Shown one piece after another: positions 1 to 64,000 of a DNA stretch of 64,000 nt. Location: positions 1-64,000 of the IMG/VR virus record IMGVR_UViG_3300033146_003479; one strand, 5' to 3'. Source of the DNA: a virus. Each line of letters begins with the position of its first letter. Position 1 is the first letter of the stretch. The notes beneath the pieces were generated by a model. It saw only the letters and a program-made list of their open reading frames with translations, searched no databases and was not told where the DNA came from. The position numbers and the translations under genes were made by a program.

Positions 1-14
1 TGATAAATGAAGCC

Positions 15-2156
15 ATGAGTGAGGATGACTTTTATATCAAACGAAACGTGGACAAAGTGATGACGAAGTCGGAATTCAAGAAATTCGTCGAGACGGATCC
101 ATCAAGTAAGAATGGTGAAGTTGGTAAATTGACCATGCAAGCGATTCAATGGTATAAAAAAGACCCAAATAAACATGATTTCATGAATAACCTACATACC
201 ACTTACACCAATTTAGAATGGTTCACTAAAAATTCCAAAAATGGAAAATTTAAACAACACATGAAGTCAAAAGGATTCAATTCAATTCAAGATATTAAAA
301 CGTCAAGTGACTTAAATGATACAATTAATTCATTTAATATTAAGAATTCTAAGGACAAGACTACAAGTGGCATCAAGGAATTGGACAAATTAAGAATTGG
401 AATAGATCATGAAATATTATTTCAAAATGAAGAATGGTTAGTATCGGATATTTTTACCCATAAGGCATCCGTTATATATGGTAGAGAAATTTGTAAAGGT
501 GGACCCTGGTGTACCGCATCAAGAAAATCGTCAAATTTTTTCGAGTCATACCTATCTAAAGGAGACTTAATATTCTTTTTGAATTTAGAGGATTATAAAA
601 AGTCTCACTACTACGCTCCTATGGTAGAGGAGTTCTCCACTTTCCAAAACCAAAATGAAATGAATAAATTAAATTTATTTCAAAGAGAAAATCCAGTCCT
701 GAAACCAGTATTCGATCAAATCCATGCCGAAATGAATAAACAAAAAAATGACCCTAATTATGCAACCGATAAATTGTTTAAACGGTTTAAATTAAGTCCA
801 TCCGTTACATCATTATCCATCTCGATTAAAAAAAATATTAGTCCTGAAAAATTAAAACCATGGTTGAAAATTGCAGTCCAAAATAATTTAGACTTATCTG
901 AATATAAAAATAGTAAACATAATATAACGAAGAAAATTCCATTATTCCAGTACGCACTTCGACATAATGATTCAGAGATATTTAATATGGCTGAAAGGTT
1001 AAATGCAACGATCGAGTTATCGTCATTATATTATATTAATTCAAATACTAATGTAGATTTAATTAATAAAATTCTTGATAAAATGAAGCCATGGGATAAC
1101 TATACATTATCTTATATTTCCAAAAGTAAGAATGTAGATTTAATTAATAAAGTTTTGAATGAAATAGATGTTTGGGATAACTATACATTATCTTCTATTT
1201 CCGAAAGTGAGAATGAAGATTTAATTAATAAAGTTTTGAATAAAATAGATAGTTGGGATATGGACACGCTCCATGATATTTCCAAAAGTGAGAATGCAGA
1301 TTTAATTAATAAAGTTTTGAATAAAATAGATAGTTGGGATATTAACACGCTCCAGGATATTTCCAAAAGTAAGAATGTAGATTTAATTAATAAAGTTCTA
1401 GATAAAATGAAGCCATGGGATAATTACACATTGAATGCTATCATATCAACTAAAAACCCTGATTTAATTAATAAAGTTCTATATGAAATAGACAAATGGG
1501 ATAAGAATACATTGTACGTTGTCACATTAACTAAAAACCCTGATTTAATTAATAAAGTTCTAGATAAAATAGACAAATGGAATAATACCATATTGGATAT
1601 TATCACATCAACTAAAAACTCAGATTTAATCAATAAAGTTATCGATAAAACAGACAACTGGGATGTTATTATGTTGGAAACCATTTTGGACACTAAAAAC
1701 TCAGATTTCATTAATAAAGTTCTAGATAAAATGAAGCCATGGGATAATAAAGTATTATCTACAGTTGCACTATATGAAAATCTAGATTTAATTAATAAAG
1801 TTCTAGATGAAATTGAGCCATGGGATAACAAAACTATAAATGCTTTATCTGATGTACGTGATCCAGATTTAATTAATAAAGTTCTAGATGAAATTGAGCC
1901 ATGGGACGAAACTACCTTGTATTATACTATTCAATCTAAAAATCCTGATTTAATTAATAAAGTTCTAGATAAACTTGAGACGTGTCAGAGTCACACTTTA
2001 ATGGACTTTTATACTTTCAATGATCATGATTTAATTAATAGAGTTCTAGATAAAATAGAGATATGGGATAATATGACACTTATTTACATCGAACGTTTGA
2101 ACCATCCAGATTTAATTAAAAAAGTTCAAGATAGAATTAATAGTCAATCTACCTGA
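15..2156 (+). CDS. WCTAS-motif domain protein with C-terminal 27-aa helical tandem repeats; may extend upstream of the window
   Basis: N-terminal ASVIYG..GPWCTAS..FESYLSKGDL block shared with 11396..13069; 14 DLINKVLDK..W repeats; frame is open back to base 3 (ATA AAT GAA GCC ATG). Confidence 0.75.
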   Translation: MSEDDFYIKRNVDKVMTKSEFKKFVETDPSSKNGEVGKLTMQAIQWYKKDPNKHDFMNNLHTTYTNLEWFTKNSKNGKFKQHMKSKGFNSIQDIKTSSDLNDTINSFNIKNSKDKTTSGIKELDKLRIGIDHEILFQNEEWLVSDIFTHKASVIYGREICKGGPWCTASRKSSNFFESYLSKGDLIFFLNLEDYKKSHYYAPMVEEFSTFQNQNEMNKLNLFQRENPVLKPVFDQIHAEMNKQKNDPNYATDKLFKRFKLSPSVTSLSISIKKNISPEKLKPWLKIAVQNNLDLSEYKNSKHNITKKIPLFQYALRHNDSEIFNMAERLNATIELSSLYYINSNTNVDLINKILDKMKPWDNYTLSYISKSKNVDLINKVLNEIDVWDNYTLSSISESENEDLINKVLNKIDSWDMDTLHDISKSENADLINKVLNKIDSWDINTLQDISKSKNVDLINKVLDKMKPWDNYTLNAIISTKNPDLINKVLYEIDKWDKNTLYVVTLTKNPDLINKVLDKIDKWNNTILDIITSTKNSDLINKVIDKTDNWDVIMLETILDTKNSDFINKVLDKMKPWDNKVLSTVALYENLDLINKVLDEIEPWDNKTINALSDVRDPDLINKVLDEIEPWDETTLYYTIQSKNPDLINKVLDKLETCQSHTLMDFYTFNDHDLINRVLDKIEIWDNMTLIYIERLNHPDLIKKVQDRINSQST
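1050..2140 (+). repeat. 81-bp (27-aa) coding tandem repeat, 13 full units plus 1 partial
   Basis: GATTTAATTAATAAAG core recurs at 81-nt spacing (1056, 1137 ... 1785, 1866). Confidence 0.95.
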
Positions 2157-2264
2157 TAAACCCGACTTCGAGAGAATTAAATTCATACTACTTTTGAATA
2201 TCATCATTGAGTTGTTAACTCAAAATACTCTCTTCGTTGCTCAATAGTAAGTTAGTTTCCAAGT

Positions 2265-2510
2265 TTAGTCATCTCCTCCCGTTAGGAACCAATGACGAAC
2301 TCTTCTCACACTGCAAGGGATGCAACCTCGACCCTCAAGTAATTCAAATGGAGAGCATTTGAAAGTACATTGACATTCAGTGCATACGACATCAATTTCT
2401 GTAAACAATCCATTGTATGGCTCTAATACTTCATATAGATTTCCATGAACTCGATGGAGTTCATTAATGAAGGCTTCGTTATCTTTATTCTTAGATTGAT
2501 GTTTACTCAT
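2265..2510 (-). CDS. single Zn-ribbon unit of the repeat family found in the neighbouring endonucleases
   Basis: EAFINEL..HG..YEVLEPY.G....I.VVCTEC...F..SP..LLEGRGC..C matches the repeat unit of 5397..6548. Confidence 0.65.
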   Translation of the reverse strand: MSKHQSKNKDNEAFINELHRVHGNLYEVLEPYNGLFTEIDVVCTECQCTFKCSPFELLEGRGCIPCSVRRVRHWFLTGGDD

Positions 2511-2566
2511 ATTGAATTCTCCTCAATGTCTTCGGTATACTATTTTTCCGTTTTTATCTCCAATAT

Positions 2567-2872
2567 TCACTTCTTCTCATCGTGATATATTTGAGTCCAT
2601 TCTTCTGCTGTAGGAGTTCTATGTTCGTTGCACATAGAACATTTCATTTTAGTACAACTAATTGGATATGTTTTTGTGGGTTCCCATTCATGTGGACTAC
2701 CATTTAAACAATCGGCTTTATATGTATATGATTCTTTTGTCCAATCTATAGTGAATATAAACATTTTGCCACACGCAGAACATTCATTCTCATAATTATC
2801 ACTAGGATCATCACACTCATCGTCATATATCTCTATTAACTCATCGCAATATGGACAATAATTTTCCATCAA
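2567..2872 (-). CDS. small Zn-finger protein
   Basis: CPYC, CSAC and C..H/CSMC motifs; GGAG Shine-Dalgarno upstream. Confidence 0.65.
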   Translation of the reverse strand: MMENYCPYCDELIEIYDDECDDPSDNYENECSACGKMFIFTIDWTKESYTYKADCLNGSPHEWEPTKTYPISCTKMKCSMCNEHRTPTAEEWTQIYHDEKK

Positions 2873-2932
2873 TTCACTCCTTTTTTAATTAAACTCAATA
2901 TTACTTTATACTTCAAAATAATATTCATCATT

Positions 2933-3190
2933 TTAGTTAAATCCAATGTCTTCCCAACGATATCTCATATTCTGAATAGAATTATGCATCTTTCGTCTAC
3001 CGTGCTTACCTCGCAATACAATATGACTATGTTCTATTCGATTAAATGGTTGAATGAAAGTCTTTCTCAGCCAAGAACAATATTTAATCTCTATTGGAGT
3101 AGCAGAATCATTTGAATAGGTATACATGATCTCAGATGGGATATTGAATGCTTCGCACATCTTCGTTTGAAAATATTCTATTTCAGTCAT
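2933..3190 (-). CDS. hypothetical protein
   Basis: AAGGAG Shine-Dalgarno, same strand as neighbours. Confidence 0.6.
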   Translation of the reverse strand: MTEIEYFQTKMCEAFNIPSEIMYTYSNDSATPIEIKYCSWLRKTFIQPFNRIEHSHIVLRGKHGRRKMHNSIQNMRYRWEDIGFN

Positions 3191-3203
3191 AGTTTTCTCC
3201 TTA

Positions 3204-3569
3204 TTATTTAATCAACTTGTCTCTTAAAATATCGTTTATATTTTCTAGTTCCCAATATGGAATACGAATCAACTCAATATTCTTATTCAAACAATAATCA
3301 TTCTTAATACTATCGTGATATTGTATTTTTGTAAATTGCAATTTCATTTTGGTTCTAAAGTCAGGAGTAGTAAAATGTCCGAACCAAAATGGCTTAAAGT
3401 GTTGCTTCCCATCAAACTCGATCAATACATTATGATCTAATAAATAAAAATCAAACGGTAATGGACGTATATTTCTACAATCAGAAAATCTTTTCTCTGA
3501 TTCAAACTCTATATTGTTGGTTTTTAGCCAATTATAAATTGTTCGCTCGCCCATACTTCGTCTAGACAT
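3204..3569 (-). CDS. stand-alone PD-(D/E)XK (Vsr/DUF559-like) endonuclease domain; ORF track start 3611 overlaps the promoter, probable start 3569
   Basis: GERTI..WL...IEFESEKRFSDCRN.RPLPFDFYL..HNVLIEFDGKQH, nearly collinear with the C-terminus of 5397..6548. Confidence 0.75.
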   Translation of the reverse strand: MSRRSMGERTIYNWLKTNNIEFESEKRFSDCRNIRPLPFDFYLLDHNVLIEFDGKQHFKPFWFGHFTTPDFRTKMKLQFTKIQYHDSIKNDYCLNKNIELIRIPYWELENINDILRDKLIK

Positions 3570-3601
3570 TTTCACATTCTCTTCTATATTAATACTTAAT
3601 G

Positions 3602-3630
3602 AATATATCATAATTAATATACTTTGTCAA
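3602..3630 (-). promoter_or_regulatory. sigma70-type promoter with extended -10
   Basis: minus strand TTGACA-17 nt-TATATT, with TG at the extended -10 position. Confidence 0.8.
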
Positions 3631-3633
3631 GTT

Positions 3634-5394
3634 TTATGTTTGAGATGTTGTCCAACTAAGAACTTTATTGCCAGCATCATAAATTCTCAAATAATCGTTT
3701 GCGATCATGTTTTCATATTCACTTAATTGATCATCATATATATCTAACAGAGTCTTTAGTTTATGCTTTTGATATTTTATTCTCGAATCTAATAATAATT
3801 CAGTTCGCTTAAAATAAAAATAATTTGGACTACTAATTCCAATTTCTTGAAATTCATTATTAATATATCCTTGTCCATTAAAATATCGCAAATCAATATA
3901 TGTGATAATATTTTCTGGTTCCCAATCTCGTTTGAAATGAGTTAATAATTTTGAAAATCCACCTGCCACATGAAATCCTATTTTTGTGCAAGTTCTAATA
4001 TTTTCCCATTCATATGATTTATTAAACCTAGACTTACTAAAACTCATAAGTTGAACTAATTCACCATTATGATATAATCCCAGTTTAACTTTTGCTCCAA
4101 CGTATCCTTGTATGTGATTGTCCACTAAAAATGATCTATATTCAGAATTCGAAATTGATTTTATTTCACATTTCCTTGCAAATATAGATTGTGATTTCTT
4201 CAATTTCATTTGAATGATAGATTGAACAATGGGCTTTTGATTTATCCATTCAGATTCAAATATTTGAAAAACTTGAATGTTTTTTTCGTGAAAGAAATTC
4301 CATTTTTGTTGGTGAGCAAATTTCGATTTATGTAAATCTGAATGCCAATATAGTCCATGATACTCGATTCCAATATTAAATTCTGGTAACCATACATCCA
4401 ATTCAAAAAACTTCTTACCGTCATAATAAAATCGCTTATTCATTTGAATGTCTAAATCAGGATTCAAAGATAATAGCCATTGATTAATTTCAAATTCTGG
4501 CTTCGATTTGAAGGTATGTCTTGGACAATAGATGTTCTGAGGAATCAAAGATTCCATTGAAATTTCATTATCACATTGTAAACATTTATATGTTTTATGT
4601 CCTTTATCGAAATCAAACGAAATATAATCTTCTTTATTAAATAATGGAGTAATATATTTTAATGATAATAATTTTATAAAAGTATCCCAATAATTTTTAC
4701 GATAAGTGTCTCGCCAACTATCGATCATCTTCGCTCTAATTTCTGGGACCTGTGCAGTAAATTCATATCCATATCTTTCAACACAAGTGGATCTATTCTT
4801 ATCTGAATTGTTGAAGTTTTTATCTCCATATCGTTGAAGTTTTGTGTCTAATCCTTTTTGAAAAATATCTTTCGATTGAATAGCATGTTCTACTCCATAT
4901 CGTTCTAAATTAGTATTCTTTATTTGTTCTTGAACCTCTTTTGATTCCCAAGGATTAGATACTCCGAATTTCTCAATATTAGTATTTGCTCGTTTCTCAG
5001 CAACCTCTTTTTTCTCAATATCACTCTTTAGAGCATTTTTCTTGCCCAGATTAATGTAATAATCATCTCCATATTTTTTAAGAGTAGTCATCTTAGTTTT
5101 CTGAGATACAATAGCATGTGCTTTGGGATTTCGACGACATTTCATAGAACAAAATTGTTTGAGTTTTTGTGTGCTCGAATCGTATTTGATAATGTTTGTG
5201 TTGCAAATAGGACACTTCATGATTTCTGTGTGAGATTCTAAAAAATAAATCTTTCTTAATACTAAACTGGAATTTTTAGGTAAATATGAAGTAGCATCGA
5301 AAAATAAGTCATATTCACCTTCAGTTAAATTTTTGATCCATGATGGATGTGACGTTTTTAATGCCCGTATTTTATTTTGTAATTCAATATACAT
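3634..5394 (-). mobile_element. Hef-like homing endonuclease: Zn finger, KYG repeats, PD-(D/E)XK domain and C-terminal Mom-like GNAT domain
   Basis: CPIC..FCSMKC; repeated T.L.(K/R)YG; ELDVWLPEFNIGIEYHGLYWHS; FARKCEIK..FL..NHIQG..ITYIDLRY..G.GY. Confidence 0.7.
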
Positions 5395-5396
5395 AT

Positions 5397-6506
5397 CTAA
5401 CTGCTAACTTTTTTCAAATGAAATGTTAAAATATCATCTATTTTCTCGAAATCCCAATATGGGATACGAACCAATTCAATGTTCTTCTCTAAACAATAAT
5501 CATTCTTAATAGTATCATGATGCTGAGTTTTTGCAAACTTTAACTCCATTTGACTTCGACTGCTAGCCCCAAAACCGCATGGTTTATAATGTTGCTCTCC
5601 ATCAAATTCAATTAATATATTATGATCAGATAAATAAAAATCAAATGGTAATGGTTGCTCATTCCTACAATCAGAAAATCGCTTCTCAGACTCAAAATTG
5701 ATATCATTACTTTGCAACCACTCTCTAATAGCCCTCTCACCCTTACTACTAGCACATACTGGACATCCTGTATTTGAAAATATACTATGTGGACTAGTTA
5801 GCCAAACATTGTTACACTCATTGCACCTAAACTTAATTTTAGTTTTCGAATTAATGTATTCCTCCAATGGAGTATACCTTTCTTTATACATGCTCTTTAA
5901 TTTTAAAAGAAATTCATCATTTGTTCTCTTATGTGTGCCAAAACATTTAGGACACCTATTTCCCCATAAAAAATCATTCCTCTTAACTGAATACTCGTGT
6001 CCACATACAATATGTTTCATTTCAACCTTATCATATGCTCCTGTATACTTACCAAGCACTTCATAGTCAGTTGATACTAACTCATTAACTTCTCGTTTAA
6101 ATTGCTCTGTCGTAATGGTTTTAACTCCAAAACAATTAGGACATCGAGTTCCTCCATTTAAGAAATTGCCTGGTTGAACCTTCCATTCATGACCACATGA
6201 AATATGTCGCATTAATATAGGAGTACTTTTATTAATATAATCTTCTAATACTACATATTCATCTTCAACTTTAGCAAACACTTCTTTAACAAATTGCTCA
6301 GGAGTCTTCTTTTTAGTTCCACCACATTGTGGACAACGATTGCCTCCTATGAAATATTCTGGACGACCTTGCCATTCATATCCACAAGAATTATGTCTCA
6401 TTAATATTGGAGTTCTTGTGTTAATATACTTTTCTAAAATTGTATATTCGTCTCCAACTAAATTGAAAACTTCTTCTTTAAATTGTTCTGATGTTTTTTT
6501 TCGCAT
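5397..6506 (-). mobile_element. Zn-ribbon-repeat PD-(D/E)XK homing endonuclease, full length; probable start 6506 (ORF track 6548)
   Basis: four H.CGHEW..P..F..G.RCP.C-type repeats plus PLPFDFYL..IEFDGEQH; AAGGA Shine-Dalgarno before ATG at 6506. Confidence 0.8.
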
Positions 6507-6617
6507 ACTTACTATCCTTATTATATTATCATTAGTGTAATATATCAAAAATGTTGATATTTTAATAATAATTGAATCCTTATTTGGACAACAATTTATA
6601 GGATAAAAATTGTGATG

Positions 6618-7226
6618 TTATTTAGAGATTGATTCTATTGTTGAGCGATTTGTGCCAAAACATTTAGGACACCTATTTCCCCATAAAAAATCATTCCTCT
6701 TAACTGAATATTCATGACCGCATTTAATATGTGTTATTGATACTTTTGTTCGAGCCGTTGTATATGTTCCTGTTACTTCATATTCATCTCCTACTAGAGC
6801 ATTCACTTCTCGTTTGAATTGACTAGTCGTTATAGGTTTTGTTTTATTACAATTAGGACATCGAGTTCCGTTATTTAAGAAATTTCCAGGCTTCACTTTC
6901 CATTCATGATCACATGAAATGTGTCGCATTAATATGGGAGTACTTTTATTAATATAATCTTCTAGTACTACATATTCATCTCCAACTTTAGCAAATACTT
7001 CTTTAACGTATTGTTCAGGAGTCTTCTTTTTAGTTCCGCCACATTGTGGACATCTTGTTCCTGCAACAAAGTTTATTGGCTTCACTTTCCATTCATGCTT
7101 ACATTTTTCATGTCGCATTAATATTGAAGTATTTACTCCAGCATATTCTTCTAATACTGTATATTCACTTCCTACTTTTTTAAATACATCCTCTAAAAAT
7201 TCATCGTGCGTTTTACGTTTTCCCAT
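6618..7226 (-). CDS. Zn-ribbon-repeat protein lacking the nuclease domain (truncated paralogue of 5397..6506)
   Basis: three Zn-ribbon repeats; 6651..6710 is identical over 60 bp to 5934..5993; GAGG Shine-Dalgarno. Confidence 0.8.
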   Translation of the reverse strand: MGKRKTHDEFLEDVFKKVGSEYTVLEEYAGVNTSILMRHEKCKHEWKVKPINFVAGTRCPQCGGTKKKTPEQYVKEVFAKVGDEYVVLEDYINKSTPILMRHISCDHEWKVKPGNFLNNGTRCPNCNKTKPITTSQFKREVNALVGDEYEVTGTYTTARTKVSITHIKCGHEYSVKRNDFLWGNRCPKCFGTNRSTIESISK

Positions 7227-7266
7227 TACTCATTCCTCGAATTTATAATTGTTAAATTTACAAAAT

Positions 7267-7295
7267 AATATATCATAATTATGAATAAAATGCAA
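7267..7295 (-). promoter_or_regulatory. sigma70-type promoter with extended -10
   Basis: minus strand TTGCAT-17 nt-TATATT with TG extension. Confidence 0.75.
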
Positions 7296-7344
7296 ATAAA
7301 AAAAAGCCTAATATATGAATGCTTGGTAGACTATATAAAAAACC

Positions 7345-7380
7345 AAAAAAAGCATCATTCCCGAAGAAATGATGCTTTTT
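7345..7380 (-). terminator. intrinsic terminator downstream of gp23
   Basis: minus strand GCATCATTTC-UUCG-GGAATGATGC followed by a U7 run; cUUCGg loop typical of T4-like terminators. Confidence 0.9.
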
Positions 7381-7410
7381 GGACAAAAAGTCAGAAACTA
7401 AGTGATTTAA

Positions 7411-8979
7411 TTAAACATTTGAGTACAGTACAGGTGCCGACCCTTCACCGAACGCAAAGTCAAGACCACTAATATCCAAGTATCGGTAATAAAGTTTACT
7501 TCCAAATGGATTCGGTGCAATTCCATATCTAGTTCTGAAGCCGAGTCTTGGTTGGAAATCATTTTCCCCAACTGCTCTTACAAGGCTAAGTGGCACATAT
7601 GGGCAATAGAACATTCCTGCATCCATTTCTGAATCACCTTTGTAACCAATAAGGGCATAATCTCTAGTTGCGAAAAGGTCGACATATACTTTATATCTAC
7701 CAGAAAGAGTTCCTGCATAAGCAACAGCAGAGTTAGCATTAAATGATTTAGTCACATCAGTCCAAAGTTCGTAACCATCAAGGCTCTCAAGGGCGGTCTT
7801 CACGTTCATTGAACAGATTATGAAGTTACCATTTCCTCTACGAGTAGAGATAGCGATTTGGTTAGCAAGTTTATTGATAAGGTTGAAAAGAGTTCTGAAT
7901 CTTTCTTGGCTCCATCTACCATCAACATCAGTATAGTTGTATGAACTTACACCACCAGTGATAGCGGCTAATCTAAGTTGGTCAACAACTTCTCTATTCA
8001 TTTCAGCGAGAATTTCATAAGAAAGAACATTGATCAATTCTGCTTCTGCATCAAGTCCATGATAACTTTTCAAATCTTCAGCAGTTTCGAAAGAGTAACG
8101 AGCCTTAAGGATTCTAGTCATTGCTTCAACGGACACTTTATCGATAGAAATATTCATCTGATTGATTTCAGTTCCCATTCTTTCGGAGTAATCTCTAGGG
8201 ATTCCACCAGCACCTGGCATATTTCCATTTCCAGACCAGCCGTCAGCCATTGATTGACCATAAGCACCAGAATAGTTTTGGAATACAGCATTAAAAAGTG
8301 CTTCATCAGGAAGGTCGAAAACAACAAGTGGAGTTTGAGCGGTCGGAGTAGTTCCGAGTTTATAGAATTGGTCGCCTCTTGTCATTGGTTCAGTAATAGT
8401 TCCGACACCTGCTTCACCAACGATTTTTCCAGTATTATCTGCTCTTGCTATAAGAACGGTAAGTCTACCAAGGTTATCATCTCTTTCAGTATGGATAATT
8501 TTTCCATATTTAGTTGGAGAAGTAAGGTTATCAACACAAATAGTACCCGGAACATAGTCAGTAGCATTATAAGTTTCGAAATCTACAACTTGTAGCATTT
8601 GGAAATTATCTTTCATTGAAGGGTTAGCATTATCATAAGGAAAGGCACCGTTAGCATCATTACCCGCATAATGTGCTCTCATTGCGAAAATGAGTTGTGA
8701 TGGTTTTTCCATTGGTTGAACACCAAGTACATCAAGAGCAATAAGATCTGGAGCAACACGTCTCAAAAGAGGGATAAGGATGGTATCATATCCAGCGATA
8801 TCAGAAGCAGTGTTAAATTGTCCAGCCTCATTGAGCATTTTTGCATCAATAGAGTTCATTTGATTTTCAAGCATCATTGCAACAACTGCCTTTTTACTTT
8901 CCTTGATAGGTGCCGCAGTTTTGTAATTGATAACATCGTTCCACTTATTAAGTAGATTTAAAACTTTCTTTTTTTCCAT
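7411..8979 (-). CDS. gp23: T4-like major capsid protein
   Basis: LLRRVAPDLIALDVLGVQPM..P; ARYSFETAEDLKSYHGLDAEAELINVLSYEILAEMNRE; FYCPYVPL; FQPRLGFRTRYG. Confidence 0.97.
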   Translation of the reverse strand: MEKKKVLNLLNKWNDVINYKTAAPIKESKKAVVAMMLENQMNSIDAKMLNEAGQFNTASDIAGYDTILIPLLRRVAPDLIALDVLGVQPMEKPSQLIFAMRAHYAGNDANGAFPYDNANPSMKDNFQMLQVVDFETYNATDYVPGTICVDNLTSPTKYGKIIHTERDDNLGRLTVLIARADNTGKIVGEAGVGTITEPMTRGDQFYKLGTTPTAQTPLVVFDLPDEALFNAVFQNYSGAYGQSMADGWSGNGNMPGAGGIPRDYSERMGTEINQMNISIDKVSVEAMTRILKARYSFETAEDLKSYHGLDAEAELINVLSYEILAEMNREVVDQLRLAAITGGVSSYNYTDVDGRWSQERFRTLFNLINKLANQIAISTRRGNGNFIICSMNVKTALESLDGYELWTDVTKSFNANSAVAYAGTLSGRYKVYVDLFATRDYALIGYKGDSEMDAGMFYCPYVPLSLVRAVGENDFQPRLGFRTRYGIAPNPFGSKLYYRYLDISGLDFAFGEGSAPVLYSNV

Positions 8980-9018
8980 AGTTAATTTCTCCTTTATAGG
9001 TTAGTCATTATATTTTGG

Positions 9019-10584
9019 TTACATGAAGCGAGCATACTTAGATGCATCGACAACATTTTTACTTTCATTAAGGCTTTTCTTGGAGTTAGCATTCTTAATC
9101 TTACCTTCAGTAATTTTTTCAAATTTCTTAGGAGATTTTTTACTTGGAGTTCCAGTTGTGAAATTTTCCATAATCACTTTAAGTTTTCTTTTGAATTCTT
9201 TAGTGTTACTGAATTTTCCATAATTTTCAATGATAGTTCCTAATCTCTTTTTATCCATATCTGTAAGATCTTTTGTTGCTTCCATGAAAATTACTTTACA
9301 TTGTGTTTGCTCAAGAGCATTGTGTGCTTCAGTTAATTGCTTTTTCAAGTTTGCATTTTCATTTTTTTGAAGACTGATAACATTTTTAAATACTGTCTCG
9401 TCTTTGTATGATTCAGTAAGAGTTTCGGATCCGTAGATTTTTTTGATTGCGTGTGACATTTTTTCATATAGAGCCAGTTTTTTACTTGCTTCTATAGATT
9501 CTTTAATCATTTTACCATTAACTTGAACGAATTCTTTGACAACTTTATTCATGTATTTGTCCATATGGTTAAGCATTGAATTAGCCTTTTTAGTGGCTAT
9601 TGCTTTTGCCTTAGAATTAGCATACATTTCAAACATTACAACGATAGACTCTTTAAGGTCATCGTCCATAATATCGCTATCAATTTTCTCCATCATTTTT
9701 GCGACCTTTTCTTTAATCTCTACGGCTTCTTCTTCATACTCAACCATTTTTGATTTTAACTCATCATCTTCAGATGCGTTCTCACCTTCAGTTTCAAGTT
9801 CATCATCCTCTTCTGATTTTTCTGCTTCAGCAAATGGATTCTCTTCTTTTTCGGCTTCAGTTTCAAGTTCCGCGTCTTCTTCGTCTTTTTCGGCTTCAGC
9901 AAATGGATTCTCACCTTCAGTTTCAAGTTCTGCTTCTTCATCATCGTCTTCGCCTTCAGTGAAATTTGGCATTTCTGATTCTTTCATTTCCGGGTCAAAA
10001 TCTGGAAGTTTTTCGGATTCTTTAACTTCGAGGTCAACATCTTCTGATTCTTCTGATTCTTTAAATGCAGGAACTTCGTCGTCGTCGTCATCATCTTCAC
10101 TCTCATCGAAAGAGATGTCTTCTAAACTAAGTTCGTCGTCCTCATCAAATTCACCTTCAGCATCTTCTTCCTCATCTTCAGCAGTCATCTCTTCAACTGC
10201 TTTTTGGAATGCTGGCTTTTCTTCTTCTTCTTCTTCGTCTTCAGTTTCGAGTTCAGCATCATCTTCTGATTTTTCTGCTTCTGCAAATGGATTTGCTTCT
10301 GCTTCTTTTACTGCTTCGTCGTCTTTTGGCATAATGTCTGCTTCATTAGAAAGCATTTCTTTATCCGCTTCGGCACCTTCAGATAAACCTTTTTCTTTAC
10401 CTAATGCTGAATTGTGATACTTCTTAGTTTTTCCTGCAAGAATATCATCTACAACTTGGTTAATCTTCTTACTGATGCTAGTTCCACCCATATCAGTCTT
10501 CATGATTTGTACAGCAAGTTTTGATGACTCTTCTGGACTTCTACTAAGATTTTTACCCTCGGTTAAAGGTCTCTTTTTTCCCAT
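9019..10584 (-). CDS. gp22: prohead core/scaffold protein with long acidic insertion
   Basis: between gp21 and gp23; coiled-coil C-terminus (FMEATKDLTDMDKKRL..F.RKLKVIMENF); LTEG/LSEG/LNES cleavage-like sites. Confidence 0.85.
   Translation of the reverse strand: MGKKRPLTEGKNLSRSPEESSKLAVQIMKTDMGGTSISKKINQVVDDILAGKTKKYHNSALGKEKGLSEGAEADKEMLSNEADIMPKDDEAVKEAEANPFAEAEKSEDDAELETEDEEEEEEKPAFQKAVEEMTAEDEEEDAEGEFDEDDELSLEDISFDESEDDDDDDEVPAFKESEESEDVDLEVKESEKLPDFDPEMKESEMPNFTEGEDDDEEAELETEGENPFAEAEKDEEDAELETEAEKEENPFAEAEKSEEDDELETEGENASEDDELKSKMVEYEEEAVEIKEKVAKMMEKIDSDIMDDDLKESIVVMFEMYANSKAKAIATKKANSMLNHMDKYMNKVVKEFVQVNGKMIKESIEASKKLALYEKMSHAIKKIYGSETLTESYKDETVFKNVISLQKNENANLKKQLTEAHNALEQTQCKVIFMEATKDLTDMDKKRLGTIIENYGKFSNTKEFKRKLKVIMENFTTGTPSKKSPKKFEKITEGKIKNANSKKSLNESKNVVDASKYARFM
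9760..10310 (-). repeat. acidic NPFAEAEK..D.ELETE repeats inside gp22 (4 copies)
   Basis: GCAAATGGATT and TTCAGTTTC(A/G)AGTTC recur near 9790-9940 and 10240-10295. Confidence 0.85.
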
Positions 10585-10608
10585 AAGTTATCCTCCTTAT
10601 TTACTGGA

Positions 10609-11304
10609 TTATAAATTCTTTAAGAAATTGTCAAATAGTGATTTGAAAACCATTTGCTTCTCTCTTTTGCTCAAGGTTCTGTCTTTATTTAGTGAATCAC
10701 GAGATTCTTTAATTTTCGTGAAATTATAATTATGTCTAATATTTTTTCTATTTAACCAATTATATTCTAATCCTTCTACAACTTGTTCCATCATAGCCGT
10801 AGATACAGATGGCTCATGAACAATGTCCCAAGTGATTAATTGTAATTCTGTAACTTGACTATTTAAGTCTAATGTTCCTAGCGATCTACTAGATACTCCC
10901 AATTGAACTCCCATATCTAAGATTTGCTTAACAGCATCTCCTTTAGGTCCTCCAATTAATGCTTTTCCATATATCTTATTACCTTCTGTTCTGAGATCAA
11001 TGATTTTATGAGATACACGGTCGAGATTGATACTTGGCTCAGCAGGATGATCTAATTCTCCAATGGCTCTACAAATACTATCTTTTGGATTAACATATTT
11101 ATTATAATATCTTTCAATTTCTGGCATTAAAACGCTAGAACTATATATTCTACCATTTTGATTTCTAACTCCAGCCTCTTGAAAAATACCTTTAATGTAA
11201 TATTGCTTTTGATGGTCTTTATTTTCAATTAAAGTTTCACAATTGTGAAAATTATCATTTTCGTTTAAAAGAATAATTTTATTTGACATTGTATAGTTCT
11301 CCAT
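10609..11304 (-). CDS. gp21: prohead maturation protease (real start may be the ATG near 11289)
   Basis: YIKGIFQEAGVRNQNGRIY; AIGELDHP; LGVSSRSLG; WDIVHEPS. Confidence 0.95.
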   Translation of the reverse strand: MENYTMSNKIILLNENDNFHNCETLIENKDHQKQYYIKGIFQEAGVRNQNGRIYSSSVLMPEIERYYNKYVNPKDSICRAIGELDHPAEPSINLDRVSHKIIDLRTEGNKIYGKALIGGPKGDAVKQILDMGVQLGVSSRSLGTLDLNSQVTELQLITWDIVHEPSVSTAMMEQVVEGLEYNWLNRKNIRHNYNFTKIKESRDSLNKDRTLSKREKQMVFKSLFDNFLKNL

Positions 11305-11318
11305 GGTTAACTTTTTAA

Positions 11319-11326
11319 TATTTAGT
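11319..11326 (-). promoter_or_regulatory. late-promoter-like ACTAAATA upstream of gp21
   Basis: one of several NNTAAATA boxes in intergenic DNA just upstream of structural genes. Confidence 0.55.
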
Positions 11327-11352
11327 TTTTTATTTTTTATATTTTATTAAAT

Positions 11353-11360
11353 TATAAATA
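11353..11360 (+). promoter_or_regulatory. T4-type late promoter TATAAATA for 11396..13069
   Basis: exact T4 late consensus, followed by AGGAG near 11382 and ATG at 11396. Confidence 0.7.
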
Positions 11361-11395
11361 TTACTAAACCATGTTATTTTCAGGAGTAAAATCTA

Positions 11396-13069
11396 ATGCT
11401 AAGATTTAAATTATCATATATTCAAGAAGCCGATGAAAATCAATTTAGAAATCAATTCCAAAATATAGATGCCCAAACATATAAAACTATTTTACGAAAT
11501 GATCCAACATCAAAACTAGATAATGGATTCGTATCTAGAGTGGGTCCATTAGGAAAATACGCAATGATGTTATATAAGAAGCGACCTTTTGAATTAAATA
11601 AACTTGCTGATATTTATGCTGACTTAGAAACATTTAAGCGGAAATCATCATTGATTAATAAATCTATTCAGGACATTAGAGATGTTTCTGAATTAAATCG
11701 ACTAGTTTCGAGAGTGAAAAACAAAGAAACGTCAAATCAGAAAAAAAAGAACATTAAAGATGGCGAAAAAGATATAGTTCTTTATGAATCAATTGATGAG
11801 TGGCAAATTATAATTCCATTAACAAAAGAAGCATCTATTAAATGGGGAATGAAGTGTAATTCTAAATGGTGTACAGCAAGTAATAGCAAGTCTAATATGT
11901 TTGAGATATATATGTCGAAAGGAGATCTATATATCTTCCATAATACGACAGATCCTTCATTATCATTGCAATTTCATATGGATGTGAATGAAATGAGTTT
12001 TATGAATAATCAAGATAAGCCTGTCACTGTATCTGAAATCAAACAAAAATACCCAAATCTTTCGTCAGTTTTAGATAATATAATTAAAGATGAAAAAGAG
12101 AAGCAAATTAACGTGAAAAGTGCATGTAAAATTGATTTAGAACGAACTCGTCAGTTTAATGACACGATTTACTTAAATAAATGGTTATTCCATAGAGATG
12201 TTTCTCCTCTTATTGATTTAGCCGCCGATTTATTAAAAAAAGACTCATTTCAAAATCGGAGAAAAAATAGATCAATTGGAGTTATCGAGTATATGGGAAA
12301 ATACATCAAAGCATTTGAATATAAATTGGACTCAAAACTAGTAATCAATAATGTTCATAAGATTTTTGAACTTTTAGGAAAAGTTAATTTGTTACCTTTT
12401 GGAAAAGCATTTAGTTCTCAATATGAGATTGCATTTAGTGAAGGAAATCTTCGATTGTTAGATGTAACATTTTTAAGTGAAATAAAATCTCTAAATGATG
12501 AACAACTTAATGAGACTCTAAATGCAATAGATGAAATAAAAATTAAAGATGATGTGAGTGTTCGAAAAGCATTTGAATATATAGAGCCCAACAACAAATG
12601 GTTAATTACCATGTCTAAAATTATGAAAAAAATAAAAGGAAACATATCACTTCAATTATTTTATGATTCCACATCGGAGTTATTAGAAACTCTATCCAGT
12701 AAGCAAGTGGAATCAATATTCCATCACGATTTTATATATATAAAATCATTAACGGATAGAAAAAGTATTCGATTTTTAACTATAGTTGAGTCGCAAAGTT
12801 CAGTTGAACAATTATCAATTTGTGTAAAACAATTATCCAAAACTCAAATAGACTCTTTAATTCATCCAGTATATGTTAAGAGATATTTAAAACAACCAAA
12901 CACTCTTAATATTTATGCTCACATCTTTGCTAATTTTATTGATCAAGTTAGTGATAATGTAAAATTTATATCCGCAATTCATTCATATAGTAATGAGTCT
13001 GAATTAATTAAATCTACTTTTTCTAAAAATAAAGACTTATTATCAAAATTGGATATCAAATCAAAATAA
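11396..13069 (+). CDS. WCTAS-motif domain protein, probable head-packaged protein, paralogue of 15..2156
   Basis: EWQIIIPLTKEASIKWG..KWCTAS..FEIYMSKGDL; N-terminus MLRFKLSYIQEA resembles a capsid-targeting leader; late promoter. Confidence 0.7.
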   Translation: MLRFKLSYIQEADENQFRNQFQNIDAQTYKTILRNDPTSKLDNGFVSRVGPLGKYAMMLYKKRPFELNKLADIYADLETFKRKSSLINKSIQDIRDVSELNRLVSRVKNKETSNQKKKNIKDGEKDIVLYESIDEWQIIIPLTKEASIKWGMKCNSKWCTASNSKSNMFEIYMSKGDLYIFHNTTDPSLSLQFHMDVNEMSFMNNQDKPVTVSEIKQKYPNLSSVLDNIIKDEKEKQINVKSACKIDLERTRQFNDTIYLNKWLFHRDVSPLIDLAADLLKKDSFQNRRKNRSIGVIEYMGKYIKAFEYKLDSKLVINNVHKIFELLGKVNLLPFGKAFSSQYEIAFSEGNLRLLDVTFLSEIKSLNDEQLNETLNAIDEIKIKDDVSVRKAFEYIEPNNKWLITMSKIMKKIKGNISLQLFYDSTSELLETLSSKQVESIFHHDFIYIKSLTDRKSIRFLTIVESQSSVEQLSICVKQLSKTQIDSLIHPVYVKRYLKQPNTLNIYAHIFANFIDQVSDNVKFISAIHSYSNESELIKSTFSKNKDLLSKLDIKSK

Positions 13070-13072
13070 AAC

Positions 13073-13101
13073 TTGCATTAATTAGTTATTTATGATATAC
13101 T
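13073..13101 (+). promoter_or_regulatory. sigma70-type promoter with extended -10 and no downstream protein gene
   Basis: TTGCAT (13073-13078), 17 nt, TATACT (13096-13101), with TG at 13093-13094. Confidence 0.75.
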
Positions 13102-13107
13102 ATATAT

Positions 13108-13226
13108 GTTTAAGGGCTCGATTGATTTATAGTTGCGATTACTAACTTAGTTTAGTTTGCAGTGTATATGACAAAATCGACATTTAGAGATGACTTCGAG
13201 ATGCTCCGAAGAAGTCATCTCTTTTA
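13108..13226 (+). ncRNA. candidate structured small RNA (about 120 nt)
   Basis: bounded by the promoter and terminator; long interrupted hairpin 13118..13180 whose G-U pairs work only on the + strand. Confidence 0.55.
13186..13225 (+). terminator. intrinsic terminator hairpin abutting the portal stop codon
   Basis: AGAGATGACTTC / GAAGTCATCTCT 12-bp stem followed by TTTATT on + strand. Confidence 0.75.
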
Positions 13227-14957
13227 TTATCCTTGCTCTATGTCTCCAGGTGAATCGGGCGAATCGGGCGAATCGGGAGCGTCTTCGGACTCGACATCTT
13301 CTTCAGGAGGAGTAGTACTTGCATTTTCTCCATCTCCTGGGATTATTGAACCGACTCCCATAAAATTTCCTTGTTCTTCTTGATTCATTCTTTCAACTTC
13401 AACTGCAATTTGCTCATCGCTAAAGTTAAAAACTTCTCTCCATATGTATCCTTTTGATACATATTTTCCCTCATATGAATCTATCGCATTAACAACATCT
13501 AATTTTGCACTCATAACTTCTAAACGAAGAAATTCAGAAAAATAATTATCATTCGAATAGACATATCTAATTTTTGACATAACGTCGTTGATTTCGTGAC
13601 TACTAACAATTCGCTTAGTTATTAATTGAGTGGCTAATAAATCCTCAAACACTTTTGAGAATTGTCGTCTGAGTTTAATGATAAATTTATAAAATTTCAA
13701 CTCTTCTAGTGATAATTCTCGTCCTGAATTATATGAGACTCCTGAATTCTCTTTATCTGCTCTTCTTGCATATGGAACAGATAATGCTCTCCAAATTTTC
13801 CTTGCAAAATACTCTAAATCGGCTACTTGATCTAAATTTTGACCGCCCGCTAAAGTTGTTACTTCTGTTGATGCTGTACCATTTCTTCTAGGTAACCAGA
13901 AGTCTTCAGTCATGGCTAATACTGCATTTTTATCTTTAATTGTTCCACTATTAACATCATAAACCTTTTCCTGTCTATAATCTCTCATCAATTCTTGAAT
14001 ATGAGATTCGGCAGCATTTGGTGGCAGATTACCAACTTCGATATAAAACACACGTCTCTCAGGGGCTCTCGTGATACGATAAATTAACAGTGCATCTTCT
14101 AATAGAGTCAACTGATTAGCAACCTTCAATGCTTTATGTAAGTATGATAATGGATACTCTCTTGATGGATGATATAGTCCGGAGTCCACATATGTAATCA
14201 ATTCTTTAGGGATCTTTAATTCCTCAAAAGTCTCAGAATCAGTTGTGCCAGATGGAAACGAATACATACCTTCTGAACGATAATATCTATTTGAAAATTT
14301 AGGCTTTCTCACAACAAAGAATTCATCAGTCAGACGACGAATTTCATTGGGATTCCCAACTTCTTCTTTTTCATCAGCAAATACCGTGAATGCAGATACG
14401 AACCTTGAATCCAACATATTTAATTTTTGAATACCATCTCTGATATTATCAACATCAAAAACTTTTTCAAAAAATATTGTTCCATCAACATAAAAATGAC
14501 GAAAAATATAATGACCTTGTCCTCTAAAGTCCAATAGTTCATCTCTAATGAATGAGAATTCATCAATTATCTGCTCTCTTATTTCTGGTGGAATATCATT
14601 ATTAGTGAAGGATAAATTGACTACATTATCCTCATTCTCACTCTGAACAATACTCTCATTAACTATCTCCTCAATAGCATCCTCACATTCAGGCAACATC
14701 GATATGAATCTGTACTTTTCAATTGCTTGTTTACGCTCCAATTCATATAAATCAGTAGACATATATCTTGTAGAGTCAGCAATAAACTCATCGACCTTTA
14801 TTGTCCCTTTTTTTCCAAAGTATTCGCCAAATTCAGACGATGGGCCAGGCGCCTTCATTGCAGAGGTGTTTTTGAAATTCAAGCCTTGCTGATCGATTCT
14901 TTGGATCTTATCTGCGGCTTTGCGATGTGAACTTAATTTATTTAAAAAATTAAACAT
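13227..14957 (-). CDS. gp20: T4-like portal protein
   Basis: PECEDAIEEIVNE; FRHFYVDG; LEDALLIYRITRAPERRVFYIEVGNLP; EDFWLPRR..TEVTTLAGGQNL. Confidence 0.97.
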   Translation of the reverse strand: MFNFLNKLSSHRKAADKIQRIDQQGLNFKNTSAMKAPGPSSEFGEYFGKKGTIKVDEFIADSTRYMSTDLYELERKQAIEKYRFISMLPECEDAIEEIVNESIVQSENEDNVVNLSFTNNDIPPEIREQIIDEFSFIRDELLDFRGQGHYIFRHFYVDGTIFFEKVFDVDNIRDGIQKLNMLDSRFVSAFTVFADEKEEVGNPNEIRRLTDEFFVVRKPKFSNRYYRSEGMYSFPSGTTDSETFEELKIPKELITYVDSGLYHPSREYPLSYLHKALKVANQLTLLEDALLIYRITRAPERRVFYIEVGNLPPNAAESHIQELMRDYRQEKVYDVNSGTIKDKNAVLAMTEDFWLPRRNGTASTEVTTLAGGQNLDQVADLEYFARKIWRALSVPYARRADKENSGVSYNSGRELSLEELKFYKFIIKLRRQFSKVFEDLLATQLITKRIVSSHEINDVMSKIRYVYSNDNYFSEFLRLEVMSAKLDVVNAIDSYEGKYVSKGYIWREVFNFSDEQIAVEVERMNQEEQGNFMGVGSIIPGDGENASTTPPEEDVESEDAPDSPDSPDSPGDIEQG

Positions 14958-14968
14958 GTTTTCTCCGT

Positions 14969-15901
14969 TTACAAATTTATACTATTATTTAGAGTTTCCG
15001 CAATATCATTGATTTGCCAATAAGGGATTCTTAAAAGGGCAACGTTGTTGATTTCACAGAATGCATCTTTAATGTTATCCTTAATCATTCTATCGATTAA
15101 ATTTGTAATACGTGTTAAATTCGACTCATTAGACTTAAATGATGTAGGCAAATAATGTTGTTGTCCATCATATTCAATTAATAAATTATTCACAGGAAGA
15201 TAAAAATCAAAAGGTAAAGTATGTTTATCTTTGCAATTAGTAAATCGTTTTTGAATTTCATACTGAATATCATTATCATCTAAAAATTTACTTATTAGTG
15301 TCTCACCAGCACTTCGATGACATTTTGGACATCTATTCTTCCAAAGAAACGCTGAAGGCTTAATATCCCATTGATGTCCACACACATTATGTCGCATTAA
15401 CACATGTTCTTTGGATACAACATATTTTGTTAGGACTGAGTACTCATCTCCAACTAAATCAAAAACTTCTTTGATGAACATATCATGTGTTTTTTTATTT
15501 GAACAATTTGGGCAATGAGAGTTCTTTTGAAGTATCGAGTTGGCTTGAGGATTCCATATATGACCACAAACGTTGTGTCGAAGTCTAATAGTATCTCTAG
15601 AGGTAGTATATGTATTAATGATTGAATATTCAGAACCATATAATTCATAAACATCTAAAACAAACTGTTCATGTGATTTAGTCCGATTACGATATCGTGC
15701 TTTTTTCGCACATTCAGGACAGCGAACATTATCGTTGATAAAACTGCTCGCTCGAACATAATATTCGTGTTCACATATGTGATGTTTGATTTTAACCTTA
15801 GTTGACATATTAATGAATGCTCCTATTACGGAGTATTCATTGTTAGTTTTTTCGGACACTTCCGACACAAATTCGCTGTGAGTTCGTTTTAATGATTTCA
15901 T
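14969..15901 (-). mobile_element. free-standing Zn-ribbon PD-(D/E)XK homing endonuclease next to the portal gene
   Basis: three H..CGH.W..RCP.C repeats; LPFDFYLP..LLIEYDGQQHY. Confidence 0.8.
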
Positions 15902-15930
15902 AATGATATTTAGAAAATTTAAATATCATT
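15902..15930 (-). promoter_or_regulatory. 11-bp hairpin containing a TCTAAATA late-promoter-like box immediately before the endonuclease ATG
   Basis: AATGATATTTA (15902-15912) / TAAATATCATT (15920-15930); no Shine-Dalgarno. Confidence 0.5.
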
Positions 15931-15961
15931 GATTAAATGCTTCGTAATGAACTTAGATTGA

Positions 15962-16462
15962 TTACTTCGTTGAGATTCTATTATTCCATAAATCGATGAG
16001 TTCTCGTTTACAGTCGAATGTCCAGCCTGCACCATGCTCTAAATAGCATCCTTTTCGAGAGCAGTTCATATCATATGTCATATAATTGGGACGAGAGATT
16101 GACTGAGTTTCGACTTCATGCTCAAATATTTCAACCTTCGATTGACAAAATGGACAAGGTTTTATTATCGGATCTGGATATTTGAATTTTTTACCAATGG
16201 ATACTAGCAAAGGACGTTCTATATCGGTGATATCATCATCTTTAATGAAACATATTCCTTCCTTTGGGAATAACGTAATGAACTCCATAACTATTCGATC
16301 TTCTTCATTCATATATTGTTCAGTAAAATACATTTTTTCAGGCGACACTTTGATTGTATGTGAATCGTCAAACTCATCAAATTCGTATTCGCAATACAGT
16401 TCGGGAATTAATTCAGTTAAGTTCATTATTTGATACATTAGATGCTCAATAGATGTTCTCAT
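15962..16462 (-). CDS. protein with C-terminal Lar (restriction alleviation)-like Zn finger
   Basis: IKPCPFC...C..KGC...ELIDLWNNR. Confidence 0.6.
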   Translation of the reverse strand: MRTSIEHLMYQIMNLTELIPELYCEYEFDEFDDSHTIKVSPEKMYFTEQYMNEEDRIVMEFITLFPKEGICFIKDDDITDIERPLLVSIGKKFKYPDPIIKPCPFCQSKVEIFEHEVETQSISRPNYMTYDMNCSRKGCYLEHGAGWTFDCKRELIDLWNNRISTK

Positions 16463-16884
16463 GATGTTTCCTTCAGAATCTTTTCTAACTCATGTGTTTT
16501 TTTACCCATAAAGTACTTTCGTTGTAATGCTGTATAATCAGTCTCTAATCTTCGAATCAAACTCACTCGATCAAGTCTATGCCAAGAATTATTATCATCA
16601 TTCTGAATGTATTCTGGAGACAAATATCGAATTATTTCTTCTCCATCTGTGTTAATAAATGGCTTAACATGTGCTAACAGTCGAGATGATGTATCCGTTC
16701 TAAATACTAATTGAATTTGAGGACATTTATCTTCAGAAAGAATAATTTTAAATCCTTGATTCTCAATTAATTTTAATATTTCTACATGAAAGGTCTCGCT
16801 TTGCAACTCAAGATCGGCTATATCTTTTCTTTTTTTAATGATTCGTTCGATCTCAGTTTTATTAATTTCTTCTCTATTGATCAT
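16459..16884 (-). CDS. hypothetical protein
   Basis: AGGAG Shine-Dalgarno; ATGA overlap with the next gene. Confidence 0.65.
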   Translation of the reverse strand: MINREEINKTEIERIIKKRKDIADLELQSETFHVEILKLIENQGFKIILSEDKCPQIQLVFRTDTSSRLLAHVKPFINTDGEEIIRYLSPEYIQNDDNNSWHRLDRVSLIRRLETDYTALQRKYFMGKKTHELEKILKETS

Positions 16885-17025
16885 TATCTTCTCCTATTGT
16901 TATCATATAATTCCGTTCTCGGAACAGCACGAATGGCTCTAAAAGCATTTTATTCATCTTTAATTAAACTTTTCCAATCAAATATACTCATCATCTAAGC
17001 AATATAACACATTGATAGTTCTAAG

Positions 17026-17217
17026 TCAAATTTTATTTTTTTCGATCTCATCCATCAATTCTGCAACAGCATCTTTCATTTCACGATGAGACTCTTCGAA
17101 TATATCATTAATAGCAGAATCAACTTCTACTCCACATGATTTCCAACTATATAGTGATAATAGTTCATATTGAGTTAAGTGTGAAATCTTAAAATCATCT
17201 GTCATTTGTTTCTCCAA
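17026..17217 (-). CDS. small hypothetical protein (start possibly at the second Met)
   Basis: in-strand small ORF in the accessory block; GGAG before the second ATG. Confidence 0.5.
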   Translation of the reverse strand: MEKQMTDDFKISHLTQYELLSLYSWKSCGVEVDSAINDIFEESHREMKDAVAELMDEIEKNKI

Positions 17218-17522
17218 TGTATATTATGAAATAAAATCGCGGTTCTAATTTTATCAAATTTAAATTTGGATTCAAACATCAATTGAGGTATATTCAGATA
17301 AGTCAAATATGATAACAAGCCTAACTCAAGAATTAATGATAGTGTGTTTGTTGTATAAATTCCATTTAATATGATAATAATACGTTGAAAAAATAACGAT
17401 CTAATAAAATAGAAAAATTTTTCCAAAAAATCGTCGGATGATTTTAAAAATCGATGAAGATTAATGGTTAAAACGATAGTTGATGCGAACATCAACACAA
17501 TGAAAATGCTTGACAAGATCAT
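17202..17522 (-). CDS. small membrane protein
   Basis: hydrophobic segments ILSSIFIVLMFASTIVLTI and LSLILELGLLSYLTYL; promoter directly upstream. Confidence 0.55.
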   Translation of the reverse strand: MILSSIFIVLMFASTIVLTINLHRFLKSSDDFLEKFFYFIRSLFFQRIIIILNGIYTTNTLSLILELGLLSYLTYLNIPQLMFESKFKFDKIRTAILFHNIHWRNK

Positions 17523-17555
17523 AATTTAAGTTCCTCGCTCAAAAGTTTATATTAT

Positions 17556-17584
17556 AATATATCTCATATAATGATTTTTAGCAA
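17556..17584 (-). promoter_or_regulatory. sigma70-type promoter for the accessory block
   Basis: minus strand TTGCTA-17 nt-TATATT. Confidence 0.6.
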
Positions 17585-17600
17585 AGAAAAATTTACCTGT

Positions 17601-17792
17601 TTACTTTTTTTGGAATTGGCAAATGAATGGTTTTTTTATATAACGCAGAATCATTAGGTAGAGTGATTTCTGAATAGATGGTTGAGCATTTCTTTTTTTA
17701 CATCGAGAACATATCACTTGGAATTTATGCTTTTTTACTGTAGTATTCATCGGATGACCACATTGCGTACACGGAACTCGTATTCCCATCAC
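17601..17792 (-). CDS. small Zn-ribbon protein
   Basis: CTQC and CSRC; AGGAG upstream. Confidence 0.55.
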   Translation of the reverse strand: MMGIRVPCTQCGHPMNTTVKKHKFQVICSRCKKRNAQPSIQKSLYLMILRYIKKPFICQFQKK

Positions 17793-18292
17793 ACACTCTC
17801 CTTTAAATTATGAATAGATATAATATCTAATAGTTTTGAATCAATGATTTCTTCACTGTTTAAATTAAATGATGTCATAGCACTCATTAAATTATTTTGT
17901 TGCAAATAGAGTAAGAGGGCTTCTGTAATCGACTGTTTCAGTTTTAGATTGGAATGTCGCTTCTTAGTGATAGTTTCAATCAATGCTTCTTTAATTTTAG
18001 GATCAATATAATCTAAATCAACTATAATTGCCATATCAACTTTTTTTGAAATTGCATAGTAGTTATTTAATTCAAGAAGAATAACGGAAAGATAATGTCC
18101 ATCATTACAGAAGATTTGAGATTCTAATTCGCTTTTCGAAACTTTGAGAGTTTTCTTAATTCCTTTAGCACTTTTAACTTTCCTTGTTTTTTCAAGTTCA
18201 GCATTTTGTTTTTTCACTTGAATATGTTCTGCGGTTAATTTAAGATTTTTTAGATTCTTAAATATATCTCGTTTCATTTTAAAATCGTTCAT
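17789..18292 (-). CDS. hypothetical basic protein
   Basis: ATGA overlaps with gp4 and with the next gene. Confidence 0.6.
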   Translation of the reverse strand: MNDFKMKRDIFKNLKNLKLTAEHIQVKKQNAELEKTRKVKSAKGIKKTLKVSKSELESQIFCNDGHYLSVILLELNNYYAISKKVDMAIIVDLDYIDPKIKEALIETITKKRHSNLKLKQSITEALLLYLQQNNLMSAMTSFNLNSEEIIDSKLLDIISIHNLKESV

Positions 18293-18741
18293 CGTAATGC
18301 ATTTAAATGTTTTTCAGTCATAATAATGAATTTCATATCATGCTTTTTTGCAAATTGTTCTGCGGCTTGCCATTTTGCTTGATTGATGATGAACGCTTTC
18401 ACTTTAGTTTTATATGACTTGGACGTTCTTTTCTTAGGCGGTTTAGGGGGAACAGTTTGATCTGAAGGCTTTATCTCAATTAGAGCATTTTTGATTTGAC
18501 CATGTTTATCTTTATATTTTATTAATAAGTCCATGTAGTACTTGTGAATGCGATTATCTAATGGAGATAAATATGGAATAATAACTTCCTCTGAACACCA
18601 ATATAGAATGTCTGGATTCATATCTACCCATTTAAATGCTAATAATTCATAACTACTTCTATAAACTATTGCTTGAGCGTTTCCAATATACTTTTCTGTA
18701 TTTTTGGGATAATATTCTCCCTGTTGCCATTTACCTTTCAT
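18289..18741 (-). CDS. gp4: head completion nuclease (TnsA-like)
   Basis: G.YYPKNTEKYIG..IVYRSSYE..WCSEEVIIPYLSP.D..IHKYYMD..IEIKP..NQAKWQAA. Confidence 0.92.
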   Translation of the reverse strand: MKGKWQQGEYYPKNTEKYIGNAQAIVYRSSYELLAFKWVDMNPDILYWCSEEVIIPYLSPLDNRIHKYYMDLLIKYKDKHGQIKNALIEIKPSDQTVPPKPPKKRTSKSYKTKVKAFIINQAKWQAAEQFAKKHDMKFIIMTEKHLNALR

Positions 18742-18742
18742 T

Positions 18743-19213
18743 TTATTTACCTTTTGTTAAATATGATTGTGCAATAAATGTAGAGATTGCGGCACTGAAT
18801 TCTGGGACAACTTCTTTTATTGCTGATTGAATGCTGGATGTCCAAGTAGGACATATAAACGGAGGAGTAGAACCTATTGGATTTCCACCAGGAGTTGGCA
18901 CATTATATTGAGTCATCGCTAAAGTCTGACTAGTTGTGAATAAATTCTCAATAGTCAATATCAATACTCCAAAATTATCGGTTAATGATTGTTGTATTTG
19001 TTTTTGTTCTTCTGTAGTTAATGTATTTGCCCAATTACTAATGAACATTTTTATTTTACCTGCATATGGAGCATTTGGAGACATATGAATTGCTCCAGTT
19101 GGAATTGATATTTGAGCAACTTCTTGATTCAAATATTCTGAAATTTTATCTATACTTTTACGTCCAAGAGTTTGAATAGTTGTGGATCTCATAAAATCAG
19201 TAATTTTCTTCAT
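18743..19213 (-). CDS. hypothetical baseplate-region protein
   Basis: tightly coupled between gp5 and gp4. Confidence 0.55.
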   Translation of the reverse strand: MKKITDFMRSTTIQTLGRKSIDKISEYLNQEVAQISIPTGAIHMSPNAPYAGKIKMFISNWANTLTTEEQKQIQQSLTDNFGVLILTIENLFTTSQTLAMTQYNVPTPGGNPIGSTPPFICPTWTSSIQSAIKEVVPEFSAAISTFIAQSYLTKGK

Positions 19214-19971
19214 TATTGATCCATATTATCTGGAATTTGTAATTTTGGAGATTCTGTTTGTGGTCGTAATATGGCAGAAATTGATGATATAGTTGGAGCA
19301 ATCCCTGGACCAGTCGGATAACCTAAATTACCATTATGAACATGAGTTTCTATTGCTTTCTCAATACTTTCCATCCATTTACTCAAAAAATTAAAATTCA
19401 CCGCAGATGAGAGTGCTGAGTTTCCCACCTTAACTGTCCCTCCTGCATCAGAAAATATCGTAATATTACCATCAGACTCTAATTTGATATTAACTTTTGC
19501 TGAACCATTAGTTAGTTGAACTGTATCACGATTTAACTCCACTTTATTTTGCCATGTGTCCGTTTTCTCATAATGATCATTATCAACAATAGTTACATTA
19601 TCCCATCTATCTTTAATGACTTTATTTCTTATAACTTTATCGTTCGCTAAACTTTCTGTAATACTATTGGGTTGTTTAAATGTTGAATTTTTATCTTTCT
19701 CAGTTCTAATTATAGCAAAGTAATGTGGTAATTGTTTCAAGGCATCTTCAAAGAATATCCAAACCCAATTGCCAATACTAGGAGTGTCCATATATCCTTT
19801 ATCTCCGCCAACATCTCCAACAGTTATCGGAATACATGGTTCAGCCCATGGTAAACAATTAATTGGAAGTTCGTCAATTTCTTGAGAATGAACTCCTAAA
19901 ATTCGCACTCTTAATCGCTGAAGTTTTTTTGGGTCAGCATCATCTTCAACATACGCTCTATAAAATTCCAT
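19213..19971 (-). CDS. gp5: baseplate central spike, no lysozyme domain
   Basis: OB-fold start FYRAYVED..DP..L.RLRVRILGVH..LPWA; beta-helix-like middle; HVH apex motif. Confidence 0.85.
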   Translation of the reverse strand: MEFYRAYVEDDADPKKLQRLRVRILGVHSQEIDELPINCLPWAEPCIPITVGDVGGDKGYMDTPSIGNWVWIFFEDALKQLPHYFAIIRTEKDKNSTFKQPNSITESLANDKVIRNKVIKDRWDNVTIVDNDHYEKTDTWQNKVELNRDTVQLTNGSAKVNIKLESDGNITIFSDAGGTVKVGNSALSSAVNFNFLSKWMESIEKAIETHVHNGNLGYPTGPGIAPTISSISAILRPQTESPKLQIPDNMDQ

Positions 19972-21294
19972 CTAATTCTCCGTTAAAACATTTATGTTTT
20001 TTTTAGTCTTTAATAATGATTCTTTATTAAAGGTATCATTCATGAAAGATTCATATGAAGTTTTGACTACCTTATATTCACACACACAAGATGTTACTCC
20101 CATCTGTTTAGTTTCACTAGTAGCAGACCAACGAAAGTCAATTTCCATAACAGACCAATTTCCAGTAAGAGCATTGTTATATTCTTCTCCATTCAATTGA
20201 ATCGGCATAAAAAATACATCTCCAACATCTAACATTAAATTTCCTGCCATTGTAAATTCAAAAATATTATTCTTAAACATATTACTATATATATCATATC
20301 GAAATTCATTGACCAAATCTGGGCTATAAGATATGATATCATAAAACGAATTTGGAGCATCTTTTAATATGAGTTCAGTATTATATATTCCATATTTTCC
20401 AGTTGTATATACACTATCTAGTCGTTTCTTATCCAATTTAGTTTCAAACTTCTTCATCTTTTTTGATTTACGATCGAAATATGCATGAGTTGACCCTAAT
20501 TCTCCTGACTTTAAACTTCTAAGAACATCTATTCCAGTTAAACTATCCTCTTTTTCAATCTTCGTCAAGAAAACATCCGATTTTTGTCCACCTTTACTTC
20601 GTTCAATTGCTATAACTGGTTCTTGTTTCATAATTTCCGAAAAAGGAATGAATGAATATCCCTTTCTATTTTGAAAAAACACATAAAAATCACTTAATTC
20701 ACCTTCACTTTCTTTTTTTAATTCATCAATCAACTCTTTTGGATGTAAATTTGGTGAGATGAAATTTTCTCTCTTACTTTTAGTTGGAATAATTGTTATT
20801 TTTTTAGGATCTATTCCTAATTCAGTTTTCATTATATCTTCGACTATATCAGATTGTCTTTTATTACCTAACCATCCTCTTCTAATAGTAGTTTGATTGC
20901 TCTTTAACTGGGCTGGCGAACAAAAGTATATTTCAAATCTATTCTTATTTGCATCCAGTTTAATATCTTTTTTATCTATTATTTTATATCCATAAAAAAC
21001 AAATTCATCCTTATATGTTTCTTCAATTCCATCCTTTGTGTTTTTTGTACTCATACTTATACTTATGAATTCTCCTCCACTTAAAATGAATTTATTGAAA
21101 AATGAACCATCAATATCATTCCACAAAAATGAACCATATGCTAACTTATTTAGCGTGAATGTGAGATGAAAGTTTATCATTTCAGGAGTAAACCTAAAAT
21201 ATTCCTTTCGACTATCATCAAAGAAAACTACCACATCAATAGTAAAACGTTGCTTTAATGATTGCTCTTTAATGTTTGTAAGATTACGTTTCAT
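19972..21294 (-). CDS. baseplate hub protein (gp27-like)
   Basis: next to gp5; YVFFQNRKGYSFIPFSE; F.MAGNLML.VGDV..G.W.V.EI. Confidence 0.65.
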   Translation of the reverse strand: MKRNLTNIKEQSLKQRFTIDVVVFFDDSRKEYFRFTPEMINFHLTFTLNKLAYGSFLWNDIDGSFFNKFILSGGEFISISMSTKNTKDGIEETYKDEFVFYGYKIIDKKDIKLDANKNRFEIYFCSPAQLKSNQTTIRRGWLGNKRQSDIVEDIMKTELGIDPKKITIIPTKSKRENFISPNLHPKELIDELKKESEGELSDFYVFFQNRKGYSFIPFSEIMKQEPVIAIERSKGGQKSDVFLTKIEKEDSLTGIDVLRSLKSGELGSTHAYFDRKSKKMKKFETKLDKKRLDSVYTTGKYGIYNTELILKDAPNSFYDIISYSPDLVNEFRYDIYSNMFKNNIFEFTMAGNLMLDVGDVFFMPIQLNGEEYNNALTGNWSVMEIDFRWSATSETKQMGVTSCVCEYKVVKTSYESFMNDTFNKESLLKTKKNINVLTEN

Positions 21295-21296
21295 TA

Positions 21297-21806
21297 TTAT
21301 TCTCTTTCAAATTCAGATGTTATATTTAAAAATCCACTATGCATTTTACCAATTATCTTTTTTGGAGGTAAATAAATTCGACGTTTAGCATCATTCTCAA
21401 TTTCCAATTGAGTAAATACTCTACCTATCATCCCATCTACAATTGGATCCAACATATCTTTAGGATCATCAGGAGTATACTCTGTCTGCTCTTGTATTTC
21501 CCAGTAATCTTCTGTAACATACTTGATTGCAAAGTTTAATATCTCTTCGTTTGTAATTGGCCAATCATAAAATGGATCCTCTCTGGAATTTAGCATCAGT
21601 ATTAGATACCAATAATCATATGAATCATAGAAATAAAACGACACATCTTCTGGAGTATCACCATCCTTAATGATATATGATTCATACACATTCAAGTTTT
21701 GACGATAGGTTTGAAAATAAAAACTTGTCTTATGATATAAATCTCTAATCATTATAGGATTCTTGCTATCAATATCATACACAAACGTTGGATAATTCTT
21801 AAACAT
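21297..21806 (-). CDS. gp53: baseplate wedge LysM protein
   Basis: YIIKDGDTPEDVSF.FYDS..YWYLILMLN..DPFYDWP. Confidence 0.9.
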   Translation of the reverse strand: MFKNYPTFVYDIDSKNPIMIRDLYHKTSFYFQTYRQNLNVYESYIIKDGDTPEDVSFYFYDSYDYWYLILMLNSREDPFYDWPITNEEILNFAIKYVTEDYWEIQEQTEYTPDDPKDMLDPIVDGMIGRVFTQLEIENDAKRRIYLPPKKIIGKMHSGFLNITSEFERE

Positions 21807-21817
21807 AATGTCTCCTA

Positions 21818-23251
21818 TTACACATATGGATTTTCAAATAAACTTTTTCCTGTTTCCAATTCATTTTTCATCATAGTGATTTCCAATGTTGCTCCTATTG
21901 GAACTCCATCTTCATTTAACATAACTGAGTCTTCATTGAAATCATATTTAACATTAAATTCCATTAAATAATACTCTCGCAAAGGCATTATTTCAGTTGT
22001 ATCATATGTTATTTTTGATTCGGCAGTGTTCATAAATGAACTCATCGCTCTCATTGTAATAATTGGAGGCATATGAAAAAATAAATCTTTATCTTCAAAT
22101 GTTGGCACAGAAAGTGATGAGAAAAATGAAATTATATAAGTTATGTGTCGATGCTCTTCAGGCGTTCTTGGAATAAGTGTCCATTGAAGAGTTTTAGTCT
22201 CTAGATCTGGACTCTTCAATCTAGGCTTTTTGAATTCTCGCATCGTTTGACCTGAAGCCTTCTTATATGTATCCATTGCTGTGCCGACCATACCTTTCAT
22301 CTTAAATGCATCTTCTGAAAATCCTTTCATGAGATTTGTAAATATATTCGTTGTAACGTTTGCTGTATTTTGAATTCCTGAATTTCTTTTAATTTCCAAT
22401 CTATTCATTGGCAAATAAATATTAGCCGTTAACCCGGCTTGACCGTCAAATTGACTTTGAGGATTAATACTTGCAACTTTTTTCAATGCATCTCCAACTA
22501 AAGTTAAAATATCTTCCAAAATAACCTTTGCTGATTGTTGAGTTATTTTTGAACTTGTAGCCTTTTTCATTATCTTTTTCTGAGTTTCAGTAAACGATTC
22601 ACCCAAACTGCCTAATTTAGCAGAAACATTCTTAACTACGTTATTAAATAAATTTTTATATCCATCTTTTGCTATATCTTCAGTTAATTCTTTTAGTCCT
22701 TGATGAATGATATTTATGATAGTATTTTTAAATTGAGGATAATACTTGATCTGAAACACATATGCTCCATATTTTTCAAGATCAGATAATTGATGTACGC
22801 TATGAACTCCTTCTCTCTCACTCATCTTATCGAAAGTGTGGGGATACCATAAATGTAATTCTTTATCTGAATTTGCCGTCGAGTAATTAAAGTACCACTC
22901 TCTATTGGTGCTATTTATATCAGCATTAGAACTTAATTTATTTTCTGAATCTCGTAAATTATTCAAAATATTCGAATATGAAAACTCATTTTGTTTAATA
23001 TCATAACTGATTTCCATTCCCTTGAGTATTTCTGAACTTCTAGTAATATCTTCTCCTGCAATGGAAGCCTTATATTTAGTGTTCATCATCTCTTGATTTG
23101 TCATAAAAGTATTATAATCCTTTACTTCAGAACTACTACTAGCCCGCTCTAAGGCTCGTTCATCTGCTTCTTTTTTTATATCAACTCGCTTCTTTTGAAT
23201 TTCTTTTTGCATTTCTTTTTGGTTAGCAAATGCACTTTTCTCTTCGCTCAT
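21818..23251 (-). CDS. gp48: baseplate tail-tube cap
   Basis: NIYLP; TLQWTLIPRTPEE..I..II.FF..P..P. Confidence 0.7.
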   Translation of the reverse strand: MSEEKSAFANQKEMQKEIQKKRVDIKKEADERALERASSSSEVKDYNTFMTNQEMMNTKYKASIAGEDITRSSEILKGMEISYDIKQNEFSYSNILNNLRDSENKLSSNADINSTNREWYFNYSTANSDKELHLWYPHTFDKMSEREGVHSVHQLSDLEKYGAYVFQIKYYPQFKNTIINIIHQGLKELTEDIAKDGYKNLFNNVVKNVSAKLGSLGESFTETQKKIMKKATSSKITQQSAKVILEDILTLVGDALKKVASINPQSQFDGQAGLTANIYLPMNRLEIKRNSGIQNTANVTTNIFTNLMKGFSEDAFKMKGMVGTAMDTYKKASGQTMREFKKPRLKSPDLETKTLQWTLIPRTPEEHRHITYIISFFSSLSVPTFEDKDLFFHMPPIITMRAMSSFMNTAESKITYDTTEIMPLREYYLMEFNVKYDFNEDSVMLNEDGVPIGATLEITMMKNELETGKSLFENPYV

Positions 23252-23266
23252 GTTTTTTGACTCCTC

Positions 23267-24016
23267 TTATACTAAATAGTAATCATATTGAGCGATATTT
23301 TTAATATCATCTTCAATATGTTGTCCGATAGAATTAATTAAATTCACACGATCAATAATTTCAATTTCTTCGATTTCAGCATCATCAGTTTCAACTTCCT
23401 CGAAATGCCCATGAATCACTAAAATTAAATTATCAGAACGTCTCTCAAATCGCAAAATTGAAGTTTCAAATGGATGAATTGTTACTCCATTTAATGAAAT
23501 TAATCCTTTATTTGCTATCGGAAATTCAGGATCAGTTTTATCTAACATTGTTGCTTGATAAAGATATTGCTCATCTTCGGCAAAATACCCTAAATATTTT
23601 ACAGCATCGACTCCTTCGGAATAAATTGAGTTCCCATTTATATCATGGAAATGTAAAATATCAAATTTAAAATCATCTTCATCAGGATCAGGATTCAACA
23701 AAACTAACTCCGTGGTGACAATAAAGTACTTGTGAAGATGTTTCTCTAATAATTCTATTTTCTTAAACATCGTTGGGAAAATGAAATCTCTAGTTATGGG
23801 GTTAAAAACTCCATAACTAGATCCCTGTCGAACTAAAATATAAGGTCGACGTTGAAAAACACTTCCTCCTAACCCGATGAGTTCCACTGAATCATAAATA
23901 AATCCTGATGTAAATTCTTGCTCTCCTTCGTCATTAAATAATTTAATGCAATATAACTCATCTTTACACAAGAAACGAATATTTTTCTTTACATTTCCAA
24001 TATTGTTAAAATTCAT
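23267..24016 (-). CDS. hypothetical beta-repeat (WG-repeat-like) protein
   Basis: V..G..YGVFN....IFP..F..I and KGLISLNG..IHP motifs. Confidence 0.45.
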   Translation of the reverse strand: MNFNNIGNVKKNIRFLCKDELYCIKLFNDEGEQEFTSGFIYDSVELIGLGGSVFQRRPYILVRQGSSYGVFNPITRDFIFPTMFKKIELLEKHLHKYFIVTTELVLLNPDPDEDDFKFDILHFHDINGNSIYSEGVDAVKYLGYFAEDEQYLYQATMLDKTDPEFPIANKGLISLNGVTIHPFETSILRFERRSDNLILVIHGHFEEVETDDAEIEEIEIIDRVNLINSIGQHIEDDIKNIAQYDYYLV

Positions 24017-24024
24017 AATTACTC

Positions 24025-27000
24025 CTAAAATGAAAAGTCAACAAATTGCATTGATGTGCTATTAAATTTAGACATGGAACTTGTAACATTGGACGTTAAA
24101 AAATTCGTTTTTCCAAAATTTAAACCACCAACAACATTAATTGTTTGTTTAGCAAATGAAAAATTGTAAATAAATGGATTTATAAATTTAAATAAATTCA
24201 AAGTTCCAAACACTGGAATATAAAGAAGGTTACTTACTACTTTTTCTTGATTATCAACTAACATATCTGAAGATAAGGATATATTTTTTATCGATATTGT
24301 CTTATGTTTATTTTGTTCACCCTCAATCACTGGCAATTTAATATCTGCTATAATACTTTTATGTTTTTCGAAATCTTTTCCGCAAAACTCAAAAACTTGA
24401 CGATACATATTGTCACCTATCTTTTGCACATAATATATCTGACCAAATAAGTTCATTTGAGTTTCTGAATTCTTTCCATAACTCATTCTATCACCAAACC
24501 ACAATGAACCATCAGCATTGCAAATCAATTGTTCTCCTAAGAAGATTGGTAAAGTAATAGGTCTTAATATTGGAAATAATGCAAATGTTGGTAATGTAAA
24601 TAATCCTCCTGAAGTCTGTTTTGCTACTGTTTTTGGGGTTTCATATTTTTGTTCAGTGGTAGTATATTTGATATATTTATCTATAATATTACCATCATCA
24701 CCATCTCTAAATATAACTGGAATACCTTTAAAATCATTAATATTATACTCATAAGTATTTAAATTAGGTAAATAATAGTCTATTGCAATTCTATATAATT
24801 GAGAAAAAGAACTCATGTCCTTTTGAATAACTGAGTCCGTCATGACTAAATCAGAATATGACATTTTATGTTTGATATTGCTAATTTTCAATTTTGCACT
24901 ATATGTTTTCATATCATGAGTTTCTCCTAACCACGAAAATGTCTCAGTCTTACTCTGAAATGTTTTAAAATGCAGGTTAGAAACACTTCTAATGATAGGA
25001 GATAAATTCACATCATTAGTTTTAATAACACTTTTAAATACTATTTGTTCTTGAGTTTCGTCAAACGAAATTTCATCATTAAGGAAACATTCAAACCACA
25101 ATTTAGTTTCACTAGTGACATCTTTCTTATCTATACTATAAAAATATTGAACTGAGCAACCTGCCACAGCATAATCTTCACCAACAATCATAATTCTATC
25201 AAATGGCTCTTTGAATGATGATGAATTTGGATCACTATGATATGCCCAATGTGGAGAATATATCTCAACGCTCTCTTTATATAATTCTGAATAGTTATCT
25301 ACAGACAAATCAATCTTCAATATTCTATTATTATAAGTAGTATCATTAACTATTAATTTACTATCAAAATTTGATGGATAAGAAACTTGAGTTTGAGTTG
25401 CTGATATATCATATGATCCATTCTCAATGAAATACAATTCTACTTCTGCACTATCTGAAATTACACTTCGTTCTTTTAATAATCCTATGAAAAATTGTGA
25501 GCCTTTTGGGATATGAATAGGAGTTTCCAACTCAATGTGAACATTTTCATTATTAATCATTACTACACTATCACTATCATCATTCTTAAATCGAACTAGT
25601 TCGGTATGAACAATGCTATTTTTTGTCATTTTACCATCAATTAAGAAACCCAAATAAAAAGCAATTCTACCTTCATAATGTCTTAAACTATCATATGTGA
25701 ATTTCATTCCAACATCAAATGATCTCAACATATGAGATTCATTAAATTGATAAACTTGATATATGTTTGGTAAATAGGTCTTCCAATATTCATCTTTCAA
25801 TATATCCAAAAACTCATATTCATTTAATTCATTTTGAGGATCTCTTAATTTCTCATAATGAAGTGTCGCTACTGATTTAAGTGAATTGGGCACAGAAGGT
25901 CCCAATTCACTTGATAAAAATGGAATATCATATGTCTGAAAAAGTAATGGACGATTTATTTGTTTAAAAATAAAATCATATTCGTCATTAAATGATCCAA
26001 AAGATGATGCATTTTTTACTTTTGTTAAGCATCTATCTATTTGCCAGCCCATTGCATTTGTAGTATCGTGATCTATGAAGGAATTATCTTCATTTAATGA
26101 TACATTTCGTCCATTCATCATTCCAACGGAATAAATTCCATCAATTAAATATAAACAAGAATCAGTAAATTTATTAATCATTGGCATATACTGATCTTGA
26201 TCGCCAATATGATGACTATACAATTTCATTGGAGAAAAATGAAAATTATCAATACTCAATGCTGTAAAATTATCATAAGATGAATTATTGTAAAAATTCG
26301 GAATAGATAACTCTTCATTTTGAATTTGATGAAACGCTTTTATATTAGATTGATTTTCTGATTGATCAATTATTTTATTTATTGGACAAACTCTTGGAGT
26401 CAAAAATAATCGATTGTAATTGAACAATTTTAAATTAGTCTGAATAGGAGACACTTTGCTATTAAATAGATAATTAAATTCGTCTCCTTTTTGATAAATA
26501 TTCTTTGAAGATATTGAAAACAATTCTTCATCTATAAAATGACTATCTTTCAACGATATTTTATGATTAACCGAGTTATCTAATTCCATAACATCATATA
26601 ACAACACAGTATTAATATCTTTCTTATTAACTGCATCTGAATTGAACTGTAAATCAAATTCATTCAACATCAATGTCTTATTACTAATAGTATTATAATT
26701 GAAATCAAAACTTCCAGTCTTAAACTTCAATGTCTCAACTATCTTTGTGGATGATGATGTCGGTTTCAATGTAAAAAACACATCATCAGCATCGCTTTGG
26801 AAATTATCATTAATTAGCCACGTAAGACGTTTTGTTTCAATTGTCTTCGCTTTTGGGGAAAAGTCATTATTATGCAAATTAATTGTTGGGATACTATTCT
26901 CTCCCAAACTAGAATCATATTGCCACATCATGGAAGACATTTCATCATTGTCATCACCAAATGTAAATTCACTATCCTCAATATACTGATTAGTTAATAA

Positions 27001-30000
27001 CGAATCATATACATTATATGTCTTTGGATTCATAAATGTTTGAGTTCTCTTATAGTGTTCATGTTCAACAACTACAGGCATCATTACATAAAATCGATTC
27101 ATTTCAGTTTCACTTAAAAACACATTCACACTATCTGATAATAATAAAGTATTAGAGTCTAGTATACTAGATATCATATATGACCAATATGTTTCAGTGT
27201 CATCATCATACACTTTGATGATATTGCCACTTTTTAATTCAGAATAAACATCTACGTCAGTAACCGTCACTGTTTTATTAAATGTCGCTGGTTGTCCCCA
27301 TGAATCTATCTTTGGGAAAAACGCAATTCCAAAATTATCAGGGTTATCAATTGTCATTTGAGAAACATTCCTTGAAAAATCCACTGTCCAAGTCTGATAT
27401 TGAGGACTCGCACCTATCGAAGGAATAGTCTCGATATCTATTAATTCTCCATATATCGTTGTGCTACTCCCTAGATTCCAAACACTTATTATCATATTAT
27501 TCTTAAATTTATCAAATGTTTGTCCCGATGAACAAATTAAAATATCATCAATATAATAATCATAAGATGTATATGGAAAATCAAAAGCACCACCGGTCTG
27601 AGATGCCTTAATATCAAATGAGAACGTGTTATTAGTTTTCATAATCTGTAAATTAGACAGGCTTATAAAACATTCATAATTACTGGAACTCAATTGCGTA
27701 AACATTTTAGATTCAATCGTTCCCTTCTCTATGTATTGATAATCACCAACCACTTTATCGTTATTTGAAGTAATATGTCCATCTCTACGATTATATTCAT
27801 GAATTCGCATCAAATCTGTCATTTGCTTATTACTATCAATCTTTTTATTCATTTGATAATTTTCAATTTTCTCAAACACATCTTCATTGAAATTCTTAAA
27901 GTATTTTGATAATCCTATGAAATTTAATGACTTTCCATATACTGAATCATCATAAACTGGAGGATTAATAATTGAACCTAAATATAACTTTTCATTATCA
28001 AAAATTGGAGCAAAATCAGACACAAATGTGTGATGTCCGGTTAGTGTCTCGATGTCTCCATCATCATTGAGATATATGTTCACCATTTCGGGCAACAATA
28101 TATCATACAAGAACGTTTGATATCCTTTAATCTCTATAGATTGATTTTCTATTTCTGATGAATCAACATATATGATCGCTTTATGAGAATAATCGCAAAC
28201 TTTTCCCTCGGTCTCTGTGATCCAAGTGTTAGTTCCATCTTCTATTAACCTATTATGTTGTTCGAATCGCTCTTTAACTATAATAAACGGCTTATGAAAC
28301 TCACTATTCAAACTTTTTGCTTGAAAATATTGATTTTCCGAATCAATATTTGCATGTGAATTGCTAGGATTATTAAACGGAGCACTTATTATAACATCAT
28401 TTTTACTTTCAATCTCTTTATATACGGACAATTTAATCGCATCTCCTGTCGATAAAGAGATAATCGTATCTGAATCATATAACTTTTTAGTTTCTGGATT
28501 TATATTATTCTCATATTTTTGCCAAAATTGTCCACCATCTTGATATGCATATAGTTGTTGTTTTATTAATTGATGCTCAATATAATCATCGGAATTCCCA
28601 AACATTAAATTGTTATATTTATATTCTGAAGATGGTTCAGAATATGTATTGAAAAAATAATTAAAAGATGCCTGCTCATTCACTAACGGATAACATGTCC
28701 AAATACAATGATTATCCACATATTGTTCTCCAGGGCGTTTTCCCCAAACTTCAGGATAAAATCCATTGATAGTTGTTTGTCCCGATGTGGTTACAATATA
28801 TTTCACAGGGGCTTCAGCCTTCGGATGATGAACTGGAATATATGTGGTCCCTTTAGAAGCATGAACTCCTGGATTATATTTAGTAATAAATGAATCATTC
28901 TTTGATGATGTTCTAAGCCATACGTCCCCTCCGAGAGGATCTATAAAATCATTAAATGAACAATCCTCAAATAATGGTCTATCAGGAGTGTCACCATCAA
29001 CAGTTTTAATAAAACACTCTTGGTAATGATTACGAAAACATCTCCAGTAATTATATACGGAGTCATGACTCGAATTAGCAATGGGACTTTGAGAATTATT
29101 ATCCACTGTGCTCATATAACAATTCACATCATCGTCTGACATTGTAACTATTGAGCCTTTATCGTAAGATGTACCTGATAAATACTTTTCTTCGCAATTA
29201 ACATAAATAATAGATTGTGTAGGCAACTCATTTACAGCGTTCCAATCATTGGCACCATTTGTTACCAAATACACATCGTCTTCGTCGATCACTTGGCATG
29301 TCCAAATTATTTCTCCATCAACGATTGAATCTCCAGGATTATCATTAATTGGATCAAAAGGAGTATTCGCTCCACTCGTACCTCCGTTATTTTGAGTATA
29401 TTGTTTAAAATTTTCAGGAGAATAAAATATAATATTCTGTTGATATTCATGGTCTGCCATCCAAGCATTCATATTATTAACATAAGTGGATTTCAAATAA
29501 TTCCGTTCTTGATTTAACACACTATTAAATTGAAGAGCCATACTCATTTTTGGAGTCCAATGATAAAATTGGACTCCTAGTCCTTGCTGTAATTGAATAG
29601 GAGTCGAACTAACAGACTTATCGTAAATAGACAATAATTTAGATCCTGCTACTGACCCAATATTTGATTCCGAAATACACGCTCCTATTCCTGTACTAAC
29701 TATAGGAAATTGACACTGAGAAACATATTCTTCTGAATTATATTGTAATGCCATTCCCGTTTTTATCTTATAATTATCCTTTGAATTATCTAAAATTGAA
29801 TGATTATGTTCTATGAAAAATGCTTCTTTTGATTTAATAGCCCAATCTACTGTTAAATCAGTAGCAGTTAAGTCTGACGTATTTAATATCAATTGAAATG
29901 ATTGAAATACATCGTCTATATTATAGTCCACATTATTCAATGATAACACTGAATTCGGCATATAATTTTTATGAGAAAGAACTTCATTTTTTGGAGAATA

Positions 30001-33000
30001 AATATCAAACATCGCTCTTTCAAAAAAGACTTGTCGTCTTTTATCTAATGCAATCCAATTAAAATCATCAATAGAATCATCCAATGTTGTCCATCTACAA
30101 ATATCATAATCCAATTGAATATTATAATTATCTAATTCATGAAGAATGTGTTTTGGGAAATTTGTGATACTCGGCACAAGGTCATCAAACTCATCATCCT
30201 TTAAAATTAAAATTCCCTTATCTGATGAATGAGATGTGATGAAATAAAATGGATTATCATAAATAGAAGAAGGTTGCCAGTCGATGCTACATTTTGGGTC
30301 TTTACCTGTTATATACATAAAATATGGATTCCCTGCATACCAAAATGTAAAGTAATCTCCTGGGAAAATCGAAGTGGATCCTTGTGGATTAGTGGTAGAT
30401 TGAAACCAGTTTTCATTCTCTGGAGGACGCAAATAATATCCCTCATTAGACACATAATGGATGGTACATAATAATTCACTATTTGATGGATTAGCATTCA
30501 TATCTGAAACTTTACTTCTTCTGGGCCCTGCAATTACAATACTATTTGATACCTCGGTTGTATTATTTTGCAGTTGAAAACTTCTAATCTCAATATTTTC
30601 CTTCGAAGAATCATGAGAAAAATGTTTATAATTAAATGCTTCGTTATCCGAAGGAGTTCCTAAAATCTCATCATCACTTCTTTCCTTTAATTTATTACCA
30701 TATACAGAAACAACTCCTTTAACTTTATCTCCTGTTATCGTTGTGTCGAACCGAATTGCTCCCCAATTCGGTATACCTGCGATAGGTTGAATTGTTAAAG
30801 TATCATCATACTCTACAATTGTGGTGATAGTTTTATTCAATATTTTTCGCACAAATGGAATAGGCAATCTAGAATATTCATGAAACATTGTATTGTTTTC
30901 TAAATCATATTTTGTATCCGAAGTTCTTCTGATTTTAATTCCTTTTTCGACAAACATATCTTGCTCAAACAAACTATCTTCTGTTTCACTAGTATTATCA
31001 ATAACAATTCTAGTTGATTTAGAAACATTGTCATCATGATAATTCACAAATGGCTCTAAATCAGTGTAATCTTTACCATTCAAAAATTCAATATTATGAA
31101 AAAATATCTTAGAGTATAGAGAATTAGTATAACTATAATAACAAACATTCGGTTGCAAAAAACTTCCAGTATTACCCGCATCAAATGGAGTATCAACTCT
31201 AACATGGGGTTCATATGTGAATTTAAATCGAAACATGGACTTTGTTTGTAATGAAAATACATGCTTTTGATAATCACTCATAATAAATGAAAATTCAAAT
31301 TTTGAATATGTAGTTGCGGATTGATAAAAAAATGAACCATATAATGCTACTGCGTTCGAAGATGCAGTTTCGATTCTCAATTTCTTTAATAGACGATTCA
31401 TATCTCCATTCATAGCACCTAAATGAAGTTCATTTTGATTGCCGTCTGGAGCAACATGCTTATCTTTTAATACAAAATCACCAGTAACTCTTCTCACTTC
31501 AATATCATCTTCAACATCGATTCTAGTGATGGAAAATGAATTTCCCTTTGTAATTTTATTAAATTTATCAATAGATAATGATTCAAAGTCGGACATAGTT
31601 AAAATCAATGAGGATTCCACTGAACGAACTTTTTTAACTTGGTTACCGATTTTAATGTAACATGGATAATCAACATAATTTCCTTGAATAATTTCATCTG
31701 GAATACCTTTGAATTTGACAAGTTCTCCACCTGGCATTTCAGATGTGAAATCAACATACGCTCTATGTTTAGTTTGAATCCAGTCATAATCATCTTCTTT
31801 ATGTGGAGCGGCATCTTGAGAACATATATTTGCCTTCGCTATATCTATCCATTCTGGTGAAGATGAGTTGTGATTAAATTTTTGGATTTTTATTTTTCTA
31901 CCAGGCAATAAAAATTGATATATATTCATTGGATCAGTTAAATGATGAACTCGTTCCTCTATTGGAACTCCCTTTAATGCAAAATCAGTTAATTCATATG
32001 GTAATTTGAAATAAATTCCGGATTCAGCATTACTTTCATTCTTATGATAAGTTAATTTATTAAAATTTCGAGGAAAACTATTACTTGTACCTGAAATTTC
32101 ATATTTAGGCTTATCTAATTTTAAAATCTTATTTTCAGTGATAGGAATGTTAGTATTATTTATTTGTCCGACTCCTTTTTTGACAATCACATAATTCACA
32201 TTATCATCTTTTATCTTAGCATTATCATTTGTTAGATTTTTTTCGATTGAGCCATATTTCAGATTCTCAGTAATAGTCCATAAATTAAACTCTATTATTG
32301 ATGTAAATGATGTAATAAATGGTATAAATTGATATCCCACAAACACCGCTGAGAATATTGGCAAAAACGCCCAAGGAACATGAGGTATATCTGGAGCACT
32401 ATCACTTAATGCAGGAATATTATAAAATAAATTTGCAATATCTAAAGATTGCGTACTTAATAATGCTGTCTCATCACCATCTGTAGTAAGAGATTCCATA
32501 GACTTATAATCTCTGTTAGACATCTTCATATCAGTCAAAGAATTAACGTGAATGGATAATCCATCTATTATTTCATTATTATATGAAACATTTTCATCTA
32601 AAATATCACTTATTTTATGTTGACGATTAAAATATTGAACATTTTCAATTTCTACTTTACCAATCGGAGGTTCAATGAGATTGGATTGAATCACATCTAT
32701 CTTAGCGAAGTCGAAATACTGAATTATTGTAGTATTAGAAGAAGTCATCTGACTCATTGCAAATTCCTTTTCTATAAACTCAAATTCAACTAATAGTCTA
32801 TCTGCTCCAATGAGACCCTCATCTAAATGATATTTAACTGCTGGATCCTTTAAATTCTCATCATCCTCTGCATCAACAATAAAATATTTAACTTGTAATC
32901 CTAATTCGAAGGATAATTTTCCATCCTGAAGAGTTGGAATTTGAGATGAAGTTAGTTTATAATCTAACGAATTAATTTTCCAAACAGTTCCATCATAATA

Positions 33001-33306
33001 CACTAATCCAGACTCAGCAATTATAAACCACGAATCGGCATTACCATCATTCGAAGTGTCTCGTTTTTCTATCGATAAACTCATCCCTTGAACAATACTT
33101 CCATTCCTAAAGAATATATCTAAGAAATCTTTACCTTTCTCATTCAAAATGGTTTGCATTTGAGTGAGTTCTCTAGTTTGTAGCGGACGTCCAGGTTTGA
33201 ATAAAATTTGTCGATAATCTTTTGAGTTTGAATCTGATGAAAAATAGTCATCAAAATAATCGGCTTCTCTTAAATTATTTCTATTTACAATTGGTTTTTT
33301 GGCCAT
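24025..33306 (-). CDS. giant baseplate/virion structural protein, DUF4815-type N-terminus
   Basis: YFDDYF....YRQILFKPGRPLQTRELTQMQTIL; location within the baseplate cluster. Confidence 0.8.
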   Translation of the reverse strand: MAKKPIVNRNNLREADYFDDYFSSDSNSKDYRQILFKPGRPLQTRELTQMQTILNEKGKDFLDIFFRNGSIVQGMSLSIEKRDTSNDGNADSWFIIAESGLVYYDGTVWKINSLDYKLTSSQIPTLQDGKLSFELGLQVKYFIVDAEDDENLKDPAVKYHLDEGLIGADRLLVEFEFIEKEFAMSQMTSSNTTIIQYFDFAKIDVIQSNLIEPPIGKVEIENVQYFNRQHKISDILDENVSYNNEIIDGLSIHVNSLTDMKMSNRDYKSMESLTTDGDETALLSTQSLDIANLFYNIPALSDSAPDIPHVPWAFLPIFSAVFVGYQFIPFITSFTSIIEFNLWTITENLKYGSIEKNLTNDNAKIKDDNVNYVIVKKGVGQINNTNIPITENKILKLDKPKYEISGTSNSFPRNFNKLTYHKNESNAESGIYFKLPYELTDFALKGVPIEERVHHLTDPMNIYQFLLPGRKIKIQKFNHNSSSPEWIDIAKANICSQDAAPHKEDDYDWIQTKHRAYVDFTSEMPGGELVKFKGIPDEIIQGNYVDYPCYIKIGNQVKKVRSVESSLILTMSDFESLSIDKFNKITKGNSFSITRIDVEDDIEVRRVTGDFVLKDKHVAPDGNQNELHLGAMNGDMNRLLKKLRIETASSNAVALYGSFFYQSATTYSKFEFSFIMSDYQKHVFSLQTKSMFRFKFTYEPHVRVDTPFDAGNTGSFLQPNVCYYSYTNSLYSKIFFHNIEFLNGKDYTDLEPFVNYHDDNVSKSTRIVIDNTSETEDSLFEQDMFVEKGIKIRRTSDTKYDLENNTMFHEYSRLPIPFVRKILNKTITTIVEYDDTLTIQPIAGIPNWGAIRFDTTITGDKVKGVVSVYGNKLKERSDDEILGTPSDNEAFNYKHFSHDSSKENIEIRSFQLQNNTTEVSNSIVIAGPRRSKVSDMNANPSNSELLCTIHYVSNEGYYLRPPENENWFQSTTNPQGSTSIFPGDYFTFWYAGNPYFMYITGKDPKCSIDWQPSSIYDNPFYFITSHSSDKGILILKDDEFDDLVPSITNFPKHILHELDNYNIQLDYDICRWTTLDDSIDDFNWIALDKRRQVFFERAMFDIYSPKNEVLSHKNYMPNSVLSLNNVDYNIDDVFQSFQLILNTSDLTATDLTVDWAIKSKEAFFIEHNHSILDNSKDNYKIKTGMALQYNSEEYVSQCQFPIVSTGIGACISESNIGSVAGSKLLSIYDKSVSSTPIQLQQGLGVQFYHWTPKMSMALQFNSVLNQERNYLKSTYVNNMNAWMADHEYQQNIIFYSPENFKQYTQNNGGTSGANTPFDPINDNPGDSIVDGEIIWTCQVIDEDDVYLVTNGANDWNAVNELPTQSIIYVNCEEKYLSGTSYDKGSIVTMSDDDVNCYMSTVDNNSQSPIANSSHDSVYNYWRCFRNHYQECFIKTVDGDTPDRPLFEDCSFNDFIDPLGGDVWLRTSSKNDSFITKYNPGVHASKGTTYIPVHHPKAEAPVKYIVTTSGQTTINGFYPEVWGKRPGEQYVDNHCIWTCYPLVNEQASFNYFFNTYSEPSSEYKYNNLMFGNSDDYIEHQLIKQQLYAYQDGGQFWQKYENNINPETKKLYDSDTIISLSTGDAIKLSVYKEIESKNDVIISAPFNNPSNSHANIDSENQYFQAKSLNSEFHKPFIIVKERFEQHNRLIEDGTNTWITETEGKVCDYSHKAIIYVDSSEIENQSIEIKGYQTFLYDILLPEMVNIYLNDDGDIETLTGHHTFVSDFAPIFDNEKLYLGSIINPPVYDDSVYGKSLNFIGLSKYFKNFNEDVFEKIENYQMNKKIDSNKQMTDLMRIHEYNRRDGHITSNNDKVVGDYQYIEKGTIESKMFTQLSSSNYECFISLSNLQIMKTNNTFSFDIKASQTGGAFDFPYTSYDYYIDDILICSSGQTFDKFKNNMIISVWNLGSSTTIYGELIDIETIPSIGASPQYQTWTVDFSRNVSQMTIDNPDNFGIAFFPKIDSWGQPATFNKTVTVTDVDVYSELKSGNIIKVYDDDTETYWSYMISSILDSNTLLLSDSVNVFLSETEMNRFYVMMPVVVEHEHYKRTQTFMNPKTYNVYDSLLTNQYIEDSEFTFGDDNDEMSSMMWQYDSSLGENSIPTINLHNNDFSPKAKTIETKRLTWLINDNFQSDADDVFFTLKPTSSSTKIVETLKFKTGSFDFNYNTISNKTLMLNEFDLQFNSDAVNKKDINTVLLYDVMELDNSVNHKISLKDSHFIDEELFSISSKNIYQKGDEFNYLFNSKVSPIQTNLKLFNYNRLFLTPRVCPINKIIDQSENQSNIKAFHQIQNEELSIPNFYNNSSYDNFTALSIDNFHFSPMKLYSHHIGDQDQYMPMINKFTDSCLYLIDGIYSVGMMNGRNVSLNEDNSFIDHDTTNAMGWQIDRCLTKVKNASSFGSFNDEYDFIFKQINRPLLFQTYDIPFLSSELGPSVPNSLKSVATLHYEKLRDPQNELNEYEFLDILKDEYWKTYLPNIYQVYQFNESHMLRSFDVGMKFTYDSLRHYEGRIAFYLGFLIDGKMTKNSIVHTELVRFKNDDSDSVVMINNENVHIELETPIHIPKGSQFFIGLLKERSVISDSAEVELYFIENGSYDISATQTQVSYPSNFDSKLIVNDTTYNNRILKIDLSVDNYSELYKESVEIYSPHWAYHSDPNSSSFKEPFDRIMIVGEDYAVAGCSVQYFYSIDKKDVTSETKLWFECFLNDEISFDETQEQIVFKSVIKTNDVNLSPIIRSVSNLHFKTFQSKTETFSWLGETHDMKTYSAKLKISNIKHKMSYSDLVMTDSVIQKDMSSFSQLYRIAIDYYLPNLNTYEYNINDFKGIPVIFRDGDDGNIIDKYIKYTTTEQKYETPKTVAKQTSGGLFTLPTFALFPILRPITLPIFLGEQLICNADGSLWFGDRMSYGKNSETQMNLFGQIYYVQKIGDNMYRQVFEFCGKDFEKHKSIIADIKLPVIEGEQNKHKTISIKNISLSSDMLVDNQEKVVSNLLYIPVFGTLNLFKFINPFIYNFSFAKQTINVVGGLNFGKTNFLTSNVTSSMSKFNSTSMQFVDFSF

Positions 33307-33343
33307 AATTTACCTCTAAAATATATTAATTCGAATTACTTTT

Positions 33344-33351
33344 TATTTATC
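33344..33351 (-). promoter_or_regulatory. late-promoter-like GATAAATA
   Basis: intergenic, upstream of the GAGG/ATG of the 3093-aa gene. Confidence 0.4.
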
Positions 33352-33381
33352 GTTTTGTTGGATCAATCGACCAAGAGTAAT

Positions 33382-34755
33382 TTATGGAATATTAATGGTT
33401 CTGAAATTAAATGTATAATCAGTAGATAGCGGAATTCCTAATGGGAATTCTGTTGATGTTCTTATCGATGACGTTGACTTATCTATAGAAACATGAAAAT
33501 TTTCCATATTAGATAAACTAGAATCAGGCATAAATTTATAAGATGTGAGTCCATAATTCATATCACAAATTATCCATCCATCAACATGTCTATCAAATCC
33601 ATAATATAAATCATTTAGAATGGAATCCCAGTAGAATTCTCCTTTCTTTGATGGAACAATGCTTCCTATAGGACTATCTATACCGATTATAGAATTAATT
33701 GGTATGATTTGTCCGGGAACAACAATAGAATTATCATTCATCACGCTAATGGATATGGAATTATGATTCATCATCTCATTGAATGTTATTATTATCGATG
33801 AATTAACATTTACAGATACTTGATCGTCAAATGGAGAAGTAGATATCACAAAAGGACGAACTTCTTTGCCGGTGGAAAATGACCACTCATACGATTCTCT
33901 CAGGGATTCATCATGTTTCCCTGTAGTATTTTGTTTATGAACAACTACTCGATATGAGGAATCATCAACCAATACTTTATTTGGCTTAAAATAATATAAT
34001 TTATTGTTAACTGTATCTATTTCACCTTGACCTGCTATTTTTTCTCCATGCTGATCGTATACTGAAATCTCCGCTGACTCGATGACTCGATCAAACTCAA
34101 CGGAAAATGAATCTCCTCTATATGAAGAATCATAAGATTTACCACTAAGCATATATGTAGAAGTTTGATTTAAAAAAGTCAATCTAATCTTTCGGATGAA
34201 ATTTCCCACACTCTTTGGAGCAAATCTACACGATACAGTTTGTTCTGAAAGTGGAGGAACAACTAAATCAACTATATGAGACAAAAATGCACCATCTTGA
34301 ATCTTAAATTTAAATGATTTTGTGGTTTCAGTAACGTATATATACTTAATGACTAATTCATAATTCGAATCATTACTAATAACAAATGATAAGTGGTTAG
34401 TTGTGTTTATTTCTGTATCCGAGAATAATAATGGCAAACTCACCCCAACTTCAACTCCTATCGCACTAGAGTTAAAGTTGCCAACTGAAGATGTATCATC
34501 AAAAAACTCAAAATCACAAGTAATTGCAGAATCAATAGTTGGAATCACAGAAACATTCATCGTAATTGTTTCTCCTATTGAAATCTCTTGATTAGTATTT
34601 TCAATGACAAAATTCACATCATCACTCATACTGATATTTGTTATAGTTACTGTCTCATCTCCAGAATTAGTTAATTCTAACGGAATTGACTGAATATCAT
34701 TAACATTTACATTACCAAAATTAAAAGATGTAGGGAAACAAGTTATGAGTTTCAT
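33382..34755 (-). CDS. Ig-like virion protein: two ASH/choice-of-anchor-D-like plus two Big_5/SbsA-like domains
   Basis: PTSFNFGNV....S.PLELTNSGDETVTITNI; PFVISTSP.D....V.VNSSIIITFNE.M; YEWSFSTG; YTFNFRT. Confidence 0.75.
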   Translation of the reverse strand: MKLITCFPTSFNFGNVNVNDIQSIPLELTNSGDETVTITNISMSDDVNFVIENTNQEISIGETITMNVSVIPTIDSAITCDFEFFDDTSSVGNFNSSAIGVEVGVSLPLLFSDTEINTTNHLSFVISNDSNYELVIKYIYVTETTKSFKFKIQDGAFLSHIVDLVVPPLSEQTVSCRFAPKSVGNFIRKIRLTFLNQTSTYMLSGKSYDSSYRGDSFSVEFDRVIESAEISVYDQHGEKIAGQGEIDTVNNKLYYFKPNKVLVDDSSYRVVVHKQNTTGKHDESLRESYEWSFSTGKEVRPFVISTSPFDDQVSVNVNSSIIITFNEMMNHNSISISVMNDNSIVVPGQIIPINSIIGIDSPIGSIVPSKKGEFYWDSILNDLYYGFDRHVDGWIICDMNYGLTSYKFMPDSSLSNMENFHVSIDKSTSSIRTSTEFPLGIPLSTDYTFNFRTINIP

Positions 34756-34756
34756 T

Positions 34757-36097
34757 TTATTCTCCTGTTGATATTTCAGTTGAATTATTCAAAGGATAAG
34801 TTGTCATCACATTCAGAGCATTTGATTCAGACACTATTGGTTGAAAGAACGTCTTAGGTTTTTGATCCCAAGTAATATGCATTCCCGCAGGATGCACAAT
34901 TTGGCACACTATATCTTTATAAACGTCCTCTTTTAAGTCTGTAACTAAAGTATATGCATAATATGTATACCACCAATCATGGTTTATTTGAGATTCATCA
35001 ATATACATTGGATTTGGGTCTATACCGTGTAAATGATCAAAACGATTAGTGTGAGGATTTCTACCACTAGCAACAGTATATCTCCAAACAGGACTATTAT
35101 CTTTAGACCAAACTGCTCTATAATTCTCAATAAATCCTTGCTCATATAATGTTTGTCCCAATAGTGTAGGGTTAATTCCAATAGGTAAAGTATATTTATA
35201 ATTCGGAACATCTATTGGAGCCGCAGGATAATTACTTTCCTCATGTAAATTATTAATAGCAACTATCGACTCTCGTTCTTCTGAACTTATATCGGATTTA
35301 AATCTAATGAATAAAATACCCTGTCTAGTATCAGTCACATTTATATCAACAGGAGCACTAGCACATATAATATCATCTGCATTTCTATAAATCTGCAAAT
35401 TGCCACGAAACATTCTAAATAATGCATAAAATGAATTAACACTACCCTTTGATTTATGAAACTCCCTACTCCAACGTAAAAAATTTCGAATATTATCATA
35501 ATTTAATAATAAATTATGATGTTCATCATATTGATAAATCTCATCCATTTGATTCGGATCAAATACAAAATCGGATTTATATAGTTTCCATGAATTAAAT
35601 TCCTTAATATATAAGCCATTCTCTATTATATTTTGATATTTCCATTTTAATTCATGAGTAACGCTATCTATTTGTTGAATTCCATCAGAATCTAAGTGTG
35701 GAAACCTCATTCTACCTGTTTTAGTAGCAATATATTTGCTACCTTGAATGGATCCCAGAGGTTCTCCCAATAATAAATCAACATGCTCTGGCATTCTAAC
35801 AAAATATGGAATAAATGAAATATTGTCTGAAAACTCTTGAGCAAACACATCAATCATCATCTTTAATGATAAATCAGGAACTCGTTCTATATCCACAAAT
35901 GAATCCAACTGACTCAATACTCTCCAAAAACCATATCGTCTTTTCCCAGTGGAATCAATATACATACTCTCAGATTGCTCAAGCCAAAGTTGTATGAATT
36001 TTGTAAAATTGGGATATTCTTCTAATTCCTCATTGGTGAAAAATCTACTAGTTAATACCGATAGATATTTCTTACTTATTTTTAATTTACTACTCAT
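34757..36097 (-). CDS. gp7: baseplate wedge subunit, gp7-like
   Basis: FHKSKGSVNSFYALFRMF; YTLVTDL....YKDIV..IVHPAGM. Confidence 0.7.
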   Translation of the reverse strand: MSSKLKISKKYLSVLTSRFFTNEELEEYPNFTKFIQLWLEQSESMYIDSTGKRRYGFWRVLSQLDSFVDIERVPDLSLKMMIDVFAQEFSDNISFIPYFVRMPEHVDLLLGEPLGSIQGSKYIATKTGRMRFPHLDSDGIQQIDSVTHELKWKYQNIIENGLYIKEFNSWKLYKSDFVFDPNQMDEIYQYDEHHNLLLNYDNIRNFLRWSREFHKSKGSVNSFYALFRMFRGNLQIYRNADDIICASAPVDINVTDTRQGILFIRFKSDISSEERESIVAINNLHEESNYPAAPIDVPNYKYTLPIGINPTLLGQTLYEQGFIENYRAVWSKDNSPVWRYTVASGRNPHTNRFDHLHGIDPNPMYIDESQINHDWWYTYYAYTLVTDLKEDVYKDIVCQIVHPAGMHITWDQKPKTFFQPIVSESNALNVMTTYPLNNSTEISTGE

Positions 36098-38667
36098 TAT
36101 ACACTCATCTCGGCTTTCATTGCTATTTTCGACTGTCCTTTCATAATAATCACATTACCAACACTTTCAAAATCATTTGTTGATGTTTGAAATGCAAATT
36201 GCAAAGGAAACGTATCTTTCATGTGATTGTTCCCATTAATCCACATTGACGACTTACCATCCACATTATAGTAAACTTCTCCTCTATCTATTTCCACAAA
36301 TGATGATAATTCATCATCATACCGAATCGGCAATTGAGAAATTTCATCGAAATAATAGTCATATAAGAATAAATCTTCAATGTTTTTATATGCGAGTCTT
36401 GAATTCTCACTATCCACATAAAAATATTCAACTTCAATGTCATCAACATCAGCATAATATTGAACATCCAATGTTAATCGTTCAATTTCCTTTTGAAGAC
36501 GATCAACTTCATTTTGAAGCACATTTCTTCTCCATATGTCCCAAAATCCACGTAAATTATCAATTTTCTCTTGTAGCATTATCTTTTTTATTTTTAGATT
36601 ATTTTGCGATAATGCTAATTTTTCATTCGTTTTATTAATCTCTTCTCGTCTTGTTTCTAATCCCAACAATAAATTCTTTTGATTATCATTCATAAACATC
36701 CAAAATGAATTTCTAGTGTATAGTTGAATCAATCCAGTCGCATATGTGATTTTTCCAAACTCTTTCACTTTTCCTGTATGTTGCCACGTAGGTATAAATC
36801 GAAGACGACTTTGATCTTCTGAATATTTCTCTGAGACAAAAGAAACAGCATAATATTCATTTAAATATATAGTACCTGTACCATCATTATTGGGAATATC
36901 ACTAATTTCATATTTAAACATCTTATGAACTTTTGTTCTAGTATTATTCATATGGTTCAATTCACTTACCATTTGATTATCAGTATCTCTGAAAGTTGGT
37001 ACTCCATTTTCATTATAAATATCATAATAAGTGCTTCGATTAAAAACTTTCAAAAACGTTTTTGAAAGTTCGATCTTATCTATTTGTCCAACGGAAAGCG
37101 GATTATTTAAATTCAAATAAATATCACTCATGATGTCTTTTTTACTCACTAACTTGTAAAAATTCATAGTAAATGACGTATTATTATGATTTATTTCAGG
37201 AGCATTATCTAATGCTTGAATTACATTGGAATGTTTAAAGTATTGATCAAACCCTCTAATGTCATTAAATGCTTTAGCGATCACATTTTCTATTTCTAAA
37301 TCAACTAACTGGGGCTGATAACGTCTAGAATCAAAATAAACTGTGCTATTCACATTAACACTAACAAACTCAGGATCAATAAAAATTGGAGCAATAGATG
37401 TGATACTTTTTGATTTTATTATATTTGATAAAATCATTTGCTCTTCATCTGTGAGAATTAAATGACTTCGTTTAAAATCCAATAAATCTATACTCTTAGT
37501 TGCACAAATCCCAACTGCTCCCATTCGAATCGGTCGCAATTCTTCTCCACTCATACACTTAATATCATCAAGAGGTATACTCTGTTGATGAGACAAAAAC
37601 AATTCATAATCACGAGTTGTTACCATTCTATTTTGGGCAGACCAAAATGACGGAGCAAATTTCTTTATTGACTCCACATCTTCAACATCAGAACCCCCGG
37701 CTGAAACCTCTAATCTCTCTGTTAAAACAAACATCTCATTTAAATTATATGTCGCTAATGTTCCATTTTGCTTATAATATTCTATATCTCCTCGCAAAAT
37801 AAAATCTTTTTTACCATTACCCTCAATACCATCAGTTATGAAATAGTAAATGTTTAAAATGTTTTCTGGAATTTTACCTAAAACTCCATCTCCAAACTTT
37901 AATGATATGCCAGATTCATCATTATTAACAAAAAACATATTTGCGGCTTTTAATGAAAGTAAAAAATCATCCCAATTGTTAGTCCCTTGGGTTTTATCCA
38001 TATCAAAATCATCTAATGTGTCAAAATTATTCCACATATCATTTGTTATAGCATCTTGAACTACTAATGATCCCACTGCGTTATCAATATCAACATCATC
38101 TAATCTTATAGTTTGATTTGGAATATTATCTTCAGGGACAAAGGTGAGTTGTTGCCATTCTCCTTGTTGTGCTTCAACATACATCGGAGCATCATTAGTT
38201 GAAATAATTCCATTATCGATTCGAGTCCATGCTCCTTCGTACCAAATGAATTCCACATTTTCCATCAAACTAAACTTTGTTCCATCATCCGAAATGAGTA
38301 TTTTATATTTCGGAATCTTTAAAACATTAGTTCGATAATAATCAGTATTAGCATCAGTTAAATTATTTATTTTCAATAAAACTTTAATTCGTGCGGCTTT
38401 TTTTCGAGCAGGTTGATACCCCAATGTTCTACCTAAAGCATATATATTCTTTTTTAATTGAGCGTATGGTAAATATAATTCATTTATACTAGTTGTCATA
38501 TAATAATTGTTATAGAAGGTAATATATGCTAATTTTTCAATTAAATATGTTAATGCACTTCCTTCAAAATCATAATCTTTAAATGGAGAATTAGGATCAA
38601 ACTGGAATTTATTCTTTAATGATTGTTTTATTTCATCAAATTCTAAAGAAATTAAATCTACATTCAT
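36097..38667 (-). CDS. gp6: baseplate wedge subunit with C-terminal extension
   Basis: LEFDEIKQSLK..FKDYDFEGSAL..L...LAY; FGDGVLGK; YFITDGIEGNG; AQNRMVTTRDY. Confidence 0.93.
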   Translation of the reverse strand: MNVDLISLEFDEIKQSLKNKFQFDPNSPFKDYDFEGSALTYLIEKLAYITFYNNYYMTTSINELYLPYAQLKKNIYALGRTLGYQPARKKAARIKVLLKINNLTDANTDYYRTNVLKIPKYKILISDDGTKFSLMENVEFIWYEGAWTRIDNGIISTNDAPMYVEAQQGEWQQLTFVPEDNIPNQTIRLDDVDIDNAVGSLVVQDAITNDMWNNFDTLDDFDMDKTQGTNNWDDFLLSLKAANMFFVNNDESGISLKFGDGVLGKIPENILNIYYFITDGIEGNGKKDFILRGDIEYYKQNGTLATYNLNEMFVLTERLEVSAGGSDVEDVESIKKFAPSFWSAQNRMVTTRDYELFLSHQQSIPLDDIKCMSGEELRPIRMGAVGICATKSIDLLDFKRSHLILTDEEQMILSNIIKSKSITSIAPIFIDPEFVSVNVNSTVYFDSRRYQPQLVDLEIENVIAKAFNDIRGFDQYFKHSNVIQALDNAPEINHNNTSFTMNFYKLVSKKDIMSDIYLNLNNPLSVGQIDKIELSKTFLKVFNRSTYYDIYNENGVPTFRDTDNQMVSELNHMNNTRTKVHKMFKYEISDIPNNDGTGTIYLNEYYAVSFVSEKYSEDQSRLRFIPTWQHTGKVKEFGKITYATGLIQLYTRNSFWMFMNDNQKNLLLGLETRREEINKTNEKLALSQNNLKIKKIMLQEKIDNLRGFWDIWRRNVLQNEVDRLQKEIERLTLDVQYYADVDDIEVEYFYVDSENSRLAYKNIEDLFLYDYYFDEISQLPIRYDDELSSFVEIDRGEVYYNVDGKSSMWINGNNHMKDTFPLQFAFQTSTNDFESVGNVIIMKGQSKIAMKAEMSV

Positions 38668-38668
38668 T

Positions 38669-39181
38669 CTACTCTCCCATTTTATTCACATGCTTCTTCA
38701 ATTCTTTTTTGATTTCAGAAGATGATCTCTGAACATAATCAGATAGTCCGTTTTTTAATGCTAGAGAGAAATCTGTACCATCTTCATCTAATTCATTTTT
38801 TTCATCACATTCTTGGAGAAATAATTGCTTATAGAATGACATAATATCAATAGACTCATATTTTTTTTTCTTCTTGCTCATTGATAATGGAGTCTGAGCA
38901 TACGCTATATCCGAAACTGAATTCATAATTGCACTTGAATCAGTTCCTACTCCATCTCCTCCCATTCCACCACCATCTCCACCGGCTCCATCTTCAGGTA
39001 AAGGTCGTCTAAATAAATTAGGATTTTCATCAAGCATTTGATCGAATATTTTTTGAATTTCACTCTGTTTAGTTTTACCATTAGATTCGGCGATTTTAAT
39101 TGCTTCTTGCCAACGATTAGTCAAATCGGCTCTTGAATATTTACCGTTCCGAACTAAAGTCTCAATATATTTTATATTCAT
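38669..39181 (-). CDS. hypothetical late protein with Gly-rich linker
   Basis: GGAG Shine-Dalgarno and TCTAAATA box at 39212-39219. Confidence 0.6.
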   Translation of the reverse strand: MNIKYIETLVRNGKYSRADLTNRWQEAIKIAESNGKTKQSEIQKIFDQMLDENPNLFRRPLPEDGAGGDGGGMGGDGVGTDSSAIMNSVSDIAYAQTPLSMSKKKKKYESIDIMSFYKQLFLQECDEKNELDEDGTDFSLALKNGLSDYVQRSSSEIKKELKKHVNKMGE

Positions 39182-39230
39182 AAGACACTCCTATATAATT
39201 ATTATATATTATATTTAGAGTTTCTATAGG

Positions 39231-40217
39231 CTATACAAGAATATCCATAATATTAGATCCAACAATAGGGTCTTTTCGATTCAACCTAAACTTTTGCTTA
39301 TATGCATCATCATTACCATGAAAAAATCTCTCATATTCTCCCATACGATTCATGAGATTTTTCATTTGGTGTGCAATGAAAAAATTAAATAATTTGTTTT
39401 CACTTTTTTCACTTAATCGTTCCTTCTCAGCATTATACTCACGTATTATTGAACGCTTAATGTCTTCAGGACAACATGTTAAATCAATAAGCATTTGATT
39501 CCTCTTGAAATTACTCTTTAATTCATCACTACATAATAATGACGACATAACTGTATTATTTTCAATATGTTCCCAAACCTTAGTTGATTGCCACATTCTC
39601 ACAGTTTTACCTTCAGGCATAAATGCATTTGCTGGAGATTTCACATTGGGAATCCCATCGGCTCTATCTCCCGATAAAATTAACCACATTAATTCGTTAG
39701 TGGGATTCACACATTGAATTCGCTTCATATTTCTCGGAGAATATTGAATTACATTTCTATATTTCTGTAACTGAACAAAATCCTTATCTGATGATATTAT
39801 AATGAACTCTTCATCGATATTTCCCTTTAATTCTCCTAAAGTTCCTATAACATCATCTCCTTCGGCTCCATATACCGACACAATTATGAATGGGAAATAA
39901 TCTTTCAATTCTTGTTGAAATTCTTTCATACTTTTCCAAAAAGTTTCCCAATCAAAATCATCATCTTCTCTCTTACTATGTCTAGATGCTTTATAATAAG
40001 TTTTACCATCTTCAGATTGAAATGCCTTTTTCCTCCAAGATGAAAAATCTGATGCTAATACAACTTCACACTCTCGTTTAAACTCACTCGATATAGATAA
40101 AATCTGATTCAATATCAAATGTTTTAGGAAATGCATAGACTCATGAACATCTTTTTTATCCTTCTTTATGACAAACAGACTATTAAATACTAATTGTGAA
40201 AAATCTATTACTATCAT
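39231..40217 (-). CDS. rnh: T4-type RNase H / 5'-3' exonuclease
   Basis: IVIDFSQL; SWRKK..YKASR; GAEGDDVIG; IISSDKDFVQLQKY; LSGDRADGIPNV. Confidence 0.93.
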   Translation of the reverse strand: MIVIDFSQLVFNSLFVIKKDKKDVHESMHFLKHLILNQILSISSEFKRECEVVLASDFSSWRKKAFQSEDGKTYYKASRHSKREDDDFDWETFWKSMKEFQQELKDYFPFIIVSVYGAEGDDVIGTLGELKGNIDEEFIIISSDKDFVQLQKYRNVIQYSPRNMKRIQCVNPTNELMWLILSGDRADGIPNVKSPANAFMPEGKTVRMWQSTKVWEHIENNTVMSSLLCSDELKSNFKRNQMLIDLTCCPEDIKRSIIREYNAEKERLSEKSENKLFNFFIAHQMKNLMNRMGEYERFFHGNDDAYKQKFRLNRKDPIVGSNIMDILV

Positions 40218-40220
40218 AAC

Positions 40221-40952
40221 TTACCCCAAATCTCTTTTAAATCTTTCATTTAATCTCTGCATCCCTGTAATATACGTGCTAGCAACATCAACATCTGGCA
40301 TCTCTAATGAAATATCCTCTAATGTTTTACCGCCGTAGAATTTTTTCTTTATAATCACTCGCTCATTATTAGGCAAAGTATTAATGTTTCTATTATATTT
40401 CGCAAAGGTCTTCATCTTCTTATTCAATTGATCCAAGAGCATTCTATGTTTACTATAAGTAGATTTCATTTCAAGTTCTCGACTCACATCATTAATAAAT
40501 CTACCATTCCTATAGACCTCTGTAATAAAATATTTCCCATCTTCTCCGAGATTTGAAACACATTCCCAAAGATATTGATCTCGTGTGTTAATAAAATCCT
40601 CTTCATAATCAAGATCTAAATTATCATTTACAGAAATATCCCAGGTATAAGTAAATCCATCATCTGAATCAGAACTCTCATCATATCGAACTTCTGAAAA
40701 ATTATTTTTTAATATAGTTCTATGATAATAATTCACAACATCTGCTAACACAAAATTATATAAAAAATTATAAAATTCAAATTTATCATCATACTCTTCG
40801 ATTTTATCACACAATCGCTCAAATGCCTTCGAATATAACTCATCCATAACATGCTTTCTTGATTTTTCATGCTTAAATTTTCGATTAATCATACTATAAA
40901 CCAACTTAATATTCTTACTAATCAAATCTCTGTGCTCTCTTTTCATATACAT
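40221..40952 (-). CDS. sigma70-family sigma factor with region 2 and two region-4-like HTH domains
   Basis: NIKLVYSMINRKF..DELYSKAFERL...IEEYD..F.NF; L..DGKYFI...Y..G....DVSREL; LPNNERVII..KFY.GKTLEDIS.EM. Confidence 0.7.
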   Translation of the reverse strand: MYMKREHRDLISKNIKLVYSMINRKFKHEKSRKHVMDELYSKAFERLCDKIEEYDDKFEFYNFLYNFVLADVVNYYHRTILKNNFSEVRYDESSDSDDGFTYTWDISVNDNLDLDYEEDFINTRDQYLWECVSNLGEDGKYFITEVYRNGRFINDVSRELEMKSTYSKHRMLLDQLNKKMKTFAKYNRNINTLPNNERVIIKKKFYGGKTLEDISLEMPDVDVASTYITGMQRLNERFKRDLG

Positions 40953-40968
40953 CTCCTTATATAAAAAA

Positions 40969-41268
40969 TTATTTATTATTCTCTTGAACCTCTAATTGAC
41001 GATACTCCATAAACATTTTAGGATATTTTTTTGCGAAATGACAAACCTGAGTTGATATGTCGTTTTCTTTTTGAAGATATTCAGAAAGAGTCTTCATCTC
41101 TTCTTCAGTGCCAGTCAATATTTTGGAGTATTTACCATCACTACTTCGCAATAACGAATATGTCCAAACTCCAAAAAAAAACTCTTTTTTATCGATATGA
41201 CGAAGAACCAACTTAATTTCATCAATATCTTTGTATGGTTGCACTAACACGAATTGTTTCATCTTCAC
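40969..41268 (-). CDS. hypothetical protein
   Basis: AGGAG Shine-Dalgarno; extended -10 TGATATATT upstream near 41299-41307. Confidence 0.6.
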   Translation of the reverse strand: MKMKQFVLVQPYKDIDEIKLVLRHIDKKEFFFGVWTYSLLRSSDGKYSKILTGTEEEMKTLSEYLQKENDISTQVCHFAKKYPKMFMEYRQLEVQENNK

Positions 41269-41402
41269 TCCTGGATTTCAATAAATTAATAACATTATAA
41301 TATATCATAAAAATAAAAATTTCAATTGTTTTTATAACCGAAATTATATTTTACAATTTATTCATACTATATATATACTGATTTTTTACAGATGCAAGTG
41401 TA

Positions 41403-41612
41403 TTAATAAGAAAACTCGATATTTATTTTAGAAATGATTTCGGATTTCATTTTCTCTTTTAAATCTGAAACGACATGATTTAAAAATGACTCCGCGGTAG
41501 CAAAATTAGATTCATCATCTTTTGGATCTATTCCAGGCTCTTCTTGACAATCAGGACAATTCCCTTTTGTAAATTTTATATCGTCTAATATGAACCTCTT
41601 AAATGATTCCAT
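41403..41612 (-). CDS. small late protein with capsid-targeting-like start
   Basis: MESFKRFILD; AGGAG; TATAAATA upstream. Confidence 0.55.
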   Translation of the reverse strand: MESFKRFILDDIKFTKGNCPDCQEEPGIDPKDDESNFATAESFLNHVVSDLKEKMKSEIISKINIEFSY

Positions 41613-41629
41613 GATGTCTCCTTTAATTA

Positions 41630-41654
41630 TATAAATATATACATATTATTTATA
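41630..41654. promoter_or_regulatory. overlapping bidirectional late promoters TATAAATA-n9-TATTTATA
   Basis: two exact T4 late consensus boxes in inverted orientation between divergent genes. Confidence 0.7.
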
Positions 41655-41670
41655 ACTTTAGAGGATAAAA

Positions 41671-42261
41671 ATGCAAGTTAAACATTTAGTAGGAATAGAT
41701 ATGAGTATTTCATCACCAGGAGTTAGCATATTCGATGTCGCCAAAAATACATATCAGATTTTCGCATACTCCAATAAACAAAAGTCAAAAATAGACTTGA
41801 CAGTTGATAATTTCCATCTAATTGTTGAACCACAAATGCAATGGAAAAAAATGAACATTTCGGATTTCGATAGATATCTTTTAATCGCCGAAAGAGCATT
41901 CAAATTCGTTCAGGATTTAGTGGACGTTAAGGGTACAATTGTTTATTTTGAAGGATACGCATTTGCGGCTAAAGGTAAAGTTTTTAATATCGCTGAAGTA
42001 ACTGGGATGGTAAAATATCTCATTCGCAAATACGGATGGAACTTTGAAGTGTTGGCACCTGCTGAATGGAAAAAAGAAATTATAGGTAAAGGAAATGCAA
42101 AAAAAGAAGAGATATATAATAAACTATATCTAGATAGTCCATTTCAAAGCGTTCTGAAGGAGTTAGAATCTAGAGGATTCCCATATAAAAAAGGGAAATT
42201 CGTTGAAGATATTTGTGATAGTTATTCAATCCTTCAATGGATCGTACAAAAATCAATTTAA
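41671..42261 (+). CDS. RuvC-like Holliday junction resolvase
   Basis: LVGIDMS.SSPG; VYFEGYAF; AEWKK..GKGNAKKEE; DICDSY acidic tetrad. Confidence 0.8.
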   Translation: MQVKHLVGIDMSISSPGVSIFDVAKNTYQIFAYSNKQKSKIDLTVDNFHLIVEPQMQWKKMNISDFDRYLLIAERAFKFVQDLVDVKGTIVYFEGYAFAAKGKVFNIAEVTGMVKYLIRKYGWNFEVLAPAEWKKEIIGKGNAKKEEIYNKLYLDSPFQSVLKELESRGFPYKKGKFVEDICDSYSILQWIVQKSI

Positions 42262-42686
42262 ATATCATATTTTTTCTGAAATTGATAAAACTTCTTGTCT
42301 TTTGACGGAATAACATCAACAAACACTTGAGACAACTCTTCAAATGAAATATCTAGCGATTCAACATCTCTCAATAAAACTAAATTCCATTTAACTAGTA
42401 AACTCATAACCTTTTTCAACATTAGAATATTCAAGTCTGTGGTAATCACAGACTTTCCATCTAATTCAAAAAATTGATTGAAGTGTCCAATATAATATCT
42501 ATCTTTTTTATGTAGTATGTGACAAGATTGACATAGAACATTCTCAGTTAATACGCCAATTCGTCCCAACGTCTCTCTTACAACTGAAAATGGTTGAAGT
42601 AATTCTATTTCAATAAAATTCGACAATATAGTTTCGATTTTATCCGGCGATAAACTAATCCAAGTCTTATTCTTTTGATTTATCAT
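42258..42686 (-). CDS. regA: translational repressor RegA
   Basis: F.VVRETLGRIGV..LCQSCHILHKK.RYYIGHF..FF.LDG. Confidence 0.92.
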   Translation of the reverse strand: MINQKNKTWISLSPDKIETILSNFIEIELLQPFSVVRETLGRIGVLTENVLCQSCHILHKKDRYYIGHFNQFFELDGKSVITTDLNILMLKKVMSLLVKWNLVLLRDVESLDISFEELSQVFVDVIPSKDKKFYQFQKKYDI

Positions 42687-42688
42687 TT

Positions 42689-43126
42689 TTACCTCGATTT
42701 TCCACGTTTAATGTCATTTTGCTTAGCATTCAACATTTCAGTTATTTTCATTTCTTTCTTTATCTTCTTTAACGTCTCAGGACTTAATTTTTTAATATAT
42801 CTACTAATTAAAGTCTCATTTATTCCAAACCAAAGTGCCATTTTTTTAATTTTTGCATCAGATTTACTGTTTTTTAAAACTTTATTGTATCGTTTCTTCT
42901 TTGGCACACACTTTTGCATCAATTTATAATGTATTTCCTTTGGGATATTCGAAGAATATCTATTAAGATCTATAATATATTTATCCAACAATACAATATC
43001 CGCTTGAAAACTTCGATTGATCAGAAACGGGTCATAAATTTTCTCAATGTCTTCCCAATCTAATTCACCAACATTAGAACTTATATGATTTATAACTTGC
43101 CAAACTGTATATCCTTTCTTAATCAT
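42689..43126 (-). CDS. gp62: clamp loader small subunit
   Basis: Y.PFLINRSF; HYKL..VPKKKRY.K; lies between gp44 and regA as in T4. Confidence 0.85.
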   Translation of the reverse strand: MIKKGYTVWQVINHISSNVGELDWEDIEKIYDPFLINRSFQADIVLLDKYIIDLNRYSSNIPKEIHYKLMQKCVPKKKRYNKVLKNSKSDAKIKKMALWFGINETLISRYIKKLSPETLKKIKKEMKITEMLNAKQNDIKRGKSR

Positions 43127-43128
43127 AA

Positions 43129-44091
43129 TTATTCCTCACTAAGATATATATCTGCTACACATCCTACAAAATTTAACAGTTTATCTGCGGCTCTTGATGA
43201 TTTTTCTTGATATATTGCTAAATTCATTGCTACATTATTTATCTCAAAGTCAACATTATCAATTCTTTTAAATAAATAACCATAAATAGTTGTAAAATTA
43301 ATATCAGATAATTCCTGTAAAGTTTCTCTAACTTTCATTAAATTTTTAGTATTAATTGATTCAACTAAACGATCGATACTACCTCGACTAGTCACATTCA
43401 CTTGTGTAATTTCTCCAAATGTGTCATAAATATCCTCAAAGACCTCCCAGCAATCTCTATAATCAGGAAAATGATTAAATACGACCTTTGCTATAACTTC
43501 CGAACTATATTTAATATTCTCGGCTTCCAATACATCTTGAACTCTCTTCGAAAACGCTTGCATCATTTGTCCTTGCTCATCTTTCTGCAACTCAAACTCA
43601 AGAACCCTAAGTCGAGAACACAATGGCTCTATAAAATTACCATAATAATTTCCAGTAAGTATGAATCTCACCGAATCAGCATGCTCTTCAAGAAACATTC
43701 GCATCGCCTCTTGAGTCTGAGGAGTAAGACCATCAGCCTCATCAATAAAAACAATTTTTTGCTTTCCAAAAATAGAAACATTTTTAGCAAACGAGGTTAT
43801 CTTTGTTCGTAATGTATCGATGTTTCCATTTTGAGATCCATTAATCATTAACACATCTGCATCTAATGCTTCAATTATTATTTTCGCAATAGTTGTTTTC
43901 CCTGTCCCTGGATTTGGTGAAACTAATAACATATGTGGAATTTGTTTTGTGTCTATCCACTTCCGAACCTTTTTCTTGAGTCGTTCGGGTAAAATAACAT
44001 CATCTAATGTTTTTGGACGATATTTTAGTGCCCAAATACTCATCAATAACTCTTCTCTCTTCATTTTCATCTTACTCATAATGTTCTCCAT
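43129..44091 (-). CDS. gp44: clamp loader ATPase subunit
   Basis: WALKYRPKTLDDVILP; PGTGKTT; FIDEAD; EPLCSR; FPDYR. Confidence 0.95.
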   Translation of the reverse strand: MENIMSKMKMKREELLMSIWALKYRPKTLDDVILPERLKKKVRKWIDTKQIPHMLLVSPNPGTGKTTIAKIIIEALDADVLMINGSQNGNIDTLRTKITSFAKNVSIFGKQKIVFIDEADGLTPQTQEAMRMFLEEHADSVRFILTGNYYGNFIEPLCSRLRVLEFELQKDEQGQMMQAFSKRVQDVLEAENIKYSSEVIAKVVFNHFPDYRDCWEVFEDIYDTFGEITQVNVTSRGSIDRLVESINTKNLMKVRETLQELSDINFTTIYGYLFKRIDNVDFEINNVAMNLAIYQEKSSRAADKLLNFVGCVADIYLSEE

Positions 44092-44127
44092 AATAATCTA
44101 CACATAATATAAAATAAATCAATAATA

Positions 44128-44178
44128 TAATATATCATTCAATTAAAAAATAATAAAACTTTATTGAATGATATATTA
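44128..44178. repeat. perfect 16-bp inverted repeat with a 19-nt spacer; each arm holds TGATATATT
   Basis: TAATATATCATTCAAT / ATTGAATGATATATTA. Confidence 0.9.
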
Positions 44179-44190
44179 ACCTCTCAACTT

Positions 44191-44508
44191 CTACTGAATA
44201 ATAGAACTTGTCTTTTTAACTCCACTTCTCTCAACTAAATACTGATCTTTAATCTCTGATCCTAGTTTCAATGATTCTAACTCCAGAACAAATAAAAACT
44301 TAGTCACTGGAATATTAACCTTAGTGACTTTATCTGTGATTTTATTTTTCATAATGTCAGGAAACAATAGTGGCATTACCATCATAGTATTCTCTTGCAT
44401 ATTTAAAAATAAAGAGTACGCTTGTTCTAAACTATCAGTTTCAGCATTATACTCTCCAATAATCATCGCTCCAGAATAACTCCCTAAATAAAATTCTCCA
44501 TTCTTCAT
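44191..44508 (-). CDS. small beta-rich hypothetical protein (Sm-like fold possible)
   Basis: AGGAG Shine-Dalgarno; ends ..SGVKKTSSIIQ. Confidence 0.55.
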   Translation of the reverse strand: MKNGEFYLGSYSGAMIIGEYNAETDSLEQAYSLFLNMQENTMMVMPLLFPDIMKNKITDKVTKVNIPVTKFLFVLELESLKLGSEIKDQYLVERSGVKKTSSIIQ

Positions 44509-44519
44509 CTTTTTTCTCC

Positions 44520-44993
44520 TTAATTTAATAATTTTCGCATATCTATACTTCGAACTACACTTTTAACTCGGTTTATATATGTCGGATCTTCAGCATATCC
44601 CTTTAACTGTAAATCCATGTAAAATCCTTCTGGGGTTGTTCGATACTTATTTCTCGTGAAGTATCTTAACATATACTCATTAGCATCATCAATCGTATTA
44701 AAATGTCTCATACAAGATATTGGTCGACACACTTGATGAGCATTAGTCTTTGAAATTTGAGTACAGCACTGAGCATTTCTAAAATCTTTAATGCTAAAAT
44801 AATTATTTCGGATTCGATGAGAACGGTTTCTATACCATCCTGATTCTTGAATAGTCATTGCTGTAATTATTTTTGCAACAGCATTATATTTCGAATTAAT
44901 AAAAAACGAATAAATAATATTACTCTTTTTAATGATATCTGGTGATGAATATAGCACACTACTTAGAAATATCAATATTATTAATTTCATCAT
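44520..44993 (-). CDS. GH73 glucosaminidase-type endolysin with N-terminal signal peptide
   Basis: AMTIQESGW..NNYFSIK..RHFNTIDD..Y..GYAEDPTY..V; MMKLIILIFLSSVLYSS leader. Confidence 0.8.
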   Translation of the reverse strand: MMKLIILIFLSSVLYSSPDIIKKSNIIYSFFINSKYNAVAKIITAMTIQESGWYRNRSHRIRNNYFSIKDFRNAQCCTQISKTNAHQVCRPISCMRHFNTIDDANEYMLRYFTRNKYRTTPEGFYMDLQLKGYAEDPTYINRVKSVVRSIDMRKLLN

Positions 44994-45283
44994 GCTGTAC
45001 CTATTATTCGTTTCATTTCAAGTTTTAATTGAATCATTTCAAATTGAATCTGAGTTTCGTTAAATGCTTTATTAAATATAATTTCAATGAAATGAAACAT
45101 ATCTCGATCATAAGTTGAAAATGCTGAACTACTATCTAAATCACTTTGATAGTATCGAACTCTAGAACTCATAAACTGATAAACAGGGTCTTCATATTTT
45201 TTTTCGTCTTTAGTTTCATGTTGAGCATAAATAAATAATAATAATCGATCATTCACAAAACTATACGATGCTTGAACTAACAT
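44990..45283 (-). CDS. hypothetical protein
   Basis: GAGG Shine-Dalgarno; ATGA overlap with the endolysin gene. Confidence 0.55.
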   Translation of the reverse strand: MLVQASYSFVNDRLLLFIYAQHETKDEKKYEDPVYQFMSSRVRYYQSDLDSSSAFSTYDRDMFHFIEIIFNKAFNETQIQFEMIQLKLEMKRIIGTA

Positions 45284-45347
45284 ATTTTCCTCTAACTTAA
45301 TTATTCTAAGTTAGTATATCAGTATTTGAACTTTTTAAATATTTTTT

Positions 45348-45962
45348 TTAGTCCCAATCATAACCTTGGGTTTCATTATAAACTTTCAGTACAGCATCTA
45401 AATGACCATTTAGATCTTTAATTGTTTTTTCAGCATCTAATATAGTCAATGCTAATCCCACACTTAAACAATCCATAATTGCCGACACTTTTGCTGAATA
45501 TGAATTATATAATTGAGAATATGAAATCGAACGTATAAGTCCTTCCATTGCTATCACTCGATTCTCATGCCAATAATCAAACTTATCAATTGCTTCTTTT
45601 GGAATATCTCTCTCTCTCCATCTCATAAAAATTATCTCATTCGTTTTCGTAAAAAACTCCATCATATATAAATAGAAATCCTCATTATTTTGAAAATTCA
45701 TTAACGAAAATGAATGAATATTTTTTTTAGAAAATTCAGAATATGATTGAAATTTTATTATCAACATATCTTTATATACTATCTTTCTGGCAGGTAAAAC
45801 TAGATTTGGAATAATATATTTCACATATTCGTCAATTCTACGAAAAATCAAATGTCGCTTGAGTACATTATAATCTTTTTTTTTACCAAAAAGAGTTCTC
45901 GCTTCCGGGATCAGTTTTATTAACCTAACCAAATACAACACTGTTGTGACTAAAATTTTCAT
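45348..45962 (-). CDS. holin-like/membrane-anchored protein, paralogue of 45977..46546
   Basis: hydrophobic N-terminus; L..H.IF...Y, RK...L.I and S..Y.S..AK...D motifs shared with its neighbour. Confidence 0.5.
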   Translation of the reverse strand: MKILVTTVLYLVRLIKLIPEARTLFGKKKDYNVLKRHLIFRRIDEYVKYIIPNLVLPARKIVYKDMLIIKFQSYSEFSKKNIHSFSLMNFQNNEDFYLYMMEFFTKTNEIIFMRWRERDIPKEAIDKFDYWHENRVIAMEGLIRSISYSQLYNSYSAKVSAIMDCLSVGLALTILDAEKTIKDLNGHLDAVLKVYNETQGYDWD

Positions 45963-45976
45963 TCATCTCTCCGATT

Positions 45977-46546
45977 TTATATTTTATTTACAAACATTAA
46001 AGTTACTGTCATCACAACATCTAATAATACAGGCATCTTTGCATCGTTACTTTTATATATATCAGAGTGACAAATGTTATTAATTTCATTTTTCATTACA
46101 TCGCCAATATCATCCAAACATCGTGTAGCCATCTCAAATTCACTTTTACTCTTTCCTAAATCCAAAAGTCTATGCTCTAAATCCTTACTCACTTTATAGA
46201 AAAAAGAGGAAAACAATTCATCTAAATCCTCTTTTCTATTCATCTTCAATCTATAATAGCGTTGAATAATCTCATTAACTCGATCGGATGTAATATTTAA
46301 ATAATTTCGCATTATAACTTTCCGTTTAGGATCCAAATTTTCACTTTGATTAATCCTCAAATGATATTCAGTAAAAATATCATAAATATCATGATTTTTC
46401 AAATTCTTCATTTTATGCTTAAATAATTTCTTAATCAATTTAATTATAGAAATTGCAACAAATGATATAACAAATATCAACTGAACCCAAGTATTTATAA
46501 AATTCGCATCTAGCCAAGCATTTAACGACATTATCAAGTCTATCAT
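45977..46546 (-). CDS. holin-like protein with single N-terminal TM helix
   Basis: TWVQLIFVISFVAISII followed by a basic stop-transfer stretch; GATAAATA box at 46576-46583; upstream of the endolysin. Confidence 0.55.
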   Translation of the reverse strand: MIDLIMSLNAWLDANFINTWVQLIFVISFVAISIIKLIKKLFKHKMKNLKNHDIYDIFTEYHLRINQSENLDPKRKVIMRNYLNITSDRVNEIIQRYYRLKMNRKEDLDELFSSFFYKVSKDLEHRLLDLGKSKSEFEMATRCLDDIGDVMKNEINNICHSDIYKSNDAKMPVLLDVVMTVTLMFVNKI

Positions 46547-46593
46547 ATCTCATCTCCTATATCAAAATCAAAGATTATTTATCATTTTTAACC

Positions 46594-46622
46594 GAAAATG
46601 GGTATCCTATGAGGATACCCAT
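46594..46622 (-). terminator. intrinsic terminator after 46648..48099
   Basis: ATGGGTATCCT-cat-AGGATACCCAT followed by TTT on the minus strand. Confidence 0.8.
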
Positions 46623-46647
46623 CGTAACTAATGCAATTAAGATTAAA

Positions 46648-48099
46648 TTATGAAAACTGTTTCCAACCCGCAGAAGTATGAATTAATAAACTTCCACCAG
46701 TTAATGTCAATGACTCAAGAGGAGCGAAGGTTTCAATTGTATAACTCGATACTGCTAGTGCTGACCCATCAAGTAATAAATTTATATCATCTTCTTGATT
46801 CAATTTTGTAGCAAGAACTATGGTATCATCATCTGTAATAGAAGCAACTATTCCCTTCAATGTCCAATTAATCCCATTAGCATCTTTAACATCTATTGAA
46901 ACTTTATCTCCAACATGAACTTGAGAAACACCCACAGTATTCCACCCAGCAAATGCTCCCAAAGTATTTTCTAAAGTTACGGCTGTAGTAGACGCATCAG
47001 TTAAAAATATTTTAGGTTCTCTTTTACTTGTAAGTCCTTCAACTGCTTCCAATTCTTCATCGAACAATGCAATTACTTGACCATTAGTACTTATTGCTTC
47101 TTCAAGAACAAATGTTTGATCATCAACCACAGATGCTATAATACCTCTGAGCCAATGAGTAACTGGCTTAGTAGGATCTGTAGCATCAGAAACTTCCATG
47201 AAGACTTCGTCTCCAGCAACTAACTGAAATGAACCAACTGTATTAAATTTACTAGTCGCTTCTACTGCTTTAAGTGTTTTGGCTGTTGAATCTGTAGCAA
47301 TATCAACATAAATACTTAATGGTCTTGTTACAGTAAAAGTTGCAACTGCTGATGCCGCATCAGGTAATGCTGAAATAATAGCAGAACTCCAAGCATCAGT
47401 CATAACAAGAACAGTATCGCTTGTAATTGAACTAACTATATTCGATTGAACTACATTTCCTGCTGTAATAGTAACTATATCGCCAACTAAAATCTGTCCA
47501 TCACCAACGCTATTAAATAATGATGTTCCAGCATTTGTTAAATCTGTATTTGCTGTTCCTGTATCTACCCAAACTCTCTCATCGAGTGCTGACTTTGGAA
47601 TATCACTAGTATACACATTTGATTTCTGTGGCACAATCACACTCTCAGTTCTAAATACTTTAAATGCTTTTCCATTTCCCGCAGTTAAACTTTGGATTTC
47701 ATCACTCAAAGTCTCAACAGTAGTAATCTGAGTCGCATTAATGATAGATGATATTTCAAATGGTCCGTCCAATTCCTCGTCAATTTTACCAAATCCTCTC
47801 CAAGAACCACTCTCTTCTTGAATTGATACAATATAAATTAAGTCTCCTACTCTAAAATGCTCTCTGATATCTGCAATTCCCTCAATGTCCAATGTTGTTG
47901 CGGCTGAACCAAAACAAGTTCCACCTGCAAACACATTATGACAAAGTCCCATATCATGTTTCGCAGTATGATCAACTGGAACATAATATACTTGTCCATT
48001 CTTTCTCTCACTTAACTTTGGTAAATCAAGTGCATTTAGAATTTCTCCTTTCCACTTCATTGTCTGATTAATTTTACTTCCTCTTAATACTGTAGCCAT
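46648..48099 (-). CDS. virion structural/fibre-like protein with four internal beta-repeats
   Basis: repeated (V/A)GD.V.I...I.SI..D..(V/I); ACTAAATA at 48157-48164; own terminator. Confidence 0.6.
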   Translation of the reverse strand: MATVLRGSKINQTMKWKGEILNALDLPKLSERKNGQVYYVPVDHTAKHDMGLCHNVFAGGTCFGSAATTLDIEGIADIREHFRVGDLIYIVSIQEESGSWRGFGKIDEELDGPFEISSIINATQITTVETLSDEIQSLTAGNGKAFKVFRTESVIVPQKSNVYTSDIPKSALDERVWVDTGTANTDLTNAGTSLFNSVGDGQILVGDIVTITAGNVVQSNIVSSITSDTVLVMTDAWSSAIISALPDAASAVATFTVTRPLSIYVDIATDSTAKTLKAVEATSKFNTVGSFQLVAGDEVFMEVSDATDPTKPVTHWLRGIIASVVDDQTFVLEEAISTNGQVIALFDEELEAVEGLTSKREPKIFLTDASTTAVTLENTLGAFAGWNTVGVSQVHVGDKVSIDVKDANGINWTLKGIVASITDDDTIVLATKLNQEDDINLLLDGSALAVSSYTIETFAPLESLTLTGGSLLIHTSAGWKQFS

Positions 48100-48205
48100 A
48101 ATTATCTCCTTGATAATATTATTAATAAAAAACTCATCGTAAATATATGATAATTTTATTTAGTGTTTTGGCAATATCAATATAAAAACTAACAATTAAT
48201 ATAAC

Positions 48206-50197
48206 TTATATGTTGAGAAATCCAATGGCTTGAAATCCATCATTAGAATAATCGATGGATTGTGGATTAATCAACATAGTAGTGGGACTGACTGCTATTC
48301 CTATACAAAAAGGCAACGCTTCTTGGATGGAAATGGAAGATATTAATTCTCCCGATACATCCGAAACCATATGTGGCATATTTGTAGTCCAACTCATTCC
48401 AGAAACTTCGCAATGCCCCGCTATTCCAACTTCAACATTTGATCCAGATTCTTCGGAAGTTTTAGCAATACCAATAATAGTTGAATATCGACAATAATCA
48501 ATATTATCAACCACTCTAAAAAATTTAGTTTCCCCCGTCGAAAAGAATACAATTGAACGATTTGAATTTGGAATTATTATTCCTCCTATCGATGATGACT
48601 CCACATTTGGGAAGTTATATATTGTATGCCACCCAATATGATCATTCTTTATATGAAGATCTAATGATATCCCAAACATTTCATCACTTTGCAAATCTTT
48701 AAGAATGATTGATGGAGTTATATTAGTAAAAAACGTATCTTTAAGAATACTAACTTCAACAAACGAAACTGAATGTGTGAAATTATTCATAGGGAATTTC
48801 ATTGAATTAGAAACAATAGGCATATTATTAATTAATTTAAATATCACCATTCTGATATTATCTACATATAAAAATCGATCATCATCAATTTTAGCCAAAT
48901 CCACGCTTGAAGAATCAGTCTCTGGAATTATAGCGAAATCTGGAGTTAGAGATGTGGATGGAGTTTGAATGTCTCTAACAGACAACATTCTCAGTTTCAA
49001 TGCCCCTTGGGAATAACTAATTATATGAGTTAGTTCGAAATTAATAACTCGAATATTAGAATGAATTTCTGAAGCAAGTTCGATATTATCAAACTCCAAA
49101 GATGGAGAAGATAAATTATTATAATTAATTCCACTCCAATATAATCGATTCTCTGATGAGGTATTTTGCCAAATAGCAGTCACAATTAAAATGTCATTAT
49201 GTGTAGTTAAAACTATCTCTTGTGCCTCTGATGAGGCAATCGACACATCAAATGTTGAAATTTCATCTATATTTTCTGTATCAAAAGTGTAAGTATAAAT
49301 CTTAGTTCGAATATTGGTTAGATAGTTAAATGATAATGCTATAGTGCAAGTAGTCGAATCATTTCTAATAATTATCATATCGTGAACATTAAGTGCTCCA
49401 GCGAAAGTCATACTACTACTACTTGAAATGGAGTTATCTACATTAATTCTCATCGTTTCAAATTGAAACGAGGTTTCTCCGATTCGAATTGCCAAAAAAA
49501 TATCATCATTTATGTGCAACATAGGAGACTTATTATTATTATAAGTATCGGTGGAAAATTCAAAATCCTCTCCGAAATTAATATTAGCGAAATCGTCAAC
49601 AACACCATCTAGCAATCTAACGGCATGTCCTGCTGTAACTCCTCGATCTCCCACCTCAAAAATCGAACTTAATCCCGAAGAACTTCCTCCTGCTCCTCCC
49701 ACAATCTCAATATTCAATCTATTTTGACTAGGATCATCAGTAACAAGAACATCTCCTGTAAAGTTCAAATTTGGTCGATCGGGCTGTGATGTAGCGTTCA
49801 ATTGAATACCATGACGACTCAGAATCGGTTGCCAAATTGCAGATCCACTATCAGTATTCTTAGCAATATATATTGTAAATATACTTTCAGGATCCTCAAC
49901 TATTATAATATCACCTGGACGAAATCCAGTTGTACATTCATTGCCATTATCATCTATAAAATCCTCAACATCCACATCATACGATGCATCTGGAACTTGA
50001 GTTGTCCAAGAATTAGATCCTTCAACCTCAACCATATATATATAAACATTGGATGATATATAATTCTCCAAATCCATCCAATATGTTTCTCCAGTATCAT
50101 CTAATGCTGCCAACACTCTATTTGTAATATCGGAAGTTAATCCTCGCTTACTCTTAACCTTTAATTGATTAACAATTAATTTTGAAATACTTTCCAT
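48206..50197 (-). CDS. tail fibre/receptor-binding-like protein
   Basis: RPNLNFTG..VTDD; propeller-like beta-rich middle; IGIA..G.C and IGIAVSPTTMLIN fibre-type motifs. Confidence 0.55.
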   Translation of the reverse strand: MESISKLIVNQLKVKSKRGLTSDITNRVLAALDDTGETYWMDLENYISSNVYIYMVEVEGSNSWTTQVPDASYDVDVEDFIDDNGNECTTGFRPGDIIIVEDPESIFTIYIAKNTDSGSAIWQPILSRHGIQLNATSQPDRPNLNFTGDVLVTDDPSQNRLNIEIVGGAGGSSSGLSSIFEVGDRGVTAGHAVRLLDGVVDDFANINFGEDFEFSTDTYNNNKSPMLHINDDIFLAIRIGETSFQFETMRINVDNSISSSSSMTFAGALNVHDMIIIRNDSTTCTIALSFNYLTNIRTKIYTYTFDTENIDEISTFDVSIASSEAQEIVLTTHNDILIVTAIWQNTSSENRLYWSGINYNNLSSPSLEFDNIELASEIHSNIRVINFELTHIISYSQGALKLRMLSVRDIQTPSTSLTPDFAIIPETDSSSVDLAKIDDDRFLYVDNIRMVIFKLINNMPIVSNSMKFPMNNFTHSVSFVEVSILKDTFFTNITPSIILKDLQSDEMFGISLDLHIKNDHIGWHTIYNFPNVESSSIGGIIIPNSNRSIVFFSTGETKFFRVVDNIDYCRYSTIIGIAKTSEESGSNVEVGIAGHCEVSGMSWTTNMPHMVSDVSGELISSISIQEALPFCIGIAVSPTTMLINPQSIDYSNDGFQAIGFLNI

Positions 50198-50216
50198 TCT
50201 TAATCTCCTTCATTAA

Positions 50217-52757
50217 TTACCCATATCCACCATATGCTGGTCCAGACATATTAAATGATGCATATGGAGTCGCACTCGAACTTGTTATTATCCACGTCCA
50301 TTTAGTTACATATTCACCTGTCGCATCATCAAAATATATAAATTGACTTCCTTTTGTTATAGTCACTGAAGATGATGATCTTATGTAAATAGCATCAGTC
50401 ACGAAATCGTCTAAATTGGTGGAATATGTCCAACTAGATTCTCCAGTCTCTGAGTCCTCAGTAAATGATCCATGCAATGCTAATAAACATATAGTTTCGG
50501 GACCATTAGTTTTTATTCGCAAAGGCCAATATGTACGCATTCGAGTATCAGTACAAACTATTCGCAAATTGGATATAATAAATGATTCTCCTTCATGACA
50601 CATATTAATATTTGGCAACACTACTTCTCTAAAAGGAGTAGGATTAGGCACTCTATTAATAGAACTATTGGCTAAAATAATATCCATATTCGTACTTATT
50701 TGAAATGAAATATTTTCGTCATCTGACATATCAAACTCTGCAACAACTGGTAAAGTTGATCCTCCACTTAATCCTGACACATAATTAACTATTGCTTGAG
50801 TGGTTGCCCAATGGTTATGTGTAATATCTTCACTCACTGTTAAATCAGTTACTCTTTCTCTCCAAGTAGTCACATTATAATAATTGCCACTTGGGAGTTT
50901 CCACCGCAAATTATGATTTCGAGGTTGATTAATTACTGATAATGTGGATGTAGAGGGTATAGGAGTACTATTAAAAGTTATAGTGTTAACTTGAACATTC
51001 GTCGCATGAACTTCATTGAATATTCCCAATTCTCCCACAAAATTTAGAGATTGACACCATTTAACTAAACTATCGGCTGGAGTCACACTAAGTTCTGAGT
51101 TATATGTATCGTAAGTCCAAAGTCCTGCTCCGTCACCCCAAATCAATGAAGTTGCTGTTGAATCTATTTTAGGGATTTGACCTGGAGTCCCAAAAGTGTC
51201 TGGAGTATCTAATAGTGACAAAAATGATTTAGCATTACCTACTAGATTAGATGCTATTAATATTTTTCCTGGGAATTCTTCTCCATCTGGAACTTGAATC
51301 ATCACCTCATTATCATTAATCTGACGAATTTTATCAACCAATAATCTCTCTTCTTCAGGTTCAGTTTTATCCCATAATTGAATGAATATGTTGGAAGTGT
51401 TAAAGTTATGCTTAAAATTACGTCTTCGATAATTTATACCATCGTCCGTAAATAAATACCAACTCGAATAAGTAAACGTTGGAGAAGTCGAACCGTCGAA
51501 ATCGGTTGCCCAAAATAACCCATTAGGTGAAGTATTCGAAACTTCTTGTAAATTAATAATATTTATTCTACCTTTGAAGTCGCAAGTGTCCAATTCATTA
51601 CTAGGATTAGGGTCAAGTTCTGTTATTCGAAGAGTCATATTATTTCGATCATTTTTGACTATTTCATCAATATCAACTCGTCTCCAATCGTCAACTGATT
51701 GATCATTTGGCTCTTTCCACACTTCGACGACTAAATTATTAGAATCTAACTCATGTAAAAATTCTATTTCCCAAACAGTAACGTTGGGATAAATATCATC
51801 TGGAGCCCATCTAACATCTCCTATGCCATCGTGACGATCAAACTCTAAAGAAAACGTTGAATTGAAAAGATCTTCAGGATAATTCAAATAAATCATATTC
51901 TCTAGTGATATTACATTATATCCCGAATTATTAATGCTGGGATCTTCAGTTATATACTTTCCCCAATACTTATGATTTGGAGCAAAATTATCAGTAACAG
52001 TTTTACTATCAGTTATAAAATAAAAATTTCCACCAGTTGATCCCAATGATGATAATGGCATTGGCATAGAAACTTCTACATTATATTGTCCCAGATACGC
52101 AACATGATAATATACCTTACTCGGATTTCCATCATATTGTAATTTTGTATATTTTCCTATAATTATTCCCACCAACGCATTACTTTGAGTTGATTCAAAA
52201 GCAGTTTCGATTTCCCAAACATGACCTGCGGGATTTATATCATCAATGAAACTAGTTTCTTTAGTTACAACAGTCTCACCAAGATTTAATGGGGATTGAT
52301 GTGAATCATACACTCCAATTAAACTTCTATTTCCTTCATTTTCAGATAAATGTTGAATTGTCTGTTCGATTTTTCGTAAAAAGCCATCATCAGTATCTAT
52401 CTCAGTAGTTTCTTCTGGGAAAGGAGCAGTTGTGTCATCCTTTAAAGCATTTGCTTGAATAGCAATTACAAAATAATTAGTTATTCCATCAACAACCTCT
52501 TCAACTTCAATTTTATATGAACCACTCATATCCAAAGTTATATAATCAGTCTGTTGCTCACTAATATCTAATCCACTCTCGAATACATATTCTCTTGCTG
52601 GATTACCTATACTAAATGGAGTTTTTATTAATTTCCATTTTATTGACCATATAGTGCTAACTGGTTGATAATGTAACTTTATTCTAGTTTGCTGTTGGAA
52701 TGTTAATCCTGTAACTTCATGCAAAATAGTATATAAATCATTTACTATGACTGCCAT
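50217..52757 (-). CDS. tail fibre-like protein
   Basis: two H.(L/F)...N..(V/I)..W repeats; FLSLLDTP..FG..GQI motif; TATAAATA upstream. Confidence 0.6.
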   Translation of the reverse strand: MAVIVNDLYTILHEVTGLTFQQQTRIKLHYQPVSTIWSIKWKLIKTPFSIGNPAREYVFESGLDISEQQTDYITLDMSGSYKIEVEEVVDGITNYFVIAIQANALKDDTTAPFPEETTEIDTDDGFLRKIEQTIQHLSENEGNRSLIGVYDSHQSPLNLGETVVTKETSFIDDINPAGHVWEIETAFESTQSNALVGIIIGKYTKLQYDGNPSKVYYHVAYLGQYNVEVSMPMPLSSLGSTGGNFYFITDSKTVTDNFAPNHKYWGKYITEDPSINNSGYNVISLENMIYLNYPEDLFNSTFSLEFDRHDGIGDVRWAPDDIYPNVTVWEIEFLHELDSNNLVVEVWKEPNDQSVDDWRRVDIDEIVKNDRNNMTLRITELDPNPSNELDTCDFKGRINIINLQEVSNTSPNGLFWATDFDGSTSPTFTYSSWYLFTDDGINYRRRNFKHNFNTSNIFIQLWDKTEPEEERLLVDKIRQINDNEVMIQVPDGEEFPGKILIASNLVGNAKSFLSLLDTPDTFGTPGQIPKIDSTATSLIWGDGAGLWTYDTYNSELSVTPADSLVKWCQSLNFVGELGIFNEVHATNVQVNTITFNSTPIPSTSTLSVINQPRNHNLRWKLPSGNYYNVTTWRERVTDLTVSEDITHNHWATTQAIVNYVSGLSGGSTLPVVAEFDMSDDENISFQISTNMDIILANSSINRVPNPTPFREVVLPNINMCHEGESFIISNLRIVCTDTRMRTYWPLRIKTNGPETICLLALHGSFTEDSETGESSWTYSTNLDDFVTDAIYIRSSSSVTITKGSQFIYFDDATGEYVTKWTWIITSSSATPYASFNMSGPAYGGYG

Positions 52758-52785
52758 AGATATCTCCTATTAAATATTTACATTA

Positions 52786-52793
52786 TATTTATA
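52786..52793 (-). promoter_or_regulatory. T4-type late promoter TATAAATA
   Basis: exact consensus, about 30 nt upstream of AGGAG/ATG 52757. Confidence 0.7.
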
Positions 52794-52803
52794 ATTTTTT
52801 GAA

Positions 52804-53003
52804 CTATTGAAATTGACTCATTTGCTGTTCCATTCGCTCTCTCTCTTGTTTTTTCTTCTCAGTAAGCATACGAAGAAACATATCTCTCTCAAACGGATAC
52901 ATTCTCATAATCTCATCAAATAACCATTTCTCTCGCAACTCCAATAAACTATCATATAATGATTCTAATTTGTGAGCAAAAATTAAACTAATGAAAAAAA
53001 AAA
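52804..53003 (-). CDS. gp51/E-prime-like ORF without a good independent start; probable -1 frameshift extension of gp26
   Basis: KWLFDEIMRMYPFERDMFLRML motif; in the -1 frame relative to gp26; overlaps the U10 run. Confidence 0.65.
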
Positions 53004-53726
53004 TTGTTGAATTGCTACCTCTTGTTCGAATCCACACTCTTTATCTTCACAAGTCAATGTCTTTGAATAAATTAATTTTGGACTATTTCTAATGAAATCT
53101 TCAACGTCGACTACAAATTTTGCAGGCAAAGATAATATAAATTCTCTCAATTCATCTCGGTCAAAATCAGTCTTAGTTTCATCGCCAATTGTAACACTAT
53201 CAATTGAATTTAAAACATTTTCTATCATAGATTCCTCAGATAACTCTTTAACGCCTAAAATAATATCCTTATTAACCATAAACGAAGTCACTTTAATGGA
53301 AATAATAATGTCCTTTTCTGCACCCTCTCTAGATGGAATAGTGATATTTCGTTTAAAATTCTCATAGTTTTCAACATGAATATCATTAATTAAAATATTC
53401 TTCGAATATTCTAATCCACAATTCTCACACTTAACTACAACTGGAATACTCTCAGAATCACTATTTAATTTGAGTTTCGCAAGAAGATATTGAATGTCTA
53501 CCAATGTGATATCAGACGCTTGCTTTGGAGTTAAAGCGTACTTTTCAACAACCATATTATATAATACATCCATTAAAATAGCATACTCTTGATTCATTTG
53601 GGCTTGAGATATTGTGAATTGATCCTTCACTGTATATGGAGTCCCTCGAACATCTTCATTTGTTGATAGTATTTTCTCACTAAAGAAAAAGGTATTCATC
53701 GCTTTAGATTCTTTTCTTAAATCCAT
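52983..53726 (-). CDS. gp26: baseplate hub/tail assembly chaperone
   Basis: ITLVDIQYLLAKLKLNSDSE.I.V.VKCENC; V.DFI.NSPKL....C...C; ends FF. Confidence 0.85.
   Translation of the reverse strand: MDLRKESKAMNTFFFSEKILSTNEDVRGTPYTVKDQFTISQAQMNQEYAILMDVLYNMVVEKYALTPKQASDITLVDIQYLLAKLKLNSDSESIPVVVKCENCGLEYSKNILINDIHVENYENFKRNITIPSREGAEKDIIISIKVTSFMVNKDIILGVKELSEESMIENVLNSIDSVTIGDETKTDFDRDELREFILSLPAKFVVDVEDFIRNSPKLIYSKTLTCEDKECGFEQEVAIQQFFFSLV
52994..53003 (-). other. slippery U10 run (candidate programmed -1 frameshift site)
   Basis: ten consecutive A on + strand; gp26 ends CAA CAA TTT TTT TTT TCA TTA GTT TAA. Confidence 0.6.
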
Positions 53727-53773
53727 TATTTTCTCCTAATTAAATTAACATCACAACTATTATTTAGTGAATT

Positions 53774-56158
53774 CTAATTTTCTTCAAAATAAGTAAATGA
53801 AAAATTAACCTCGAATTTAGTTAAATCATCAGTTGAATCAAAACCAAATTCACTATATGTAACTTTTGTAGGATGCATATTATAAAATGTGAACTCTTTT
53901 ACTGGAGTTTGAGCGACCATATCATCCCCTAACTTAATTTGACTCGTGAATCGACTTTGACTGTTAGTTAATTGTGTACTATTAGATGGATTTATAAAAT
54001 CAACAAACGACTTGTGGAAAATTCGGTCATCAGTGTTCTCGTCAGCAAACCAGGTATCATGCGGTTTTCCCATTGCCATTAAGTAATTAAAAAAGAATTC
54101 TGGATAGGAAGGGACTAATGATGATGTAGGTAAACTTGATAGAGTTATCATATCATTCCATAACATATCTATTCCCACATTCGGATCCAAATTCCTAGCA
54201 ACATTTTCACTAATAAGCATTTTTTTAAAATCAACTAATGAGAACGTAAAGGTATATGCAGATAACGCTAAGGCTAATATCTGTAACACTTTCACACTCA
54301 CTCCTTTAACCTTATTTACAGTATCATTCACTTTTGAAAATCCTTTTTTGCCGTGAGGAAAAGTGTTACCTCGACTCTCTTTAACTAATTCACCATTTTT
54401 AACCACTAAAACATCATCGTCCAAATCGAAACTAAATGGATTGGCAATATTATTGAATGCATTTTGCTGTTCTCTATAAAATGTCTGCTCCAATTGTTTC
54501 TTCAAGCCTGCCATTCTAGTTTTCCCATAGCCGGTACTACCAGTCATAGAGCCTATCGGAATTAAATTCTCATCAAAAAAATAGCCATTCGTTAACGACT
54601 CATTCGCAGCAATTTGTTTCAAAATATATTCAATTTTTTCTTTCATATCCTTATTTGTATATTTTTTACTTTTTTTAAATGCCATCAGTCTATCTTTAAA
54701 TGTACTTTTAAGATTCTCATATTTTTTTTGTCCAACCTCATATTTATCTGATGATTTTCGAAGTCCCTTTTGAATCTCATTAAATGTATCTTTCAATGAA
54801 TCAAAATAATTTTCTTTAGATCCATTTTTCTGCAAAACTCCATATTCAATTCCCATATCAATATGAGTTTGCTCTATAATACTTTTTATTTCTGGATTTT
54901 CTAATAATTCATCCCAAGATTCTCGATATTTTTCATCAGAAAGTTGTTCAATTAACGCATCTAACTCCTCTTCAACTGATATTCTCTCATATTCAGCATC
55001 CGGTTTTCCCAAAGTTAAATTTTTTATGCGAGTTAAATCCGAGTCAGAGACAGAATCATCCTTATTTGCTGTTTCGGCGATAGCATTTAAAATATCATTG
55101 TTCTTAATATTTTCAATTAAGTCTGGGCTTGCATATTGAATAAAATATTCCATCATTTTTTGACTTTGATTTGTCAAGGTCTCCGTTGCAAAATCTCCAT
55201 CAGAATGTTCATTATCTAATATTCCAACTCCAAAAGCGGCTAACTCTGATGCCCATTCAATTCCGGCTGAAGCATAAACAAAAGTTATTTTAAATGTTTT
55301 CTGCAGAGTTTTCAAGAAAGTTGTGTTATAATACCACTCTCCATCTTTAACATTTTCCATCTCATTAACTACATTTCGCCACGATGTATGAAAATCGTTA
55401 AAATGCTTCTCATAATAAGTCTGATCGGTTGAGACTGCTCCTATAGATTCCTTCATATCATACTTTAGAGTATCCTCTTCGTGTAATTGACCTGGAGTCG
55501 TAATATCTTGTGATCCAACTACTGGGAAATATTGATATACTTTAACTTTTGGACAAACATAATCTCTAAAATATCGCATTCTCGTAGTAATAGGTTTTCC
55601 CTCATTATCGAGAATATACATATTATCCATCCAAATCTTGAAAAACTCACTTAAATTAAAGTACTTTAAAATTTTACCACTAGTGTTATATTGATAAACT
55701 TTATCATAAAAACTCACACTAATATCATCAAAATCAGTCCCTTTAGGTAAAGTCCACTCACGATTCAATATCTTCACTTGTCGAGTATTATTAGTTTGAT
55801 TTAATCCTGTAACTTTATGAGCCAAAACTTTTAAGTGAGCATTAGACTGATCATCTGGTAAAAAAACATCTAGAAATAAATCAATAAACTCATTAGTCTT
55901 TGTATTACGAAATGATTTAAAAATCTCTCTGGTTCGAGCATCGATAATCAATTCAAATTCAAACCAACAATTCTTCGGTACCTGAGAAACTAAATTTTTC
56001 ACATGAACATTATTAACTTCTCCAAAAGATATTGAATTAAATGTGTCTATTTTATCAAGTTTCTCTCCCGTATATATATTAGATCTATCAGATCTAATTG
56101 GACGACTCTCTCCTCTAGAATCCTTTAATGGAGGAGAACTTGAAATTTTACCGGGCAT
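53774..56158 (-). CDS. tail-tube-fold protein (gp54/gp19-like) with about 530-aa central insertion
   Basis: N-part AHKVTG..REWTLP..DDISVSFYD..FF..WMD; C-part EFTFYNMHPT.V....F......FEVNFSF.Y. Confidence 0.6.
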   Translation of the reverse strand: MPGKISSSPPLKDSRGESRPIRSDRSNIYTGEKLDKIDTFNSISFGEVNNVHVKNLVSQVPKNCWFEFELIIDARTREIFKSFRNTKTNEFIDLFLDVFLPDDQSNAHLKVLAHKVTGLNQTNNTRQVKILNREWTLPKGTDFDDISVSFYDKVYQYNTSGKILKYFNLSEFFKIWMDNMYILDNEGKPITTRMRYFRDYVCPKVKVYQYFPVVGSQDITTPGQLHEEDTLKYDMKESIGAVSTDQTYYEKHFNDFHTSWRNVVNEMENVKDGEWYYNTTFLKTLQKTFKITFVYASAGIEWASELAAFGVGILDNEHSDGDFATETLTNQSQKMMEYFIQYASPDLIENIKNNDILNAIAETANKDDSVSDSDLTRIKNLTLGKPDAEYERISVEEELDALIEQLSDEKYRESWDELLENPEIKSIIEQTHIDMGIEYGVLQKNGSKENYFDSLKDTFNEIQKGLRKSSDKYEVGQKKYENLKSTFKDRLMAFKKSKKYTNKDMKEKIEYILKQIAANESLTNGYFFDENLIPIGSMTGSTGYGKTRMAGLKKQLEQTFYREQQNAFNNIANPFSFDLDDDVLVVKNGELVKESRGNTFPHGKKGFSKVNDTVNKVKGVSVKVLQILALALSAYTFTFSLVDFKKMLISENVARNLDPNVGIDMLWNDMITLSSLPTSSLVPSYPEFFFNYLMAMGKPHDTWFADENTDDRIFHKSFVDFINPSNSTQLTNSQSRFTSQIKLGDDMVAQTPVKEFTFYNMHPTKVTYSEFGFDSTDDLTKFEVNFSFTYFEEN

Positions 56159-56173
56159 ATTATAACCTCTCTA

Positions 56174-57289
56174 TTACCAATAACTAAATTTTGCTTTTGC
56201 CATTACGTCAAAAAACGTATTTTGTTGTATAATATTTAGCAGTTTATTTTTTCCCATAGAAAGAACATACTCATTTACATCCTTCCCTTCAAGACGAATA
56301 TCATCAGGCAACAATGTAATTCCTATTTTAATTCTATCCTTCAACTCTAAACTAAAATCAATCGCTTTGCCAACTATTTTTCGGATTTCACGATTATATG
56401 GCTCATTATCAAATACAATAACTACCTCTTTAACGCCAATAGCCATCAATTTCTCCATATGACGTTTATAATTCGAACTATTTAATGATATTGCGTTCGG
56501 TAGGAACAAACTATCTAAATACCCCTCAGTAGCATAAACTCGATTGTGAATATTAATATTTTCTAAATTACCAATCATAACATCATCAGTTAATTGAACC
56601 GATAAGTATCTAACTCCACCAGTCAGCAACGATCTACCTTGAATTGCTATAACTTCGTTAGTTCTATTCTTAATGAACCAAAAAACTCTAGGATCCTCTT
56701 TGAATTGTCTATTTGATGCAATAGAAGTATTCATAAACGCTTTTAATGGTTTATAAACATATTCATAAAAATTATCAGTATAAAACATATTCGAATTCAA
56801 TGGAATTGCTCTATTTAATATATATGTCTTAGGGATAGACGAATCTCTCATATCAGTAAGCCTCTTTACGAAACCGCTATTCATCATATCATCTAAGAAC
56901 TCATTCAATTCATCATTCGAAACTGATTCATCAAATAAAGATGACTCTTGAGTTTTTCGCTGTTGTTCATCTGTCATATTTCGCAAAATCATTTTATCTT
57001 GATATTGCTTAAACATTATTTCCTTATATCGTTCCGGATGATTATTTTTCAAAAACCAAATTAATGCTCCAGTTGACTCATGACAATTGTGACAAAAGAA
57101 AATATATTCATAATCTCCTTTTTTATTCGGCTTCCATAAAAAATAACCACGTTTACTATTAGACTTTTCTCCATCTCCACAAATTGGACATTGAAATCTA
57201 GCATTATCTCCTTCCCATCTAAATAATTTTAATCCTAATGACTCTATAATTTGTTTTGATTCCACTTTAGATAACATTTTAATTCTCAC
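56174..57289 (-). CDS. gp61: DNA primase
   Basis: FQCPICGD..K.RGY..FCHNC; IQGRSL; YATEGYLDSLFL.NAI; FDNEP.N; KDVNE. Confidence 0.95.
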   Translation of the reverse strand: MRIKMLSKVESKQIIESLGLKLFRWEGDNARFQCPICGDGEKSNSKRGYFLWKPNKKGDYEYIFFCHNCHESTGALIWFLKNNHPERYKEIMFKQYQDKMILRNMTDEQQRKTQESSLFDESVSNDELNEFLDDMMNSGFVKRLTDMRDSSIPKTYILNRAIPLNSNMFYTDNFYEYVYKPLKAFMNTSIASNRQFKEDPRVFWFIKNRTNEVIAIQGRSLLTGGVRYLSVQLTDDVMIGNLENINIHNRVYATEGYLDSLFLPNAISLNSSNYKRHMEKLMAIGVKEVVIVFDNEPYNREIRKIVGKAIDFSLELKDRIKIGITLLPDDIRLEGKDVNEYVLSMGKNKLLNIIQQNTFFDVMAKAKFSYW

Positions 57290-57341
57290 ATACTAATCAA
57301 TAATATAATAATATATCAATTATTATATTTTTTAACGAAAA

Positions 57342-58862
57342 TTATGCAACCTGCATTTCAATTTGATAAGTGTTATGTTTATATCCTTCTCTGCGATAAA
57401 CATCTTCCTTGACCTGAAGCCATTTGAAAATATTATTATGCTGTTTACCTTTAATGGGAATTTTATCAAAGAAATCATAAATCGTAGCCATTTTTTTACC
57501 CGAATAAAGTCTAATGGCTCTACCTATCATTTGAATGGCTAATATATCAGCGGACTTAAACGGAGTAGCAACTACAATCTGAAACACATTTGGTATATTA
57601 ATTCCTGTTCCCAAAATGCTCAAATTCGCAACTAGAATTCCTCCACATTTCTTTATTTTCTCTAATATAACTTGTCTATCTTTTTCTTTAATTTCACCAT
57701 AAATCAAATAAACATTATCATACTTCTCTTTCAGTTTCGCATACATATCCTTCAAATAATCAATTCGATTACCTAAAACTAGAAATGTTCCAACTGGCTC
57801 ATTATTATAAACATTTTGGATGAAATTCACGATCAAATCTCGTCTCTCCGGACACTTTAATACTGCCGAATACTCCTCATCAAACGTACTCAACTCTAAT
57901 TTCTCCTTCGTTTTCCATTTCAAAACAGTATTCTTCACTAAAAATTCAGACAAATGTCCTTCACTAACTAATTCAACAGTCGTCTTCGTTCTAAATGGAG
58001 TTCCTAAATGAGACGTTACTTGATATCTCTCCAAAAGATCACTTTGCAAAGTTCCTGTTGTTCCCAATCTAAATTCAGCATTAATGCAATTCTCACTAAC
58101 ATATCGTAGTTTATTGGCTTTTGCTCCATGACACTCATCAATAATAATTCCTCTAAATTGCTCGAAGAACTCATATTCATATTTATAAAGTGATTGCCAT
58201 GTAGATATAATAATTTGGCTTGAAAAATTCTTTTCTTGTCCATGATAAATCTTTTCAATATTATTGACACGTTTATATCCGTATCCTATGAAATCCTTAG
58301 CCATCTGCTCAACTAAAGTTGTATTTGGAACTACTAATAATAAACGATCATTTTCCTCAAACTCATGATCTAATATCCATCTAATATATCCATATAGAAT
58401 TAATGATTTACCTGAGCCTGTTGGAGAAATCAAGGTTGCTTTCTGAATCTTCAATGCTTGCTTGATTGCCTTTCGTTGATAATCTCTCAATTCCATTTTA
58501 CCTGGTAACGATGGATTTAAAACTTTATCGAAATATATATCTATCTTATCAAAATGCTTCAATTCTCTAATACCAATATCTCCATTCTCAAATATCAACT
58601 CAATTTGACGACTGGAGCAAAACTCCATAATAGGTCTCAATAATCCCACAGGGGCTAATGCTTTATCGCGATTTGAATCCAAGTAGTTAATGAAGCGGAC
58701 TTCTCCGTCCCAACTCCCATTCTTATATGCTGGCATAAATTTAGCATTCGGATGCATATATTGAAAATTTAGATATAGTTCTTGAATGTCAATAATGTCT
58801 GATGAAGTTATACCTTCAACTAAAAAATAGACTTCGTTGATTTTCGTAAATTTTAATCCCAT
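57342..58862 (-). CDS. uvsW: SF2 RNA-DNA/DNA helicase
   Basis: MPAYK.G.WDG; LRDYQ; SPTGSGKS; STWQS; IIDECH; GTTGT; QMIGR; ACTAAATA at 58888-58895. Confidence 0.95.
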   Translation of the reverse strand: MGLKFTKINEVYFLVEGITSSDIIDIQELYLNFQYMHPNAKFMPAYKNGSWDGEVRFINYLDSNRDKALAPVGLLRPIMEFCSSRQIELIFENGDIGIRELKHFDKIDIYFDKVLNPSLPGKMELRDYQRKAIKQALKIQKATLISPTGSGKSLILYGYIRWILDHEFEENDRLLLVVPNTTLVEQMAKDFIGYGYKRVNNIEKIYHGQEKNFSSQIIISTWQSLYKYEYEFFEQFRGIIIDECHGAKANKLRYVSENCINAEFRLGTTGTLQSDLLERYQVTSHLGTPFRTKTTVELVSEGHLSEFLVKNTVLKWKTKEKLELSTFDEEYSAVLKCPERRDLIVNFIQNVYNNEPVGTFLVLGNRIDYLKDMYAKLKEKYDNVYLIYGEIKEKDRQVILEKIKKCGGILVANLSILGTGINIPNVFQIVVATPFKSADILAIQMIGRAIRLYSGKKMATIYDFFDKIPIKGKQHNNIFKWLQVKEDVYRREGYKHNTYQIEMQVA

Positions 58863-58899
58863 TTTATTCTCCTAAATATAGTAATTATATTTAGTGATA

Positions 58900-59298
58900 T
58901 TATGGATTAATCAATATTTCAATTGTGATGGACAAACTTCCCTTAGAACTGATAAATTTAAAAACATTTTCGCTTGGAGAATTAAACGTTAATTGCTTAA
59001 CATTCACTTCTATAGATTCATCAGTAGAAGATAAAATTTCTATTTCTCCTGTACCTTTTTTATATCCATCCAACGAATGCTCTGAATATTCAAATTGACC
59101 TTCCACATTTAATTGTGAATTACTAACTTCATACTTGATGATACAACGCTCACTATCATCGCAAGATTTAAGTTTCTGTATGAATTCATTCAAATTATCA
59201 GTACTCTCTGTAATAGTTCTACCTAACTTAGACAAAGCATCGTAGTTAATGGACTCATCCATTCCTCTCATAACATCCTTCATTGTAAATTCTTTCAT
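58900..59298 (-). CDS. hypothetical protein
   Basis: GAGG Shine-Dalgarno; tight operon. Confidence 0.6.
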   Translation of the reverse strand: MKEFTMKDVMRGMDESINYDALSKLGRTITESTDNLNEFIQKLKSCDDSERCIIKYEVSNSQLNVEGQFEYSEHSLDGYKKGTGEIEILSSTDESIEVNVKQLTFNSPSENVFKFISSKGSLSITIEILINP

Positions 59299-59302
59299 TT
59301 TT

Positions 59303-59797
59303 TTAACCTCGTATCATCACATCAGACATATTTTCATAACCACGTATGAGATATGCTATTTTTGTCTTAACTTTACCTAATTGAATACTCTTAAACTTAC
59401 TCTTATTAATATAAATCTTACCTCCACAATTCAACATTATCATCAGGGAATCAGCACTCATTGAAACTTTCTTTAATATATCTTTATGGAAAAGTGTCAC
59501 TAAATTTTCAGTTTTCTTCCCGAATGATATAATTATCTCTTTTCCTACTCGTTCATCCAAAAACTCCTTGACGTTATCTAATGTCAAAGTATCATCTGCT
59601 TTAATAACTTCATCTTTGGGTTGGTTGTCGCTCTCATTAAACGGATTCATTACGGATTCTAAAATTTGATTCTGCTGATTCATCATCGAAATGCTATTTG
59701 TAGTTGGAACGTTTTTAGATTGCTGACCTAAAAGTCGATTCATATTAGCACTAAAACCGCTCATCATATCTTCCATAGAAACTTTTCTGGGGCTCAT
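59303..59797 (-). CDS. hypothetical protein
   Basis: AGGAG Shine-Dalgarno; tight operon. Confidence 0.6.
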   Translation of the reverse strand: MSPRKVSMEDMMSGFSANMNRLLGQQSKNVPTTNSISMMNQQNQILESVMNPFNESDNQPKDEVIKADDTLTLDNVKEFLDERVGKEIIISFGKKTENLVTLFHKDILKKVSMSADSLMIMLNCGGKIYINKSKFKSIQLGKVKTKIAYLIRGYENMSDVMIRG

Positions 59798-60247
59798 TTA
59801 TTTCTCCTTCTTATCGGTTATTATATAAATCTCTGTACTTTGTTTCATAAATTGAATATTCAATGAAACTCCATCTCCTTCAAATATCACCTTATCAACT
59901 TCAGTTAGAAATAAATTAATCATTGCATCCTTATATGTTAAGTTCAAGGTCAACATACTTCTATCTATAGTTATACCTTCTAATTCTCCATACACTCTAC
60001 TTTCAACTTTATCTCCACCAAGTTGCTTTTTGATTATCTGAAGTTCTCTATGATTACTTTTAAAATCATCCAGATACTCCGATAATCTCGGAATGGCTTT
60101 CTCTAGTGGCAATTCATCACGGAATTCATTAGATGAATTTGATTCATCACTAGAATCATTTTGTCCAATTTCACTCAATGTCTTCTCATCTTCAGTAAAA
60201 TAACTTTTATTATATTTAGCCATCGCCGATAATACACTGTTTTTCAT
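59798..60247 (-). CDS. hypothetical protein
   Basis: GAGGAG Shine-Dalgarno; ATGA overlap. Confidence 0.6.
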   Translation of the reverse strand: MKNSVLSAMAKYNKSYFTEDEKTLSEIGQNDSSDESNSSNEFRDELPLEKAIPRLSEYLDDFKSNHRELQIIKKQLGGDKVESRVYGELEGITIDRSMLTLNLTYKDAMINLFLTEVDKVIFEGDGVSLNIQFMKQSTEIYIITDKKEK

Positions 60248-62172
60248 TTTTGTTTCTCCTCACTTAAAAAGTTCATTATTTTTTTACATATCTCATTTCG
60301 ATGAAATCCTGGAGCGATATTACCATCTTTAATTTGTTGAATCCAATGATCGGATCGATCACGATAATTTGAAAAATTCTTCAGTACATATTTAGCCAAT
60401 TCAAAATCATCATTGATAACTATGATATCTAACACAATATCATCTATATGATCAATTCCCCTAAATAATTCAACTGAATCGTTTTTCAAAATAGCATCAA
60501 TCAATAGTTTATAGTTTGCTCGATATTTAAAATTAATCAATGGACTAGAATATTCAATACTCATAGATCTCACTTGGTACATTAAAGACTCAATAATTGA
60601 ATATGAAGCATATTCATGAAAATAGGTTTCACCAAGAAGCATCTTAACCGCTCGCAAATCGTGTCCAGTTCGAATGAATTCAAAAATTTCATCAAATTTC
60701 ATACTCTTCGACTTCAATCTATCACGAACTTCATCATACGACAATTTCGATATTTCAGATGTCTCATTATTCTCTTCAAAGTTCAATGGAACATCATCAT
60801 TAGGATTAGTTCTTTCTATTAATTCAACACACTTTGTGATAAATATATCATCATACATATTAGTGTAATTACGAATCAATTTAATCCAATTATTACCATT
60901 CATATAAAATCCATCAAATCGATCAAATATTAATTTTACTATTTCAATATCTCTCGACTCCATCGCCATTTCAAATAGAATCATATATAACTTCATCTCA
61001 CGCATAACAATCGTCTCATTTTTCAATATTGCATCCAAAACGAGACCAGTTCGCTTCACACCATTGAACGATGAAGGATTATAATTTAATATACTCACAA
61101 TCATTAATTTACCATTCTTCATCTTAGCATTCAATAAAAATTCAACAACATCATATCGTTCACTCCCTCGAACCAACTTAACTATATGCTCCATTCGCAA
61201 TAAATTAAAATTCTTTTTAATCGTCTTCAATGGAAAGTTCAATAACTTAGAACTATCCATCATAGCATTACTAGAAGCGTCATTTTTACTTCGAATATTA
61301 GGTAATGTTTTAATATTTTGGATAATGGACGTTTTAAAAATGATAGTTTGGACTTTTTCAGTGGGATAAATAATACCATGAATATCATCAATTCCATCAT
61401 ATCCTAATTTTTGAAATATTAAATTGAATTTAAAAATATTATTTCTTGTTGCAAACGTCGGTTCATTATTCATAACGTTCATAATTCTATCTCTATGTTT
61501 TTTATCCGTAGATAAATATAAACATAAAATATACATATTTAAAAATATAGGAGTATCATGATCTAGAGATTCTATTTCGTCTTCGTATTTCTTCATCATA
61601 TCTTCCAATTCTTCTATCTCAGCCTCAATTCGTTCTCTTTCTGAATCATCCATAGCATCTTGATTCTCAAGATATTCTATATCGGAATAAATATCATCAA
61701 TTTCATTAGCATTCACATTCTTGTTAAATTCATCTCTAGTATGAGTATATGGATGAAATCGTTGGTTGGAGAGGGACGTACTAGAATGGTTTCGGATAAG
61801 GATTTCATCTTTAGGATACAAACGTTTTAATTTTTCGAGGTCTTTTTTGAAGTCTACTTCGGAGTACTTATCTGTGACAAGGATTTTATTTGAATTGGAC
61901 AATGTAAATATCGATGCATACTTTGCGTTGCCTGCGAATGGGAAGTCAAAATTATATTCACGTTTCGACTCTTTAATGTTATATGCATAGACACCTGCAG
62001 GTGTCACGTATGGAGACTTCGGATTCACTCCCTTTTTGATGACGTTGATGAAAGTAACGTAAGTGTTCTCCGTTGATGAATACTTATTCAATAGGTCATT
62101 CACGTACTCCTTTGGGTTATTCTCAGGATTACGCCTCTTCTCGTTTAAATATGACCAACTAAATTTATCCAT
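60244..62172 (-). CDS. putative ADP-ribosyltransferase-like domain plus ankyrin-like repeats, possibly head-packaged
   Basis: TPAGVYAY; KLGYDGI.D..GII..TE..Q.IIF; repeated A....D.E.VK.I; leader MDKFSWSYLNE. Confidence 0.5.
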   Translation of the reverse strand: MDKFSWSYLNEKRRNPENNPKEYVNDLLNKYSSTENTYVTFINVIKKGVNPKSPYVTPAGVYAYNIKESKREYNFDFPFAGNAKYASIFTLSNSNKILVTDKYSEVDFKKDLEKLKRLYPKDEILIRNHSSTSLSNQRFHPYTHTRDEFNKNVNANEIDDIYSDIEYLENQDAMDDSERERIEAEIEELEDMMKKYEDEIESLDHDTPIFLNMYILCLYLSTDKKHRDRIMNVMNNEPTFATRNNIFKFNLIFQKLGYDGIDDIHGIIYPTEKVQTIIFKTSIIQNIKTLPNIRSKNDASSNAMMDSSKLLNFPLKTIKKNFNLLRMEHIVKLVRGSERYDVVEFLLNAKMKNGKLMIVSILNYNPSSFNGVKRTGLVLDAILKNETIVMREMKLYMILFEMAMESRDIEIVKLIFDRFDGFYMNGNNWIKLIRNYTNMYDDIFITKCVELIERTNPNDDVPLNFEENNETSEISKLSYDEVRDRLKSKSMKFDEIFEFIRTGHDLRAVKMLLGETYFHEYASYSIIESLMYQVRSMSIEYSSPLINFKYRANYKLLIDAILKNDSVELFRGIDHIDDIVLDIIVINDDFELAKYVLKNFSNYRDRSDHWIQQIKDGNIAPGFHRNEICKKIMNFLSEEKQK

Positions 62173-62182
62173 ATGTTATCTC

Positions 62183-63622
62183 CTATCCTAACTTTAAATA
62201 CACACAAGATAACTCATTTATCTTCAATGCTCCTTTATAAAATTCACCTAAAGTTTCAGATAATAAATCATTTTCATATAAAATAGCAAAGTCATAAAAA
62301 TATTTCAATCCTTCTATCTTCGAAATGATATAATTATCTAAAATCATTCTTTCTTGAATATTTATACTTTTCTTTGATTTATCTAATTCTAATAAAAAAT
62401 TCACAAAATCAGTATCATCTCGAAAGTTACTAATAAATTTCTCCTTAAATGCTCTTTGACAAACAGAAAACATTTCTCTCCATATATGAGGATATCGCAA
62501 TATCTCATCCTTTCGTTTTAATCGACCAACGGATAACGATTCGAATTGTTTAAAATGAGAATCTATAATCTTCGTTGGGATTTTACCATATCTAGCAATG
62601 GCCTTTTTACTTTTTCCTTCAATTTGAATGTTCCCGCTCATCCATGGATACTGCTTTAATTGACAATATAAATCTTTCTCCTCATCATTCACTTTACCTG
62701 TAGCATAGAATGTAGTATCTCTAGATTGCAATGTTCTATGTGAGGTATCACTCCATCGCATAAAAAATCGAATTTCTGATAAATCCCAATCGTTCACTCG
62801 AATTCGATCTAAATTAAAAGTCTCACATTTATTATTATCAGCATTAATTTTCTTTAATGAAATGGGAATCAATATTTTACTTAAAAAACAAGACTCAATA
62901 TACTCATTGATATGATGAATGTTTCCATTTTCATAATTTACAATCTCCGATAATTCATCTAGAATTACTCTCTCACTTTGAATATCAACAAGCCAAATGT
63001 CCGCAGGATTCCAAGTTGATATTTTAGTAAATCGAGAAATTAAAGCATAAAATTCATCAATAAACTTCGATTTTCTATACACCTCGTATTCTTTTTTATC
63101 AGAATTTGACAAAAAAAATTGGATAAGTTTTGCCTGATACTCAAATGATTTTCTCCAATCTAGAGTAATTTGAGGATAGATATTCATAATATCCGATTCA
63201 TCAGGAAATACACCATCATTAATAATACTTTTAATATATAAACTAGAACACAACTCCTGTTGCTTCGTGAACATTGAGCCTTGAGAATTACTCGTACTAT
63301 TAATCCCTTTAAATTTATTTATTTTGGCTACATCATTTAATTTTATTTGAGTGAAAGTGTCATCATCATTCTTAACTACTATTGCTGGTATATATCGAGA
63401 ATTCATCTTAAACGTATCCAATATATCTCCCGTTTGAGGAGACACATTTTCTCGCAGAAGTTGTATTAAGTGTCTATTAAACTTGGATTCTATAATTTTC
63501 TTATTCCCATTCACTAATTCAATTTCAGAATCAAATTCTAAGATATCGGCTAAAATTTCTTGTCTAGTTTTTTTTAAATCATTATTGATTTTATAAAGAT
63601 CTTCTATTTTCAATCCTTGCAT
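62183..63622 (-). CDS. putative restriction-endonuclease-like (PD-(D/E)XK) protein
   Basis: QQE..S; WNPADIWLV..IPISLKK arrangement of an E, D and SLK core. Confidence 0.45.
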   Translation of the reverse strand: MQGLKIEDLYKINNDLKKTRQEILADILEFDSEIELVNGNKKIIESKFNRHLIQLLRENVSPQTGDILDTFKMNSRYIPAIVVKNDDDTFTQIKLNDVAKINKFKGINSTSNSQGSMFTKQQELCSSLYIKSIINDGVFPDESDIMNIYPQITLDWRKSFEYQAKLIQFFLSNSDKKEYEVYRKSKFIDEFYALISRFTKISTWNPADIWLVDIQSERVILDELSEIVNYENGNIHHINEYIESCFLSKILIPISLKKINADNNKCETFNLDRIRVNDWDLSEIRFFMRWSDTSHRTLQSRDTTFYATGKVNDEEKDLYCQLKQYPWMSGNIQIEGKSKKAIARYGKIPTKIIDSHFKQFESLSVGRLKRKDEILRYPHIWREMFSVCQRAFKEKFISNFRDDTDFVNFLLELDKSKKSINIQERMILDNYIISKIEGLKYFYDFAILYENDLLSETLGEFYKGALKINELSCVYLKLG

Positions 63623-63987
63623 TATCTATCACCATTTGTGAAACGGTCATACTTCAAAGCGAAATCTAAAGCATATGACTTTTGAGTTAATAAATTCTTA
63701 ATGTCAGTCAAAAATTCCAATTTAGTATTAATATGTTGAACATCTTGTTGAATTTGATTCCATTCTAAATCTGCCTCTATAGCAATTCTCATATCAGTTT
63801 TATTTGAAAATTTCACTTTCGAATTCATTCTTAAATCCAAATAAATCTCATATTCTTTTTTTCGCATTTTCTCTTCAAGATTATTATTCATCATTCGACA
63901 TTGAGCCATTAATCGAACTACCTTATGCATATGTGAAGGTAAATCCAACATTTCCTCTCTCATATTACTTCGATCAACTTCTACCAT
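63622..63987 (-). CDS. uvsY: recombination mediator
   Basis: size, helical pattern, IEAD.EW....Q....KLEFL..I...L.QKSYAL..A.KY.RF.NG; near uvsW. Confidence 0.8.
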   Translation of the reverse strand: MVEVDRSNMREEMLDLPSHMHKVVRLMAQCRMMNNNLEEKMRKKEYEIYLDLRMNSKVKFSNKTDMRIAIEADLEWNQIQQDVQHINTKLEFLTDIKNLLTQKSYALDFALKYDRFTNGDR

Positions 63988-64000
63988 GCGTTGAAATTCA

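Follow-up and report, generated by a model that had tools for sequence, protein, structure and literature searches.

A putative early promoter and a strong intrinsic terminator bound a short ORF-free spacer beside an inserted orphan gene in the head-gene region of a T4-like phage

Bacterial type-I 3′-UTR-derived sRNAs, such as DapZ and MicL, have their own promoter at the end of an upstream ORF, use a shared intrinsic terminator, and are about 100 nt long. They are conserved and Hfq-bound, and they have defined seed-target pairs. In virulent phages, cappable-seq and transcript-end mapping have yielded many ncRNA candidates, including ncRNA1 and ncRNA2 of PAK_P3 and others in phiKZ and further phages (PMC10914365). 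These candidates are ORF-free, ~90–210 nt long, located in intergenic regions or UTRs, and mostly of unknown function; many are processed from UTRs and have no start site of their own (PMC10914365). A different kind of short unit is found in the T4-type phages RB49 and phi1, whose genomes carry promoter-early stem-loop (PeSL) cassettes (Arbiol et al. 2010, PMC2839356). A PeSL comprises a strong sigma70-like promoter, an AT-rich upstream tract with an upstream stop codon, and a terminator stem-loop (PMC2839356). PeSLs flank orphan genes in plastic regions, where they shield late genes from early transcription; with units of ~100 bp and ~50 of them per genome, they are similar enough to one another for recombination (PMC2839356). 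Finally, a moron is an inserted gene with its own promoter and terminator (PMC2839356).

Here we analyze a short intergenic unit in the first 64 kb of an IMG/VR virus record of 134,396 bp (31.6% GC, estimated to be 60% complete); this 64-kb stretch is called the window throughout. The record comes from an uncultured, distant T4-like phage, and the best match to its portal protein among 50,697 phage records is 37.6% identical. The unit occupies a 157-bp spacer (13070–13226) between a 557-aa orphan gene on the + strand (11396–13069, stop codon 13067–13069) and the T4-type portal gene, gp20, on the − strand (13227–14957; PF07230, E = 1.8e-133; phrog_213), with which it is convergent. The orphan gene lies inverted between the portal gene and the 231-aa prohead protease gene, gp21 (10609–11304, −; phrog_207), and family matches identify a T4-type scaffold protein gene at 9019–10584 (−). 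The original prediction had set a stand-alone structured small RNA gene here within a head operon. That setting was wrong, as the spacer separates convergent genes, the + strand orphan and the − strand portal gene, and not co-directional ones. The phage’s structural genes are preceded by late boxes that read [A/C]TAAATA. The protease gene has its own box, ACTAAATA, at 11326–11319, and the orphan gene is preceded by a late-type TATAAATA box (11353–11360) and a Shine-Dalgarno sequence. As candidates for a − strand late promoter in the spacer we found only ATAAATC and CTAAATG, which are without the final A of [A/C]TAAATA, and we rejected them. At its end (13252–13277, −) the portal gene contains three perfect 9-bp repeats (GAATCGGGC on the + strand) that encode a short, repeated acidic/proline C-terminal tail; the portal tails of relatives differ, ahead of a similar ...EQG or ...EMG end.

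The promoter-like element (13073–13101, +) has its boxes where they had been predicted. The −35 TTGCAT (13073–13078) begins 4 nt past the stop of the orphan gene and is followed by a 17-nt spacer, the TG of an extended −10 (13093–13094), and the −10 TATACT (13096–13101). Abutting the −35 is an A-rich, UP-element-like tract (AAAATAAAAC, 13063–13072, +) that includes the stop codon of the 557-aa gene. The element had been described as near-consensus, but by the E. coli standard it is modest, agreeing with that consensus at only 8/12 positions, 3/6 in the −35 and 5/6 in the −10 plus the extended TG. A generic promoter scan returned 51 sites compared with 50.8 in shuffles, and the 13073 site was not listed among them. 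What the element does fit is a promoter class enriched in the phage itself.

This class is recognized by the extended −10 TGATATAYT, which occurs 35 times in the 134-kb record when ~12 copies are expected. Seventeen of the copies are in intergenic DNA, which makes up 4% of the record, and nearly all of these precede a same-strand gene by 29–62 nt. As the genes behind the copies include those for the gp44 clamp loader, the gp61 primase, the gp32 single-strand-binding protein, and the gp41 replicative helicase, together with endonuclease-like (homing-endonuclease-like) genes, we take the class to be pre-replicative, and it is distinct from the late [A/C]TAAATA boxes. Its full form, an A-tract followed by TTG(A/C)(A/C)(A/T), 17 nt, and TGATATAYT, is present in exactly four copies, at 3630(−), 7295(−), 76408(+), and 13073(+), compared with ~0.1 copies expected by chance (our estimate, from base composition). 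Two of the sister promoters, 76408(+) and 3630(−), have the same A-tract ahead of their −35. The other three full-form copies are followed at 32–42 nt by a GGAG-type ribosome site and an ATG, whereas the 13073 copy has neither; it is the sole intergenic member of the class without a downstream gene, except for a mirror-image match at 44169. Because it belongs to the phage’s own class by enrichment, position, and full form, we accept the promoter at 13073 as probably real and early.

Examples of the extended −10 of this class are found at 7267(−), 41299(−), 44129(−), and 57310(−) in the window and at 76428(+) and 123212(+) in the rest of the record. Some TGATATAYT copies have TCGTTAAAAA or ATTTAAAAAG near the −35, not TTGACA, and may form a separate, perhaps middle-type, subclass. 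At 44129(−) and 44169(+), 40 nt apart, TTGAATGATATATT is present on both strands, and the two copies make up a large palindrome that surrounds the clamp-loader promoter. In the region 7227–7410, a bidirectional perfect terminator (7348–7379, with a UUCG-type loop) follows the major capsid gene, and ~50 nt past it the sister promoter at 7295(−), TTGCAT-17-TGATATATT, is placed to drive a Zn-ribbon endonuclease-like gene. The terminator-then-promoter order there is the usual one, and that at 13073–13222 is the reverse.

The downstream end of the unit is an intrinsic terminator (13186–13230, +). As originally described, it has a perfect 12-bp stem (13186–13197/13211–13222), which contains five G-C pairs, encloses a 13-nt loop, and runs into TTTATTAT; the T-rich tail (13223–13230) overlaps the portal stop codon on the − strand (13227–13229). 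No shuffle among 200 folded as well on the + strand (z = −4.1), and a scan of the 134-kb record turned up no more than a handful of intergenic terminators with a perfect stem, this one included. Read on the − strand, the stem runs into AAATGTCG, with no U-tract; thus, the terminator is + oriented. The distance from the −10 to the terminator stem is 85 nt. Between the stop codon of the orphan gene and the terminator there are 117 nt, compared with ~20–32 nt in three other such pairs of the record (our arithmetic), and something extra therefore lies between the two.

That extra DNA holds the predicted transcript body (13108–13185, +), whose start we place ~7 nt after the −10 and which contains no gene-like ORF; the 8-codon ORF at 13106–13132 has no Shine-Dalgarno sequence, as had been noted. 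The arms of an interrupted hairpin (13118–13180) are also present as reported, with TCGATT (13118–13123) facing AATCGA (13175–13180), GTTGCGA (13132–13138) facing TTGCAGT (13157–13163), and three G-U pairs. The hairpin had been put forward as long and structured, but it folds like its shuffles: the minimum free energy of 13108–13184 is −13.3 kcal/mol vs. a shuffle mean of −11.7 (z = −0.62), and 51 of 200 shuffles did as well. The G-U pairs had been read as evidence of orientation, but the opposite strand scores similarly (z = −0.53); the lower energy of the + strand reflects its G+U content and not selected G-U pairs. For the whole unit z reaches −2.46, which must be credited to the terminator given the z-score of the body. 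An inverted-repeat scan found no stable hairpin over the promoter. The GC content of the body is 32%, compared with a mean of 22% for intergenic DNA and 31% for coding DNA, a value that fits an RNA gene and an ex-coding remnant equally well.

Two other elements of possible regulatory character lie outside the window. At 97985–98164 of the record, two small hairpins have a common loop, TCATATAAAAA, and differ in their stems (GGAGTC/GACTCT vs. GGGCTC/GACCCT) by one compensatory pair change. Between them and a downstream 682-aa gene lie a terminator and a late box, and the hairpins are possibly a protein-binding RNA operator. At 65201–65987 of the record (L050:1201–1987), spacers of 474 and 124 nt flank a 62-aa ORF and contain an inverted repeat of ~50 bp (GGTACAATTTTGATCTCTTTTTCGAAGAAAAAGAG...). 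A switch in gene orientation coincides there with the minimum of the cumulative GC skew (64–66 kb), and the region is a candidate origin or control region.

Searches for relatives of the unit were negative throughout. Rfam 15 gave no match anywhere in the window at gathering thresholds, and in E-value mode over 12950–13350 the best models overlapping the unit scored 14–21 bits vs. thresholds of 47–62, so that no Rfam family describes it. ARAGORN found no tRNA or tmRNA in the window or in the whole 134-kb record, in agreement with the earlier statement that the unit is not a tRNA. Neither blastn against the 50,697 phage records nor exact 19-mer and 23-mer patterns in viral contigs gave a match, diverged homologs being beyond the reach of such exact-pattern scans, and the 23-mer was also absent from metagenome contigs. 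A 17-mer pattern had 10 matches, which we dismissed as chance; they fall in unrelated coding sequence, and their flanks have 26–39% ungapped identity. The stem/hairpin-core pattern was absent from 185,579 species genomes, a scan that diverged mimics would escape, and the best nhmmer hit across 45 loci had E = 0.43. The phage has no second copy of the unit: a search of its own genome returned a 22-nt match to the promoter core only, and blastn-short returned nothing longer than 17 nt.

Signs of what such an RNA might act on were sought as well. The unit contains no tandem repeat or mimic features, and in particular no repeat units matching a host repeat, as a ToxI-like antitoxin or repeat mimic would have. 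Against 120 translation-initiation regions of the phage, the best duplex reached −27.7 kcal/mol; the minima of shuffled RNAs averaged −30.0, and 79% of them at least equaled it. The original prediction had suggested a decoy, a sponge, or a regulator, and neither Rfam, nor homologs, nor repeats and mimics, nor phage targets above chance provide evidence for any of these. It had also named a lack of conservation and a fold no better than shuffles as grounds for giving it up, and for the RNA body this is what we find. The missing homologs are mostly a matter of missing close relatives, as the nearest portal protein is only 70% identical.

The two closest portal relatives, 70% and 64% identical, came from a search of 5.8 billion proteins. 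In both, the spacer from portal to protease gene is 70 nt and includes ACTAAATA as its late box as well as a GGAG ribosome site, and the 557-aa orphan gene is absent. The protease gene of the window retains its own ACTAAATA box, and the portal protein ends in ...IEQG, the same as in the relative L022 (our translation). More distant relatives (54–55% portal identity) have a co-directional gene of 312–322 aa at the portal-protease junction. Because portal and protease genes are only 70 nt apart in the two closest relatives, the orphan gene, promoter, and terminator are a lineage-specific insertion of ~1.9 kb, in inverted orientation, which comprises the 557-aa gene behind its TATAAATA late box and then the promoter-like site, spacer, and terminator. 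The mRNA of the orphan gene must then share the terminator of the small unit. Among viral and metagenome contigs we found no closer relatives with the cassette. The cassette shows the gp20-gp21 junction to be a place that accepts insertions. Directly upstream of the portal gene, at 14969–15901 (−), the window has a 310-aa HNH endonuclease gene, which is a further lineage-specific insertion among the head genes; at this site relatives carry no HNH gene but a TnsA-like-N gene and one of ~160 aa. In the closest relative (L021:6817–7971), the prohead protease gene encodes 384 aa, with an intein-splicing domain between two Peptidase_S77 halves, and thus carries an intein; the gp21 of the window is without one.

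The orphan protein gives little indication of what the cassette carries. It belongs to no Pfam, PHROG, or PADLOC family, its sole match in the protein database is itself, and in the Atlas it falls only into viral hypothetical clusters, so that this neighbour provides the unit with no link to defence or anti-defence. It is weakly matched in Pseudomonas jumbo phages. Its N-terminal ~220 aa resemble the product of the ORF at 15–2156 in the same phage (33% identity over 223 aligned positions, E = 1e-19), and the spacer after this paralog (2157–2264) shows neither a promoter of this kind nor significant folding.

We tentatively favor a model, to which we give somewhat less than an even chance, in which the spacer is a PeSL-like boundary module or an empty gene cassette and its RNA a by-product. 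The 157-bp spacer would be the downstream boundary module of the ~1.9-kb cassette, which holds the late, inverted orphan gene together with its regulatory signals and has been inserted between the gp20 portal and gp21 protease genes. The module would consist of a host-sigma70-type promoter of the phage’s pre-replicative class, ~78 ORF-free nucleotides, and a strong + strand terminator. We infer that early in infection host RNA polymerase would initiate near 13108 and end at ~13226, so that an RNA of ~120 nt is probably made, with a terminator in common with the late mRNA of the orphan gene; the terminator would prevent either + strand transcript from extending into the portal gene as antisense RNA. 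The selected parts would be the promoter and the terminator as a pair, either as a PeSL-like regulatory or recombination cassette or as the shell left by a lost early gene, in which the 5′ leader is joined to the 3′ trailer. A leader of 30–60 nt and a trailer of 20–30 nt would together give the observed 85 nt, and we regard such an origin as equally simple as the PeSL-like one. More probably than a folded effector, the short RNA would be a by-product, and we infer its absence of function on the same footing as its transcription and the timing of that transcription, whereas the motifs, the promoter class, the terminator, the insertion, and the missing signal of structure or conservation are observed. 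Of the early ncRNA unit first proposed, promoter class and terminator uphold an independent, + oriented, early-type unit with no credible ORF; the claim that it is structured is not supported.

The favored model has difficulties of its own. The retention of so good a promoter beside a terminator could equally be a sign that the RNA itself is of use, and the GC content of the body (32% vs. 22% for intergenic DNA) fits an RNA gene equally. No extended repeat of the module exists in the record, which leaves a recombination role without support, and the stem-loop of a PeSL lies within or next to the promoter with a gene after it, whereas here it stands 85 nt farther down and has no gene behind it. 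Weak structure is common among trans-acting sRNAs, so that the poor fold z-score is compatible with function and leaves room for a functional sRNA. A genuine trans-acting or decoy RNA, with the ~120-nt early transcript as the selected product, would pair with host mRNA or titrate a host RNA-binding or defence protein, and its layout would be that of the type-I 3′-UTR-derived sRNAs. The credible early-class promoter, the strong terminator on the same strand, the lack of an ORF between them, and a body GC content 10 points above the intergenic mean all agree with it, and ncRNAs of this size are known from virulent phages, PAK_P3 ncRNA1 and ncRNA2 among them (PMC10914365). We nevertheless place it on the unlikely side, as the body folds like shuffles on both strands, no Rfam family, homolog in the collections searched, repeat, or mimic feature was found, and the best phage duplex is weaker than the mean shuffle minimum. 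A more specific version, in which an early sRNA of this lineage was gained with the inverted orphan gene and acts on a host factor, for example as a decoy for a defence or RNA-binding protein, is rather improbable; it would constitute a new RNA family without described relatives.

The spacer might also hold no separate unit, being simply the long 3′ UTR and terminator of the late 557-aa gene with an inactive or fortuitous promoter match. Generic sigma70-like matches are as common in shuffles of this 32% GC DNA, the −35 agrees at only 3/6 positions, and the orphan-gene mRNA would in any case require a terminator ahead of the portal gene. However, the match is to the phage’s enriched class, A-tract included, and its exact TGATATACT recurs at 76428; with four full-form copies where chance would give ~0.1, and with a stop-to-terminator distance of 117 nt where ~20–32 nt is found in three other pairs, we think this explanation improbable. 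Smaller still is the chance that the selected product is a tiny protein, from the leaderless 8-codon ORF (13106–13132, MFKGSIDL) or from a 7-codon TTG ORF at 13122. The ATG at 13106 does stand at the expected transcription start, and an AAGGG (13112–13116) precedes the TTG by 5 nt. But the peptides would be 7–8 residues long and have no homologs, and real genes in this phage have strong GGAG-type ribosome sites 32–42 nt past the −10. Moreover, the body is repeatedly closed in all three + strand frames, and the longer ORFs (13162–13383 and 13190–13315) pass through the terminator into portal antisense. A role at the level of DNA or antisense is just as remote. The T4 origins oriF and oriG combine a promoter with an unwinding element and are primed by an R-loop, and a pre-replicative promoter that serves no gene would suit a promoter-primed origin of that type; yet at 32% GC the DNA past the promoter is no more AT-rich than the genome (mean 31.6% GC), the cumulative GC skew is featureless at 13 kb and has its minimum at 64–66 kb, and the unit contains no iterons. 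Early antisense control of portal read-through is the other version: because no U-tract follows the hairpin for transcription running in the portal direction, late portal transcripts may continue past it and be complementary to the small RNA, but the strong terminator confines the reach of any antisense to the spacer itself.

How does the unit compare with the systems described above? Its likeness to PeSLs is considerable at the level of sequence. It has a promoter of the form AAAATAAAAC-TTGCAT-17-TGaTATACT behind an AT-rich tract with an upstream stop codon, it has a terminating stem-loop that would insulate late virion genes from early transcription, and it flanks an orphan gene whose presence varies among relatives (absent from those with 70% and 64% portal identity). 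It differs in three respects. The stem-loop of a PeSL is within, over, or beside the promoter, whereas here it is 85 nt past the −10. A PeSL ends in a Shine-Dalgarno sequence and a gene, and the unit has neither, although its three sister promoters do. Copies of a PeSL are dispersed and similar over ~100 bp, whereas here only the promoter core recurs. Given these three differences, we regard the unit as PeSL-like in function and not as a member of the group.

With the bacterial type-I 3′-UTR-derived sRNAs the unit has in common, as far as motifs go, a promoter at the 3′ end of an ORF and a shared terminator, but it differs from them in pairing a late upstream gene with an early-type small unit. 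Like the phage ncRNA candidates, its transcript would be short, ORF-free, and intergenic in a lytic phage genome; unlike them, it has its own promoter and is defined by sequence motifs and not by RNA. The cassette as a whole resembles a moron, as a gene particular to this lineage, equipped with a late box and a terminator of its own, lies between conserved head genes that it does not disrupt. An additional early promoter between gene and terminator is outside the moron concept. The unit opens no long-standing question. The analysis defines two promoter types for the phage, a pre-replicative class, TGATATAYT with or without an A-tract and a TTG −35, and a late box, [A/C]TAAATA. Should the RNA be both made and functional, it would add another orphan sRNA in an AT-rich, uncultured T4-like branch and would represent an early RNA gene carried on a late-gene cassette within the head module. 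Under the boundary-module model that we favor, the unit would be a further case of promoter-plus-terminator modules placed around orphan genes, as in PeSLs.
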